This document shows, one piece after another, positions 1-64,000 of a stretch of DNA of 64,000 bases. A program made the translations under genes and the position numbers. This DNA comes from Armatimonadota bacterium (GTDB taxonomy: Bacteria; Armatimonadota; Fimbriimonadia; Fimbriimonadales; GBS-DC): positions 32,001 through 96,000 of the forward strand of contig JBBIML010000010.1 of assembly GCA_037444405.1 (NCBI GenBank), given 5' to 3'. Each line of letters opens with the position of its first letter. Position 1 is the stretch's first letter. The notes under the pieces were generated by a model. That model had not been told where the DNA came from, ran no database searches, and saw nothing but the letters and a program-made list of their open reading frames with translations.

Positions 1-21
1 CGCATTCATGGAGATGGCGTT

Positions 22-774
22 ATGACACAACGCGACGCGGTGATAAGGGTGATGGAGGAAAACGGCGGCTACGCCACGCTTGTCTTTCTATACGAAAAAG
101 CGTTGCAGGTGCCGGGTGTTAAGTGGAACACGAAAACACCCTACGCAACCATCTGCAGGATTGTTCAGGATTCAAGATTCTTTTTCAAGGTGAAGCCTGG
201 GCTATGGGCGTTAAACTCCTGTAGAGATAAACTACCGCGCGAAATTATCTCTCTGCTCGACGAATCGGCAGAGGAAACAGAGAGAGCCGCGTCAGGCAGG
301 CAGTCTGCCCACTCTTATTATCAGGGATTGCTTGTTCAGATTGGCAATTTTGAAGGATATGAGACATATGTGCCACCCCAGGATAGAAATAAAGTCGTTC
401 CTGGCTTGAACCAGAAACTCGGCGAACTGATAAAGATATCTGATTTTCCATCGTTTACTTATCAGGATATATTGCAGAGAGTGAAATTTATTGATGTATT
501 TTGGTTCAACAAAAGCGGATTTCCAGCGCGTGTTTTTGAAATAGAGAATACGACGGATTTTAGCCATGCTTTAGCCAGGTTTGTGGAGCTGCAGGACTTC
601 AGGGTGCAGATGTATATTGTTGCTCCCAAAGAAAGATATCAGGAGTTTCAAGATAGGTTAGCATATCGAGCGTTCAATCCTGTCAAGAACAGCGTCTGCT
701 TCCTTTCGTATGATGAAGTGGCGGTGTGGCATGAAAACTCTTATAAGTTGTATCGCACCCGACCTACTGGCTGA
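22..774 (+). CDS. HARE-HTH-like N-terminus fused to PD-(D/E)xK restriction-endonuclease-like domain
   Basis: N-term 'TKTPYATICRIVQ..F.K..PG.WAL'; C-term 'IDVFWF...VFEIENTT'; GGAG RBS; lower GC. Confidence 0.6.
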   Translation: MTQRDAVIRVMEENGGYATLVFLYEKALQVPGVKWNTKTPYATICRIVQDSRFFFKVKPGLWALNSCRDKLPREIISLLDESAEETERAASGRQSAHSYYQGLLVQIGNFEGYETYVPPQDRNKVVPGLNQKLGELIKISDFPSFTYQDILQRVKFIDVFWFNKSGFPARVFEIENTTDFSHALARFVELQDFRVQMYIVAPKERYQEFQDRLAYRAFNPVKNSVCFLSYDEVAVWHENSYKLYRTRPTG

Positions 775-911
775 AAAGCTGAGCGCGCTGCAGGGAAAGC
801 ATGTTTGAAAGACAGGTGAGCGTCCATCCAGTGGCACTGTTTTCCAATGGGGTATAATCCCTGTTGGCTCTCGCTGGGGAGAGCCAGACACTGAGCGAGG
901 AGGTGAGTTTG

Positions 912-1994
912 ATGGACTTTATGCCGATTCGGCGAATCGACCATGTGCGCTTCTTCGTGAGCAACGCGAAGCAAGCGGCGTACTTCTATCGCACCATGTT
1001 CGGCTTCGATGTGGTGGCGTACGCGGGACTGGAGACCGGTGTTCGACATGAAGCCTCCTATGTGCTGCAGCAGAATGAGATCCGCTTCGTTATCACCGCG
1101 CCTTACAAGGGCGATCATCCCAAAGCCGACTGGCTGGTGAAGCATGGCGACGGCGTGTGCGATGTCGCCTTCGAGGTGGAGGATGTCGCCCACGCCTACA
1201 GCGAGGCGGTGCGACGCGGCGCACGCGGCTGTCAGGAGCCAACCGTCATTAAGGATGACGACGGCGAGGTGCATCTGGCTTCCATCCACACCTACGGCGA
1301 TGTGATCCACACCTTCATCAACCGCGACCGCTATAAGGGCGTCTTCATGCCAGGCTTCAGGGAGATGTACGAACCCGGCGAGCCTATCGGCGTGAAGGAG
1401 ATCGACCATATCGTCGGCAATGTGGAACTCGGCAAGATGAACTACTGGGTCGACTTCTATCGCGAGGTGATGGGCTTCGAGCTGCTGGTTCACTTCTCTG
1501 ACCAGGACATCAGCACCGAGTATTCCGCGCTGATGTCGAAGGTGGTGCAGGACGGTCGTGGCAAGATCAAACTGCCCATCAACGAGCCTGCCGAAGGACG
1601 CCGCAAATCGCAGATCGAGGAGTATCTGGAGTACAACGCTGGACCGGGCGTCCAGCATATCGCCCTGCTGACCGACAACATCCTTGAGACGATGCGCCAC
1701 CTGCGAGCGCGCGGAATGAAGTTCATCTATGTGCCGCAGACCTATTATGAGGACCTGCCGAACCGTGTCGGCATGATCGACGAGGACATTCGGGCGCTGG
1801 CGGAGCTGGGCATCCTGGTCGACCGCGACGAGGAGGGCTATCTGCTGCAGACCTTCACCAAGACGGTGCAGGATCGCCCGACGCTCTTCTTTGAGATTAT
1901 CCAGCGCAAGGGTTCGCGCGGCTTCGGCAAGGGCAACTTCAAGGCGCTCTTCGAAGCCATCGAGCGCGAGCAGGCACTGCGCGGGAATCTGTGA
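912..1994 (+). CDS. hppD: 4-hydroxyphenylpyruvate dioxygenase
   Basis: IDHIVGN, SQIEEYL, GVQHIAL, FFEIIQRKG..GFGKGNF motifs; AGGAGGT RBS before ATG 912. Confidence 0.95.
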   Translation: MDFMPIRRIDHVRFFVSNAKQAAYFYRTMFGFDVVAYAGLETGVRHEASYVLQQNEIRFVITAPYKGDHPKADWLVKHGDGVCDVAFEVEDVAHAYSEAVRRGARGCQEPTVIKDDDGEVHLASIHTYGDVIHTFINRDRYKGVFMPGFREMYEPGEPIGVKEIDHIVGNVELGKMNYWVDFYREVMGFELLVHFSDQDISTEYSALMSKVVQDGRGKIKLPINEPAEGRRKSQIEEYLEYNAGPGVQHIALLTDNILETMRHLRARGMKFIYVPQTYYEDLPNRVGMIDEDIRALAELGILVDRDEEGYLLQTFTKTVQDRPTLFFEIIQRKGSRGFGKGNFKALFEAIEREQALRGNL

Positions 1995-3733
1995 AGATGA
2001 TCACGCTGGCGGAGCGCGGGCGAGCAAAGATGCCAATCCTGGTTCAGGTGGGTGCAACGCCCGCTGAACGCCATGCAGCGGACGAGCTGCGCCTGCACCT
2101 TGACCAGATCACGGGCGCATCGTTTGAGCTGCGGGAGGTGGTCCCTGCAAACCTGCCTCCCGCAGCAATTATTGTTGGCGTGGGCGAGGTCGCGCGGCGA
2201 CTCTTCCCGAATGTGGCGTGGGACAGCCTGGGCGGCGAGGAGGTGGTGATGCGCACGCGCGAACGCTATCTCTTGCTGACGGGCGGGCGACCGCGCGGCA
2301 CGCTCTATGCCGTCTATCGCTTCCTGCACACCTTCTGCGGCGTGCGCTGGTGGACGCCGTGGGCAAGCACCATCCCGCGCCGACGCACCCTGCGAATCCC
2401 CGCGCTGAACATCAACGAACAGCCCGCTTTCGAGTATCGCGAGCCGTTCTGGTATCACACCTTTGACGGCGACTGGGCGGCTCGCAACTACTATAACGGG
2501 CATCACGCCCGCCTTGACGAGACGCGCGGCGGCAAAATTCAATATGTGGGCTTCGTGCATACCTTCTACGCGCTCGTGCCCCCACAGGAATACTTTCCCC
2601 GACATCCTGAATGGTTCAGCCTTATCGACGGCAAGCGCCAGTGGGAGCGCGCCCAGCTTTGCACCACGAATCCCCAGCTGCGGGCGTTTCTGGTGGAGCG
2701 CGTGCGCGAATGGCTGAAGGCGAACCCGCAGGCAAGCATCGTGTCCATCTCCCAGAACGACTGGACAGGCGCGTGCCAGTGCGACGCCTGCCGCGCCATC
2801 GACGAGCGGGAGGGCACGCCCGCCGCTTCAGTGCTGACGATGGTCAACTATATCGCCGAGCAGCTGGAGCGGGAGTTCCCATCGGTCGCCTTCGATACGC
2901 TGGCGTACTGGTACACGCGCCGCGCACCCAGAACGATCCGCCCGCGCCCGAATGTGATTGTGCGCCTCTGCTCCATCGAGTGCAACTTCGCGCAACCGCT
3001 GGAGCATCCGAGCAATGCCGAGTTCGCCCGCGACATCCGCGACTGGAGCCGACTGACCAATCGCCTCTATGTGTGGGACTACACCACCAACTTCGCCCAC
3101 TACATCATGCCGCATCCGAACTGGTTCTCGCTCGGACCGAATGTGCGCTTCTTTCATCGGCACGGCGTGCGCGGGCTGTTCGAGCAGGGCGCGTATCAGT
3201 CGCATGGCGCGGAGATGGCGGAGCTGCGCGCGTGGGTGCTGGCGCAACTGCTGTGGAACCCCTATCAGGACGACCGCCAGCTGATTGACGAGTTTCTGCG
3301 CGGCTATTATGGCGGAGCCGCTCGCTCCATTCGCGACTATATGCGCCTGATGCACGAGGCGGCGGAGGAGTTCTATATGGGCTGTTTCACGGCGCCCGAC
3401 AAAGCGCCCTATCTGCGCTATGCGGTGCTATCGCGCGCCGAGCAGTTATGGGAGCGCGCGGAGCGGGCGGTGCGCAATAATCCCGACCTGCGCTGGCGCG
3501 TGCAGATTGCGCGACTGCCTCTCTGGTACGCCTGGCTGGTCAACTGGGATCGCCTCCGTCAGGAGTGCGAGCAATCGGGCGCGAAATGGGTGATGCCCCT
3601 CACCAGACAGCAACTGGCGCAAAGATGGCTGGAGATAGCCACCGGCGACGGTCCCCGGGGCTGGTCGCGCATCACCCATGTGAACGAGGGCGGGCTGACC
3701 CCTGAAAAGTTCGTGGAGGGGCTAAGAGGTTAG
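1991..3733 (+). CDS. DUF4838 domain protein (glycoside-hydrolase-like)
   Basis: GGRPRGTLYAVY.FL...GVRWW, PAFEYRE, QLCTTNP, SISQND; overlaps hppD stop. Confidence 0.75.
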   Translation: MKMITLAERGRAKMPILVQVGATPAERHAADELRLHLDQITGASFELREVVPANLPPAAIIVGVGEVARRLFPNVAWDSLGGEEVVMRTRERYLLLTGGRPRGTLYAVYRFLHTFCGVRWWTPWASTIPRRRTLRIPALNINEQPAFEYREPFWYHTFDGDWAARNYYNGHHARLDETRGGKIQYVGFVHTFYALVPPQEYFPRHPEWFSLIDGKRQWERAQLCTTNPQLRAFLVERVREWLKANPQASIVSISQNDWTGACQCDACRAIDEREGTPAASVLTMVNYIAEQLEREFPSVAFDTLAYWYTRRAPRTIRPRPNVIVRLCSIECNFAQPLEHPSNAEFARDIRDWSRLTNRLYVWDYTTNFAHYIMPHPNWFSLGPNVRFFHRHGVRGLFEQGAYQSHGAEMAELRAWVLAQLLWNPYQDDRQLIDEFLRGYYGGAARSIRDYMRLMHEAAEEFYMGCFTAPDKAPYLRYAVLSRAEQLWERAERAVRNNPDLRWRVQIARLPLWYAWLVNWDRLRQECEQSGAKWVMPLTRQQLAQRWLEIATGDGPRGWSRITHVNEGGLTPEKFVEGLRG

Positions 3734-3829
3734 TCTTTTCCGCCCTTTGCGACACCAGCCTATCCTGATTGACAGGAGGCTCTAACTCCCCCTGTGGACA
3801 GCCACTGCCGAACTGGAACTTATATCTAT

Positions 3830-3873
3830 TATCTCATGCGCTATCATCTTCTATCTCATGCGCTATCATCTTC
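3830..3873. repeat. perfect 22-bp tandem duplication spanning the pckA stop
   Basis: tatctcatgcgctatcatcttc at 3830-3851 and 3852-3873. Confidence 0.9.
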
Positions 3874-5442
3874 ATCGGCGGGGATGATGCGTTCCAGATG
3901 GGCGTGCATCTGCTCCGCCAGCCAGTGCGCCTTCTGGTCATAAGCGGCTTTGTCCTGCCAGGTGTCGCGCGGGTTCAGCAGCTCGGCGGGCACATCGGGG
4001 CAGGCGGTGGGCACCTCCAGATCGAAGATGGGGTCTTTGTGGTAGGGCACGGCGTCGAGGGCACCCTGCATCGCTGCCCGAATCATCGCGCGGGTGTAGC
4101 GGATGGGGATTCGCGTGCCGACGCCGTACGCGCCGCCCGTCCAGCCCGTGTTGACCAGCCACGCCTGCGCGGTGTGGCGCTCCAGCCGCTCGCCCAGCAT
4201 CTGCGCGTAGCGGCTCGGATGCATCGGCAGGAACGGTGCACCGAAGCACGCACTGAAGGTCATCTGCGGCTCGGTGATGCCCCGCTCCGTGCCCGCCACC
4301 TTTGCCGTGTAGCCCAGTAAAAACATCTCCATCGCCTGCTCGATGCTCAATCGGCTGATTGGCGGCAACACGCCAAACGCATCGCATGCCAGGAAAAACA
4401 GATGCTGGGGATGACCCGCCACGCTCGGGATCACCGCGTTCGCGATATAGTCCAGTGGGTACGCCGCGCGCGTGTTCTCGGTGATGGAGTCGTCGTCATA
4501 GTTCGGCTCGCGCGTTTCGGGATCCACCACCACATTCTCCACCACACTGCCAAACCGAATGGCGTTCCAGATTTGCGGTTCGTTCTCGCGCGAGAGCCGA
4601 ATGCACTTGGCGTAGCAGCCCCCTTCGAAGTTGAAGATGCCGTCGTCGGTCCAGCCGTGTTCGTCATCGCCGACGAGTCGGCGTTGCGGGTCCGCGGAGA
4701 GCGAGGTTTTGCCCGTGCCGCTCAGCCCGAAAAAGAGCGCGACATCGCCTGATGCGCCTACATTCGCCGAGCAGTGCATCGGAAAGACGCCCCGCAACGG
4801 CAGCAGAAAGTTCATCACCGTGAAGATAGATTTTTTAATCTCACCCGCATACGCCGTGCCTGCAATCAGCACGAGGCGCCGCCGAAAGTCGAGCGCAATC
4901 ACCACCTCGCTACGCGTGCCATCAATCGCGGGGTCGGTCTTGAAGCCCGGCGCCGACAGCACGGTGAACGCGGGACGAAAATTCGCCAGCTCTTCACGCG
5001 CAGGGCGGATAAAAAGCTGTTTGGCGAACAGACTGTGCCAGGCATATTCGGTGATGACGCGCACGGGCAGGCGGTAGCGCGGATCTGCGCCGGCGAAGCA
5101 GTCCTGCACATAGAGCGGGCGATTGCACAGGTACGCCGTGACGCGCATCAGCAGCGCCTCAAAGACGGCTGGCTCCATTCGCTGATTGACCGCGCCCCAG
5201 TCGATAAGCGACTCATATTCGGGGCGAGCCACCACGAACTTGTCTCTGGGGGAGCGTCCCGTGTATCTGCCCGTGCGCACCACGAGGGAGCCGTTCGAAG
5301 CTAACTGCGCCTCCCCACGCATCACTGCATGCTCCACCAGCGCCGCCACCGAAAGATTGTGATAAAGGGGTGCCGCCTGACCCAGTAACTGGTCGATTTG
5401 CGGGTTGTCCACCACCTGCGCCATTTCGATCTCGGTTAGCAT
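3856..5442 (-). CDS. pckA: phosphoenolpyruvate carboxykinase (ATP)
   Basis: [51 protein letters not shown]. Confidence 0.95.
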
Positions 5443-5624
5443 CGCTCCATTCCTCCAGTGTAGCTCGGCTTTGAGTGGGGGCGAACGCTCCGCCCCACGA
5501 TGCCTGCTGCCGCCTTGCAGACCACAGCAAGTATACCCCAGTCGAGGGGGGTAGACTCTTTGCATGAGCCTTGAGGAGCGATGGTGGACGGCGCTGGAAG
5601 CGCTGTGGCGGGCGGTGCAGAGCG

Positions 5625-5870
5625 ATGGCGACCTACCGCTGGGATGAGTTGAAAGCGCGGCATCGGCAGGTGCATCAGATATTGTTGCGCAACGGCAGTT
5701 TGAAGCGGCTGCCCCGCACGCGCCCGCGCGACCCTAACGAGGAAGCCCTGCTCATTCAGATTGCCGTTCAGCGCATTCGGCGCGCCCGCGCCGAAGGGTG
5801 GCTGATCCGATGCGGCGACCGGCGCTGGCGCCTGTGCTTCGACAAAAGCCCCCATCAGGGGGTACAATAA
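5625..5870 (+). CDS. small basic hypothetical protein
   Basis: 81-aa ORF filling the pckA-dnaN gap; no family recognised. Confidence 0.45.
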
Positions 5871-5896
5871 TCCCCACAGAGGAGAGGAGGACACGG

Positions 5897-6985
5897 ATGA
5901 AACTGCAATGCAATCGGAAGCAGCTGGATGATGCACTGAGCGTTGTGGCGCCGGCGGCGGCAACCCGCTCCACTTTGCCAATCTTGAGCCACCTCTATCT
6001 GGAGGCTCAGGACGACAGCCTGCGCCTGATCGGGAGCGACCTCGAACAGTGGGTTGAGTGCCGAATCCCCGCGATTGTGGGCGAGACGGGCGCCACTACC
6101 GTCAGCGCGAAGCTCATCGCCGACCTGATCGGCTCGCTCAACACCGAGGAGGTCAATCTGGAAACGGGCGATCGCAACCAGCTGATTGTTCAGGCGGGTG
6201 AATCGCGCTATCAGCTGGTGGGGCTGCCCGCTGACCAGTACCCGCCTGTGCCAGAGCTGGAAGACAGCACCCAGATTGTTGTGCCCGCGCCGCTCTTTCG
6301 CGAGATGGTCGACTCGGTGGAGTTCGCCGTCTCCCGCGAGGAGGTGCGCCTGACCCTGACGGGCATCCGCATGGAGTATAGCGGCGCGAACCTGCGCATG
6401 GTGGCGACCGACACGCATCGGCTGGCGGTGCGCGACGCCGAGATTGGCGGCGACGGCGAGCCAGTCAGCGCGATTGTGCCCCTCAAGGCGATTCAGCTCC
6501 TGCCCCGTTTGCCCGCCTCCGAGACCTTCACCATCCAGCTGGGCACGCAGCGAGCCGCCTTCTACGGCGAGAACGCCAGCGTCGTCACCCAGCTCATCGA
6601 GGGGCAGTACCCGAACTATCAGCGGGTCATCCCGCAGGAGTACACGCGCCGCTGGGTGCTGATGGTCGACGAGTTCCGCGATGCGCTGCGCCGCGCCTAC
6701 CTCATCGCCAAAAGCAACGCGAACAAGGTCTACCTGCGCACCGAGGGCGAGAAGCTGGTCATCACCGCGCAGGGCGACGCCGGCGAGGCGAAGGAAGCCG
6801 TCGATCTGGTGCGTGAGGGTGACGACCTCGAAATCGCCTTCAACGCCCGCTACCTGCTCGATGTGCTGGAGGTGCTGGAGAGCGAGGGCGTCGCCATCGA
6901 ACTCACGGAGGCGTTGCGACCCGCCGTGTTCAAGCCTGCCGACCGCAGCGACTACCTGTGCGTGATTATGCCGATGGCGCTGTGA
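5897..6985 (+). CDS. dnaN: DNA polymerase III beta clamp
   Basis: STLPILS, GSDLE, VATDTHRL, QLIEGQYPNYQRVIP, AFNARYLLD, C-terminal IMPM; AGGAGG RBS. Confidence 0.95.
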   Translation: MKLQCNRKQLDDALSVVAPAAATRSTLPILSHLYLEAQDDSLRLIGSDLEQWVECRIPAIVGETGATTVSAKLIADLIGSLNTEEVNLETGDRNQLIVQAGESRYQLVGLPADQYPPVPELEDSTQIVVPAPLFREMVDSVEFAVSREEVRLTLTGIRMEYSGANLRMVATDTHRLAVRDAEIGGDGEPVSAIVPLKAIQLLPRLPASETFTIQLGTQRAAFYGENASVVTQLIEGQYPNYQRVIPQEYTRRWVLMVDEFRDALRRAYLIAKSNANKVYLRTEGEKLVITAQGDAGEAKEAVDLVREGDDLEIAFNARYLLDVLEVLESEGVAIELTEALRPAVFKPADRSDYLCVIMPMAL

Positions 6986-8079
6986 TGGAGCCTGTTATCG
7001 ATCTGGGGCGGGTGCAGCGGCTGCTGATCCTGAAGGTCTCCTCGATGGGCGATATCGTGCATGCGTCGCCCGTCGCCGCCGCGCTGAAGCGGGCTTACCC
7101 ACACCTGATCATCGGCTGGGTGGTGGAAGACCGCTACGCGGGCGTGATCGCCGATTCGCCCTGCATCGATCGGCTCCATATCGTGCCGTGCCGCCTGCTG
7201 CGCGAGCGTCCGTTTCGCCGCGAGTGGTGGCGAGCCGTCCGCCAGCTCATCGGCGAGATTCGCGCCGAGCGGTATCAGGTCGCGCTGGACCTGCAGGGTC
7301 TGCTCAAAAGTGCCCTCTGGGGCGTGCTGGGCGGTGTGCCCATGCGATTCGGGGCGCACCGCATGCGCGAGGGCACGCCCCTGCTGATGAAACGCCTGCC
7401 CATCCCCGACCGACCCGACTGGCATGTGGTGCTGCAATATCTGGAGGCGGTCCGCTGGCTGGGCGTGGAGCCTGCCCTGCCCGTGGAGTTCCCGCTGGTC
7501 ATTCCTGAAGAAGCGCATCAGAGCGCGCGGGCGATGCTCCAACAGGTGGGCGCGACGGGCGCCTTCATCTCACTGAACCCCTCCGCAGGCAGGGAGTGGA
7601 AACGCTGGGCGATTGAAAAGTTCGCCGATCTGTCCGACCGCATCGAAGCCGAGCTGGAGCTGCCCGCCGTGTTCATCGGCGGCGCGAGCGATAAACCGTT
7701 AGAAGAGAAGCTGCGCACGCTCAAAAAACGCCCGCTGCGCAGTCTCATCGGGCGCACCACGCTCAAGCAGGCAATGGCGGTCGTGACTCAATCGGCACTC
7801 CATCTATCTGGCGACACGGGCACAGCGCATATCGCGGCGGCGTTCGGCACGCCCTGCGTCGCGCTCTACGGACCCACCAGCCCCGACCGCACAGGTCCGT
7901 TCGGGCAGCGCGAGCGCGTGCTGTACAAACGCCCTCTGTGCCGCCAGTGCCCACCCGACCGCTGCCTGGCGCACGAATGCCTGCAGTGGATTACGGTGGA
8001 CGAGGTGCTGGAGCGCGTGCGCCAGACCCTGCACTGTGCCACGCCAATCCACTCGCAAGCCCCCATTGAACCGCCATGA
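6985..8079 (+). CDS. GT9 LPS heptosyltransferase (WaaC/WaaF-like)
   Basis: ILKVSSMGDIVH, DLQGLLKS, KRW, GDTGTAHIAAA, LYGPT. Confidence 0.9.
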   Translation: MEPVIDLGRVQRLLILKVSSMGDIVHASPVAAALKRAYPHLIIGWVVEDRYAGVIADSPCIDRLHIVPCRLLRERPFRREWWRAVRQLIGEIRAERYQVALDLQGLLKSALWGVLGGVPMRFGAHRMREGTPLLMKRLPIPDRPDWHVVLQYLEAVRWLGVEPALPVEFPLVIPEEAHQSARAMLQQVGATGAFISLNPSAGREWKRWAIEKFADLSDRIEAELELPAVFIGGASDKPLEEKLRTLKKRPLRSLIGRTTLKQAMAVVTQSALHLSGDTGTAHIAAAFGTPCVALYGPTSPDRTGPFGQRERVLYKRPLCRQCPPDRCLAHECLQWITVDEVLERVRQTLHCATPIHSQAPIEPP

Positions 8080-8810
8080 AGACCACCAATCACTCGATGG
8101 TGAATGTGCTGTGTATGAAGTGGGGCACACTCTATCCGCCCGACTATGTGAATCGGCTCTACTCGATGGTGGCACGCAACCTTTCGTTGCCGTTCCGGTT
8201 CGTCTGCTTCACGGACGATCCCGACGGGATTCGTCCCGAAGTGGAAACGCGCCCGATTCCCGCAATTGATTTGCCCGTGCCGCCCGGGCGCTGGCTTAAG
8301 CAGCGCGTGTTCGTGTCGCCCCTCCATGACCTGCAGGGTACTGCGCTTTTCCTCGATCTCGATATCGTGATTGTCGCGCCGATCGATGCATTCTTTAGCG
8401 TGCCCGGTGAGTTCCTGATTATAGAGGACTGGAAGCGTAAAGGGCGGCACATCGGCAACTCGTCCGTGTTTCGGTTCGAAATCGGGCAACATAGCGACCT
8501 GCTGGACGAGTTCCGGCAGCAAGCAGACGCCATCACGCGCCGATTTGTGAACGAACAGGAATATCTGACCGATTTTATGTATCGAAAAGGCGTGCTGCAT
8601 TACTGGCCCGAGGGCTGGTGCGTGAGTTATAAGCATCACTGCCTGCCACCCTTTCCTTACAATCTGTTTCGCAACCCCGTGATCCCTCAAGGGAGCAAAA
8701 TTATTGTGTTTCATGGTCATCCGAAGCCGCATGAAGCGCTGTTGGGCAAGCCAAAGAACCTTTTCAAGCAGATGCGCCCTGCTCGCTGGATTGCTGACCA
8801 CTGGCGTTAG
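8076..8810 (+). CDS. GT-A fold glycosyltransferase
   Basis: CMKWGTLY...YVNRLY, FVCFTD, FLDLD, NSSVFRF, VFHGHPKP. Confidence 0.75.
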   Translation: MKTTNHSMVNVLCMKWGTLYPPDYVNRLYSMVARNLSLPFRFVCFTDDPDGIRPEVETRPIPAIDLPVPPGRWLKQRVFVSPLHDLQGTALFLDLDIVIVAPIDAFFSVPGEFLIIEDWKRKGRHIGNSSVFRFEIGQHSDLLDEFRQQADAITRRFVNEQEYLTDFMYRKGVLHYWPEGWCVSYKHHCLPPFPYNLFRNPVIPQGSKIIVFHGHPKPHEALLGKPKNLFKQMRPARWIADHWR

Positions 8811-9806
8811 CAGGATCGGTGCCGTCAGGGGGCGCCTCGGCAGCCGCGGGCGCGAGCGAAGGCACGGCTTCGGTTAGCGCATAGGGTATTGGGAGCGGTT
8901 CTTGAGGGAGGTAGCGCCTCCACAACAGCCATCCCGCCACTGGCAGCAAGCCGAAAGGCAGCATCCACACACCCTGCCAGCGCACCGCCGAATCGTTCAC
9001 CAGCCAGCAATCGGTGATAAAGACCGTTAGCATGCTCAGATGGATAAAAGCAGCCCAGCCGAACAGGTTGCCCTGTAGCAGATACCGCCCCAACCAGTAG
9101 CCCAGCGCTGCGATAACCAAGAAGCCCAGCCCGTAGGCGGTCAGATTCTCACCCATTTCTGCCCACGAGCCAGCGCCGATCAAGGTAGCGGGTGTAAATA
9201 GCGCAGCGAGCATCAGCACCCGCCAGAAGGAGCGCAGGTAGCTGTGATAGATGCCCGCTGCCCCAATTAGCACCAGACCGCCCAGCACGGTCAGAAAGCC
9301 TGCCAGAGCGACGCCCTCCAGCCACAAATGGTTCGCATGCAGGCTCGGCACACCTTCAGAGGAGGCATAGTTGAGCAGCCCCACCACCAGCGCAAGCAGA
9401 TAGACCACGATCAGGCTTTCAGATAGGGCGCGCGGATGGCGCAACGGCGAATCAGCGGGCAGCTCGCGCCACGCGGATGGCTTCAGCCAGACCGAAAGCG
9501 GCACCAGATGTGGCAAATACAATCGCCACCATAACGGCTCCATGTTCGCATAGCAACCGACCAGCAAACCACCAGATAATGCTTGGCGTTCGAGTCGCTT
9601 TCGAACACCACCGAGCTGCGCCAGCCTTTAAGGTTGATTTGCAGATCCAACTGCTTGAGGGCAGATTCGCCGATTTGCAATGCCTGCTGGGGAGTGATGC
9701 GCAGCTGAATGCTGGCTTCGGGAAACGCCCGCGAATAGAGTCGCCAGAACACCAGCGCACCTGATAAGCCCACAATCAGCCACGCCAGTAACTCCAGCCT
9801 GCGCAC
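8764..9806 (-). pseudogene. split / internally deleted membrane protein gene
   Basis: N-terminal piece 9806-9483 (TM helix, AFPEASI) and multi-TM piece 9567-8764 are in different frames. Confidence 0.5.
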
Positions 9807-9857
9807 GGCATAAGAATATACCCACTTCACCTGCAGGCAGGTAAACTTTAGCGCGGG

Positions 9858-10967
9858 ATGCGTCTTATCATTCGGGCAACAAGGGCGAGCTATCGGCAGG
9901 TGCCCATCTGGCGAACGGTTTCGGAACGGTTGCCAGCGGAGCCGCTCATGCTGACTGGCGCGGGCGAACCCATCCCGGCGCAGGTGGTGGAGCGGGATGG
10001 CAAACGCTGGCTGGTCTGGATCGAACCTGACCTGCCACGCGGCAGCCAGAAGCGGTACGAGCTGCGCGCCGCATCCGAAGTCCCACAGGGCTTCGAAGCG
10101 AAACAGAGCGAGAGCGCCGTCACCATCCACTGGCGCGGGCAGCCCTTCACAGCGTATGTCTATCGCGGCGCGCCCAAGCCCTATCTCTACCCGCTCTACG
10201 CACCCAACGGCAAGCCCCTCACGCGCCACTTCCCCATGCAGATTGTGCCGGGCGAATCGATGGATCACCCGCACCACCGCTCCGTCTGGTTCACGCACGG
10301 CGAGGTGAACGGCGTCGACTTCTGGGCGGAAGGCGCGGGCAAGGGCACGATTGTCCATCGCCAGATCGAGCGCGTGGAGGCGGGCGCCGTGCTGGCGCGA
10401 ATCGTGGCGCACAACGACTGGCTCGCGCCCGACGGCAAAAAAGTGTGTGCCGAAACAACCGAGATTATCGCCTACCGCACGCCCGACTTCGGCTGGCTCG
10501 ATTACCGCATCACGCTGATTGCCAGCGAGGGCGAGGTGCGATTCGGCGACACCAAAGAGGGCACTTTCGGCATCCGCGTCGCCTCCAGTATGGAGGTCAA
10601 ACGCGGGACGGGCGGGCAAATCGTCACCGCCGCTGGTCAGCGCGACCGCGACGCATGGGGCAAACGCGCCGAATGGTGCGACTACACCGGACCCGTCGAA
10701 GGCGAAATCGTCGGTATTGCCGTCTTTGACCATCCCGACAACCTGCGCCATCCGACCTACTGGCATGTGCGCGATTATGGGCTGTTCGCGGCGAACCCGT
10801 TCGGCGTCCACGACTTTGTGCCCGGCACGCCGAAAGGCACGGGCGACTACCGACTCGCACGCGGCGAGCAGCTCATCCTCCGCTACCGCCTCTGCCTGCA
10901 CAAAGGGCGCACCGAGCAGGCAGGCATCGCCCAGCACTATGAAGCCTATCAACACCCACCTGAATGA
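9858..10967 (+). CDS. PmoA-family (DUF6807) protein
   Basis: KPYLYP, DHPHHRSVWF.HG.VNG.DFW, KEG.FGIRV, WHVRDYGLFAANPFG. Confidence 0.8.
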   Translation: MRLIIRATRASYRQVPIWRTVSERLPAEPLMLTGAGEPIPAQVVERDGKRWLVWIEPDLPRGSQKRYELRAASEVPQGFEAKQSESAVTIHWRGQPFTAYVYRGAPKPYLYPLYAPNGKPLTRHFPMQIVPGESMDHPHHRSVWFTHGEVNGVDFWAEGAGKGTIVHRQIERVEAGAVLARIVAHNDWLAPDGKKVCAETTEIIAYRTPDFGWLDYRITLIASEGEVRFGDTKEGTFGIRVASSMEVKRGTGGQIVTAAGQRDRDAWGKRAEWCDYTGPVEGEIVGIAVFDHPDNLRHPTYWHVRDYGLFAANPFGVHDFVPGTPKGTGDYRLARGEQLILRYRLCLHKGRTEQAGIAQHYEAYQHPPE

Positions 10968-11001
10968 CACGGGGTATAATCCCCCACAAGGAGGCTAACC
11001 G

Positions 11002-11661
11002 ATGAAAAATCGAGCGATTCTGTGTCTACTGTTGACTGCAGGGCTGATTCTGGGTGCAGTCGCATATCAGCAGACGAAAAAGGTAGATACGACGGCGAAA
11101 AAGCCCGCCATCACCTGCCCCGTTTCGGGCGAGGCGATTAAAAACACCGCCCGCGCCCCGCGCTACACCTATCGGGGCAAGACCTACTACTTCTGCTGCA
11201 AGGACTGCCTGACCAAGTTCAAGGCGTCGCCCGCCACCTATCTCAACCGCAAGCCTGCCCCCGCAAGCAACACCAGCAGCGCCAGCAAAGCCTGTTGCAG
11301 CGCGGAGAAGGCGAGCGGCGGGAGCTGCTGCGCGGGCGAGAAGGGCGCAGCGACCAACAAAGGCTGCTGTAGCACGCCAGCTGCATCCAGCAAGGAGAGC
11401 AGGGCGAACCCGCCCGCCAATCAGGGCAATAATCAGCCATCCAGCGAACAGCAAGCCGATCAGTCGGCGAAACTGTTCTGCCCTGTGTCGGAGGAGGAGA
11501 TCACTCCCGACGAGGCGATCGCCTTCGAGTATAACGGCAAGCGCTACTATGTGTGCTGCAGCAACTGCCGGCGCAAGTTCCTTGCCGACCCCGAAACCTA
11601 TGCCAGAAAGGCGGAACAGCTCTCCCCGCTCCAGGGCAAGCCCATCAGCGAGCAGAAATAG
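11002..11661 (+). CDS. exported tandem YHS-domain protein with Cys-pair linker
   Basis: signal peptide; two CPVS...Y.G..YY.CC..C...F...P..Y units. Confidence 0.8.
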   Translation: MKNRAILCLLLTAGLILGAVAYQQTKKVDTTAKKPAITCPVSGEAIKNTARAPRYTYRGKTYYFCCKDCLTKFKASPATYLNRKPAPASNTSSASKACCSAEKASGGSCCAGEKGAATNKGCCSTPAASSKESRANPPANQGNNQPSSEQQADQSAKLFCPVSEEEITPDEAIAFEYNGKRYYVCCSNCRRKFLADPETYARKAEQLSPLQGKPISEQK

Positions 11662-11721
11662 CCCGCGCAACATCAGCGACAGCCACTTGCGGGCAGGCTC
11701 CTGCGCTCAGGGACTTGCCTG

Positions 11722-13386
11722 TCAGGGGTTGAACCATCCCGCTGATAACTGTCTCAGGCTGGGGAGCAGGCTGGGCAGCTGGTGCGGGGCGAGGGGTGGT
11801 TCGGTGCCATCGGGCGTGCCCAGCCCGCGCCGAACCACCTCCCACCAGTCCCATGCCACTATCTGACTCGCATCGAAGATCATCACACCATGCGAGTTGA
11901 GCCGCGCGGCTCGAATCGCCCGCTCAAAGCCTGCCGGGTCGCGAACATAATCGTCGGTGTAGATGCCCGCATAGACCAGCACCTCGCCGTTCGTCCAGTC
12001 CATCACGCGGCGCGTCATGCCCTCCACCGTGCGCACCTCGTCGGCATCGTACAGCGGCGCCTCCGCCATAAAGGGCACATTGAAATAACAACCGGGCATC
12101 AGATAGTCCAGATCGAACAGGTAGGAGCTGAAGCGATAATCGCTGTCGATGAAGGCGTAGGGGCGTTCGAGCGCGTCGCTGCCCCAGTTGACGCCCAGCT
12201 CATAGTAGAGCGGATACCAGCTGCCCACATAGGCGCCGATGGGCATCGGGCGTACCGACTCCACCGTGCGCCGGATCTCGCGCAGCAGGTCGCGAATCAC
12301 CTCCGCGCGGAACTGAACCCACTGCCCGAAGCGGGGTCCGCGCTCATACGCCGCGCGGGGCATCTCTGGCGGGCGCAGGATGTCGTCGGGGAAGTTCGCC
12401 ACCCGCCCATAGCGCGCTTCGAACGCCGCGCGGGTCAACTCCGAAAAGTCGGTGTACACATTCGCCCAGCGCATCCGATCCAGCACCAGCCCATCGATAG
12501 GGTAGTTCTGGCACAGCTCGCCAATGAGCGCCAGCAGGCGCGAGCGCACCTCCGGATGCAGCGGGTTCACAAACACCGCGACGCCTTCCGTGTCCGATTC
12601 GGCAATCGGCTGCAGAATCGGCTGGGTTTCCAGTCGGAGCGCGACGCCCAGCGTGGCAAGCCGCTCCAGGCGAGCCGCCGCCTGACCATCGGCGACCAGC
12701 ACCCAGCCGTCTTCGGGCGGGCGAATCGGCTGGCTAACGAAGACGCCGTCCACAATCGCCTGCACGCGCAGGTCGTCCGTCAGCAGGGCGTAAGCCCAGC
12801 TGCGCCCGGCAGGCGGCGGCGCGTTCGCACGCCGATAAGCCGAGATGCCATCGGGCGGCGGCGCAAGGTCGAACCGATCCAGTGGGTAGCGCGTGCCATC
12901 GGGCAGAACCAGCGTGCGCCTGCGCGAATAGGCGACCATCTGCCAATCGCGACGCTGATACGCCACGCCCGTGTGGAACATCTTGTGCCCTTCCGAGAGC
13001 GCATTGATGCTGGCATGCACCTCCAGCCCCTGCGCGTGCGCCTCCTCCAGAAACATCTGCAGAATGTCTAAATCGGGCGGCACACGCACCCCACGCCACT
13101 CCGTCAGCGGCGGCGCAATCTGGCTCCTATACAGCACATGACCGCTCACAGGCTTCACATCCAGCACAATCGTGTTGAGACCGACGCGCCTGCAGTTCGA
13201 AACGAAGGCGCGCACGCGCTCGCGTTCGATAAGCCACACCAGATTAGCAGCGGCATCGACCCATATCACACGCCCTTCCAGCCCCAGCCGCCGCACCAGA
13301 GATACCGAATCGGGCAACGATTGCGCCAGCAGCGAAGGGAGCCATCCCAGAAAGAGCCAGACCAGCAGTAGAGAGCGAAAACCCAT
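11722..13386 (-). CDS. secreted glycosyl hydrolase-like 10 (GHL10) family protein
   Basis: signal peptide; GLN.IVLDVKP, EAH..GLEVHA, FVNP.HPEV, YPIDGLVLD. Confidence 0.75.
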   Translation of the reverse strand: MGFRSLLLVWLFLGWLPSLLAQSLPDSVSLVRRLGLEGRVIWVDAAANLVWLIERERVRAFVSNCRRVGLNTIVLDVKPVSGHVLYRSQIAPPLTEWRGVRVPPDLDILQMFLEEAHAQGLEVHASINALSEGHKMFHTGVAYQRRDWQMVAYSRRRTLVLPDGTRYPLDRFDLAPPPDGISAYRRANAPPPAGRSWAYALLTDDLRVQAIVDGVFVSQPIRPPEDGWVLVADGQAAARLERLATLGVALRLETQPILQPIAESDTEGVAVFVNPLHPEVRSRLLALIGELCQNYPIDGLVLDRMRWANVYTDFSELTRAAFEARYGRVANFPDDILRPPEMPRAAYERGPRFGQWVQFRAEVIRDLLREIRRTVESVRPMPIGAYVGSWYPLYYELGVNWGSDALERPYAFIDSDYRFSSYLFDLDYLMPGCYFNVPFMAEAPLYDADEVRTVEGMTRRVMDWTNGEVLVYAGIYTDDYVRDPAGFERAIRAARLNSHGVMIFDASQIVAWDWWEVVRRGLGTPDGTEPPLAPHQLPSLLPSLRQLSAGWFNP

Positions 13387-13501
13387 CGGAAAGCGATTAT
13401 ACCCCCAGCCCGATCTTCCCGAAAAGGCGGCAGAAACCGAACATTTGGGCGTCGAATGGGGTATAATAATTTGCCATGTAGGTGTTCGGGCGGGTGCACT
13501 C

Positions 13502-13531
13502 TTGACATGCCCGCCACGCCTGTGGTATAAT
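13502..13531 (+). promoter_or_regulatory. consensus sigma70 promoter
   Basis: TTGACA 13502-13507, 18-nt spacer, TATAAT 13526-13531. Confidence 0.75.
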
Positions 13532-13600
13532 AGGTGTGGTAGGTGTTCGGGAGGATGCGCTCCCAATCCAGAAACACCTGCCGAAAGGAGGAACGGTGAT

Positions 13601-14686
13601 ATGATGAATCGATGGCTAATGGCTTGTACGGCAGGCGCCATTCTGTGCGCCGCTTTTGCGTATGCGGACGGTCAGAAGTTCGCACAGCTGCAACCGCATC
13701 CCGGTACTCTTCAACTCGCTCAGCCTTTGCGAGCCTGCAAAGTGCGCCTGATCAACGGTCAGGTCGTGCAGGTCGGTCCCTGGATTGAGCTGTCCCAGTT
13801 CAACCCGGCAAGCGGCTTGCCACCTTCGCCATGCTCAGCAGGCGGAGCCCTTGCCTTCGACAATGTCGAGATGGACGCGAGCGGTCAACTTTGCGAGAAC
13901 GACAAATACGGTCCATCCTGCGACCTCGATCAGAACGGTCAGCCCGACTGCCCCCATTTCTTCTGGTGGTTCGGCCAAACCTACAACAACCCCTTCTGGG
14001 TGAACGACATTGCGCAGCTGGTGTCGGGCACAGCAGGCACGCAGGCGACCGGCGTGGTGCCTGTCTGGTGTGTGTTCGGGAATAACGCCCCCTTCATTAT
14101 GGTAATCTTCACCGCGGAGGACTTTGATGATACCTGCAACGGTCCTGCTGCGGGTAACATCTACGACGGTGTTGCCTACGACTTCGGCGCTCTCGGGAAC
14201 GGCTGCTGGTACTCCCTTATCTGCCTGGATGGCACGGGGCTGTTCCACCAGATGCCAAACGACGGCAGCGGCGCGTACATCGGGGTCTACCTGACCAGCC
14301 TGAATCCTGTCACGCTGTATCCGGGGCCAGCCCAGCCGCTGCTGTGGGGCACGAAGCCGAACAACCCCAGCCAGCAGGGACCCATCCAGTGGGACGACGA
14401 CAACCCAACCGATGGTCAGCACACCGCACCTGATGAGTGCTACGACTACAGCTTCGGCGTCTGTCCCGACCCGCTGGGCGCTGCGATGGCGTTCTGGGCG
14501 CAGGCTGCGGGCTGCCAGCCCAGCGGCGGGGATGTGGACGGCAACGGCTGTGTGGATGACGCCGACCTGCTGGCTGTGCTGTTCGCGTTTGGCGGCTCGG
14601 GTGGTCCCGAGGATGTCAACTGCGACGGCGTGGTGGACGACGCCGACCTGCTGGAGGTTCTCTTCAACTTCGGCAACGGCTGCTAA
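13601..14686 (+). CDS. secreted Cys-rich protein with C-terminal dockerin/EF-hand-like double repeat
   Basis: signal peptide; GDVDGNGCVDDADLL / EDVNCDGVVDDADLL; AAAGGAGG RBS. Confidence 0.8.
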   Translation: MMNRWLMACTAGAILCAAFAYADGQKFAQLQPHPGTLQLAQPLRACKVRLINGQVVQVGPWIELSQFNPASGLPPSPCSAGGALAFDNVEMDASGQLCENDKYGPSCDLDQNGQPDCPHFFWWFGQTYNNPFWVNDIAQLVSGTAGTQATGVVPVWCVFGNNAPFIMVIFTAEDFDDTCNGPAAGNIYDGVAYDFGALGNGCWYSLICLDGTGLFHQMPNDGSGAYIGVYLTSLNPVTLYPGPAQPLLWGTKPNNPSQQGPIQWDDDNPTDGQHTAPDECYDYSFGVCPDPLGAAMAFWAQAAGCQPSGGDVDGNGCVDDADLLAVLFAFGGSGGPEDVNCDGVVDDADLLEVLFNFGNGC

Positions 14687-14691
14687 GTCGT

Positions 14692-14734
14692 CCCTCACCC
14701 CTTACCCCCTCTCCCGAAGCTTCGGGAGAGGGGG
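14692..14734 (+). repeat. palindromic repeat CCCTCACCC..CCTCTCCC-loop-GGGAGAGGG, copy 1
   Basis: hairpin cccctctcccgaa/ttcgggagagggg after stop codon. Confidence 0.75.
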
Positions 14735-14824
14735 ATTTGACTCTCACTCCTTTGTTCCCTCGCCCGAAACTGCACGCTCGCAACCCTCGCTTCTTTGTTC
14801 CCTCCCCCGTGCCCTCTCCCCCTT

Positions 14825-14841
14825 TTGGCACGAAAGTTGCT
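14825..14841 (+). promoter_or_regulatory. sigma54 -24/-12 promoter
   Basis: TTGGCACGAAAGTTGCT, matches YTGGCACGRNNNTTGCW with GG-N10-GC. Confidence 0.7.
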
Positions 14842-14851
14842 CCATGCTGAA

Positions 14852-14954
14852 GTGCAAAGGCGTTTTCGGTTTGCGCGGCTTGCGTCCTGTGCACCTCCCT
14901 CCCTCTCACAGGGGTCCCGGTGTCCCTCCCATCGGGACCCCACCCTTTATTTTT
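14852..14954 (+). ncRNA. candidate sigma54-dependent small RNA
   Basis: downstream of sigma54 site; two hairpins with UCCCUCC loops; U-rich end. Confidence 0.55.
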
Positions 14955-14981
14955 ACCCTGCGGGTATAATTTCCCGCGAGG

Positions 14982-17630
14982 ATGGCGGCAATCGACTGGC
15001 AGACCTTTAAGCCTCAGACACCGATTTTACAGCAATACTTCCGGGTGAAGGCGCAGCATCCCGAAGTGTTGCTGGCGATGCAGGTGGGCGACTTCTATGA
15101 GTTTTACGGACCCGACGCGGAGCTGGTCGCCCGCGAGCTGGAGATTGTGCTGACGGGGCGTGAGGACGGCAGCAACGGGCGCATCCCGATGGCAGGCGTG
15201 CCTATCCACTCCTATGAACGCTACTTCGCCCGACTGGTGCAAAAGGGCTATCGCGTCGCCATCTGCGATCAGGTCGAAGACCCCAAACTTGCCAAAGGGC
15301 TGGTCAAACGGCGCGTGACGCGCATCCTGACGCCCGGCACCGTCGTGGAAGACTCCATGCTGGAATCGACCGCCAACAACTATCTGGTGGCGGCGGTCAT
15401 CGGCGAACCTGTGCATGGGCTGGGCGTGGTCGATGTGTCCACCGGCGAGTTCCTCACCACCGAAATCGGCGGCGAACACCGCTTCGAAAAGCTGCTGGAC
15501 GAAATCTTCCGGCTGGAACCTGCCGAGATTCTGGTGCCGGAAGACCAGACGGAGCTGATCCAGACGCTTCGCGAGCAGACCAGCGCGACGATTACCCCTG
15601 TTCGGCTGGAGGAGCTGATTGGTCGGGACGCGCGCCAGATTCTGCTCCATCACTTTGGGGTGGAGAGCCTGCGAGGCTTCGGCTGTGAAGGGTACACGCG
15701 CGGGCTGGACGCCGCCGCCCTCGTGCTGCGCTACCTGCAACAGAACCAGTTCCAGACCCTGCAACATATTCGCACGCTCGCCACCTACTCGGTGGAGCAG
15801 TTCATGTATCTCGATTCGGTCGCGCGACGCCATCTGGAGATCACGCAGAATCTGATAGACGGCTCGCGCCGCTACACGCTGTTGAGCGTGCTGGACAGCA
15901 CGCGCACGCCGATGGGGGCACGGCTGCTCAAACGCTGGCTGGATGAGCCGCTGCTGAATGTGGACGCGATTAATGCCCGCCTCGACGCGATTGAGTGTCT
16001 GACCCATCACAACCTTCATCGGGAGGCGCTGCGCGAGCGGTTGCGCCGAATGGCAGATCTCGAACGGCTGATTGCTCGCGCCAGCACGGGCACGGCGAAC
16101 CCGCGCGATCTGGTCGCCCTCCGAGGCTCGCTGCAGGAGCTGCCCGCCCTCTACACGGAGCTGCAGAGCCTGTTGAGCGAGCTGGCACGCGCGCCCACAC
16201 TGTTGATGAATCTGGCGCCGCGCCTCGCGCCGATGGACGAACTGCGCACCCTGCTGGAGCGCGCCCTCGTGGACGACCCGCCCACCAACCTGCAAGCGGG
16301 CGGCATCATTCGCGACGGATTCGACCCCGAACTGGACAGGCTCCGACAGGTGCGCACCGAAGGGCGCAACTGGATCGCCCAGCTGGAAGCGCAGGAACGC
16401 CAGCGCACGGGCATCCCCAGCCTGAAAGTGGGCTATAACGCCGTGTTCGGCTACTACATCGAGGTATCCAAGCCCCATCTGAACAAGGTGCCCTCCCACT
16501 ATATCCGCAAGCAGACCACCACGCAGGCGGAACGCTTCATCACGCCCGAACTGAAGGAGCAGGAAGCCATCCTGCTGGGCGCGGAAGAGCGCATGAACGC
16601 GCTGGAGTACGAACTCTTCTGCCGCGTTCGGGATGAGGTCGCCCGCAACGCGCCCGCTATCCAGTCGCTGGCACGCGCGCTGGCGGAACTCGATGTGCTG
16701 TGCGCCCTCGCCGAGAACGCCGTGCGCTACCGCTACACCCGCCCCCTGGTCGACACCGAGGACCGCCTGCGCATTATCGGCGGTCGCCACCCCGTCGTCG
16801 AGCGCTACAACGAGAACCCCTTCGTGCCCAACGACTGCGAACTGACCCCCAACCAGCGACTGATTATCCTGACGGGACCGAATATGAGCGGAAAGAGCAC
16901 CTTCATACGACAGAATGCACTGATAACTCTCATGGCGCATATCGGCAGTTTTGTGCCCGCGGACAGGGCGGAGATTGGGCTGGTGGATCGCATCTTCACA
17001 CGCGTGGGCGCCCGCGACGAGCTGGCAACGGGGCAGTCCACCTTCATGGTGGAGATGATCGAGACGGCGAACATTCTGAACAACGCCTCGCCTCGCAGTC
17101 TGGTGATTTTAGATGAGATTGGGCGCGGCACCAGCACTTATGATGGGCTGGCTATCGCGTGGGCAGTCGCCGAATATCTGCACGCGATCGGCTGCAAGGT
17201 GCTGTTCGCCACACACTATCACTACCTGAACGAGCTGGCGAATCGGCTGGAGGGCGTGGCGAACTTCCGCGTGGCGGTCAAGGAGCAGGGCGACCGAATC
17301 ATCTGGCTGCACAAGGTGTTGCCCGGCGGCACTGATCGGAGCTACGGCATTCATGTGGCGCGGATGGCGGGCGTACCGCCAGAGGTGATTGAGCGCTCCG
17401 AGCAGATTCTGCGCGAGTTTGAGCGGCGGGGCGTGCAGGCGTCGCTGGCGCCACCTTCAGAAGAGGCGCCAACCATCCGCACCCAAAAGATTCAGCTCAC
17501 CCTGTTTGAGGGGGAGGAGCATCCCCTGATTGAGGAGTTGCGCCAGTTAGACCCCGCCACGCTGACGCCTGTGGAGGCGTTGATGAAGATCGACGAGTGG
17601 AGGCGTCGGTGGGCGCAGCGCGGGCGATAA
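14982..17630 (+). CDS. mutS: DNA mismatch repair protein MutS
   Basis: GDFYEF, TGPNMSGKS, STFMVEM, LDEIGRGTST, FATHYH, SYGIHVA. Confidence 0.97.
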   Translation: MAAIDWQTFKPQTPILQQYFRVKAQHPEVLLAMQVGDFYEFYGPDAELVARELEIVLTGREDGSNGRIPMAGVPIHSYERYFARLVQKGYRVAICDQVEDPKLAKGLVKRRVTRILTPGTVVEDSMLESTANNYLVAAVIGEPVHGLGVVDVSTGEFLTTEIGGEHRFEKLLDEIFRLEPAEILVPEDQTELIQTLREQTSATITPVRLEELIGRDARQILLHHFGVESLRGFGCEGYTRGLDAAALVLRYLQQNQFQTLQHIRTLATYSVEQFMYLDSVARRHLEITQNLIDGSRRYTLLSVLDSTRTPMGARLLKRWLDEPLLNVDAINARLDAIECLTHHNLHREALRERLRRMADLERLIARASTGTANPRDLVALRGSLQELPALYTELQSLLSELARAPTLLMNLAPRLAPMDELRTLLERALVDDPPTNLQAGGIIRDGFDPELDRLRQVRTEGRNWIAQLEAQERQRTGIPSLKVGYNAVFGYYIEVSKPHLNKVPSHYIRKQTTTQAERFITPELKEQEAILLGAEERMNALEYELFCRVRDEVARNAPAIQSLARALAELDVLCALAENAVRYRYTRPLVDTEDRLRIIGGRHPVVERYNENPFVPNDCELTPNQRLIILTGPNMSGKSTFIRQNALITLMAHIGSFVPADRAEIGLVDRIFTRVGARDELATGQSTFMVEMIETANILNNASPRSLVILDEIGRGTSTYDGLAIAWAVAEYLHAIGCKVLFATHYHYLNELANRLEGVANFRVAVKEQGDRIIWLHKVLPGGTDRSYGIHVARMAGVPPEVIERSEQILREFERRGVQASLAPPSEEAPTIRTQKIQLTLFEGEEHPLIEELRQLDPATLTPVEALMKIDEWRRRWAQRGR

Positions 17631-17631
17631 A

Positions 17632-18234
17632 CTATGGAAACAGTCTTGCGAGCCATGCGGCGTCCACGCGCGCCATCTCGGTGAACTTCACACCTGCCAT
17701 CCACTGCCCCTCGCCATGCGGGCGCACATGGCGCACTTTAGCGGTAGCGCGAATGGGCTGTTCCACATCGAGCAGGGTGAACTCCAGCTGAAGCATCTGC
17801 CCCGCCTCCACAGATGTATGCAGCAACAGGCGCATCCCTGTTCGGCTGATGTCGACGGCGCGGGCGTCCTGCTGACGATAGCGCCCACCATCGGCAACAT
17901 TGTTGAGCGTAATCTGCACGGGCAGATTCACCCGATAGCGACGCGCTGAACGGCGGTCAGCAACCTGTGGCGGGGCAACCAGGCGAACGATCAATACATC
18001 ATTATGGCGCTCCTGAACCGCCGCATTGATGCGATAAGCCGCCTCCCGCGCCTGAATATACAGCTCCACGGGCATGTTGGGCGCCAGTCGTGGCAGCTGG
18101 CTCTCTTTGTTCAGGCGGACGCTGATTGCCTCGCGCGAGATTGCCTGCAGTGTGCCCGTGCAGGTGTTGCGCTGGCATGGCAGGCGCACCTCGACCGCAA
18201 TCGCTCCCTGCGAGCCGCTCTCCATTGCGGACAC
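17632..18234 (-). CDS. PilZ (c-di-GMP binding) flagellar-brake-like protein
   Basis: DRRSARR (RxxxR) and DISRTG (D/NxSxxG). Confidence 0.8.
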   Translation of the reverse strand: MSAMESGSQGAIAVEVRLPCQRNTCTGTLQAISREAISVRLNKESQLPRLAPNMPVELYIQAREAAYRINAAVQERHNDVLIVRLVAPPQVADRRSARRYRVNLPVQITLNNVADGGRYRQQDARAVDISRTGMRLLLHTSVEAGQMLQLEFTLLDVEQPIRATAKVRHVRPHGEGQWMAGVKFTEMARVDAAWLARLFP

Positions 18235-18248
18235 CTCCAGTGCAGAGG

Positions 18249-20015
18249 TTATTCCACACTGGCGGGCACGATTTCAACGGTTATCTCTTTGCCGTCGCGT
18301 AGGATAGTGAGCTGAGCGGGTTTGCCCGGCTCCAGCTCCGCGTAGAGGCTCATCATCTGCTCGATGTTCTGCACGCGCTTGCCGTTGATGGCGACGATTC
18401 GGTCGCCCGCTTTCAGCCCCGCTTTTTCGGCAGGGGAGCCGGGTGATACACCCTGCAGCAGCACGCCTTTCTCGTCATTCACGGTGTAGTCGGGGATCAG
18501 CCCCAGTCGCACGCGCATCCCGCGCCGCGCGGGCTGGTCGCTCGCCTGCTGGGGTCGGCTGAAGGCGATTCGCTCCGCCCGCTCCGAGAGCGCGAGCGCG
18601 ACCCGATACACCATGCGCACCACCTTCGCCTGACCCTCGTAGTTAATCTTCTCCCAGGTATCCGATGGGCGGTGATAGTCGGGGTGCATGCCCGTGAAGA
18701 AGAACAACACGGGGATGTTGCGCAGGAAGAAGGAGGTGTGGTCGCTGCCGCCGGTCGCGCTCTGGCTCAGGCTCAGGTTCAGCCCCTCCGTGTTGGCGGC
18801 TTTGACAATCTCCTCCCACTGGGGTGAGCTACCTAATCCGCTTATCGACAGCCGCTCGTTCGTCATGCGACCGATCATGTCCAGATTGAGCATCGCCACA
18901 ATCTTTTCGAGGGGCACAGTGGGGTTGCGCACGAAGTGGGCGGAGCCGACCAGCCCCTCCTCTTCACCTGAAAAGGCGATCAGCAGCACGCTGCGGGCGA
19001 GCTGATGGCGGTTCGCGGCGAGCAGGCGTGCCAGCTCCAGCAGCCCCGCGGTGCCGGAGGCGTTATCGTCTGCGCCGTGATGAACCCCGCCCGATTCGGG
19101 CGCCAGCGAGCCGACCCCGCCAAAGCCGATATGATCATAATGCGCCCCAATCACGATAATCTCCTCGCGTTTAGCGGGGTCGTTGCCCGGCAGGAAGCCA
19201 ATCACATTGCGGGCGGTGCCCTTGCGCGGCTCGATGCCCGCTGCCATCTCCACGCGCAGGTTCGGTATCGGCTGGCTGATGGGCTGACGAGCGGTGTTGA
19301 GCCGCTCGATGGCGGTGTCAACCTGCAGGTTGATGGGCTGTAGCAGGCGGTTGGCTGTCGCGAGGTTCAGGTTCAGCACGGGGATATTGACGGGGCTTGT
19401 CATGCGTCCGCGCGCGCCGAGCGGCAGCAGGCGGTCGTTATCGGGCGTGTTCAGCACCAGCACGCCCGCCGCACCCTTCTCGGCAGCTAAGCGCACGCGC
19501 TGGCTGACCGTTGCCCGCGGCAGACGATCCCGTTCCGATTCGGGAATACCCCGCAAAAAGGCGACAATTTTGCCCTTCACATCGACGCTTGCGTAATCGT
19601 CGTAGCCATTTTCAGGCGCGGAGATGCCGTAGCCGACGAACACCACCTCGCCCGACACCTTCGCGTTCGCCGTGAGATTGAGCGGACGGATTGAATCGGC
19701 GGGCGCGCGCCACTCCCGCCCGCGCGACGGCTTGAACACCAGCGCGGTGTCGGCGGTCGGCTGAAAGCCAATCGTCATTTCAAAATCCTGAAAGTAGCCC
19801 TGCGTGCCCTTCGGCTCCAGCCCGTACTCTTTGAACAGGCGGGCGATATAGTCGGCTGCCTGATGGGCGCCCGGCGCGATTGCCAGCCGTCCCGCCAGCT
19901 CCTCCGACGCCAGATAGCGCACATGCGCTTGAAGGTTGCTGATGGAGACATTGATGTCGGCGCCCGCAAGCGCGAGCAATAGAAACCAGCCCCAGAGCAT
20001 CCCGAATCGGCGCAT
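18249..20015 (-). CDS. M28 family peptidase with PA and PDZ domains
   Basis: GAHYDH, GADDNASG, GEEEGLVGS, NLDMIG, SDH, DYH; C-terminal PDZ. Confidence 0.9.
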   Translation of the reverse strand: MRRFGMLWGWFLLLALAGADINVSISNLQAHVRYLASEELAGRLAIAPGAHQAADYIARLFKEYGLEPKGTQGYFQDFEMTIGFQPTADTALVFKPSRGREWRAPADSIRPLNLTANAKVSGEVVFVGYGISAPENGYDDYASVDVKGKIVAFLRGIPESERDRLPRATVSQRVRLAAEKGAAGVLVLNTPDNDRLLPLGARGRMTSPVNIPVLNLNLATANRLLQPINLQVDTAIERLNTARQPISQPIPNLRVEMAAGIEPRKGTARNVIGFLPGNDPAKREEIIVIGAHYDHIGFGGVGSLAPESGGVHHGADDNASGTAGLLELARLLAANRHQLARSVLLIAFSGEEEGLVGSAHFVRNPTVPLEKIVAMLNLDMIGRMTNERLSISGLGSSPQWEEIVKAANTEGLNLSLSQSATGGSDHTSFFLRNIPVLFFFTGMHPDYHRPSDTWEKINYEGQAKVVRMVYRVALALSERAERIAFSRPQQASDQPARRGMRVRLGLIPDYTVNDEKGVLLQGVSPGSPAEKAGLKAGDRIVAINGKRVQNIEQMMSLYAELEPGKPAQLTILRDGKEITVEIVPASVE

Positions 20016-20155
20016 AGTGAAGGCGATTATACCCGCCTGAAAGCCCAAAACCCGCAAATCTACGCGGAACCTGACCCTGAACGGCAACTGTCCAACAGCC
20101 GATAATCTCCAGAGGGAGACGGAACTCCCCTGACTCTGCGAGTGAGGCGATTGAG

Positions 20156-20377
20156 ATGCCAGGACGAGAGCTTAAAGTGGTGCGTCTGCTGGAGCCGGAG
20201 CTGTGCATGCGGTGCCGATTCGCCGATATAGCCGATGTGGAGATGGCGGATGGGCGGGTACAGCGAATGCTCTACTGTCGGCGGCTCGACTGCGATAACT
20301 GGGACTACTCCTCGGCGGAACCTGCGAAGCGGGTGGAACTGTCTAATGGTGTAGAGGACTGGGATGAGGAGCCGTAG
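20156..20377 (+). CDS. small Cys-rich putative metal-binding protein
   Basis: CxxC ... CxxxxC; GAGG RBS. Confidence 0.65.
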   Translation: MPGRELKVVRLLEPELCMRCRFADIADVEMADGRVQRMLYCRRLDCDNWDYSSAEPAKRVELSNGVEDWDEEP

Positions 20378-20411
20378 AGCACGCGAGGCAGTGGGGCGGT
20401 GGGAGCCGCGC

Positions 20412-20552
20412 ATGGCGGAGCGGGCACGAAACGGTTTCGACCTGCCTCCTCATCCGTGGGCAGACTTGCATGTGCAAGTCGTGCTCCAGCAGGCACTGGT
20501 GCGGATCGGCGAAGCGGGGCGCCGGTTCGCCCAGTGCCTCCTTGACGAATAG
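20412..20552 (+). CDS. small hypothetical protein
   Basis: GGGAG RBS then MAERARNGFDLPPHPW...; 46 aa. Confidence 0.35.
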   Translation: MAERARNGFDLPPHPWADLHVQVVLQQALVRIGEAGRRFAQCLLDE

Positions 20553-20656
20553 CTTTTCCCCTCCCACGCACGCGCCCTTCACACGCAGCGCCGGAGCCGC
20601 CCACCTCCGGCGCTGCCCTCTTTTTCGGGTACAATCCCTCAAAGGAGTGAGCAGCG

Positions 20657-21403
20657 ATGGCAGGACATTCGAAGTGGCACAATATCCGTATCCGCAAATC
20701 GCGGCAGGACGCGATGCGCAGCAAGCTCTTCACGAAGCTGGCACGCGAGATTATCGTGGCGGCGCGACTGGGCGGGGGCAACCCTGACGCCAACCCGCGC
20801 CTGCGGCTCGCCATCGAAAAGGCGCGCGAGCATCACATGCCTGCCGATAACATTAAGCGCGCCATCCAGCGCGGCACGGGCGAACTGGAAGGCGCCCAGT
20901 ATGAAGAGGTGCTGTACGAGGGCTACGGCCCCGGCGGCGTCGCCATCCTCGTGGAGTGCCTAACCGATAACCGCAACCGCACTGTTGCCGAGCTGCGCCA
21001 CCTGTTCTCCCGATACGGCGGCAGCCTGAGCGAGGCGGGCAGCGTCGCATGGCAGTTCAAGCGGCAGGGCGTCATCACCGTGCCCGCTGAAGCCATCAGC
21101 GAGGAGCGACTGTTCGAGCTGGCGCTGGAGGCAGGCGCCGAAGATGTCGTTGCCGAAGAGGAGTTCTATCGCGTCATCACGGCGCCCGAGCAGTTCCACG
21201 CCGTGCGCGACTACCTGCAGGCGAACAATGTGCCGATTGCCGAAGCGCAACTGGAGCTGACGCCCACCACCAGCGTGCGCGTGGAAGGCGAGACCGCCAC
21301 CAAACTCATGCGCCTGCTCGAAGCGCTCGAAGACCACGACGATGTGCAACACACCTACGCCAACTTCGACATCCCCGACGAGGTACTAACAGGGCTTTCG
21401 TAG
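20657..21403 (+). CDS. yebC: YebC/PmpR family protein
   Basis: MAGHSKWHNI, YEGYGPGG, TDNRNRT, LEDHDDVQ. Confidence 0.95.
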   Translation: MAGHSKWHNIRIRKSRQDAMRSKLFTKLAREIIVAARLGGGNPDANPRLRLAIEKAREHHMPADNIKRAIQRGTGELEGAQYEEVLYEGYGPGGVAILVECLTDNRNRTVAELRHLFSRYGGSLSEAGSVAWQFKRQGVITVPAEAISEERLFELALEAGAEDVVAEEEFYRVITAPEQFHAVRDYLQANNVPIAEAQLELTPTTSVRVEGETATKLMRLLEALEDHDDVQHTYANFDIPDEVLTGLS

Positions 21404-21406
21404 CCG

Positions 21407-22549
21407 GTGCGCCCCATGCGTGCCCGACCACCGCTGTGGACTCTGTTGCTGATGCTCATCACGACGGGCGCCACGCTGATGGTGATGGACGACGCGCCGC
21501 GGCTCGAATCGCTGGGCTTTGTGCCTGCCCAGCCGAAATGGTTCACGCCGTTCACCAGCCTGTTCGTGCATGCGAATCTGGCGCATCTGATACGCAACCT
21601 GCTCTTTCTGGCGTTTTTCGGCTGGTATGTGGAGCGGGTGCTGGCGCCGGCGCGGTTGCTGCTGCTCTATCTGCTCGGCGGGCTGGTGGCGGTGCTGACC
21701 CACTGGCTGATGGTGGCGGTGCTTCAGCCGATGCTCTATCGCGATTCGCTGGTGGGCGCGTCGGGCGCGATTTCCGCGCTGGTGGGCTACTTCGCGATAC
21801 GGTTCTATCGCGTGCGGGTGCGGCTGGTGTGGTCGCAGGTGAGTCGCTGGGGGCTGACCGTGCCGATGTGGCTGGCGGTGCTGCTGTGGGTGGTGTGGCA
21901 GGGGATGGGCGCGATCCTGAGCGCGGGTGCGGAGCATCCCGTCGAAGTGGGCTACTGGGCGCATCTGGGCGGCTTCGCCTTCGGGCTGGCGCTCGCGCTG
22001 CTGTGGGGCGCGGGCGGGCAGGGCGAACGCGACTACCTGCTCCAGCAAGCCGAACAGCGCCTGCATGAGGGCACGCCCGACGAATCGCTGCGCTGGCTCC
22101 AGCCCCTGCTGAACCGCCCGCAACCCGATGTGGACGCGCTCATTCGCGCCGGCGAAATCTGGCAACTGCTGGGCGACCGCGAGAGCGCTGTTCGCCATCT
22201 GCTGAACGCGCTGCGCCAGCGCCCGACCGACTGGCAACAGCTGAGCGCGATTGCCGACCGCCTGAGCGAGCTGCACGCGCTGAACCACCTGACGCTCGCC
22301 GAGCTGGACACGCTTCTGCAACGGGCAGAGCGCCAGCGCGAGCTGACCCGCGCCCTGCGCTGGCTCAATACCCTGCTCAAAGACCCCGGCACACCCTACC
22401 GCCCGGAACTGCTGTTGCGCTATGCGCGATTGCTCGAACAGAGCGGTCAGCACGCGGAAGCGCAGGCAGTGGTGCAGCAGCTGTTGCAGAGCTATCCCGA
22501 TTCGCTGCCCGCCGATCTGGCGCGCCTGCAGCAGCGCAAGCCGTCATGA
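21407..22549 (+). CDS. rhomboid intramembrane serine protease with TPR-like C-terminus
   Basis: H....HL..N, VGASGA, YWAHLGG. Confidence 0.85.
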   Translation: MRPMRARPPLWTLLLMLITTGATLMVMDDAPRLESLGFVPAQPKWFTPFTSLFVHANLAHLIRNLLFLAFFGWYVERVLAPARLLLLYLLGGLVAVLTHWLMVAVLQPMLYRDSLVGASGAISALVGYFAIRFYRVRVRLVWSQVSRWGLTVPMWLAVLLWVVWQGMGAILSAGAEHPVEVGYWAHLGGFAFGLALALLWGAGGQGERDYLLQQAEQRLHEGTPDESLRWLQPLLNRPQPDVDALIRAGEIWQLLGDRESAVRHLLNALRQRPTDWQQLSAIADRLSELHALNHLTLAELDTLLQRAERQRELTRALRWLNTLLKDPGTPYRPELLLRYARLLEQSGQHAEAQAVVQQLLQSYPDSLPADLARLQQRKPS

Positions 22550-23218
22550 GGCGCCCACACGCGCCTTATACAGTTCCAGCACGCGCTGAAGGGTCTCCGC
22601 AACGGTCAAATTCTCGTTATCGATGACGATCGCGTCATCCGCCTGCCGCAGGGGTGAGTCGGCGCGGGTGGTGTCGCGTTCGTCGCGCTCCCGAATCTCG
22701 CGCAGAACCTCTTCCAAAGGGATGTCGATGCCCTGCTCGCGGAGTTGTGCCTGACGGCGGCGGGCACGCTCTTCAGGCGAAGCGGTCAGAAAAATCTTCA
22801 GAATGGCTTCGGGGAACACGACGGTGGTGGTGTCGCGCCCTTCGGCGACCAGCCCCTCTACATGGCGGGCGATCTCCCGCTGGCGGGCGACCATCGCGCG
22901 GCGCACACCCGAATAGACCGATATCAGCGAGGCGAGCTGACCGATTTCGGGACGCCGGATCGCCTCCGACACATCCTCACCGTTGACCAGCACGCGCTGC
23001 TCGCCGTCGGCACGCTGGAAGCCGATTTGAATACGCTGGGCAAGCGCGGTGAGGGCAGGCTCATCCTCAGGTGCGATGCCCTCCCGCTGAGCAATCAGCG
23101 CCAGCGCGCGATACATCGCGCCCGTGTCCAGATACACAAAGCCGAGCGCCTGCGCCAGCAGGCGGGCTAAAGTGCTTTTGCCCGAACCCGCGGGTCCGTC
23201 GATCGCGATGACCTTCAT
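22544..23218 (-). CDS. cmk: cytidylate kinase
   Basis: IAIDGPAGSGKST, LDTGAMYR, EGRD. Confidence 0.95.
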   Translation of the reverse strand: MKVIAIDGPAGSGKSTLARLLAQALGFVYLDTGAMYRALALIAQREGIAPEDEPALTALAQRIQIGFQRADGEQRVLVNGEDVSEAIRRPEIGQLASLISVYSGVRRAMVARQREIARHVEGLVAEGRDTTTVVFPEAILKIFLTASPEERARRRQAQLREQGIDIPLEEVLREIRERDERDTTRADSPLRQADDAIVIDNENLTVAETLQRVLELYKARVGAS

Positions 23219-24066
23219 TCGCCTAACTCTGCCCGTATCGCCTGCAGTTGCTCGGCGATAATCTCCAGCAGCTCTTCCAGCTCCTGCTCCAGCGGTGGCA
23301 GGTGGCTGGGATGGAGCGCGCTGATGTCCAGCCCTTCCAGATAGCGTCGGAACTGGCGCACCTGCACGGCGGGTCCTGTGAGCGGGGGCGTCTTTTGCAA
23401 CACCTCTTCGGCGGGGCGCTCCAGAATCTCGTCGGCGCGTTCGGGCGCCTCGCGCAGCGTGCGCACCAGCGCGGCGGTCTCGCCGCTGGTGAGCTCCTCC
23501 TCGCGAATCTTGGTCGCAACGCGCGTCTGCAGCTCGGGGTCTTCCAGCTCCATCAGGCTGCGGGCGTGGCTGGTGGTGATGCTGCCAGCAGGCGGGCGAC
23601 CGCTGGTGGCAATCACCTGCTCGCCAATCTCTTCGGGCAGTTCCAGCAGTCCCAGCCAGATGGTGAGCGTGCGCTCGCTCAGCCCCAGCATCTGCGCCAG
23701 CTCGCGGTTGGTCAGTCGCCGCTGCTCCTTGAGCAGCTTGAGCGCGCGCGCCTTATCGATGGGCGCAAGGTCTTCCCGCTGAAGGTTCTCGGTGAGCTGT
23801 TCCAGCGTGGCGGTCTCATGGTCGATGGGCTTGACGATGCAGGGGATTTCGGTCAGCCCTGCCATGATAGCCGCCCGCCAGCGTCGCTCGCCCGTGACAA
23901 TCTGATAGGTTTCGCCGTCGGGCAGCGGTCGCACGGTGATGGGGTTCAGAATACCGTAGCGCCGAATGCTCTCCGCCAGCCCCTGCAGCTGCTCCTCATC
24001 GTAGCCCCGCCGCGGCTGGTCAGGGTCTTCCACTATCTGGTCAATCGCAATCCATCGCACCTCCAT
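23215..24066 (-). CDS. ParB/Spo0J family protein
   Basis: QPRR, GILNPI.V, GERRWRA, ENLQREDL, HTH. Confidence 0.9.
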   Translation of the reverse strand: MEVRWIAIDQIVEDPDQPRRGYDEEQLQGLAESIRRYGILNPITVRPLPDGETYQIVTGERRWRAAIMAGLTEIPCIVKPIDHETATLEQLTENLQREDLAPIDKARALKLLKEQRRLTNRELAQMLGLSERTLTIWLGLLELPEEIGEQVIATSGRPPAGSITTSHARSLMELEDPELQTRVATKIREEELTSGETAALVRTLREAPERADEILERPAEEVLQKTPPLTGPAVQVRQFRRYLEGLDISALHPSHLPPLEQELEELLEIIAEQLQAIRAELGE

Positions 24067-24120
24067 ATCTTGTGCCTCCCTGCCATAGAGTGTACCCTAT
24101 CCTGACCGCGCCATGCGTAC

Positions 24121-24160
24121 AGAAAAAATCAAGCCCCTGAGAGGCTCTTCAGGGGCTTGA
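24121..24160 (-). terminator. rho-independent terminator of SLH gene
   Basis: 12-bp stem tcaagcccctga/tcaggggcttga followed by U-run on minus strand. Confidence 0.8.
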
Positions 24161-24210
24161 GGGGGTGAGGGAGACAGGCGAGTTCGCCTGCCTCCACGGG
24201 GTGAACGGGT

Positions 24211-26103
24211 TCAGAACTTGATGCTGAGCGTGGTGGCTGCCACACCGCCGCGGTTCTTGCCCGCTCCGGGTGCGCCCAGCGCCGCCACGCCTTTGGAGTC
24301 GGCGTCGATAACCTGGTAAAGGACATTCAGGCTGGTGTTCTCGCCCAGGTTGTAGCCGACGCCCAGCGTGAAGTAGTTCCAGATAGGATTGGCGTTCGTG
24401 CTGCCGAAGGTGGCGCTGCGTGGTCGCCAGAAGGCGCCCTCGTAGTTGAACGAGAGGTTCCAGCGGTCGGACAGCTTGTAATCCACGCCGGCAACCACAT
24501 GCACGAGGTCATCGTTGGTCTGGTAGCCGCCTGCTGCCACGCGCCCCGTGCCCTCCAGGAACGCACCGCTCACCTCCACGCTGAAATCCTCGGAGAAGCG
24601 GTAGCGTAGGCTGGCGTACGGACCGCGCAGGTCGGACGGGTTCTCGAAGAATCCGATGCGACCCCAGTAGCCCGGCGCGATGAAGAAGGGGCGCACCTCG
24701 CGATAACCAGCGGTCAACCCAAGGTTCTCGCTGAAGTTGTAGCTGATGTTCGCGTCCAGCGCCCAGTTGTCCTTGTCGACCACATTATCGCTGTCGCGCA
24801 CGCCGTTGCTCTGGGCGTACTCCACGCCGACGGTGAAGCCGCGGAACTTCGCTCGCAGATCACCACCGAACACATCGATTCGGTTGGTGTTCTGACCGGC
24901 GAAGGTGGCAGGACCTGTGCCGGTGGCGAAGTAGGTGGCGCCAATCGTGAGGTTTGTATCCTCGCCCCGAATGGCGTCGAACTCCACGCGAGCGCCTGCG
25001 AACTGGTCCGGAACGCCGTTCAGGTCGGTATACACGGTCAGAGGCCCCACATGACCGTTCCCAAAAGCAACGCGCGGGGCAGCGGCGTTAACCGAGTTAT
25101 AGTTATTGAGCTTGGCAGCCCACAGGTTCAGGCGCACCGTGTCGAAGTTGAAGCCCAGCGCGCCGCCATCCACGCGGTACTGGTAGTCGTTGTAGCGCGG
25201 GAAGTTCAGGTAGTCGTCCCAGGTCGGTCGGCGCAGTGTGAACGGCGTGAGCGACACCGGGAACCGCCCGATGGTCACATCGATGCGCGTGCCAAAGAGG
25301 TCGATCGGCGCCTTCACATAGGCTTCCCAGATGACCAGATCGGTGCTGGGTGCGGGAGCGTTCCGTATATAGTTCAGGTAGTTGCCCAGAATGAAGGTCG
25401 CCGAGCCGCTGACCTCCTCGTTGATCTGCCCGCTGAGGGTCAGACCGAGTTCATGCACCGCGTCGATACTCTGCAGGAATTTGCCGGTCGGGTTGAGCGG
25501 GTCGCCGTTCCAGGTGAGCGCCTGGAACTTGTCGATGCTGTGCGTGGCGTAGCCGCCGAAGGTCAGGTCGCCGCTGAGGGTGATGCGCTCGCGTCGCTTC
25601 TCGAGCGCTTCCACACGGCTCTGGAGCGCGGCGAAGTCCTTCTTCAGGGTGTCGACATCCACGCCGAGGTTCGCCAGCTCCTGCTGGAAGGTCTGCGCCA
25701 GTCGCTGCAGGGTCTGCACGGCGGACTGGAGCTGCCGCAGTTCGTTCACTGCCTGCTCCAGCGCCTGCACACGCCCCGCCAGCTGCTGGTCGCCACCTGC
25801 AGGCGGCTGACCACCGGGTTGCTGACCCACCTGGCGAGCCAGCTCCTCAACGCGGTTGCTGAGCGTGCGCAGTCGCTCGTCGATGTTGCGGTAGGCGCGT
25901 GCAATCGCCTGCGCAAACTCGGCACGGGTCAAAGTCCGGTTGGGGCGGAAAGTCCCATCGGGGTAGCCCTCGATGAGTCCCGCGCGTACCAGCTCCTCGA
26001 TCGCCTGGTATGCCCAGTGACCGGGCGGTACATCGTCCATCTGGGCGAGCGCGAAACCAGCTGTCAGGCTCAGCCCAGCTACTGCTAACAACCATCGCTT
26101 CAT
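24211..26103 (-). CDS. SLH-domain + coiled-coil + beta-barrel outer membrane protein (SlpA/OmpM-like)
   Basis: signal peptide; DVPPGHWAY..., GYPDGTF, TRAE; coiled coil; C-terminal Phe. Confidence 0.85.
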   Translation of the reverse strand: MKRWLLAVAGLSLTAGFALAQMDDVPPGHWAYQAIEELVRAGLIEGYPDGTFRPNRTLTRAEFAQAIARAYRNIDERLRTLSNRVEELARQVGQQPGGQPPAGGDQQLAGRVQALEQAVNELRQLQSAVQTLQRLAQTFQQELANLGVDVDTLKKDFAALQSRVEALEKRRERITLSGDLTFGGYATHSIDKFQALTWNGDPLNPTGKFLQSIDAVHELGLTLSGQINEEVSGSATFILGNYLNYIRNAPAPSTDLVIWEAYVKAPIDLFGTRIDVTIGRFPVSLTPFTLRRPTWDDYLNFPRYNDYQYRVDGGALGFNFDTVRLNLWAAKLNNYNSVNAAAPRVAFGNGHVGPLTVYTDLNGVPDQFAGARVEFDAIRGEDTNLTIGATYFATGTGPATFAGQNTNRIDVFGGDLRAKFRGFTVGVEYAQSNGVRDSDNVVDKDNWALDANISYNFSENLGLTAGYREVRPFFIAPGYWGRIGFFENPSDLRGPYASLRYRFSEDFSVEVSGAFLEGTGRVAAGGYQTNDDLVHVVAGVDYKLSDRWNLSFNYEGAFWRPRSATFGSTNANPIWNYFTLGVGYNLGENTSLNVLYQVIDADSKGVAALGAPGAGKNRGGVAATTLSIKF

Positions 26104-26225
26104 CTGAAGCATCCCTCCTCCATGAGTTTTTTGGAAGGATACAGTGTGGGAGGGGGCGCAAGCAGCCTGTCCGAAGGTTCCCTGTTTGCGCACTCCCTCG
26201 CGCACGGACTGATCCTTCGCCCCCT

Positions 26226-26255
26226 ATAATACCCAACGCATGTCAAAAAAGTCAA
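26226..26255 (-). promoter_or_regulatory. sigma70 promoter of SLH gene
   Basis: TTGACT-N18-TATTAT on minus strand. Confidence 0.6.
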
Positions 26256-26296
26256 GGGATGCAACCGTTTTGGGGCGATTTTGCGGGTCAAATTGT

Positions 26297-27688
26297 TCAG
26301 ATTGGAGACCGCCACGCGCCCACCAGATAGAATGAACCCGTGATTAACACTAAATCATCGGCATCTGCCTGTTGCAGCGCCTGCTCAAACGCCTGCCGGG
26401 GTTGCTCACACACAACAGTTTCCAGCGGGTAGCGGTTGCCCGTTTGTTGTTGCCAGTGGCGGGCGCATGTGAGCAGTTCGCTGGGGTCGTAGGCGCGCTC
26501 GCTGGGCGCACGGGTGAAAATCACATGCTCGGTCAGCGGCAGCAGATGGCACAGCACGGCGCGCGGCTCATGCGGGCGCAACATGCCGAACACCATAATT
26601 AGCCGCCGATATTTGAACACTTTTGGCAGGGTGTGCGCCAGGGCTTCGGCAGCGTCGGGGTTGTGCGCACCGTCCAGCACCACCGTGGGGCAGTCGCTCA
26701 CCACCTGCATGCGACCGGGCAGCCACGCGCGCGCGACGCCCTGCTCGATGGCTTCGTCAGAAATAGCATAGCCCTGCTCGCGCAGGCACAGCACCGCACC
26801 CACCGCACAGGCGACATTGTGCCGCTGATAGCTGCCGATCAGGCGCGGATGCAGATCGAGGCTCCAGTCGCCACGCTGAACCCGCACGGATGAATCGGTG
26901 GGCGAGGGTAGAGGAGCGTAGAACAGGGTTGATTGATCAGACCCCCTCACCCGTAGCCTCTCCCCCGCTGGGGGAGAGGGGTTCCTGCCCCGCTCCCTTA
27001 GCGGGTTCTGCTCCGGGTCAGGGGCAACCTGCAGCAGGGGCGCGCTGCGGCGCCTGGCAACAGCCTCCACCATTGCCCGCGCGTCGGGATGCAGAACCCC
27101 GCTCACCACAGGGCGACCGGGCTTGATAATGCCCGCCTTCTCGTAAGCAATATCGCGATGGGTGGGTCCCAGCCGATCGGTGTGATCCAGCCCGACGCTG
27201 ACCAGCACGCTCACAGCGGGCACAACCACACTGGTGGCGTCCAGTCGCCCGCCCAGCCCCACCTCCATCGCGGCGAAATCCACACCTGCCTGCGCATACG
27301 CCCAGAACGCCAGCGCGGTCTTCAGCTCGAACTCGGTAACCTGCCCGTACTCGGTGTCGCGCAACTGCTCAATCAGGGGCTGGCAGCGGCGCACGCCCTC
27401 CATTAGCAGCTCCGGCGCGATTGGCTCGCCGTTAATCTGGATGCGCTCACGAAAATCGAACACATAGGGCGAGAAGTAGGAACCCACCTTATAGCCCGCC
27501 GCTTGCAGAATAGAGGCGACCAGCGCGGTGGTGGAGCCTTTGCCGTTGGTGCCCGTGATATGCACCACGCGCAGCGCGCGATGCGGATCGCCCAGCCGTG
27601 TTAGCAGCGCCTCCATGCGCGCGTTGCCCAGCCGCCAGCCGTAAAGGGTCAGGCTCTGAATGTACGCAATCGCCTGCTCAGGAGTCAT
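26297..27688 (-). CDS. folC: folylpolyglutamate synthase/dihydrofolate synthase
   Basis: HITGTNGKGS, EVGLGGRLDAT, EKAGIIK, LDGAHN, GSFYLVG. Confidence 0.95.
   Translation of the reverse strand: MTPEQAIAYIQSLTLYGWRLGNARMEALLTRLGDPHRALRVVHITGTNGKGSTTALVASILQAAGYKVGSYFSPYVFDFRERIQINGEPIAPELLMEGVRRCQPLIEQLRDTEYGQVTEFELKTALAFWAYAQAGVDFAAMEVGLGGRLDATSVVVPAVSVLVSVGLDHTDRLGPTHRDIAYEKAGIIKPGRPVVSGVLHPDARAMVEAVARRRSAPLLQVAPDPEQNPLRERGRNPSPPAGERLRVRGSDQSTLFYAPLPSPTDSSVRVQRGDWSLDLHPRLIGSYQRHNVACAVGAVLCLREQGYAISDEAIEQGVARAWLPGRMQVVSDCPTVVLDGAHNPDAAEALAHTLPKVFKYRRLIMVFGMLRPHEPRAVLCHLLPLTEHVIFTRAPSERAYDPSELLTCARHWQQQTGNRYPLETVVCEQPRQAFEQALQQADADDLVLITGSFYLVGAWRSPI
26941..26987 (+). repeat. palindromic repeat copy 2, inside folC
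   Basis: accccctcacccgtagcctctcccccgctgggggagaggggttcctg. Confidence 0.8.
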
Positions 27689-27747
27689 CACCCATATTAT
27701 AGCGCGTGGAAGCGGTTCGTGTATAATAGGAGCGTGGAGGCACAGCG

Positions 27748-29250
27748 ATGAGACGGACAGGTCTGGTGTGTCTGGGGGCATTGTTGATCGGGCTGGGCGT
27801 CTGGGCGCAGCAGCCAGCCACCGGCATAGAGAAGCCTATCACAGCGATCGAAGTGCGCGGTGTGGAGGTCGGTTCCCGAGCTGCCATCGAAGCCCTTCTG
27901 CAGCCGCTTGTGGGCACACAACCCTCTGCCGAGCAATTGCAAGCCGCCTTTCGCGCGGTGGCGGACTGGTATCACCAGCGCGGCTATGTGCTGGCGCAGG
28001 TGGCAGGCTACGAACAGGACGCAACGGGTAAGCTGATTGTTGAAATCGCTGAGGGCAAGATCGAGGAGATTGTGGTGCAGGGCAATCGGCGCACGCAGAC
28101 GGGCGTGCTGCGCCGCCTGATCGGCATTAAGCCCGGCGAGGTTTATAACGAGGAGCGGGTTCTGCGCGTGCGTCAGCGACTGGGACGGTTCCCCTTCCTG
28201 CGCGATGCGCAGCTGGGACCCGAAGCGGGCAGTCAGCTGGGCACGGCGTGTCTGCTGCTCAAAGTGGAGGAGGAGCGCTCGCTCGACTTCGCGGTTGCAG
28301 CGGGCTACACCAGCGATGAGGGCTTCATCGGCTATGCCGAGCTGCAGGAATCGAACTTCGCGGGGCTGGGTCATCGGGTACGCCTGCAATGGCAGCGTGA
28401 GCAGGTGCGCGACCCGAACACAGGTGAACTCATCCCACAGCGCGCCTCCTACGCCTTCAGCTACGAAGCGCCCCGATCCCTGCCCGGCGCGTTCAATTTC
28501 GGGGTGGAGATTTATGACCGTGCGCCGTTCTATCCCGTGTTCTATTCGGATTTAAACAATCTGCGTCGGTACGAGCGGCGGCGCGGGTTCACCGCCTACA
28601 TCGGGCTGGACTGGCGCGAGCTGTTCGAACTGCGCGTGCGCTATCGCTCCGACCATGTGGACTACGACGACGCGCCTCCCGGCTGGCTGTCGCCGGTGGA
28701 GCAGAGTGTCAATCGCGGGCGCATCGACGCGCTGGGCTTTCAGGTGCTGTATGACACGCGCGATGGTCGCCCCTTCACCCGCAGCGGGTTATACGCGACG
28801 GTGCTGGCGGAGCGCACGCTCAACCGCAGCGATTTCCAGTTCTCGCGTGTCGTCGGTGAGGCGAGCTACTATGTGCCGCTGGGAGGTGCGGGGCGCGTGC
28901 TGGTGCTGCGCGGAATAGCGGGTGTTGCGTCCGACCCGCTGCCGCTCAGTGAGAAGTTCTGGCTCGGCGGGTTCGAACTCCTGCGGGGCTATGACCAGGA
29001 CGAGTTCCGCGGCGACCAGATGCTGCTGGGCAGCGCGGAGTATCGCTTCCCCGTGATGGAATCGATTCAGGGCGCCATCTTTGTGGATGTGGGCGCCGCA
29101 TGGGATAAGGGTCAGACCCTGCAGCCGCGCGATGTGCGCAGCGGCATCGGCGCCGGGCTGCGGTTCGCCTCGCCGATTGGCATCATCCGCTTCGATCTGG
29201 CTTACGGCAAGCGCACCTTCGCCTATTTGAGCCTGTCGGCAGGCTATTAG
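27748..29250 (+). CDS. Omp85 (BamA/TamA) family outer membrane protein
   Basis: POTRA (IAEGKI..I.V.GN.RT), LRGY, GAGLRF.SPIG.IRFD. Confidence 0.88.
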   Translation: MRRTGLVCLGALLIGLGVWAQQPATGIEKPITAIEVRGVEVGSRAAIEALLQPLVGTQPSAEQLQAAFRAVADWYHQRGYVLAQVAGYEQDATGKLIVEIAEGKIEEIVVQGNRRTQTGVLRRLIGIKPGEVYNEERVLRVRQRLGRFPFLRDAQLGPEAGSQLGTACLLLKVEEERSLDFAVAAGYTSDEGFIGYAELQESNFAGLGHRVRLQWQREQVRDPNTGELIPQRASYAFSYEAPRSLPGAFNFGVEIYDRAPFYPVFYSDLNNLRRYERRRGFTAYIGLDWRELFELRVRYRSDHVDYDDAPPGWLSPVEQSVNRGRIDALGFQVLYDTRDGRPFTRSGLYATVLAERTLNRSDFQFSRVVGEASYYVPLGGAGRVLVLRGIAGVASDPLPLSEKFWLGGFELLRGYDQDEFRGDQMLLGSAEYRFPVMESIQGAIFVDVGAAWDKGQTLQPRDVRSGIGAGLRFASPIGIIRFDLAYGKRTFAYLSLSAGY

Positions 29251-32084
29251 CCTTTGACCACGCCGATGGGGCGTAGGCGGGCGACTTTGCGTGCGATACC
29301 CGCGTGATGCACCACCTCCACCACATCGGCGACATCTTTGTAGGCGTAGGAGGCTTCCTCGCCAAGTGTGGCTTTGTTTTGTGCCCGCACGATGATGCCC
29401 TGCTCGGCTAACTCGCGGGCGATATCGCGCTTTTTCGCCTCGCGGAGCGCGCCCTTGCGACTCATCACGCGCCCCGCCCCATGACAGGTGGTGCCGAAGC
29501 TCATCTCCATCGCGCCCTGCGTGCCCACCAGCACATAGGAGTAGCGCCCCATATCGCCCGGTATCAGCACGGGCTGACCCACTTCGCGATAGGCGGGCGG
29601 CGTCTCCGGATGACCCGGCGGGAAGGCGCGGGTCGCACCCTTCCGATGCACGCACACCCGCACCGGCTTGCCCTCCCAGATGTGGTCTTCGATTTTGGCG
29701 ATATTGTGCGCCACATCGTACACCTGATAGATGCCCAGGCTCTCCGGCGTGGAGCCGAACACCTTCGCGAACGCCTGACGCACCCAGTGCGCAATCGCCT
29801 GACGGTTGGCAAAGGCGAAGTTCGCCGCGCAGTGCATCGCCCGCAGGTAGGTCTGACCCTCCTCTGATTGGATCGGTGCGCACGCCAGCTGGCGGTCAGG
29901 CAGGGAGATGCCGTACTTGCGGTGCGCCTGCTCCATAATGTCGAGATGGTCCTGGCAGGTCTGATGCCCGAAGCCGCGCGAGCCGGTGTGAATCATCACG
30001 GTGATCTGCCCCTTTTGCGTGATGCCGAGCGCTTCGGCGGCTTTGGGGTCGTAAATCTCGTCCACCACCTGAATCTCCAGGAAGTGGTTGCCGCCGCCGA
30101 GCGTGCCGAGCTGGTCTTTGCCGCGCTCGATGGCTTTCTCGGTAATCACATCGGGGTCGGGCATATCGAGTCGCCCTGTTGCTTCCGTGTGCTGGAGGTC
30201 GTCCTCCCAGCCATAGCCGTGTTCGACCATCCAGTGGGCGCCTTTGAGCATCACCTGCCGCAGCTCCTGACGGTTCACTTTAATCAGCCCTTCGCCGCCG
30301 AAGCCCGCGGGCACATCCCGAAAGATTTGATCCACCAGCTCCTTCAGGCGCGGACGCACTTTCTGCTCGGTCAGATCGGTGCGCAACAGACGCACACCAC
30401 AGTTGGACACCACGAACCCGTTCGCGATGAAGTTGTGCCCGGAATGCTGGACGCTGAGGTCATACACAAACGGCTCGCTGTAGTCGATGGCTTCGATGCT
30501 CTGGATCGAATCCCAGACCAGCCCATCCTCACCGACCAGCATGTCGCGGGCGAACTCGGCAAAAGAGGGGAAATCTTTTCGGGATAAAATCTGTTGTTTA
30601 AGGCGCAGATAGACAACCGCCGCGTTTGCCAATCGCTGGCGCTCGCGCTGATACTCGTAGCCAATCTGGCTCCAGAGGCGGATCAGGTTTGTATCGTTGC
30701 CCACAATCTGCAATCGGCAGCGGATGGAGCGCTGACCGTTGCGCCCGATGGAGCTCACTTCGGGCGTGTTGTCCAGCAGGCGCGACTGAACACCAAACCG
30801 CTGGAGCATCTGCTGAATATCCTTGAGGAACGCCCACCCCGATTCGGCAAGCGGTTCGCGCTTGTTGAGGCACAGCAGAGGCGCCTGGAAAGTCGCAGGA
30901 TGATGCGGGAGCGTGCTGGGCGCGCCCAGCTCCGCGCCAAACAGGGCGGACAGATAGAGCCGCTGAATCCATAGCGGCTGGCGCATCAACCATTCGGACA
31001 CACGATACGCCTGATTCGCCTTGTTGCCCAGCGGTGAACCCAGACAGGCAAGCAACGCCACGAACGCACTGCTGGACACGCTGAAGGAGCTTTCCTGGGC
31101 TTCGAACTCATAGGCGCGATAGCAGGTCTGAACCCGATGCTGGCGGGTTCGCGTGCGGACCGGTGACGGGGTGAAGCCGACGCGCTGAATATCGGCACGA
31201 ATCTGCTCCAGATCGGCAGGCTTGCCATAGAAGACAGCAACACCTTTACCCCGACCGCCCACATAGCGCATCGTGCCATCGCCCATCAGGTAGCCCAGAA
31301 TTTTGACGAGAGGGGGCAGCGACGGAGAATCGGCTCGCAAAGGCAACAGGTTCAGCCGCTGGAGCTGGCACAGAATCTGGCGGCAGGCATTCTCGGATTT
31401 CCCCTGCCGCTGGAGATGGGCGCGAACGGTCTGAGCGTCCAGAATAATCTCGTCCGACGGCGGCTCATAGCGCACGCCTTCAAACGGATAGAGCGCAACG
31501 CGCTCACCAGCCTGCAAATCGCGCAGGCGCTTCATGCCGTTCGGTGTCCAGAAGGGATGTTCCGCTGTAGCGATAACTTCGAAGCCTGAAGCCGTGCGCA
31601 GTCGATAGACGCGATTGCGCGGGCGAACACGCATCACGGCTCCCACCTGCGCCGCCGTGCGCGCGCCACGCGAGAGGTCAAAACAGGTGACCGCTCGATT
31701 CAACCACTGTTCGCCCAGACCGCCAATCGTATGCCAGCAGCCATGCTCGGTCAGCACCCGGGTGTCGGGATGAAGGCAGTTGATATCATAACCTATTCCC
31801 CCCGGTGAGATCACGCCTTCTTCGATGTCCATCGCGGCGACGCCGCCCACCGGGAAGCCGTAGCCCCAGTGGATGTCGGGCATCGCAATCGAGTAGCCCA
31901 CGATGCCAGGCAGAAACGCCACATTCGCCACCTGCTCGGGCGCCTGATCCTGCCGAATCTGCTCAATCAGCTCCTTGCTGGCGAAGATCAGCCCGTCGAC
32001 CCGCATGCCGGGCTTATAATCCTTCGGGATGCGCCAGCGGTACTCGTCAATCTGAATCAGTGGACCCTTCCAGACCTCACTCAT
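29247..32084 (-). CDS. rtcB: RtcB RNA ligase with intein
   Basis: MPDIHWGYGFPVG, GYDIN|CG, GTLGGGNHFLE, HRKGAT, HGAGR. Confidence 0.95.
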   Translation of the reverse strand: MSEVWKGPLIQIDEYRWRIPKDYKPGMRVDGLIFASKELIEQIRQDQAPEQVANVAFLPGIVGYSIAMPDIHWGYGFPVGGVAAMDIEEGVISPGGIGYDINCLHPDTRVLTEHGCWHTIGGLGEQWLNRAVTCFDLSRGARTAAQVGAVMRVRPRNRVYRLRTASGFEVIATAEHPFWTPNGMKRLRDLQAGERVALYPFEGVRYEPPSDEIILDAQTVRAHLQRQGKSENACRQILCQLQRLNLLPLRADSPSLPPLVKILGYLMGDGTMRYVGGRGKGVAVFYGKPADLEQIRADIQRVGFTPSPVRTRTRQHRVQTCYRAYEFEAQESSFSVSSSAFVALLACLGSPLGNKANQAYRVSEWLMRQPLWIQRLYLSALFGAELGAPSTLPHHPATFQAPLLCLNKREPLAESGWAFLKDIQQMLQRFGVQSRLLDNTPEVSSIGRNGQRSIRCRLQIVGNDTNLIRLWSQIGYEYQRERQRLANAAVVYLRLKQQILSRKDFPSFAEFARDMLVGEDGLVWDSIQSIEAIDYSEPFVYDLSVQHSGHNFIANGFVVSNCGVRLLRTDLTEQKVRPRLKELVDQIFRDVPAGFGGEGLIKVNRQELRQVMLKGAHWMVEHGYGWEDDLQHTEATGRLDMPDPDVITEKAIERGKDQLGTLGGGNHFLEIQVVDEIYDPKAAEALGITQKGQITVMIHTGSRGFGHQTCQDHLDIMEQAHRKYGISLPDRQLACAPIQSEEGQTYLRAMHCAANFAFANRQAIAHWVRQAFAKVFGSTPESLGIYQVYDVAHNIAKIEDHIWEGKPVRVCVHRKGATRAFPPGHPETPPAYREVGQPVLIPGDMGRYSYVLVGTQGAMEMSFGTTCHGAGRVMSRKGALREAKKRDIARELAEQGIIVRAQNKATLGEEASYAYKDVADVVEVVHHAGIARKVARLRPIGVVKG
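30402..31778 (-). mobile_element. 459-aa intein with LAGLIDADG homing endonuclease
   Basis: starts CLHPDT, block B TAEHPF, LGYLMGDG and LSALFGAE, ends HNFIANGFVVSN|C. Confidence 0.92.
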
Positions 32085-32236
32085 GCTGGTGCCACCTCCT
32101 GCAGGAGGAGATTATACCCGCTCGCGGGCGTCGCCCACCGCGCCCCTGCCGTTAGGCGTCCGACAAGAAACGGGGGTATACTTACTCCGAGACTGTTTTT
32201 ATCAGCATCCCGATTCTTCCCGTGAGGGAGGCTGAT

Positions 32237-32935
32237 GGAATGGTGGAATGGATGCCGAACGTGGGCAAGGAGCTGATCTGCATCGTCGCGGGGCGGCGAT
32301 GGGCGCGCTATCCCGTGCGAACCCATGTTGTTCAGCAGGGTGAAGACCTGCTGACGCTGGTTCAGCAGTACGTGGCGGCTCATCTGCAAGCAGGCGATAT
32401 AGTGGCGATTACCGAGAAGGTGGTGGCTATCAGTCAGGGGCGGGCGTTCCCAGTGGAGACGATCCAGCCGCGCCCGCTGGCACGCTGGCTCAGCCGCTAT
32501 GTGACGCGAACCCCGCACGGCATCGGCATCGGCAGCCCCGTGACGATGGAGCTGGCGCTGCGCGAGGCGGGCACCGCCCGCATCCTGCTGGCAGCAACGG
32601 TGGCAGCCATAACCCGACCGCTGGGCATTCGCGGACTGTTCTATCGCATCGCAGGACGCGCTATCGCCGCCATCGACGGACCCACCCCCTACACCCTGCC
32701 GCCCTACAATCGCTACGCGGTGCTGGCGCCGAAAGACCCCGACCGGGTGGCGCAGAATCTCGCCGATGCCCTGCAGGTGGCGATGGCGATTGTCGACGCG
32801 AACGATCTGGGCGTGACGGTGCTGGGCGCCAGCAGGGGTGTGGATCGCTCGCTGGTGCGCGCCCTCTTCCACGACAACCCGCTCGGGCAGGGCAGCCAGC
32901 AGACCCCACTGTGCATTCTGCGCCCGCTGGATTAG
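32237..32935 (+). CDS. F420-0:gamma-glutamyl ligase (CofE-like) family protein
   Basis: T.VV..G, EKVVAISQG, IDG, VDAND, DNPLGQ..QQTP. Confidence 0.75.
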   Translation, partial: GMVEWMPNVGKELICIVAGRRWARYPVRTHVVQQGEDLLTLVQQYVAAHLQAGDIVAITEKVVAISQGRAFPVETIQPRPLARWLSRYVTRTPHGIGIGSPVTMELALREAGTARILLAATVAAITRPLGIRGLFYRIAGRAIAAIDGPTPYTLPPYNRYAVLAPKDPDRVAQNLADALQVAMAIVDANDLGVTVLGASRGVDRSLVRALFHDNPLGQGSQQTPLCILRPLD

Positions 32936-33016
32936 CCCGAATCGGGCAAAATAGGACTAAAGTCCCTACCGCTGACCGCCTCTCAGGGAGTAATATCCAC
33001 TTGGGAGAGTCTGTTC

Positions 33017-33829
33017 GTGGATGCCGTGTTGATTGCAGGCGGTCTGGCACCTGCGGAGCTGGCGCAGGTGGCAGGGCACTCGCGCAAGGGGCTTTTCGAT
33101 TTCAACGGTCAGCCCCTTGCTCAGCGTGTGGTGCAGGTGCTTCAGGCGAGCGGAGTGGGGCGCATCGCAATCGTGGGGTCGGAACTGCTGATAGCGCATC
33201 TGAGCGCCGACCCCGACCGCCTGCTGTTCGTCTCGGAGGGCAGGGAGCCGATTGAGAACCTGCTGCGCGGGGTGGAGCGGCTCGGTCTGCACAAGAGCGA
33301 CCGATTCCTGCACTGCGCGGTCGATCTGCCGATGTTGAACGCGCACGCTGTTTGCGACTGGCTGCAGGCGATACCGTCCGAGAGCGATCTGGCGGTCGCA
33401 TTCGTTCCCGATAGTGTGTTTGCGCGTGCCTTTCCGGGCGCGCCCTATCAGGCGGTGCGCTTTCGCGAAGGGGCGTTCCTCACGGCGAGCATGAGCGTGA
33501 TGCGCGTGGGCTTTCTGGAGGCGTATCAGCCTCGCCTGCAGGCGCTGGCGCGCGCCCGCAAGAGCCTGCCGCGCTTCGCCTTCCAGCTGGGCGCGTGGCT
33601 CGGCGTTCGCCTGCTGACGGTAGGCGTGCCTGCCCTGCTCAAATTCGTGCGCGGTCGGCTCGCCCTGCAGGAGCTGCCTGCACTGGCGCAGCGCCACTTC
33701 AACCTCCGCCTGCACATCTATCCGCACGCCATGCCCGAGCTGGCGTTCGACATCGACACAGTGGACGACTACCGCTACGCGCAGGCATGGCTGCACCGCC
33801 ACCAGCCCCACGACTGGGAAGGTGGCTGA
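33017..33829 (+). CDS. MobA-like NTP transferase domain protein
   Basis: AVLIAGG, K.L....G, DLP, DIDT.DD. Confidence 0.75.
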   Translation: MDAVLIAGGLAPAELAQVAGHSRKGLFDFNGQPLAQRVVQVLQASGVGRIAIVGSELLIAHLSADPDRLLFVSEGREPIENLLRGVERLGLHKSDRFLHCAVDLPMLNAHAVCDWLQAIPSESDLAVAFVPDSVFARAFPGAPYQAVRFREGAFLTASMSVMRVGFLEAYQPRLQALARARKSLPRFAFQLGAWLGVRLLTVGVPALLKFVRGRLALQELPALAQRHFNLRLHIYPHAMPELAFDIDTVDDYRYAQAWLHRHQPHDWEGG

Positions 33830-34018
33830 AAGAATAATATTCCGACGATCGCCCCCGCAACCTGCACACCTCCATGCTCGCTACTTCAAGTAAAAACAAA
33901 CCAGACATCCCAGAAAGCCAGCAACTTTCTACCTCAAAACGGAGCCAATCCCGAAATGCAGCGGCATCACACGCGTAAGACGGTCAAAAAACTCAAACTT
34001 TAGCCTCTGCAGGCGTCC

Positions 34019-35104
34019 TCAGAGATCTGCCTTGCCTCGCCAAAACTGGTACAAAGGTCGCTCGTATGGATTTTCTCCCTGCTGGATACCAATCAGAAAA
34101 ACAGCTTTCCCCGATTGCTGGATATAGCTGTAACTTCTACCTGTCGGCACTTCCACTGCAAGCAACTCGCTGTGAAAGTTCTCCTCATCTCTCCGTTCCC
34201 AAACCGAAAGAAGCACCCAGCGCCCATCCTCCGTCACATCCAGCGCAAGCATCCTCACCCAGCGGTGTTGCCCGCGCCCCATCACCACACGCGAACGCCC
34301 ATCCCGCCACTCTACCGACACTTGCTGACGCCCCGGACGCTCTTCACGATACGAATCCGCAGCAAACGGCTCCACCCGCACCCGAACCTGTTGACGGGGA
34401 GAGTAGCGGAAGGCACAGTTCTTATCCATGCGCACAGGACCCCATCGGTAGCGTGGATCCAACAAAGCCCAATCGTGGTACACCTCATCCAGCTGACGCC
34501 CCCGCAACACCCAGCGGCGCCCACTGACCACATCCTGCTTGTAAGCCCGCCCCCGATGATAATCGCGACATAATTCCAAAAAGTCTTCCTGATACCAGAT
34601 ATGCCGACTGTCTGGATACCACCCAAACCGATATGCGGCATTTGGATCCTCGGTGTCGCGCGGATACTCTGGCGTCGCTAAACGACGCACACGGCGCGTG
34701 GCACAGTCTACCACCATCATCTGCTCTTCCCCGGCGCCCCCGTATCCGCACAAAAAACGACTATCGGGCGAGAACTTGCAGCGGTATAGACCTTTCAGCA
34801 CAATCGGTTTGAAACTCGCGTCGCCCACTTTGCCGCAATAGGTGAAAGATAACCCCTCATAGTGGTAATACTTACCATCAGGCGATGGGTCCGCAAGGCG
34901 AGGCTGGTTCTCTATCGAATCGAGAAAAAGGGGGATGCTTTGCTGAGGTTCCTCAACGACTTCCCCCTCGCGATAGTGTAAGATTTTACGATGGAGACTA
35001 ATCCAGTAATGCCCTTTAGGTGCGGGTTGGTCGGGATCTATATCCAAAGTGGTATAAACAACGGGCAGTGGTGTTAGCTCATCTTGCCTCTTCTGCCAGA
35101 ACAT
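34019..35104 (-). CDS. hypothetical TolB/WD40-like beta-rich protein (paralogue 2)
   Basis: SPDGKY, FSPDSRFL, WYPDSRHI; GAGGAGGT RBS. Confidence 0.65.
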   Translation of the reverse strand: MFWQKRQDELTPLPVVYTTLDIDPDQPAPKGHYWISLHRKILHYREGEVVEEPQQSIPLFLDSIENQPRLADPSPDGKYYHYEGLSFTYCGKVGDASFKPIVLKGLYRCKFSPDSRFLCGYGGAGEEQMMVVDCATRRVRRLATPEYPRDTEDPNAAYRFGWYPDSRHIWYQEDFLELCRDYHRGRAYKQDVVSGRRWVLRGRQLDEVYHDWALLDPRYRWGPVRMDKNCAFRYSPRQQVRVRVEPFAADSYREERPGRQQVSVEWRDGRSRVVMGRGQHRWVRMLALDVTEDGRWVLLSVWERRDEENFHSELLAVEVPTGRSYSYIQQSGKAVFLIGIQQGENPYERPLYQFWRGKADL

Positions 35105-35123
35105 CGTCTGATACCTCCTCGTA

Positions 35124-36116
35124 CTATGAAGAATAAACAAAATAACATAAATCAACCAAAAACAATTTATAATAATAACTTTGTAAAATATTAAATTTAT
35201 TTAATTTTTGAAAATTTTCTATTTGAAAAATAACATCTATTTGGCTTTTCCTGATATCAACTACTGAAAGATAGAGAATTTTTGTACTATCTCTTGGAAT
35301 ACCAACTAATAAAGCCCACTGTCCATCATCGGTTATGTCTAACCCGTGAACATATTTCCAGCGATGCTGACCAGGGCGCAATATCACATGTTTTTTTCCA
35401 TCATGTGTTTCACACTTTACATAAGGATAGGTTTTTATGGTCGTCTTTAGTCCATTACCGATGGTTTCTGTTTTAGACCCCTCTATGCGAAGGCGGATCT
35501 GATGATGGCGTGAGTAGGCGTAGTATGGATATCCATGCCGAAAACGCTGGTCTGTTAGCGCCCAATCTCCACTCAGCTGCTTAACTTCGTTGACATTCAG
35601 TACACGACGCTTCCCTGTAGTAACATCTTGTCGGTAATAGACAAGGCGAGGTTTTGCTGCACGGCTTGCTGGAAACTCCAGCTCATACCAGATGTGACGG
35701 CTGTCAGGATACCAACCAAACTTTTTAATCTCACCCTTTCCATAACTTAGTTCGCGAACCTCCTCTCGTCTGAGAACATCGAAAAGGCTCAAGTTATGAT
35801 AATACGCAAACCCCCCGATCGAGTTGCCCAGCAGATACCGGCTATCTGGAGAAAATAGGCTAAGATAAAGAGCGTTTGATAAAAGGTTGAACTTCTCTCC
35901 CACCTGTAAGTTTGCTAACAGAGTAGCTACCGTTATGCAGTAAATCCACTGCCGGTCGGGAGAAGTCCGCGCCTCCCGATGGTAATCAAATGTCACAGGA
36001 AAGAGTGACTTCGCCTGCCACTTGCCCGATTCGTACCTTGCGATGGTTAGATAGTTGTTCTCAGTGCAAACCAACTCTATGGGCGGTGGAGTGTTCCTGT
36101 TGATAAAGAAGCTCAT
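35124..36116 (-). CDS. hypothetical TolB/WD40-like beta-rich protein (paralogue 1)
   Basis: FSPDSRYL, FGWYPDSRHIWY shared with neighbour; GGAGGG RBS; low GC. Confidence 0.65.
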   Translation of the reverse strand: MSFFINRNTPPPIELVCTENNYLTIARYESGKWQAKSLFPVTFDYHREARTSPDRQWIYCITVATLLANLQVGEKFNLLSNALYLSLFSPDSRYLLGNSIGGFAYYHNLSLFDVLRREEVRELSYGKGEIKKFGWYPDSRHIWYELEFPASRAAKPRLVYYRQDVTTGKRRVLNVNEVKQLSGDWALTDQRFRHGYPYYAYSRHHQIRLRIEGSKTETIGNGLKTTIKTYPYVKCETHDGKKHVILRPGQHRWKYVHGLDITDDGQWALLVGIPRDSTKILYLSVVDIRKSQIDVIFQIENFQKLNKFNILQSYYYKLFLVDLCYFVYSS

Positions 36117-36129
36117 TCTTTCCCCTCCC

Positions 36130-37074
36130 TCACCTCAGATCGATAGAAATATATTCTCTAAGATTGTCACCCGCTACCGGCCAGGTTTGACGCTTACCCT
36201 TCCCAAAGAGAGAAACAAGATAAGGCTGCCACCGATAATAACCTACTTGCCCACGATTCGGATGATGGAGCATCAGCCCTCCCTCTACATCCCAGTTTGC
36301 TCCGCGTATCCCAAAATAAACACAGGGGGTGTCTTCCGTTGGCTGGCCGCCTACATTGAATGTATCGTTAATCCGAGCCAGTGGAGCACCTGTGCGTGGG
36401 TGTAAAAGTGGAGGCAAATAAAACCAACCATGTCCTCCTATAAACCCATCTTGATTGGTGCGAACGCGACGATACGGACCTGTCTGATCTTCACCTTGCA
36501 AAGTAAGACTTTCGTTTGTCGAGGTACGCGGCACTACTACTCCTCCACCATAGTCGATTTGGCTGATCAATAACCTATACACGCCAGGCGCCGCAGTTGG
36601 AGGCAACGGGTTACCAAGCTCGTCCTCCTCATAATATAACCCATCAGGCCCTAAAACACTTAACTCACCAGATGGAATATATCCTATCACACTTCGAACA
36701 CTACTTAGAATGAAATTCGTGTCCTGCGTGTCCCACGGGATCGCCCCCACATGCGGCACTGCGCTATCTTCCTCCAAAGGCGGACCCCACACCCCATTCC
36801 ACTCCGCCTCCACCACAAAATAGTACTCCTGCTCACTCACCAAGCCCGACACCGTGTATTGCCGTGCCAAACCCGACAACACCTCACTCGCGCCGGGATA
36901 ACTCCCGCTCACCGTTCCCCAGCGCACCCGATAACCCGTCGCACCCGGTACCGGATCCCAATAAACCGTCACCTTGTTCGCCCCCGTCGGCACCGCAAAG
37001 ATCCACGGCACCTCCGTCACGATTTTACCCTCTGTCCGCAGCCAGCGTGTGCCGCTCTCTTCCCGCGCCCGCAC
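36130..37074 (-). CDS. fibronectin type III domain protein, probably 5'-truncated
   Basis: V.W.PV.GATGYRV.W, YTVSGL...EYYFVV. Confidence 0.65.
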   Translation of the reverse strand: MRAREESGTRWLRTEGKIVTEVPWIFAVPTGANKVTVYWDPVPGATGYRVRWGTVSGSYPGASEVLSGLARQYTVSGLVSEQEYYFVVEAEWNGVWGPPLEEDSAVPHVGAIPWDTQDTNFILSSVRSVIGYIPSGELSVLGPDGLYYEEDELGNPLPPTAAPGVYRLLISQIDYGGGVVVPRTSTNESLTLQGEDQTGPYRRVRTNQDGFIGGHGWFYLPPLLHPRTGAPLARINDTFNVGGQPTEDTPCVYFGIRGANWDVEGGLMLHHPNRGQVGYYRWQPYLVSLFGKGKRQTWPVAGDNLREYISIDLR

Positions 37075-37291
37075 CGTGTAAAACCCCCGCAGGCAGGTTG
37101 GTCAGCTGCACCTCCTGCTCGGTCAGCCCTTTCTGCAGGCAGATGCGTTTAGCGCGTTCAAATAGCTGTTCTAATATTTCCAGCGTCTCTGCTGAGATGT
37201 CCATAGCCCTCTTTCGGGCGATGCGAGCAATAGGGGAATACGCGCACGGCGCCGAGAATCCTGCTGTTGTTGGGTATTATTCAGCGGGTCG

Positions 37292-37765
37292 ATGGCGGAA
37301 GTGGAGCGGTTGATCGCGGGCGTGCAGATTAAGCGGCTGACACCGCACGCCGATGAGCGCGGCTTCCTGATGGAGATGCTGCGCGCGGACGATCCCATCT
37401 TCCAGAAGTTCGGGCAAGCCTATGTGTCGCTGAACTACCCCGGCGTGATCCGCGCCTGGCACTGGCACGAGAAACAGACCGACTACTGGGTGGTGGTGAA
37501 AGGCATGATCAAGGCGGTGCTGTATGACCGTCGCCCCGAATCGCCCACTTATGGGCTGATCAACGAATTCTTTATGGGGGAGCAGAACCCGATTTTGCTG
37601 GTCATTCCGCCGCTGGTGGCGCACGGTTATAAGACCATCGGCGTGGAGCCGTCGCTGCTGATTAACTTTCCGACGGAGCCGTATAATCGGGATCGTCCTG
37701 ACGAGTTCCGCCTGCCCTACGACACCCCTGAAATCCCTTACGATTGGTCCATCCGAATGGGCTAA
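37292..37765 (+). CDS. dTDP-4-dehydrorhamnose 3,5-epimerase family protein
   Basis: DERG.LME, RAWHWH, D.R..SPT, IPP.VAHG. Confidence 0.88.
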   Translation: MAEVERLIAGVQIKRLTPHADERGFLMEMLRADDPIFQKFGQAYVSLNYPGVIRAWHWHEKQTDYWVVVKGMIKAVLYDRRPESPTYGLINEFFMGEQNPILLVIPPLVAHGYKTIGVEPSLLINFPTEPYNRDRPDEFRLPYDTPEIPYDWSIRMG

Positions 37766-37816
37766 GTAGCACGCTGTATCATTCCTGCGCGTTTAGAGCA
37801 TCTTGCAGAAGCTCTT

Positions 37817-38839
37817 TCAACCCCTCTGTGTTGACGAAGAAGTTTTGGGGATTCTGCACTGGTGGGGAAGGTGTGCCTGGGCTACGGTGTACACACCGTT
37901 GCGCTTGTGCTGCAGCAAGCAGAGTGTGACTGTTATGCCGTTGATTGTTATCTGATTTTCCGGCTGAACTTCAGCCGTAAGACCATCCTTCTGGAACATC
38001 TGAGCCACTATTTCTGCTTCTCTTTTAGACTGGGTACCGTCATGTTGAAAAATGAGATTTACAGTGCGTTCCTTTATCGCATTGTATTTATGGGGATTGC
38101 CCTCTGCTTCAACCTCTGCCATAACCCTGAGGCGAGGCTTGATGGAAGCACCCTCGATTCGGCGCACTTTTGCAATTTGGTCGCGACTCAAAGACGATAA
38201 CTTATCCAAAATCTGTTGAACATTGTACGAATTCGCACTTAGACCAGCCTCTTGCATGACTTGCTTCCACAGTTCTCGCAAGAGTTCCTGGTTCGTAATC
38301 GTGCAGAAAAACGAGCCTTCTACAATTGAGAGGCGCACGGAATGCGGTTCTCGTCTCTTTGTGCGTATTATGTAGAAGCAATCACGCTCATCGGGGCAGG
38401 GCTTGCCAACCTGCCGCTGGTACCACCTCACCGAAGATTGTACATGTTGGGGAAGCTCACTGAGCTCTTTGCGTTTCTCTGGGAGAGTCGAGTTGAAGGA
38501 TGCTATCGCTTCGCCTTCGCTGTCTTTCAACTCAATCAAGGCACCATCGCCTAACAGATCCACGCCTTGGCATTCCAGCACAAAGTCGGGGAAGCTGCCA
38601 GAGTCTTTCGCCCAATCCTTGCCGTACCACTCCTGAAGAGTCTGGCTCTCATTTTTGTGTATCAAGTGCTGGAGAGCTTTTGCCCGTGCGCTCACATGAC
38701 TTTGGAGCGTTTTTCGGGCGCCATAGTACGCATAATCTCCATAGCTGGCAGCAATCACTTCCAGCTTTTCAGTGTGCAAGAGTTGCGGATTTGTGTTGAG
38801 ATACTTGAGTATGTCAAAGTAAAGCCTGAAGATTGCCAT
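37817..38839 (-). CDS. putative type II restriction endonuclease
   Basis: FPDF...IELKD PD-(D/E)xK motif; directly downstream of a methylase; low GC. Confidence 0.55.
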   Translation of the reverse strand: MAIFRLYFDILKYLNTNPQLLHTEKLEVIAASYGDYAYYGARKTLQSHVSARAKALQHLIHKNESQTLQEWYGKDWAKDSGSFPDFVLECQGVDLLGDGALIELKDSEGEAIASFNSTLPEKRKELSELPQHVQSSVRWYQRQVGKPCPDERDCFYIIRTKRREPHSVRLSIVEGSFFCTITNQELLRELWKQVMQEAGLSANSYNVQQILDKLSSLSRDQIAKVRRIEGASIKPRLRVMAEVEAEGNPHKYNAIKERTVNLIFQHDGTQSKREAEIVAQMFQKDGLTAEVQPENQITINGITVTLCLLQHKRNGVYTVAQAHLPHQCRIPKTSSSTQRG

Positions 38840-38843
38840 CGGA

Positions 38844-39722
38844 CTATCGCTCCCTGAACAAGGTCATCTGGGTATCACGCCGCCAGGCTTGGCTTACCTC
38901 AAGGCTCCAGATGGTGTCCAGCTCTGGGGTGAAACGGTAGTAATGGCGCCACGGAAGCACGGAGTCTGCTTCTCGCCGTGCCTCCAGCCTCTCGCGAATC
39001 AATTGGACATAGGCAGGGTCAATCTCTATCGCAACGCAGTGGCGCCCTAATTGCTCTGCCACAACGGCTGTTGTCCCGGTGCCTGCAAAAGGGTCTAACA
39101 CCCAGTCGCCCGGCTTGGTAGAAGAGAGCAGAATCCGCAACAACAGGGCGACGGGCGACTGCTGCTTATGGAGGCGCCCTCCACAGGAGTCCCGCAGGGC
39201 TTCATCGCCCGCAAAATAGCCTGAGGTCAGCTCGCGAATGTCGCTCCAGCAATCGGTCACGAATACCCCATTTTCACGGGGATACTTGTGATAAGGTTCC
39301 GGGGGCAGGTCTATCCGCAGGCGATGAAAGACACGGGGACGACGCCCTTTCGTCGCGAAGGCAATAATCTGATACTGCTTTCCGAAACGACAGGTCCCTG
39401 GCACTGCAGAGGTTTTCTTGAGCCAGATAATCAGGTTCTGGAGTGTCCATCCTGTCTCGCGCAGAGTGCGTAGCACAAACTCCGCATTCTTCTCACGCTG
39501 CATGAAGTAGAGGGCGCCGCCGTCTTCCGTGCACTCGTACACTTTGCGGCATACCTGTTCTAGCCATTCCCAGTAGAGAGGCTCTGGCTGGTCGTCGTCA
39601 CAGTAAGCGTAGTCTTTGCCCTGATTGAATGGCGGGTCCAGGAAGGTCAGGGCTATTGGGATGCCCTGATCGCGTACTGTGTCCAAGGCCTGTAAGCAGT
39701 CGCCCTGAATCAGTTGAACCAT
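38844..39722 (-). CDS. beta-class N6A/N4C DNA methyltransferase
   Basis: DPPF precedes DPFAGTGTT. Confidence 0.9.
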   Translation of the reverse strand: MVQLIQGDCLQALDTVRDQGIPIALTFLDPPFNQGKDYAYCDDDQPEPLYWEWLEQVCRKVYECTEDGGALYFMQREKNAEFVLRTLRETGWTLQNLIIWLKKTSAVPGTCRFGKQYQIIAFATKGRRPRVFHRLRIDLPPEPYHKYPRENGVFVTDCWSDIRELTSGYFAGDEALRDSCGGRLHKQQSPVALLLRILLSSTKPGDWVLDPFAGTGTTAVVAEQLGRHCVAIEIDPAYVQLIRERLEARREADSVLPWRHYYRFTPELDTIWSLEVSQAWRRDTQMTLFRER

Positions 39723-40114
39723 TGCTGGAGCGCCTCTCCCATACGGCTCAGTAATTGTACCCCCTCGCCTAAGGTCATTGGCATCAATTTAAGCCTTTCT
39801 GGGCTATCATCTTCGCATGATGAAACCGAACCGCTCCCTCGTGGAACAGATGGAAACTTGCCTGCACCAGCGCCCCGGCGCCGAAGTCTTGGCGGTATTT
39901 GGGGCGCGTTTAGAGTGTTGTCGTGTGTGTCGGCGTCGGAGGCGTCCTGCGACCTTTCAGTTGCTGCTTGGAGAAGGAGGCTTAATGGATCAACCCAGCG
40001 ATGGGTGTAAAGGTGGGGCAGCAGTTCGGGGAGGATATAGCGGCGGAACACCGTCTGCGGGGTCAGGTGTTCGCCCAGCGTGCGTCGTCTCCTGCGCTCT
40101 ACAGCTGTTGCCAT
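39710..40114 (-). pseudogene. probable remnant of a second DNA methylase gene
   Basis: N-term 'LGEHLTP..VF...ILPE...WVDP' breaks off where FxGxG is expected. Confidence 0.4.
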
Positions 40115-40177
40115 CGATAGACAGTATACCTGAACCCGTTCCCCTTACACAAACTGCGCACACCGCCTGCAACTTTT

Positions 40178-41038
40178 TCAGCCACTCTCAGGAGCCTGAA
40201 GCTGGCTCCATAACTCCCGCACTGCCTGCTCCATCACTTCTACAGGGGCGGGTTGGGCGGTCCAGCGTTCGAAGGCGAGGGCGCCCTGATGTACCAGCAT
40301 GCCCAGCCCGTCGATGGTGCGCAAGCCCCGCCGTCGGGCGGAATTGAGCAGGCGCGTGTGCAGTGGGCGATAGACCAGATCGCACACCCACGCATCGGCA
40401 GGCAACGCCTCGATCGGCACAGGGGGCATCGTGTCGGCGTCTGGCTCCATCCCCAGCGCGGTGCAGTTCACTATCAGCTGCACAGTGGGCACAATCTTGA
40501 GCAGGGCGTCGCGCTGGAGGGGCAGCACTTCGCTCAGCCCGAACGCCTGTGCCAGCGCGTGGGCGCGTTCCAGCGTGCGGTTGGCAAGCGTGATTCGGCA
40601 GCCGACGCTTTGCAGCGCGTGGACAATCGCCCGCGCCGAGCCACCCGCGCCCAGCACCAGCGCGTGCAAACCTTCTGGCTCGCAACCCGCTGCCCGCAAC
40701 GCCCGCAGGAAGCCCTCCGCATCGGTGTTGTCGCCCACCAGCCGCCCCGAATCCCAGAAGAGGGTATTCACCGCGCCAATCGCCTGCGCAGAAGGCGTGA
40801 GCGCGTCCACCAGCGCGATCGCCGACTCCTTGTGCGGGATGGTGAGGTTCAGCCCGCGCAGCCCCAGCGCTCGCATTCCGCGCAGGGCATCCGCAAGCGA
40901 TTCGGGCGGCACCTCAAACGCCAGATAGACCCAGTTCAGGCGCAGGTGGCGAAACGCCGCGTTGTGCATCGCGGGCGAGAGCGAATGGCGCACAGGGTAG
41001 CCCAGCACGCCCACTACCTGCGTGTCGGCGTCTATCAT
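40178..41038 (-). CDS. aroE: shikimate dehydrogenase
   Basis: HSLSPAMHN, NLTIPHK, GAVNT, NTD, GAGGSA, DGLGMLVHQG. Confidence 0.95.
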   Translation of the reverse strand: MIDADTQVVGVLGYPVRHSLSPAMHNAAFRHLRLNWVYLAFEVPPESLADALRGMRALGLRGLNLTIPHKESAIALVDALTPSAQAIGAVNTLFWDSGRLVGDNTDAEGFLRALRAAGCEPEGLHALVLGAGGSARAIVHALQSVGCRITLANRTLERAHALAQAFGLSEVLPLQRDALLKIVPTVQLIVNCTALGMEPDADTMPPVPIEALPADAWVCDLVYRPLHTRLLNSARRRGLRTIDGLGMLVHQGALAFERWTAQPAPVEVMEQAVRELWSQLQAPESG

Positions 41039-41583
41039 GGCTGCTCCGACTGACGGTACGGCTCGATTCGGCGCAGGATCCATCGTTCCACCATGCGACT
41101 GATTTTCGTGCCGAAGAACTCGCGCGGGTGCATCGGGTGAACCCAGATGGTGTAGATGCCGAGCCGATTGCCGCCCCAAATGTCGGTGAAGAGCTGGTCG
41201 CCGACAATCGCTGCCTGTTCAGGGGGCACACCCAGCTTCTCCAGTGCGCGGCGCAACATCGCCCGACGCGGCTTCATCGGTCCGCGCACATAGGGGATGC
41301 CCAGATAGTCGCTGAGCCACTTCAGGCGTTCCATGTTGCGCGTGTTAGACACGAAACAGAGCGCGATATTGGCTGCCTGCATCTGGCGCACCCACGCCTC
41401 CACTTCGGGGGGCACCTCGCGACTGCGCCACGGGGTCAGCGTGTTGTCCAGATCGAGCAGCAGCGCACGGATGCCCCGCGCCTGCAGCGATTCGGGCGTG
41501 ATCTCCGCTACTGTGCGCACATACTCGTTCGGACACCAGCGCCGCAACCAGCGCGGCGCACGCTCACGCTCATACCGTGCCAT
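41035..41583 (-). CDS. yqeG: YqeG family HAD IIIA phosphatase
   Basis: DLDNTL, VSN, KP, VGDQLFTD. Confidence 0.88.
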   Translation of the reverse strand: MARYERERAPRWLRRWCPNEYVRTVAEITPESLQARGIRALLLDLDNTLTPWRSREVPPEVEAWVRQMQAANIALCFVSNTRNMERLKWLSDYLGIPYVRGPMKPRRAMLRRALEKLGVPPEQAAIVGDQLFTDIWGGNRLGIYTIWVHPMHPREFFGTKISRMVERWILRRIEPYRQSEQP

Positions 41584-42811
41584 CGTCAGACCGACTGCGG
41601 CAAGCCCGTGCCAGAATCTCCACCGGGTGATAGAGGGGTAGCGGATGCCCCGCTTCGCTCAGTCCCTGCGCGATCCAGAGCGTGCAGCCCGGGTTCGCGC
41701 TGATGACCGCTTCCGCGCCCGTCGCCAGAATCGCCGCGACCTTGCGCTGAAGCGCCGCCGACGCCAGCTTCGGCTGTAAAAGATTATAGATGCCCGCTGA
41801 ACCGCAACACATATCGGCGCCCTCCATCTCGATGAGTTCGACGCCCGGCACCTGTCGCAGCAGCTGGCGCGGTTGCTCGCGAATGCCCTGCGCATGCACC
41901 AGATGGCAGGCGTCGTGATAGGTCAGGCGCATCGTCAGCGGCTGGAGCGGGGGCAACTCCAGCTCGGCGAGCAGCTCGTTCAGATCGCGCACGCGCTGGC
42001 TGAACGCATGCGCTACAGGCTCCTCGCGCGTGCCCGCAAACAGCAGGGGATAGTCCTTCATTACCGAGCCGCAGCCCGCCGCGTTGACCGCGATATAATC
42101 CACATCCCGAAACGCCCGGAACAGCTGGCGGGCAAGCCTGCGGGCGTGCTGGGGATAGCCGTTATGCACCCAGAGCGCGCCGCAACAGCCCTGTTGACGC
42201 GGGATCACCACTTCGAACCCGCAGCGGGTCAACACTTCAATCGTCGCCCGATGCACCTGCGGGAACAGCACGCGCATCACGCAACCGAGCAGCAGCCCGA
42301 TACGCCCTTTCGGCGTGCCCTGAGGGGCAATCTGCTCTGGCAAGCGCGAGAGAGACGGCTCCACCTGCTGGGGTAGGCGAACCACCGCCTGCGGCGCACC
42401 GAGCAGGCGAGCGAACCAGCGTGGGGTGCGTTTCAGGCGGAGCCAGCGGGCGGTCTTCAGCATCAGCTGCAACCGCCACGGCGTGGTGAAGCCCCGGATC
42501 GCCTGCTGACGCACCCAGCGCTGAAAGGGGCTTCGCGCATGACGCTCCACCTCGCCCCGCGCCGCCTCAATCAGCCTGCCATAGGGCACACCCGACGGAC
42601 ACGCTGTCTGACAGCCCAGACAGCCCATGCAGGCGTCCAGATGGGGCGCCACCTGCTCCCAGCGCAGCCTGCCATCCACCACCGCCCGTATCAGATAGAT
42701 GCGCCCGCGCGGCGACTCCGCCTCCTGACCCGTCTCCACAAAGGTCGGACACGCCTGCAGGCACAATCCGCAGTGAATGCACTTCTGCAAATCGCGCAAA
42801 TCCAGATGCAC
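41570..42811 (-). CDS. glcF: glycolate oxidase Fe-S subunit (GlcF-like)
   Basis: two CxxCxxCxxxCP, two CCG domains. Confidence 0.85.
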   Translation of the reverse strand: MHLDLRDLQKCIHCGLCLQACPTFVETGQEAESPRGRIYLIRAVVDGRLRWEQVAPHLDACMGCLGCQTACPSGVPYGRLIEAARGEVERHARSPFQRWVRQQAIRGFTTPWRLQLMLKTARWLRLKRTPRWFARLLGAPQAVVRLPQQVEPSLSRLPEQIAPQGTPKGRIGLLLGCVMRVLFPQVHRATIEVLTRCGFEVVIPRQQGCCGALWVHNGYPQHARRLARQLFRAFRDVDYIAVNAAGCGSVMKDYPLLFAGTREEPVAHAFSQRVRDLNELLAELELPPLQPLTMRLTYHDACHLVHAQGIREQPRQLLRQVPGVELIEMEGADMCCGSAGIYNLLQPKLASAALQRKVAAILATGAEAVISANPGCTLWIAQGLSEAGHPLPLYHPVEILARACRSRSDDGTV

Positions 42812-42877
42812 AGCACGATTGTACCCCCTGACCGCAGGGGTTGCATTTCGCAGGAGGCGCATGCCATAATTTTAAGC

Positions 42878-43795
42878 ATGCCTAAATTTCGGGCGGAATG
42901 GGCGGCGCTGGCGACTGCGCTGACGGCGTTCGCTGGTTGCACGGCACGGCGAACTGGCAGCCAGCCGCTGGTGGTCTGCACCACTGGCATGGTGGCGGAC
43001 TTAGCCCGCCATGTGGGTGAGCCTGAGGTGAGCGTTTATGCGCTGATGGGAGCGGGCACCGACCCCCATCTCTACAAGCCGACGGAGGGCGACCTGCAGC
43101 AGCTGGCGAAGGCGACGCTCGTGCTGTATAACGGGCTGCATCTGGAGGGCAAGATGAGCCTGATTTTAGAACGGTTATCGCGCGTGCGCCCAACGGCAGC
43201 GGTCGCCAGCGCGATTCCGCCTGAGCGGTTGCGCTATCCGCCCGAAGCCGAAGGCAAGCCCGACCCGCATGTGTGGCACGATGTCTCGCTCTGGATTTAT
43301 GCGCTTCAATCGGCGACCGACGCGCTCTGTGAGCAGTTCCCACAGTTTGAGTCGCGCTTCCGTGCCCGCAGCGACGCCTATCGCCAGCAACTCATCGCGT
43401 TGCATCGGTGGTGCCGAGCGCAGATTCAGCTCATTCCGCCGCCTCAGCGCGTGCTGATTACCTCGCACGATGCGTTCGGCTACTTCGGTCAGGCATACGG
43501 GCTGGAGGTGCGCAGTCTACAGGGCATCAGCACGCTCTCGGACTATGGGCTGCGCGACCTGCGGGCGCTGATCGAGTTCATCGTGGCGCGGCGCGTGAAA
43601 GCCATCTTTGCCGAATCGAGCATCTCGCCCCGTGCGCTACAGGCGGTGATAGCAGGCTGCCGACAGCGCGGGCACAGCGTGCGACTGGGCGGCACGCTTT
43701 ACTCTGACGCGCTCGGTCCGCCCGATAGCGACGCCGCCACCTACATCGGCATGATACACCACAATGTGCGCACCATTCTCAATGCCCTGAGGTGA
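42878..43795 (+). CDS. Mn/Zn/Fe ABC transporter lipoprotein (TroA/MntA-like)
   Basis: lipobox FAGC; DPH, NGLHLE, DPHVW, HDAF.YF. Confidence 0.92.
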   Translation: MPKFRAEWAALATALTAFAGCTARRTGSQPLVVCTTGMVADLARHVGEPEVSVYALMGAGTDPHLYKPTEGDLQQLAKATLVLYNGLHLEGKMSLILERLSRVRPTAAVASAIPPERLRYPPEAEGKPDPHVWHDVSLWIYALQSATDALCEQFPQFESRFRARSDAYRQQLIALHRWCRAQIQLIPPPQRVLITSHDAFGYFGQAYGLEVRSLQGISTLSDYGLRDLRALIEFIVARRVKAIFAESSISPRALQAVIAGCRQRGHSVRLGGTLYSDALGPPDSDAATYIGMIHHNVRTILNALR

Positions 43796-43800
43796 GAGCC

Positions 43801-44529
43801 ATGCAACTGGAAATCCGTGATCTGACGGTGGTCTATAACGGCAAGCCCGCAATTCATAGCATCACGCTCACCGTGCGTGGAGGCGTGCTGACAGGGGTTG
43901 TGGGACCCAACGGCGCGGGCAAAACCACGCTACTGAAAGCGATACTGGGGCTGGTGCCCAGAGCCGCTGGCGAAGTGTGGCTCAACGGGGTGCGACTGGA
44001 CAAGCCACGCGGCGAGATTGCCTACGTGCCCCAGCGCGGCACTGTGGAGTGGGACTTCCCTGTGAATGTGCTGGATGTGGTGCTGATGGGCACCTACGCC
44101 CGCCTGCCCATCGGACGCCGACCCGGCAAAGCCGAGCGGGACTGGGCAATGGAGTGCCTGCGGCAGGTTGGACTGGAATCGCTCTGGCACCGCCAGATTG
44201 GGGAACTATCGGGCGGGCAACAACAGCGCGTGTTTCTGGCGCGGGCGCTCGCACAGAACGCGCCTGTCTACCTGCTGGATGAGCCGCTCGCGGGCGTGGA
44301 CGCCGTCACCGAGCAGGTGATTATCGAGCAGCTGCATCACCTGCGCGATCAGGGGCGCCTCGTGCTGATGGTGCATCACGATTTGCAAACCGTGCGCGAC
44401 TGCTTCGATGAAGTGGTGCTGCTGAACGAACATCTGATTGCGGCGGGGCGGGTGGACGCCGTGATGACGCGCGAGAACCTTCAGCGCACCTACGGTGGCA
44501 AACTAATGTTCCTGCAGGATATGGACTGA
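43801..44529 (+). CDS. metal ABC transporter ATPase (TroB-like)
   Basis: GPNGAGKT, YVPQ, LSGGQ, LLDEP, HHD. Confidence 0.92.
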   Translation: MQLEIRDLTVVYNGKPAIHSITLTVRGGVLTGVVGPNGAGKTTLLKAILGLVPRAAGEVWLNGVRLDKPRGEIAYVPQRGTVEWDFPVNVLDVVLMGTYARLPIGRRPGKAERDWAMECLRQVGLESLWHRQIGELSGGQQQRVFLARALAQNAPVYLLDEPLAGVDAVTEQVIIEQLHHLRDQGRLVLMVHHDLQTVRDCFDEVVLLNEHLIAAGRVDAVMTRENLQRTYGGKLMFLQDMD

Positions 44530-44536
44530 TGATGGA

Positions 44537-44559
44537 CATGGGCAGGATGCCCATGCTAC
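44537..44559 (-). repeat. GTAG-type REP-like palindrome
   Basis: gtag-catgggcatcctgcccatg on minus strand. Confidence 0.6.
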
Positions 44560-44565
44560 GGGATA

Positions 44566-45378
44566 ATGATGGACATCAATACGCTGTCGGTGCTGATTGG
44601 GTTGACGGTGCTGGGCGCGGCGAGCGGCGTGCTGGGCGCGTTCGCGCTCCTGCGTCACAAGGCATTATTGAGCGATACGCTGGCGCACGCCACGCTGCCA
44701 GGTGTCTGCCTCGCCTACCTGATGGGCGGCAAGCAGATGGGCTGGCTCCTGATGGGCGCGTTCGTTAGCGGTCTGGTCGGCATCGGCGCGGTGTCGGTCA
44801 TCACGCGCCGCTCGCGCCTCAAGGAGGACGCCGCGCTCGCCATCACCCTCTCCGTCTTTTTCGGGTTCGGGATGGTGCTGCTGACGGGCATCCAGCGCTG
44901 GGGCGACGGGCATCAGAGCGGGCTGGATCGATTCCTGTTCGGTCAGGCGGCGGCGCTGCTGCCTCACGAGGCGCTGTACCTCACGCTCGCCTGCCTGCTG
45001 ATCCTGACGGTGGTTGGCATCCTGTTCAAAGAGTTCGCCCTGCTCTGCTTTGATCGCGCCTATGCGCAGGTGCTGGGGCTGCCCATGGCGGCGCTGGACG
45101 CGCTGCTGATGGGGCTGATCGCGCTGATTGTGGTGCTGGGTTTGCAGAGCGCGGGCGCGTTATTGATGGTGGCGCTGATGATCACACCCGCGTCGGCAGC
45201 ACGCCTGTGGACGCACCGACTGAGCGTGATGGTGGGCTTATCGGCTCTGTTCGGGATGCTGACAGCAATCGGCGGCGTGCTGGTGAGCGCGTTCTACGGG
45301 CAACTGCCCACCGGTCCTGTGATGGTGCTGCTCGTTAGTGGGCTGTTTTTTGCATCGCTGGTTCTACGCCGACAATGA
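44566..45378 (+). CDS. metal ABC transporter permease (TroC-like)
   Basis: D.LAHATLPG, KEDAAL, FLFGQAA. Confidence 0.9.
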   Translation: MMDINTLSVLIGLTVLGAASGVLGAFALLRHKALLSDTLAHATLPGVCLAYLMGGKQMGWLLMGAFVSGLVGIGAVSVITRRSRLKEDAALAITLSVFFGFGMVLLTGIQRWGDGHQSGLDRFLFGQAAALLPHEALYLTLACLLILTVVGILFKEFALLCFDRAYAQVLGLPMAALDALLMGLIALIVVLGLQSAGALLMVALMITPASAARLWTHRLSVMVGLSALFGMLTAIGGVLVSAFYGQLPTGPVMVLLVSGLFFASLVLRRQ

Positions 45379-46262
45379 TCGACTGGCAAAGCACGCTGTG
45401 GGTGTTGATGGCGGGCGGGCTGGTGGCGACCAGCTGTGCGCTGGTTGGCTGCTGGCTGCTGCTGCGGCGCATGGCGCTGCTGGGCGACGCGATCAGCCAT
45501 GCGGTGCTGCCGGGCATCGTGCTGGCGTTCTGGCTCACGGGCAGTCGTGCGCCGCTGCCGATGCTGCTGGGCGCGGGCGCGGTCGGGATGGTCAGCACCG
45601 CCCTCATTCAGTGGCTGAGCCAGCGTCGATTCATTAAGCCCGACGCCGCGATGGGCATCACCTTCACCGCACTGTTCGCGCTCGGCGTCCTGCTCATCTC
45701 CCGCTATAGCGGGCAGGTCGATCTCGATCTGGACTGCGTGCTGTATGGCGAAATCGCCTATGTGCCGTGGGATTTGTGGGTGACGGGCGAGCGCGTGCTG
45801 GGACCGCGCGCCGTCTGGACCCTGAGCAGCGTGCTGATGCTGACGCTTCTGCTCAATATCCGGCTTTACAAGGAGCTGCTGGTCAGCACCTTTGACCCTG
45901 TCTATGCGCAGGTGGCAGGAATCCCGACGCGCATGGTGTATCATTTATTAATGGCGGCGGTCGCCCTGGTGGTGGTCGCCAGTTTTGAGGTGGTGGGCGC
46001 GATTCTGGTGCTGGCGTTCCTGGTGGTGCCACCCGCGACAGCCCTGTTGATTTCGCGCCGATTGCCGATGATGATTCTCGCCAGCATCACATTTGGCTGG
46101 CTGGCGGTGTTGCTGGGCTATGTCTCCGCGCACCTGCTAAATGTCTCCATTACGGGTTCGATGGCGACCGTCAGTGGTGGGCTGTTTGGACTGACGCTCC
46201 TGGCAACGGGGCTGCGAGCGCAAACCCATCGTGCTGGAGGTGACATGAGTGGCAAATCGTGA
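45375..46262 (+). CDS. metal ABC transporter permease (TroD-like)
   Basis: GDAISHAVLPG, DLD.VLYGE, TFDP. Confidence 0.9.
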   Translation: MIDWQSTLWVLMAGGLVATSCALVGCWLLLRRMALLGDAISHAVLPGIVLAFWLTGSRAPLPMLLGAGAVGMVSTALIQWLSQRRFIKPDAAMGITFTALFALGVLLISRYSGQVDLDLDCVLYGEIAYVPWDLWVTGERVLGPRAVWTLSSVLMLTLLLNIRLYKELLVSTFDPVYAQVAGIPTRMVYHLLMAAVALVVVASFEVVGAILVLAFLVVPPATALLISRRLPMMILASITFGWLAVLLGYVSAHLLNVSITGSMATVSGGLFGLTLLATGLRAQTHRAGGDMSGKS

Positions 46263-46863
46263 ACGCGGATTGCTGATCGTGCTTTCGGGTCCTGCGGGTG
46301 TGGGCAAGGACACCCTGATCGAGCGGTGGCAGCTGGTCGCGCCCAATCTGCGACGGCTGGTGACCTACACCACGCGCCCGCGCACGCCGGGCGAGCGCCA
46401 CGGGCTGGACTACTACTTCGTCAGCGAGCCGGAGTTCCAGCGCCTAATCGAGGAAGGCGCGTTTCTGGAGTACGCCCAGGTGCATGGACACTGGTACGGC
46501 ACGCCCCTGCGCGAGATGCAGGAGTGGCGCGAGCGCGGCTATGATGTGGTGCTGCGCATCGATGTGCAGGGCGCCATGCAGGTCAAACAGCGATTCCCGG
46601 AGGCGGTGCTGATTTTCGTTCAGCCACCCTCGTTGCAGGAGCTGGAGGCGCGCCTGCGCAAACGCGGGCGCGACGACGAAGCCTCCATCCAGCTCCGACT
46701 CGAAAACGCGCGCAAGGAGATGGAATATATCCCGCAGTACGACTACTGCATCACGAACGACGATCTCAATCGCGCGCTGGAGACGCTGCGCTGTATCCTG
46801 ATTGCGGAGCGCCATCGGGTGCGGGAGCCATCGTTAGAAGAGACCATCGCCCAAAGCGCGTAG
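46249..46863 (+). CDS. gmk: guanylate kinase
   Basis: SGPAGVGK, TTRPR.GE.HG.DY.F, YGT, IDVQGA. Confidence 0.95.
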   Translation: MANRERGLLIVLSGPAGVGKDTLIERWQLVAPNLRRLVTYTTRPRTPGERHGLDYYFVSEPEFQRLIEEGAFLEYAQVHGHWYGTPLREMQEWRERGYDVVLRIDVQGAMQVKQRFPEAVLIFVQPPSLQELEARLRKRGRDDEASIQLRLENARKEMEYIPQYDYCITNDDLNRALETLRCILIAERHRVREPSLEETIAQSA

Positions 46864-46872
46864 AGGGTTTGT

Positions 46873-47550
46873 ATGCAACAGCCGAATCGACGCACGGGAC
46901 GGACGCTCTCGGCACGCAGTCCGTCGTCGCGTCAGGCGACGGGCTATGTGACGCATCGGCTGGGGCGATTGGTTCTGGTGGTGCGTCCGACGCTCATCTA
47001 TCAGCGTCCGGACCCGCGCGCACCCATCTACTGGCGGGTGCCCGCCCGCTACTATCTGATGATGCAGGCGCAGCGGGGCAACTGGTGTGGCGTGCTGATG
47101 CAAAACGGTGCGCTCGGCTGGCTGCCCCGCAGTGCGGTAAAGATTACACCCTACGAGGTGGTCTACAACCTGCCGCGCGGGGTTGATCCCAGCTATGTGA
47201 CGCGCCTGGCGATGCAGTATCTGGGCGCGCGCTACCGCTGGGGCGGCAACGACCCGCGCACCGGCATCGACTGCTCCGGCTTCGTGAAGCTGGTCTATGA
47301 ACAGCTGGGCATCCGCCTGCCCCGCCGCGCCCGCGAACAGGCGCTCAAAGGTATCCCCATCACCCGAATCGAAGATTTGCAACCGGGCGACCGCCTCTAC
47401 TTCGCGGTGAAGGGGAAGGGGATCGACCACACGGGCATCTACATCGGCGAGGGCTACTTCATTCACAGCGCACGCTCGCGCGGCGGCGTGGCGATCGACC
47501 ATCTGAGCCATCCGACCTATCGGCGGAGCCTGGTGGCAGCCCGCCGCTGA
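46873..47550 (+). CDS. SH3b-like + NlpC/P60 cell-wall peptidase
   Basis: Y.WGG...G.DCSGF, HTGIY.G...FIH. Confidence 0.9.
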   Translation: MQQPNRRTGRTLSARSPSSRQATGYVTHRLGRLVLVVRPTLIYQRPDPRAPIYWRVPARYYLMMQAQRGNWCGVLMQNGALGWLPRSAVKITPYEVVYNLPRGVDPSYVTRLAMQYLGARYRWGGNDPRTGIDCSGFVKLVYEQLGIRLPRRAREQALKGIPITRIEDLQPGDRLYFAVKGKGIDHTGIYIGEGYFIHSARSRGGVAIDHLSHPTYRRSLVAARR

Positions 47551-47551
47551 A

Positions 47552-48310
47552 TCACGAGGCGACTGCCTCGTTGTAAAAGGTTCCGTTCACTATCGCCAGC
47601 ACGCCCTGCTCAAGAGTCATCTGCAGAGCATCCTCCCGAATCTCCTCTCCACCGACCGCCGGTACAGCATTATAGCCCAGCTGACGCAGAATCTCGGCAC
47701 ACCGAACGGCACGCTCCACATCACTTTGGTCGACTGTCCAGGAAGCTTCCAGCACCACCATTTTAGGAACGCCCGATTCGCGTCCCGTTCCCTCCACGAT
47801 GAGATCAGCCAGACCGATCTCATTCATCTTATTCCTGTCTCCGGGAAAGCGTTCGGCTATCTGATCAAACAGGCGGTTCGTATCCGTCAGGCGAACCGAC
47901 CTCAGGAGTCGTCCGAATATCGACGCGGCGCGGGAGCGATAGAAGTTCTCGCGATCGCTGCCCTTCAGGCGGGCAAGGTCGTTGATCACCATTTGCATCT
48001 GCCCATCAAGTCGATTCACATCCTGCCGCAGGACGCGCACCTCCTCGGTGATCCTGTCACGGAACTCATACATCTCCTGCTTGAACTCGCGCATCTCCTG
48101 CACGAAGTCATCGAAGCGTTGCTCAAGGGTATCCACGCGCGCGGTGATACTGTTCTGGAACTCGCGCGACTCTTGCACAAAGGCGTCAAAGCGCGCTGGA
48201 AGGCGGAGCAGCTCCTCGGTGAGGATGAGCCGCCGTACCTCCTCCAGCCACTCCGGGTGTTCACGAAGCACCCGCACGATGTCCTCAAAGGTGCGAATCT
48301 CTATCGCCAC
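47552..48310 (-). CDS. coiled-coil heptad protein with nuclease-like C-terminal domain
   Basis: EHPEWLEEVRRLILTEELL.LP; heptads; ADLIVEG...VLEAS. Confidence 0.6.
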   Translation of the reverse strand: MAIEIRTFEDIVRVLREHPEWLEEVRRLILTEELLRLPARFDAFVQESREFQNSITARVDTLEQRFDDFVQEMREFKQEMYEFRDRITEEVRVLRQDVNRLDGQMQMVINDLARLKGSDRENFYRSRAASIFGRLLRSVRLTDTNRLFDQIAERFPGDRNKMNEIGLADLIVEGTGRESGVPKMVVLEASWTVDQSDVERAVRCAEILRQLGYNAVPAVGGEEIREDALQMTLEQGVLAIVNGTFYNEAVAS

Positions 48311-48331
48311 TCCTGCTCTGATTATACCATG

Positions 48332-48646
48332 CTATCGATTCATCTGCTCCAGAAGGGTTTGGGCAATCTGTTCCCATTCGGTTTCGAGGTCGCCGTCGGC
48401 GGGTGGGCGGCTGGCGCGGTTGTACCAGTAGCGGGCATTCGCAAGGTCGCCCTCCTTGCGGTGGAGATAGGCATGCACCCACGCACTTTCGCGGGTCGGG
48501 TCGTTCTGCACCAGCTCGTGCGCGCGGTTCCAGTCGCCACGCGCCTCGTACCAGAGCGCCAGCAGTGGCACAGGCAGGTCGGGCGGGGTTGCCTGTTGCA
48601 CGCTTGCCTTAAATGCCTGCAGAGTCAGCTGTTCCATCGACGCCAT
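48332..48646 (-). CDS. conserved hypothetical protein (start may be 48637)
   Basis: GDW..AH..VQ...AWVHAYLHRKEGD..NA.YWY. Confidence 0.75.
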   Translation of the reverse strand: MASMEQLTLQAFKASVQQATPPDLPVPLLALWYEARGDWNRAHELVQNDPTRESAWVHAYLHRKEGDLANARYWYNRASRPPADGDLETEWEQIAQTLLEQMNR

Positions 48647-48657
48647 GATACCCGCGC

Positions 48658-50931
48658 CTATTCGCGCAGGCTCACGGGCAACAGGAAGGAGCGTTCAACG
48701 GGCAGGGCGCACTCGGTGTCGGTGCAGGGCTGATAGACAACCCGCACGCGGATGAAACCCTCCTCCGCTGGCTCGCCCTCACGGAAGCCCACAATCGGAA
48801 CCAGCGCGGCAGCCTGCGTGCGATAGACCATCAACTGCTCCCCACCCACCTGATACGGTTGTGGCGGTATCCAGATGGGTTCACCGAAGATGATGGGCAG
48901 GTCGGTCTGCACCTCCACGCGCGTGGGGGTCAGATCGGCGCGGGTCGGCTGCGCCGCCTGAATGTGCCAGCCCGGCTCAATCTCAAAAACTACCAGCAAC
49001 CCTTCAGACTGGGTCACCAGATGCACGGTGACAGGACCCTGCTGTTCTGACTCAGCGGGCACGGCTTCGATTTTCAGATCAGGCGTCGGCAGCGTATCGC
49101 CCTCCAGCAACAGATAGGCGTACAGCAGGCTGCTGCACACGCTGGGCGCACGCTGGATAAGCTCCCACACCGAGTCGATGGCTTCGCCCGCAAGTTGCGC
49201 GTACCGCTCGCTGCGGGCGGGATCGTCGCCAATCAGCAGGTGGCTCAGGCTCGCCAGCAACTGCGCCGCCGCGCCATTGCCCGATGGCAGCTGCCGATCC
49301 TGCACCGACTTGTACCGCACAATTAGCAGTGTATGCTCGTCGGCGGTCTCAAAGAAGCCGCCCCGCTCGGCATCGTGGAACTTCTCGATGAGCTGGTCAG
49401 CGATTTCGACGGCGCGTTCGAGCCAGCGGTCGTCTTCGGTCGCCTCGAACAGGCTGACCAGCCCCATCCCGTAAAGTGCGTAATCGCTGAGATAGGCGGG
49501 GATCGCCGCCTCACCGTCGCAATAGCGGTGCAGAAGGTTGCCCTGACCATCACGCAGTCGCTGCCAGATGAACTCGGCAGCCTGCTCGGCGAGTGTGCGA
49601 TAGGTGGGGTTCTCCAGCGCGACGGCAGCGTGAGCCAGCGCGCTGATTGCCAGCCCGTTCCAGTCGGTCAGCACCTTGTTGTCGCGGGCGGGCGAGGGGC
49701 GACGGGCACGCACCTCCAGCAGGCGCGTGTGCGCTTCCTGCAGGCGCTCGCGCAGTTCGTCCACACCCATGCCGAGCTGGTTCGCCAGCTCGTTCAGCGA
49801 GTCCCGCCGATGCAAAATATTGCGCCCTGTAGGCTGACCTGTCGCCTCCTCACGGTAGTTGCCGTCGGGCTGGATGTTATACACGGTGCAGACCAGCGCG
49901 GCGGTGTCGGCGTCCAGCGCGTCGTAAATCTCGCTCTGGGTCCAGGTATAGAACGCGCCCTCGCCGTCGGGGCTGTCGGCGTCCAGCGCACTGGCGAACA
50001 CGCCCTCATCGGTGCGCAGCTCGCGAACCATCCACTGCAGGGTGTCGTGCGCGACAGCCGCGTACTCCGCTTCGCCCGTCAGTGTGTAGGCGCGGGTGTA
50101 CGCCCACGCCAGCTGCGCGTTATCATAAAGCATCTTCTCGAAATGGGGCAGTAGCCATCGCTGGTCGACGGCGTAGCGATGGAAGCCGCCGCCGATGTGA
50201 TCATGAATGCCGCCTTCCGCCATCTTATTGAGCGTGTGGAGCGCCATGAGACCTGCTTCCTCGCTCTGCCACGCCTCTGCCATCCACAGCAATACGGGCA
50301 GCGCGGTATTGGGCGGGAACTTGGGCGCGTCGCCAAAGCCCCCATGCTCCGGATCATAGCCCGCGAAGAACCGATTCAGACAGGTGCGGAAGATGGACGG
50401 CTCGCGCTTGCCCCGCAGCTCGCGCCCCTGCAAGCTGAGCACTGTCCGCAGATCGCTGGTCAGCTCCTTCGCAGCCTGCAACACCTGCGCCCGCTGCGTG
50501 CGCCACAGATGGGCGACCTGATTCAACAGATCAGCAAACACAGCAGGCGGGAAATAGGTGCCGCCATAGAACGGCTCGCCATCGGGCGTCAGAAACACCG
50601 ACAACGGCCAGCCCGCTGCGCCCCGAATCAGCTGCACCGCCGTCACATAAATCTCGTCCACATCAGGACGCTCCTCCCGATCCACCTTCACAGGCACGAA
50701 ATGTTCGTTCAGAATCGCCGCTATCGATTCGTTCTCGAACGATTCGCGCTCCATCACATGGCACCAATGGCACGAGGAGTAGCCGATGGAGAGGAACACA
50801 GGCTTATCCTCGGTGCGGGCGCGAAAGAACGCCTCCGCGCCCCACGGGTACCAGTCCACGGGATTGTAAGCGTGCTGCAGCAGATAGGGGCTTTTCTCCC
50901 GTATCAACCGATTCATGCGTCGGATTTGCAT
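48658..50931 (-). CDS. YyaL/SPATA20-type thioredoxin-domain protein with C-terminal DsbD-N-like domain
   Basis: [36 protein letters not shown]...YQPC...C. Confidence 0.88.
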
Positions 50932-51007
50932 GCGCGTATCTCCTGTACGGTTAGAGTGTACCCGACAGGCTCCACTTCCATCGCAATAAGGGGTTCTGTG
51001 TTGTACC

Positions 51008-51964
51008 CTAAGCAGAGTGCATGCTCCGCCAGAGTTCGAGCAGGCGGGGATAGGGGTTTTCCTGACCCTGCGCGATGCGGGTGAGGGTCTCGCGATCGAA
51101 CAGCTGCTGGGTGAGGGCGCGAGCGCGCGCCTCAAGCGTCTCATGCACCAGCGATTGCATCTCCCACTCCAACTGCTGCTGGCGGCGCTGCTCCCAGCCG
51201 CCCGCGCGACGCTGATGGTTCCAGTGTTCCTGAATGAACTGCACCAGCTCGTCGATGCCCCTGCCGTGCAGGGCTTCCGTGAGCAGAATCGGCGGGTTCC
51301 AGCTTTTCGGCTTCTCGCCCAGTTCCAGCGCGGCGCGCAGCTCCAGTCGCATGCGGGTCGCGCCCTCGCGGTCGGCTTTATTCACCACATAGATGTCGGC
51401 AATTTCAATAATGCCCGCCTTCATCGCCTGGATGACATCGCCTGCTTCGGGCACGAGCGTCAGCACCACCGTGTCGGCAACGAAACGCACATCGACCTGC
51501 AGCTGCCCCGCGCCCACCGTCTCAATCAGGATCAGGTTGAACCCGGCGGCTTCCAGCACGCGCACGGCAGGGGGCACGCCGCGCGAGAGACCGCCGAGAC
51601 TGCCCCGACTGGCAAGACTGCGGATATAGGTGCCCGCCAGATTATCTTCCATGCGGATGCGGTCGCCCAGAATCGCGCCGCCGCTGAAGGGGCTGGTGGG
51701 ATCCACCGCCAGCACCGCCACCCGATACCCCTGCTGGCGAAAGCGGGGAATGAGCTGGAAAGTGAGCGTGCTTTTGCCTGCGCCAGGTGCGCCCGTGATG
51801 CCCACCTTGATGGCATGCCCCGTGTGGGGGAACAGCTTCTCCAGCAGGGCGAGCCGCTGGAGGCTGGGATCCTCCACCAGGCTGATGGCGCGGGCAATCG
51901 CGCGGGTCTCGCCCTTCAGCACGCCCGCCACCAGCGCATCGATATCGAGCGACGCCTTCACCAT
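51008..51964 (-). CDS. meaB: methylmalonyl-CoA mutase-associated GTPase
   Basis: [37 protein letters not shown]. Confidence 0.92.
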
Positions 51965-51989
51965 AACAAGGAGTATACTCGCTCCCCGC

Positions 51990-52051
51990 CTGTGGAGTGC
52001 GGAAGCGCAGCTTCCACTGCCCCAGCTGTGGAGTGCGGAAGCGCAGCTTCC
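51990..52051 (+). repeat. two 26-bp REP-like direct repeats with internal hairpin
   Basis: ctgtggagtgcggaagcgcagcttcc at 51990-52015 and 52026-52051. Confidence 0.85.
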
Positions 52052-52100
52052 GCAGCCCTCCCAGCAGGAGAGCGCGAGCGTCAGGCGAACCAGAGAGGGG

Positions 52101-53801
52101 ATGAGCCGACCGCTGGGCTACTGGGCGCTGGTGCTGCACTCGCACATCCCCTATGTGCTGACGCATGGCAGGTCGCCTCACGGCACTGACTGGCTGGTGG
52201 AGGCGGCTGCCGAATGCTATCTGCCGCTGTGGGAGCAGACCCATCGCCTGCTTCAGCAGGGCATTCCCGCGCGCTACACCATCAGTTTCACGCCCATCCT
52301 GCAGGAACAGCTCGCCAGCCCCGCGTTCCGAACCGAGATGGCAAGCTACCTGCAGTTCAAGCAGGAGGCATCCCGCACCGATATGCAGGCGTTCCGTCAG
52401 CAGGGTATCCGCTGGCAGGCGGGGCTGGCATACTTCTGGCAGAGGTTCTATGAGCGCCAGCAGGCGCTGCTCAACGAGCTGAATGGCGATTTGCTGTCAG
52501 GCTTTCGGCAGTTGCAGGACCTGGAGGCGATCGAGGTCATCACCAGCGCGGCGACGCACGGCTACCTGCCGCTGATCGGTACCGACGAGTGCGTACGGGC
52601 GCAGGTGCTGTTAGGCGTGCAGACCTATGAGCGCTATTTTGGGCGTGCGCCGCGCGGCTTCTGGCTGCCCGAATGCGCCTATCGCCCCGCCTATCGCTGG
52701 GCGCCGCCTGTCGCCCGCGAGCTGATCCCGCCCCGTGAGCGTGCGGGCATCGAACAGTTTTTGAGCGAGGCGGGCGTGCAATACTTCTTTGTCGACACGC
52801 ACATGCTGCGCGGAGGCGAACCACTGGGCACCTATCTCGCACGGTTCCCCGCGCTGGCGCAGCTGTTCAAGCAGGCGCAGCGCGCCTATCAGGGCGAGCG
52901 AGCCGAGCGCAGCCCCTATCGCGCCTACCGGGTGCCCGCCCCCACGCCGCTCGCCGTGTTCGCCCGCGACCCGCAAACCACCCTGCAGGTCTGGAGTGGT
53001 GAACACGGCTACCCCGGCGACGCCCGCTACCTGGAGTTCCATAAGCAGCACTATCCCGGTCGCCTGCGCTACTGGCGCGTGAGCGAGAACAGGGCTGACC
53101 TCGCCAGCAAGCAGCCGTATGAGCCGTACGCGGCGTTCGAGGCGGTGCAGGCGCACGCCGACCATTTCGTCGGGCTGCTCAAGCAGGTGCTGGGCGACCA
53201 TCGCGCCCAAACAGGCGAGCCGGGCGTGCTGGTCTCGATGTACGACACTGAGCTGTTCGGGCACTGGTGGTTCGAAGGACCCGAATGGCTCGCGGCGGTC
53301 ATCCAGCGCATCGCGGGCGACCCCGATATCGAGATGCTCACCGGCTCAGAGGCGCTGGAACGCCTGCCGCCCGATGAAACGGTGCTGTTGCCCGAAGGCT
53401 CGTGGGGCGAGGGTGGGTTCCACTTCATCTGGCTGAACGAGCAGAACGCATGGGTGTGGGAGCAGCTCTATCGCGCCGAAGTGCGCTTCCTGCAACTTTT
53501 AGAGGCATACGGCGGCTCGACGCAACTTCAGCCCTATCTCCAGCAGCTGGCGCGGGAACTCTTGCTGATGCAGGCATCTGACTGGACTTTTCTGATCACC
53601 ACAGGCGCCGCGCGCGACTACGCCGAACAACGCTTCCACGACCACCAGCAACGCTTCGAGGCGATTGCGACGCTGATTGAGCAGCAGGCAGCGGGCAAGG
53701 AGCCTGACGCGCACCTGCTCGCGCTCTATAACGACAGTCGCCAGCGCGAACCCATCTTTAACCCGCTACCCCTTGACTTTTTTGTCATGGAGCGGGTATG
53801 A
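52101..53801 (+). CDS. GH57 1,4-alpha-glucan branching enzyme (DUF1957)
   Basis: HSHIPYV, ATHGYLPL, WLPECAY, YDTELFGHWWFEG, QASDW.F. Confidence 0.92.
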   Translation: MSRPLGYWALVLHSHIPYVLTHGRSPHGTDWLVEAAAECYLPLWEQTHRLLQQGIPARYTISFTPILQEQLASPAFRTEMASYLQFKQEASRTDMQAFRQQGIRWQAGLAYFWQRFYERQQALLNELNGDLLSGFRQLQDLEAIEVITSAATHGYLPLIGTDECVRAQVLLGVQTYERYFGRAPRGFWLPECAYRPAYRWAPPVARELIPPRERAGIEQFLSEAGVQYFFVDTHMLRGGEPLGTYLARFPALAQLFKQAQRAYQGERAERSPYRAYRVPAPTPLAVFARDPQTTLQVWSGEHGYPGDARYLEFHKQHYPGRLRYWRVSENRADLASKQPYEPYAAFEAVQAHADHFVGLLKQVLGDHRAQTGEPGVLVSMYDTELFGHWWFEGPEWLAAVIQRIAGDPDIEMLTGSEALERLPPDETVLLPEGSWGEGGFHFIWLNEQNAWVWEQLYRAEVRFLQLLEAYGGSTQLQPYLQQLARELLLMQASDWTFLITTGAARDYAEQRFHDHQQRFEAIATLIEQQAAGKEPDAHLLALYNDSRQREPIFNPLPLDFFVMERV

Positions 53802-53940
53802 TACAGGGTGTCGCAAGGGAGTGCGACCTTCAGCAGGAGGGCACCACTGGCAACCTCCCTGAAGCATCGGGACACGGAGGTCCCTTTCCTTTTTCGCGGC
53901 GGACCTGGGCGAGACGCTCGGGCTACGGTTGTTCTGACTT

Positions 53941-54606
53941 TCAGCCGATCACAATCACGAACTCGCCGCGCGGGGGATGCTTCTGCCAGTGGTCGATCGC
54001 CTCACTGAGCGTGCCGTGAAAAATTTCCTCGAACTGCTTGGTCATCTCGCGGCAGATGGTCACCCGACGGTCGCCCAGCACCTCGAACGCGCTCTGCAGG
54101 GTCTTCAGCAGTCGATGCGGCGATTCGAACAGCACAACAGGCGCCTCTTCCTCTTTGAGCGATTCGAAGAATCGCTGGCGGGCGCCCGCTTTGCGGGGTG
54201 GAAAGCCCTCGAATCGGAACCGCTGGGCGGGGAAACCCGCCGCGGAGAGCGCCGCCGTCACCGCGCTGGCGCCTGGCACGGGCACGACAGGGATGCCCGC
54301 CTCATGGGCTGCCTGCACCAGCGCCGCGCCCGGATCGGAGATTGCGGGCGTGCCCGCATCCGTCACCAGCGCCACATCCTCGCCCGCCTTTAGCCGCTGA
54401 ATAATCTCGCGCAGGCGAGCCGGCGGCGAATGCTCATGGAAGCTGATCAGAGGCGTTTCAATCTCGTAGCGGGCGAGCAGCTTCTTCGTGTGGCGGGTGT
54501 CCTCCGCCGCGATCAGCGCGACCGCTTTCAGCACGCGCAACGCCCGCAGCGTGATGTCCTCCAGATTGCCAATCGGCGTGGCGACCACATAGAGCTTGCC
54601 CGACAT
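53941..54606 (-). CDS. rsmI: 16S rRNA C1402 2'-O-methyltransferase
   Basis: VATPIGNLEDIT.RA, EDTR, DAGTP.ISDPG, FESPHR. Confidence 0.95.
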   Translation of the reverse strand: MSGKLYVVATPIGNLEDITLRALRVLKAVALIAAEDTRHTKKLLARYEIETPLISFHEHSPPARLREIIQRLKAGEDVALVTDAGTPAISDPGAALVQAAHEAGIPVVPVPGASAVTAALSAAGFPAQRFRFEGFPPRKAGARQRFFESLKEEEAPVVLFESPHRLLKTLQSAFEVLGDRRVTICREMTKQFEEIFHGTLSEAIDHWQKHPPRGEFVIVIG

Positions 54607-54630
54607 GGCGATTCATAAAGAGAGGCGGCT

Positions 54631-54784
54631 GCTCCGTTGCAAGGATACCCGATCGGGCTTTCTGGCACGATTGGTTCCCCCGATTGGGGGCGCGGGGACC
54701 GAGCCCGCACAGGTGTGTGGCAGGGGATAGGGGCGCGGTCCCTGCGCCCTGTTTCCCGAACGCGTTCGCTCTTTGCAACAGAGC
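54631..54784. mobile_element. MITE-like element with imperfect terminal inverted repeats
   Basis: gctccgttgcaagg ... ctttgcaacagagc (12/14) enclosing GC palindromes. Confidence 0.45.
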
Positions 54785-54786
54785 GG

Positions 54787-55575
54787 TCATTCTTGCCTGG
54801 TGCCGATCGGTGCAAATCCGCGCAGCAGGGCACGGTTCGCGGTCGCCTGCATCAGCAGCAGGAGCAGTTTGCCCTCGTCTTTCGGGTCGCCCATGCGCAC
54901 GATAAGGGATTGCTCTTTGCGCGGTGTGCCGATGCTTTCAAGGCGCATCGACCAGCGCGGGTAGGGTCGCCCACTGCGCAGCTCCAGCCACGCGATTCGG
55001 TTCGGCGCCACCCCATACACGCGCACAGACTGCTTCTTATCGCTCCGCAGCAGGCACACGAACCGATAGCCCGCGCTGTAGAACGCACTCCACGCCCGCG
55101 CCAGACGCGGAATCGCCATCACCGCGCTCTGCACCCTGCCACCAAACAGGTCATCCGGCGTGAACAGCAGGGTGTCCTCCAGCTGGAGCTTATCCGGGAT
55201 GTAGTAGACGGGCGACTGCTCTTCATGGTCAAAGCCCAGAATGCGCGTGAGACCCTCGTCGTCCACCAGGCGTCCGATGGGCACGGTGCGCGTCGGGATG
55301 ATAGAAGTCAGCGCCTTCTCGCCCCATTCGAAGCCTCTGCCGTCGGTGTAGATAAGCGGCTTGCCGCCGGGCGGGTTGGACAGGCAGAAAATCTCGCGCT
55401 GAAGCCGGCACGGCTCGGTGCGCACCTCCTGAAACGCGCCTGAACGCCACTGATGGAAGCGAATGCGCTGCTCGTCCAGCGTGACCAGCAGGGTCGGCTG
55501 ACGCGGCAGCGCCAGCACATCGAAGCTGAGCGTGGTGGCGGGCAACGCCTCTTGCCAGACCTGAGTGAGTTGCAT
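54787..55575 (-). CDS. hypothetical protein
   Basis: 262-aa ORF co-oriented between acyl-CoA ligase and rsmI. Confidence 0.6.
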   Translation of the reverse strand: MQLTQVWQEALPATTLSFDVLALPRQPTLLVTLDEQRIRFHQWRSGAFQEVRTEPCRLQREIFCLSNPPGGKPLIYTDGRGFEWGEKALTSIIPTRTVPIGRLVDDEGLTRILGFDHEEQSPVYYIPDKLQLEDTLLFTPDDLFGGRVQSAVMAIPRLARAWSAFYSAGYRFVCLLRSDKKQSVRVYGVAPNRIAWLELRSGRPYPRWSMRLESIGTPRKEQSLIVRMGDPKDEGKLLLLLMQATANRALLRGFAPIGTRQE

Positions 55576-55584
55576 GTCGAGATT

Positions 55585-57357
55585 CTACCGCGCCATCTCC
55601 TGAATCAGCGCTGCATATTTCTGGGCGACCACACGCCGTTTGACCTTCAGGGTGGGGGTCAGCTCGCCGCTTTCGATGGTGAAGGGGTTGGGCAGCAGCC
55701 GGAACGCCTTCACCCTCTCGAAGTCCGCCAGCTCGCGGTTGACCTTCTCGATCTCCTGCCGATAGAGCCGCAGAACCATGTCATGCTCCAGCAGGCTGCG
55801 GATATCAGTGGCGTCCAGTTCCTGCTGATGGGCGTACTCCTTGAGGTGCTCCATATCAGGCACAATCAGCGCGACGGGCGCGCTCATGCCGTCGCCGAAC
55901 ACGACCACCTCCTGAATGTAGGGGCTGGCACGCAGCAGATTCTCGATGCGCTGGGGCGCCACATTCTTGCCGTTCGCCAGCACAAGGATGTCTTTCTTGC
56001 GGTCGGTGATGTAGAGGTAGCCCTGCGCATCAAGATAGCCGATATCGCCTGTGTGGAACCAGCCGTCGGGGTCGATCACGGCAGCGGTCGCTTCCGGCTT
56101 TTTGTAGTAGCCCTTCATGATGTTCGGACCGCGCGCCAGAATCTCGCCGTCTTCGGCGATGCGAATCTCCACGCCGGGGATGGGCTTGCCCACACTGCCG
56201 AATCGGGGTGCATGAGGCGGGTTCACGGTCAGCACGGGGCTGGTCTCGGTCAGTCCATAGCCTTCCAAAATGAGGATGCCGAAGGCGTGGAAGAATTCAG
56301 CGATCTCTCTGGGCAGTGCGGCGCCGCCCGAGATGAACAGACGCAGGCGTCCGCCCGTGCGCGCCCGAATCTTCTCGCCCACCAGCCGATCCAGAACGGC
56401 ATGCAGCAGGCGGGTGGGGAAGGGGCACGGTCGCCCCTCGCGCCAGCAGCGGGAGACCACCTTGCCCACTGAATGCGCCTGCCAGAACAGCCGCTGTTTC
56501 AGGGGCGTCTGCTCCCGAACAGAGTTGAGAATGCGGTCGCGCACCGATTCAAAGAAGCGCGGCACGCCCAGCATCAGTGTGGGGCGCACTTGCAGCATAT
56601 CGGCAGCCAGCGTGAACAGGCTCTCGGCATAGGCAATCGTCAGCCCCGCATAGATGGGCAGAAAGTGCCCGCAACACCGCTCGAACACATGGCTCAACGG
56701 CAAAAATGAGAGCAGAATATCGTTCTGGTTCCACTCGATGACCTCCAGGCACGCCTCAATATTGGAGATGAAGTTGCGATGGGTCAGCATCGCGCCTTTC
56801 GGCTCGCCGGTGGTGCCCGAAGTGTAGATAAGGGTTGCCACCTCGTCGGGTTCGATGCTGCAGGCGATGCGTTGAAACTGCGATTCGGTCAGCTCGCCGG
56901 GCAGCTGGAGCAGTTCCTCGAAGGTGGTGGCAGTGCCTGTTTCATCGGGCTGGATGCTGATGAGCTTGAGCGTCAGCCCCGTCTCTTCGAGCGCCTCGCG
57001 CGCTTTGCGCAGCTGGCGTTTATCGCTGACCAGCATCGCGACAGGTTCGGCATCGCGCAGGATATCAGCCACCTGCTGGGCGGTCAGTGTGGGGTAGATG
57101 GGCACGGTGAGCGCGCCTAAACACAGGTTCGCCCAGTCGGTGATTGCCCATTCGGGTCCATTTTCGGCGAGGATCGCCACGCGGTCGCCCGCGCGCACCT
57201 CCAGCGCGTGCAAGCCACGCGCGCAGGCGAACACGCGCCGATAGAGTTCCCGATAGGTAATGGGGTGATATTCGCGGTCGCGCTTGACCAGCAGGGCAGG
57301 TTTCTCGGCGTGCTGCTCCACACTGCGCAGAAACGCCTTCGGCAGGGTGTCCACCAT
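55585..57357 (-). CDS. long-chain fatty acid--CoA ligase
   Basis: YTSGTTGEPKG, LPLSH, EGYGLTE, TGDIG. Confidence 0.92.
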   Translation of the reverse strand: MVDTLPKAFLRSVEQHAEKPALLVKRDREYHPITYRELYRRVFACARGLHALEVRAGDRVAILAENGPEWAITDWANLCLGALTVPIYPTLTAQQVADILRDAEPVAMLVSDKRQLRKAREALEETGLTLKLISIQPDETGTATTFEELLQLPGELTESQFQRIACSIEPDEVATLIYTSGTTGEPKGAMLTHRNFISNIEACLEVIEWNQNDILLSFLPLSHVFERCCGHFLPIYAGLTIAYAESLFTLAADMLQVRPTLMLGVPRFFESVRDRILNSVREQTPLKQRLFWQAHSVGKVVSRCWREGRPCPFPTRLLHAVLDRLVGEKIRARTGGRLRLFISGGAALPREIAEFFHAFGILILEGYGLTETSPVLTVNPPHAPRFGSVGKPIPGVEIRIAEDGEILARGPNIMKGYYKKPEATAAVIDPDGWFHTGDIGYLDAQGYLYITDRKKDILVLANGKNVAPQRIENLLRASPYIQEVVVFGDGMSAPVALIVPDMEHLKEYAHQQELDATDIRSLLEHDMVLRLYRQEIEKVNRELADFERVKAFRLLPNPFTIESGELTPTLKVKRRVVAQKYAALIQEMAR

Positions 57358-57524
57358 TATCGATCGCACCTCCAGTTGCTATTTCTGTGCGCAATCGCAT
57401 TCTCCTGCCTGAATCCGCCCGATAAAACCGCGCTGGCGCAACAGCCAGTCGGGTCAGATGTTTTGCAAGGGCGAGGCGGCTCGTCCTTCCATCCTGTGAT
57501 GCCCCACCCATCGGGTATACTTCT

Positions 57525-57690
57525 GGGGCGCGTGGTGGACTGCCGCGCGACATCGTACCGTGCCCGACGCGCTGGGGTGCCCTGCGCGGGCGTCAGGCGC
57601 CGCAGGCAGGAGCGGGATGCTCCTGATCTACAAAGGGTGGAAAGCGCGGATGACGGCACGGGTGGAAACTAACCCAGAGGAGGTCGTGGA
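57525..57690 (+). ncRNA. rpsB 5' leader (S2 autoregulatory / t44-like)
   Basis: stem ccgtgcc/ggcacgg, internal GGGGTGCC, downstream ACTAACCC before RBS; -10 TATACT near 57516. Confidence 0.6.
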
Positions 57691-57695
57691 AACCG

Positions 57696-58603
57696 ATGGC
57701 AACCCTAACAATGCGGGAACTTCTGGAAGCAGGGGTTCACTTCGGGCATCAGACCCGCAAGTGGCACCCCAACATGAAGCGCTTCATCTACGGCGCACGC
57801 AGCGGAATCTACATCATCGACCTGCACAAGACGGTCGAGATGTTCAATCAAGCGCAGCAGGCGATCAAGCAGATCGTGAACGAGGGCGGGCATGTGCTGT
57901 TCGTGGGCACGAAGAAGCAGGCGCGCGATGCCATCAAGGAAGCCGCCCTGCGCTGCCGCCAGTACTATGTCAACTACCGCTGGCTGGGCGGCATGCTCAC
58001 CAACTACCGCACCATCCAACAGCGCGTCCGCCGCCTGAAAGAGCTGGAACGCATGATCCAGGAAGGCGAGCTGGAGCGCATCCCCAAAAAGGAAGCCGCC
58101 AAACTGCGCAAAGAGTACGAAAAGCTGGAGCGCAACCTCGAGGGCATCAAAGATATGCCCGGACTGCCCGCCGCGCTCTTTATCGTCGACCTCAAAGAGG
58201 AGCATACCGCCGTTGCCGAAGCCAATCGGCTGGGTATCACCACCGTCGCGATTGTCGACACCAACTGCGACCCCGACGAGGTGGACTACCCCATCCCGGG
58301 CAACGACGACGCCATTCGGGCGATTCGGCTGATTGCCGGACGCATCGCCGATGCCATCATCGAGGAGAAGCAGCTCGAATGGCAGGGCGCCGAAGTGCTG
58401 CCCACCGAAATCCCCGAAGTGCAGGAAGAGGCACCGCTCTCGCCGGAACAGGTCGCCGAGTACGGCAAAATGTTCGGCGAAGAGATTGAGGTTGCTACCA
58501 CCGCATCAGAACCCGCGCCATCCCCCTCCGACGAGGAGATTATGGGCAAAGAGTGGGAGCTGATGCGCCGACACCGACTGGAAGAACTGGAGGAGGACTA
58601 CTG

Positions 58604-58604
<1 letters not shown>
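57696..58604 (+). CDS. rpsB: 30S ribosomal protein S2 with acidic C-terminal tail
   Basis: [34 protein letters not shown]. Confidence 0.97.
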
Positions 58605-60902
<2,298 letters not shown>

Positions 60903-60903
<1 letters not shown>

Positions 60904-61310
60904 TGCGGGAGTTCCTGCTCTCGATAGTGAGTCCGGAGCGTGTGGTGCTGGAGGAGCGGGTGGTGCATGTGCGCCTGCCTGGCAGTGAAGGGCACTTTGG
61001 CGTGCTGGGCGGGCATGCGCCGATGGTGGCGGAGCTGACCTACGGCATCGGCGAGTATCGCCGCGCGGATGGCGTCACACGCCGTTTCACCGTGCTGGGC
61101 GGCTTCGCGGAGGTGCTGCCCGACCGCACGATTGTGCTGGCGGACGCCGCCGAGTTAGCCGAGGAGATCGATCCCGACCGCGCACGGGTGGCGCTGCGCC
61201 GTGCGACGGAAATCCTCCAGCAGCCGCTTTCGGAAGAGGAGTTGGCTGAAGCTCGCCTCGCCCTCGAACGCGCCAAAACGCGCCTGCGTGCGCTCGGCGA
61301 ACCGGTGTGA
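60903..61310 (+). CDS. atpC: F1 ATP synthase epsilon subunit
   Basis: IVSPE, G.FGVL.GHAP, GGFAEV, LADAAE. Confidence 0.92.
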
Positions 61311-61315
61311 AAAAA

Positions 61316-61365
61316 CAGGAACCCTCTCCCTGTTTTTCACAGGGAGAGGGTACGGGTGAGGGGGT
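61316..61365 (-). repeat. palindromic repeat copy 3, overlapping kinase gene 3' end
   Basis: revcomp accccctcacccgtaccctctccctgtgaaaaacagggagagggttcctg. Confidence 0.8.
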
Positions 61366-62263
61366 ATCGCTGAAATTGTCGCCACACGAGCCTGGCGACG
61401 GCAACAGCGGGGCGCATCACGGGCGGGCGCAACCGCGCGTTCGGGAACGCCGCCCGAAAGCATTCCTCAAAGCGCTGTCGGAAAGGCGTCCGCCCGCGAA
61501 ACATGCCGCCTGTGATGGCTACCCGCAACGGCTCATCGGGCGCGAACAGCCCCCGCGCACAGGCAATCGCGTCGTGCGCCAGCACCGCCGCCGCATGCTC
61601 CAGAATCGCCCTCGCGCGTTCATCACCGCGTCGGGCGAGCCGTACCACCTGCGGCGCGAAGCCCGCCAGCTGATGACGCGGCACGCCCTGCTGATAAAAA
61701 AGCGGGACTAACTCGTCGAGGCAGCGCACCCTGAAATAGCGCTGCACTGCCTGCACCAGTTGCGTGTCGGGGTCGCGTCTATCCCACGCGCGCACGGCTG
61801 CCCGCACCGCCTGCAGCGCCACATCGTACGCGCTGCCCTCATCGCCCAGCAGCGCGCCCCAGCCCCCCACCGTGCGCACAAGCGAATCGTCCATAAACGC
61901 GGCAATCAGCGAACCTGTGCCCGCAATCACCGTCAGACCGTGCGCATAGAGTTGCCCCGTGCTGGCAAACGCCATGCGCGCCTCCTCGATGGCAATTGCG
62001 TGGGGGTCGCCCAGCCGCTGCAGCAGCCAGTCCCAGTTCGCCCGCGAGCCAGCCACCGTGTAGCCCAGCACCCGCACGGGTTCGCTGATGCCGCGCAGTG
62101 CGCCCTCTAATGCCGTCTCGAACGATTCGCGCTGAACCGCCTCGCTGACAAAGTTCAGATTGGCAGGTCCGCCCTCCGCATAGGCAAGCAACCTGCCATT
62201 CTCATCCAGCACGGCACAGCCTGTCTTGGTACCACCACCTTCTAAACCAACGATGATCCCCAT
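61337..62263 (-). CDS. BadF/BadG/BcrA/BcrD ATPase family (GlcNAc kinase-like)
   Basis: GLEGGGTKT, IAGTGS, GGWG.LLGDEGSA. Confidence 0.88.
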   Translation of the reverse strand: MGIIVGLEGGGTKTGCAVLDENGRLLAYAEGGPANLNFVSEAVQRESFETALEGALRGISEPVRVLGYTVAGSRANWDWLLQRLGDPHAIAIEEARMAFASTGQLYAHGLTVIAGTGSLIAAFMDDSLVRTVGGWGALLGDEGSAYDVALQAVRAAVRAWDRRDPDTQLVQAVQRYFRVRCLDELVPLFYQQGVPRHQLAGFAPQVVRLARRGDERARAILEHAAAVLAHDAIACARGLFAPDEPLRVAITGGMFRGRTPFRQRFEECFRAAFPNARLRPPVMRPAVAVARLVWRQFQRYPLTRTLSL

Positions 62264-62274
62264 AAGTTTAAACT

Positions 62275-63024
62275 TTATTCTTCGGGTTTCCTCCTGTGCG
62301 AGGGTGTTTCTGAATTGAATCGCACAATCTTCTCCCAATCCAGTGTCCCTTCCTCATCCGCAAATTCATTCAGGAGATCGCGAGTAAAGCGGTTGACAGC
62401 CTTGCTCCACTCTTGTTGATACCGCTCACGCTGCTTATCAGGGTAGTCTCGCATCAGGTGCACTAATTTGAGGTAGAAATCGGGATCCCCTGTTATCTCT
62501 TGCCAGAATGCCTGACCTGAAATAATGCGATACCTTCTGCTTTTAGTAGGTTCGCTGATGCGCTTGCCATAAGAGCATCCAAGAATGGGATCGAATTGCT
62601 TGCGAAGATTTTTTAAATGCTGGCGAAGCCGATTCTGCAGTTCCTGAAACTCATCATTCATTCTGGCGGTCTGGCTGGAGTTGAAGACATTCGGTCCCGA
62701 TTTGACAGCGATAGCTTTATAGGTGTCAGTGTCGATTTCGATATCGACCCCTTTCGCGCTGGACTTTTTTCCACCACTCACTGCCAGTACGATCGGCTCT
62801 ACAAATGCATCGCCAAAGATAGTCTCATCCGATGCCTGTGTGTGAATCTGCAAAAGGTATTCGACCAGCTCCGCTGCTGTACGCAGCCCGATTGCCCGCA
62901 TCAGGTACGGATTCTTTCGTTTGAGAACCTCCCTCAAGCCCAATGTTGACAGGTTCTCTATGCGCCTTCGATAAAATTCATCTAAACATCTTTTTATTAA
63001 TAACTCTAATTCATTTATGTTCAT
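62275..63024 (-). CDS. type II restriction endonuclease (PmeII/EcoO109I-like)
   Basis: KRKNPYL, SDETIFGD, GVDIE, AVKSGPN.FN, GQAFW. Confidence 0.75.
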   Translation of the reverse strand: MNINELELLIKRCLDEFYRRRIENLSTLGLREVLKRKNPYLMRAIGLRTAAELVEYLLQIHTQASDETIFGDAFVEPIVLAVSGGKKSSAKGVDIEIDTDTYKAIAVKSGPNVFNSSQTARMNDEFQELQNRLRQHLKNLRKQFDPILGCSYGKRISEPTKSRRYRIISGQAFWQEITGDPDFYLKLVHLMRDYPDKQRERYQQEWSKAVNRFTRDLLNEFADEEGTLDWEKIVRFNSETPSHRRKPEE

Positions 63025-63904
63025 ATGAGACTTTCCCCTCCGCAAAAGTATATAAGTTTGGCTCCGCCTGCTCTCTGGCGATTCGCTCTTCAGCGAGACG
63101 GACATACTCCTCTTTGATTTCGATGCCGATATAGCGACGGTCCAGGCGAAGGCAGGCAATGGCGGTTGTGCCAGAGCCGATGAAGGGGTCCAGCACCACA
63201 TCGCCCGGTTCAGTGAACAGCTTGATAAACCATGCGGGCAGGTCTACAGGGAAGGTTGCTGCGTGGTAGCGATTATAGCACTCGGTTGCCATGTGCAACA
63301 CATTGGTCGGGTAAGCCCATTCGCGCCCGATCCAGTTCGCCACGCGCTTGCCGAATCCGCTCCCCGCTCGTGAGTTGAAGCGGTACAGGTCGTTCTCGCC
63401 CAGTTTCTTGAGGCGTCCGTGTCGCCAGCTGCCCATCGGCACCATCACCGCCTCCTGAAACATTTTGAACTGCCGCTGTTTCGTAAAGTGCAGAAGCCTC
63501 TCCCACGCATCGCGGAACCGATTGGGCCATTTGCCGGGATAGCAGTTCTTTTTGTGCCAGATGTATTCTTCTGTCCAGAGCCAGCCCTGCTTCCGCATCT
63601 CGAGGATGAGTTCCAGCACATAGATGTGGCGCTCGCCGTTGACCACACGCTCCTTGATGTTCAGCACGAAAGAGCCTGTCGGCTTCAGCACGCGCTGAAG
63701 TTCGGCGGCAATCGGCAGGAACCACTCTACATAGTGGTCGGGATGAATCCCGCCGTACACATTCCTGCGCTGGTCAGCATAGGGCGGCGAGGTGATGATG
63801 AGATCGACGCTCTCATCCGGCAGCTGTTTCAGCACCTCGCGACAATCGCCGTGAATGATACGGTTCAGGAACGGCGCAAGTTGTGCCTCGTAAGCCTGCT
63901 GCAT
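63011..63904 (-). CDS. beta-class N4-cytosine DNA methyltransferase
   Basis: TSPPY, H.A.FP, DPFIGSGTT. Confidence 0.9.
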   Translation of the reverse strand: MQQAYEAQLAPFLNRIIHGDCREVLKQLPDESVDLIITSPPYADQRRNVYGGIHPDHYVEWFLPIAAELQRVLKPTGSFVLNIKERVVNGERHIYVLELILEMRKQGWLWTEEYIWHKKNCYPGKWPNRFRDAWERLLHFTKQRQFKMFQEAVMVPMGSWRHGRLKKLGENDLYRFNSRAGSGFGKRVANWIGREWAYPTNVLHMATECYNRYHAATFPVDLPAWFIKLFTEPGDVVLDPFIGSGTTAIACLRLDRRYIGIEIKEEYVRLAEERIAREQAEPNLYTFAEGKVSYEHK

Positions 63905-63928
63905 ACTACCGAAAGTATACCTCAAGCT

Positions 63929-64000
63929 CTACCGCCAGCGGCGGTATTCGGCGGCGACACGCTGTTGCACATCGCGCAGCGCCTGTTCGGGCGTCTTGTT
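63929..64000 (-). CDS. 3' end of probable sugar ABC substrate-binding protein (partial)
   Basis: ...NKTPEQALRDVQQRVAAEYRRWR*. Confidence 0.45.
   Translation of the reverse strand, partial: NKTPEQALRDVQQRVAAEYRRWR

Follow-up and report, generated by a model that had tools for sequence, protein, structure and literature searches.

A candidate sigma-54-dependent small RNA gene upstream of mutS in an Armatimonadota bacterium, with C-rich motifs complementary to G-rich ribosome-binding sites

The DNA that separates mutS (ORF 14982–17630) from the gene preceding it in an Armatimonadota bacterium raises the question of whether this spacer holds a gene of its own and, if so, on which messages its product might act. 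The window analyzed here is a stretch of 64,000 nucleotides from an assembly of 2.68 Mb with 62.5% GC, and all positions given without a further label refer to it; G000 denotes the window's own genome, g1 its genus and f1 its family. A first-pass annotation of the window had placed a sigma-54-dependent small RNA (sRNA) of about 100 nt at 14825–14954, apart from mutS; this RNA would present C-rich anti-Shine-Dalgarno motifs in two hairpin loops. Genome comparison supports the core of that proposal—a terminator-bounded sRNA with CCCUCC motifs—and corrects several of its details. We consider the best explanation overall to be a free-standing, sigma-54-driven sRNA whose C-rich motifs pair with G-rich ribosome-binding sites, with a probability of roughly 0.6; judged from the sequence comparisons described below, the existence of the sRNA gene itself is very likely. 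All strings quoted in the annotation were found where it had placed them, and the features of the locus are as follows.

14750 and 14793: the two copies of a 12-bp direct repeat, ctttgttccctc (string check)
14825–14841, plus strand: sigma-54 promoter, string TTGGCACGAAAGTTGCT, with −24 TGGCAC and −12 TTGCT; exact consensus, conserved in 21 of 21 homologues
14852–14892, plus strand: variable 5' part of the RNA, with a start predicted near 14852 from the spacing to the −12 element
14886–14891 and 14907–14912, plus strand: arms of hairpin A, cctgtg and cacagg (string check)
14893–14909, plus strand: motif 1, CACCUCCCUCCCUCUCA, which includes CCUCCCUC and UCCCUCCC; predicted unpaired
14911–14941, plus strand: predicted terminator hairpin of 12 bp, with the loop UCCCUCC at 14923–14929 and the octamer UCCCUCCC at 14923–14930 (fold, terminator scan)
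14913–14922 and 14930–14939, plus strand: arms of hairpin B, ggtcccggtg and catcgggacc, with the loop tccctcc at 14923–14929 (string check)
14942–14954, plus strand: U-rich tail ACCCUUUAUUUUU (terminator scan); the string ctttattttt ends at 14954 (string check)
14962–14970: GGGTATAAT, before mutS (string check)

The promoter is the feature from which the proposal started. The site at 14826–14841 (TGGCACGAAAGTTGCT) matches TGGCAC-N5-TTGCW exactly, in agreement with the first-pass annotation, and is the sole match in the window, for which 0.07 would be expected by chance; at least one match arose in 7 of 100 shuffles. When one mismatch to the sigma-54 consensus is allowed, the window holds two sites—no more than chance. 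Genome-wide, strict sites number 15 against about three expected from the window rate, and 12 of the 15, the sRNA site included, share a purine-rich RNAAR spacer (TGGCAC-RNAAR-TTGC). The three strict sites without this spacer comprise two inside ORFs, one of these a Cas6 gene.

These numbers bear on the simplest objection, namely that there is no gene here at all, only a chance sigma-54-like site in a C-rich spacer, with hairpin B acting as a second terminator for the upstream gene. A consensus site does appear by chance at the rate just given, the spacer (14687–14954) is pyrimidine-rich throughout, UCCCUCCC also occurs at 14799–14806, outside the predicted RNA, and the C-rich 25-mer at 14800–14824 recurs in the genome. 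We nonetheless find this reading hardly credible: promoter, motifs and hairpin are found together behind different upstream genes in 21 genomes of three genera, the stem covaries strongly, and a 13-bp hairpin at 14705–14734 already belongs to the upstream gene, which stops at 14686. The element is also single-copy in its own genome, where the eight other matches are all 42 nt or shorter. As separate observations on the neighborhood, the 25-mer just 5' of the promoter is a short dispersed repeat with four further copies in G000 (89–96% identity) and several in the congeneric genome G002; the second of the two 12-bp repeat copies lies partly within it. The C-terminal end of the upstream gene product (13172–14686) consists of two dockerin-like DxDxDG...DDADLL repeats.

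To place the candidate sRNA gene in an evolutionary context, we compared it across related genomes. The element is present in all three other genomes of the genus, where the alignment shows similarity from TTTGGCAC to the hairpin and differing DNA on either side; in G003 and G001, the sequence does not run on into mutS. The 5' part varies in length, at about 10 nt in genus g5, 25 nt in g3 and 41 nt in g1, and within g1 there is a 71-nt insertion in G001 together with indels of 2 nt in G003 and 1 nt in G002. Indels of one and two nucleotides between members of a genus argue against coding, and a small-ORF reading of the element was rejected on their account.

A covariance model restricted to the 3' part of the element, from motif 1 to the tail and with the promoter left out (R1), gave matches at E-values up to 0.01 in 20 of the 29 family genomes, with one strong match each; G015, G019 and G024 each contain a second, weak match without a promoter. 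All 20 strong matches are preceded by TGGC[AG]C-N5-TTGC, at a distance of 23–54 nt in the other two genera and of 51 or 122 nt in g1. A second model, R2, built from 21 sequences, added G014, likewise with a sigma-54 site, bringing the count to 21 copies at one per genome, in all of which the TGGC[AG]C-N5-TTGC promoter is kept. The family tally of 21 in 29 genomes divides into 4/4 for g1, 13/17 for g3, 4/4 for g5, 0/1 for g2, 0/2 for g4 and 0/1 for g6, the four g3 genomes without a match being 65–85% complete. Thus, the −24/−12 site is kept together with the motifs and the hairpin across three genera, and the genes that flank the 21 copies differ.

Beyond the family, the element fades. An order-wide search with R2 returned the window's own genome plus 20 of 28 genomes of f1, and only two weak matches in the four other families of the order (122 genomes), neither of them with a sigma-54 site; another 150 genomes, drawn from across the phylum, gave three weak matches (35–38 bits), again without such a site. 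The candidates L048–L050, G052, G064, G185, G222 and G233 were rejected as members since they have no sigma-54 site. Four weak matches in other Armatimonadota families (34–38 bits; G052:C1:252016-252092, G222:C20:48783-48861, G233:C21:15162-15243 and G185:C8:117130-117210) are nevertheless alike in layout, each having a C-rich stretch, a GC hairpin with a CCCUCCC-type loop and a U run but no sigma-54 site, and those in G222 and G233 have a 5' block in common and stems that differ by compensatory changes. An exact-pattern scan of species-representative genomes yielded 27 stretches, 14 of which contain TGGCAC and the hairpin and carry, without exception, the label Fimbriimonadales or Armatimonadota; the remaining 13 (one in Chthonomonas, 12 outside Armatimonadota) have neither and were taken as chance. 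Unrelated to the sRNA, many-copy tandem repeats bounded by CCCTCCC occur on many contigs of G004 and at contig ends of G006, with units of about 38–45 nt and of 21 nt, respectively.

The predicted structure gives the candidate RNA its 3' boundary. The stretch 14852–14960 (109 nt) folds at −40.0 kcal/mol (z = −4.2), with none of 200 shuffles as stable, and a terminator scan returned the 12-pair stem at 14911–14941, nine of its pairs being GC. The two hairpins drawn in the first-pass annotation fared differently: B is found in the minimum-energy fold, two pairs longer than described, whereas A is not formed in it. Hairpin A is also poorly kept, being perfect in two of the four genus members, carrying one G-U pair in another, broken in the fourth and absent from the two other genera. 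Because hairpin A is not conserved, only one motif lies in a conserved hairpin loop; the notion of two anti-Shine-Dalgarno loops therefore stands for UCCCUCC in the terminator loop and lapses for motif 1. The folds of seven RNAs place motif 1 in an unpaired stretch or a large loop and motif 2 in the terminator loop, and these models suggest that motif 1 is probably single-stranded. Motif 1 is invariant in the four genus members; among the 21 homologues, 19 contain CCUCCCUC, 19 contain UCCCUCCC one or more times and 16 contain CCCUCCC twice.

The covariation expected of a genuine stem is strong. Among the 12 terminator pairs, 11 change on both sides (53 cells, 21 sequences), a result seen in 0 of 500 shuffles. 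The helix is paired in 95.5% of cells, as against at most 55.9% for slid-partner controls, in a 21-sequence alignment that was fitted to the covariance model and so favors structure; in the raw sequences, the three genera have three different stems (GGGGUCCCGGUG, CGCGCCCCAGG and CGCGCUCUGGC). A U run directly follows the stem in g3 and g5 (GCGCGGUUUU, GCGCGAUUUU), giving a canonical terminator, while in g1 it stands 4 nt off the stem and makes for a weaker one, so that termination in g1 may leak into mutS. The conserved boundaries lend some support to a discrete, independently transcribed RNA.

It is at this boundary that a second alternative has to be weighed: the element could be a cis-acting leader in which the sigma-54 promoter serves mutS and the hairpin is an attenuator with regulated read-through. 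The mutS start codon is 28 nt downstream of the element, in g1 the U run does not follow the stem directly, and a contig of a relative in an RNA library continues 147 nt past the hairpin—all of which a leader would accommodate. Yet the downstream gene varies between genera and within the genus (G003, G001), the conserved block stops at the hairpin, and the terminator is canonical in g3 and g5. Moreover, mutS has its own TATAAT at 14965–14970, 11 nt 5' of its ATG, as had been claimed for it, and the g5 neighbors have their own GGGTATAAT. We accordingly regard a leader as very unlikely. The mutS start has a peculiarity of its own, in that GAGG abuts the ATG with TATAAT 11 nt away, so that its transcript would have almost no leader; in g5, GGGTATAAT likewise lies 3' of the sRNA terminator, and the RNA-library contig has GTGTATAAT in that place.

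As for that library, one metatranscriptome run contained 0.05 of the sampled words and three contigs at 90–95% likeness. The 219-nt contig of a relative covers 14873–14930 with five differences, starts 14 nt earlier and runs past the hairpin as described; since contigs of this kind cannot show transcription or RNA ends, it is a weak hint at most, and the uncovered parts of the stretch and the absent start carry no weight.

We then turned to the machinery that would read the promoter. Sigma-54 is encoded in the genome (102 bits), as the annotation's reading of the site presupposes, and rpoN is present in 28 of the 29 family genomes, including genera without the sRNA. The genome has a single true bacterial enhancer-binding protein (bEBP), which scores 247 bits, with no other AAA+ protein above 34 bits; it is a protein of 396 residues with a REC domain at 5–114, a Sigma54_activat domain at 143–309 and a lid at 314–391, and without an HTH_8 domain. 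Its alignment covers positions 5–392 of the 461-residue AtoC model and 1–381 of the 463-residue NtrC model and ends, in both cases, well short of the model's own end, from which we conclude that the protein lacks the DNA-binding tail. Immediately 5' of the bEBP gene is a HisKA/HATPase kinase gene (locus L081, G000:C6:265181-267442, histidine kinase gene then bEBP). The gene after the bEBP gene (C6:267873, 134 aa) has GGGAGGGA as its ribosome-binding site. Known bEBPs without a DNA-binding domain include those of Chlamydia (CtcC) and Helicobacter (FlgR) (PMC7482065, PMC3162934).

This protein also accounts for what is absent upstream of the promoter. Neither the comparison of G000 with G002 nor that between genera revealed conserved DNA beyond about −35 that could serve as an upstream enhancer site, which we attribute to the sole bEBP having no DNA-binding domain. 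With such an activator, an enhancer site is not expected and the 12-bp repeat, which had been put forward as a possible binding site for an enhancer protein, is not needed; the repeat is, in any case, absent already in the closest relative.

The remaining sigma-54 sites offer a view of the regulon. Genes following them encode a sigma-70-family factor, a REC-PilZ protein, two PEP-CTERM proteins, a wza-like exporter, a GH130 enzyme and a DAHP synthase. Judged by these predicted functions, the sigma-54 regulon appears to be concerned with the cell surface and polysaccharides, in agreement with the comparative view of sigma-54 in PMC3162934. The sigma-54-driven sigma-factor gene and the sRNA gene are 1.8 kb apart in g3. 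Other non-coding products may exist: at L086 (G000:C6, about 253470–253587, minus strand), another sigma-54 site precedes GGGGAGCAAAGCCUGCCCUCGYAAGGAG, a conserved non-coding block common to G000 and the g4 loci L181 and L188, and in g4, a terminator-like hairpin and a U run follow it. This block, which has no Rfam match, may represent another sigma-54-dependent sRNA. At the g4 loci L177 and L190, a sigma-54 site precedes a GC hairpin and repeats of a unit resembling GAAAGAGAGCAAAGCAGUAC, a further candidate sRNA.

Which messages the sRNA might pair with is the next question. Two GGAGGGA sites in the window had been suggested as targets: the one at 26112–26118 is present, on the minus strand, whereas the one near 36116 is not, the sequence there reading GAGGGAGGGG on the minus strand. 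Genome-wide, the complement of UCCCUCCC, GGGAGGGA, has 48 copies, 14 of which stand 3–10 nt before a candidate start codon, ahead of genes of mixed function. Among the sigma-54-driven genes, the wza-like gene has its sigma-54 site 55–88 nt and GGGAGGGA 4–9 nt upstream of the start codon, and both are kept in 22 of 22 genomes (g1, g3, g4 and g5) within a leader that is otherwise variable; in g2 and g6, this gene has neither. The next gene, wzc-like (744 aa, with a P-loop ATPase domain), carries GAGGGAGG in these same 22 genomes, whereas its counterpart in g2 and g6 has just GGAGGA. The two ribosome-binding sites, GGGAGGGA and GAGGGAGG, are exact complements of the two motifs in the sRNA. The GA at the end of GGGAGGGA finds no partner in the 3' end of the 16S rRNA (GGAUCACCUCCUUUCA), and the ribosome-binding site of HtrA, used as a control, drifts, being of the GGGAGG type in 7 of 26 genomes.

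Pairing energies are consistent with this picture for one of the two genes. In a crude ranking of duplex energy over 2098 start regions—with rough gene calls and start codons, and with loop flanks that include possibly unfree stem bases—wza came 3rd with the loop motif, 86th with motif 1 and 3rd by the sum, while the wzc-like gene came 148th, 99th and 75th, respectively, and is no outlier. Ranking by energy with long seed regions proved noisy and dominated by mis-called internal starts, and it was abandoned for seed matches and short-seed energies. A search in g3 for a long antisense target (19-mer, up to three mismatches) returned only the sRNA gene itself and scattered single matches. One further gene with an GGGAGGGA site in three genera, encoding a 244-aa secreted Ig-like protein (G000:C7:157324-158055, with orthologues in G002, G011 and G012), was set aside as independent evidence: it is present in 4 of 29 genomes at 77–95% identity, which looks like transfer, and recent transfer at that.

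The genus g4 limits what these sites can tell. Its wza-like gene has the sigma-54 promoter, and the G-rich ribosome-binding sites of this gene and the next are both there, but no sRNA was detected, and the conserved sites thus need not be due to the sRNA; besides, a site of the GGGAGG type is a strong ribosome-binding site in its own right. The search for a g4 sRNA covered the covariance models, the sigma-54 sites, the double-motif pattern and one long structured leader, which precedes a gene, and returned none; the double-motif pattern reads the same backwards, which makes its control uninformative, and it matched only tandem repeats.

Evidence of this sort leaves room for a third alternative, that the RNA is indeed a sigma-54-dependent sRNA but works without specific mRNA pairing, either as a decoy that mimics the anti-Shine-Dalgarno end of 16S rRNA and vies for strong ribosome-binding sites in general, or by titrating a protein that binds C-rich RNA. 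Each RNA carries two near-identical C-rich octamers, and protein-sponge RNAs can be built in the same way; the core of the 16S 3' end reads CCUCC; no shared function unites the 14 start regions with GGGAGGGA; and g4 keeps its G-rich sites without the sRNA. Set against this, there are two motifs only, far fewer than known sponge RNAs carry, the analysis identified no C-rich-binding protein as a candidate, and specific pairing better fits the exact complementarity, over 8 nt, with both genes of a single co-regulated operon. We judge a decoy or sponge to be unlikely. Both Hfq and CsrA are encoded in the genome; CsrA binds GGA, which is the opposite strand to the sRNA's motifs.

Returning to the preferred reading, a sigma-54-driven sRNA that pairs with G-rich ribosome-binding sites, the element can be set beside known systems. 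A scan against Rfam 15, which includes RsaE, 6C, Qrr and GlmY, gave no match on the element at E-values up to 10 in the window or up to 1 in four relatives; sub-threshold matches to VA RNA and Antizyme_FSE fell on the terminator of the upstream gene (14689–14740) and were dismissed as chance. In RsaE/RoxS of Firmicutes, which are short RNAs, the C-rich motifs that pair with G-rich ribosome-binding regions are exposed in loops or in unpaired stretches. The actinobacterial 6C sRNA likewise pairs with such regions through C-rich motifs (PMC6486639). The element resembles both in being short and in having several C-rich motifs in a loop or unpaired stretch. It differs from them in its sigma-54 promoter, its phylum and its lack of any sequence or structure match in Rfam, and further in that its one conserved hairpin doubles as the terminator and that its motif is CCCUCCC rather than C runs alone.

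Dependence on sigma-54 has its own precedents. NrsZ of Pseudomonas is a sigma-54-dependent sRNA, and the activators LuxO, GlrR and NtrC bind upstream activator sites. NcS25 of Burkholderia is another such sRNA, and so are Qrr1-5 of Vibrio and GlmY of Enterobacteria (PMC3045617, 10.1101/2021.07.01.450815). The element shares with these four systems an sRNA gene with a −24/−12 promoter and a two-component bEBP as the predicted activator; unlike them, it would rely on an activator without a DNA-binding domain, and Rfam indicates no homology. A parallel in circuit design comes from Campylobacter jejuni, in which FlgR is the sole bEBP (PMC3162934) and sRNAs belong to the RpoN-controlled flagellar hierarchy (PMC11187230). 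A sole bEBP and, as predicted here, an sRNA within the sigma-54 regulon are common to both circuits; the regulon here, however, comprises wza-like, PEP-CTERM, REC-PilZ and sigma-70-family-factor genes instead of flagellar middle genes, and the sRNAs of the C. jejuni circuit are unrelated in sequence to the element.

Combining these observations, we propose the following course of events. The interval 14825–14954 would be a free-standing gene for an RNA of about 100 nt (65–175 nt in relatives), at which RNA polymerase with sigma-54 would start near 14852, as judged from sequence and conservation. The genome's single bEBP, with its receiver and AAA+ domains, would activate this promoter from solution under the control of the adjacent histidine kinase, and transcription would stop at the GC-rich hairpin 14911–14941 and the U-rich tail, before the separate mutS promoter. 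The RNA would present two C-rich copies—CCUCCCUC/UCCCUCCC in single-stranded form and UCCCUCC(C) in the terminator loop—and these may pair with G-rich ribosome-binding sites and thereby change the translation or stability of target mRNAs, possibly with the participation of Hfq. We infer this anti-Shine-Dalgarno mechanism from the complementarity, and action by pairing with such sites is, in our view, slightly favored. The sigma-54-driven wza/wzc-like polysaccharide-export operon is the leading candidate target, although its being a direct target is a tentative suggestion; were it one, the sRNA would form a feed-forward loop inside the sigma-54 regulon. A still wider scheme, more doubtful again, would have the activator without a DNA-binding domain run the whole regulon enhancer-free, several sRNAs included, with this sRNA as the feed-forward arm on the export operon through the seeds UCCCUCCC:GGGAGGGA at wza and CCUCCCUC:GAGGGAGG at wzc.

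On present indications, the element would constitute a new sRNA family, with a well-supported gene and promoter, a mechanism that we infer and a target put forward as a hypothesis. Armatimonadota have very few cultured members, and no paper listed in a literature search connects this phylum with sRNA biology, so that, by this measure, it has no regulatory RNA on record. Against that background, the locus offers a well-bounded, covariation-supported RNA gene suitable for description as a new RNA family, in a regulatory context that can be read from the genome, with a single sigma-54, a single activator that has no DNA-binding domain, and roughly a dozen promoters. A concrete hypothesis for how surface-polysaccharide export may be tuned comes with it. 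If the similar elements of other Armatimonadota families, which have no sigma-54 site, are true homologues, they would point to an older sRNA family in which the promoter changed. More broadly, the design of a C-rich sRNA directed against ribosome-binding sites, known from Firmicutes and Actinobacteria, would here occur in a distant lineage and under sigma-54.
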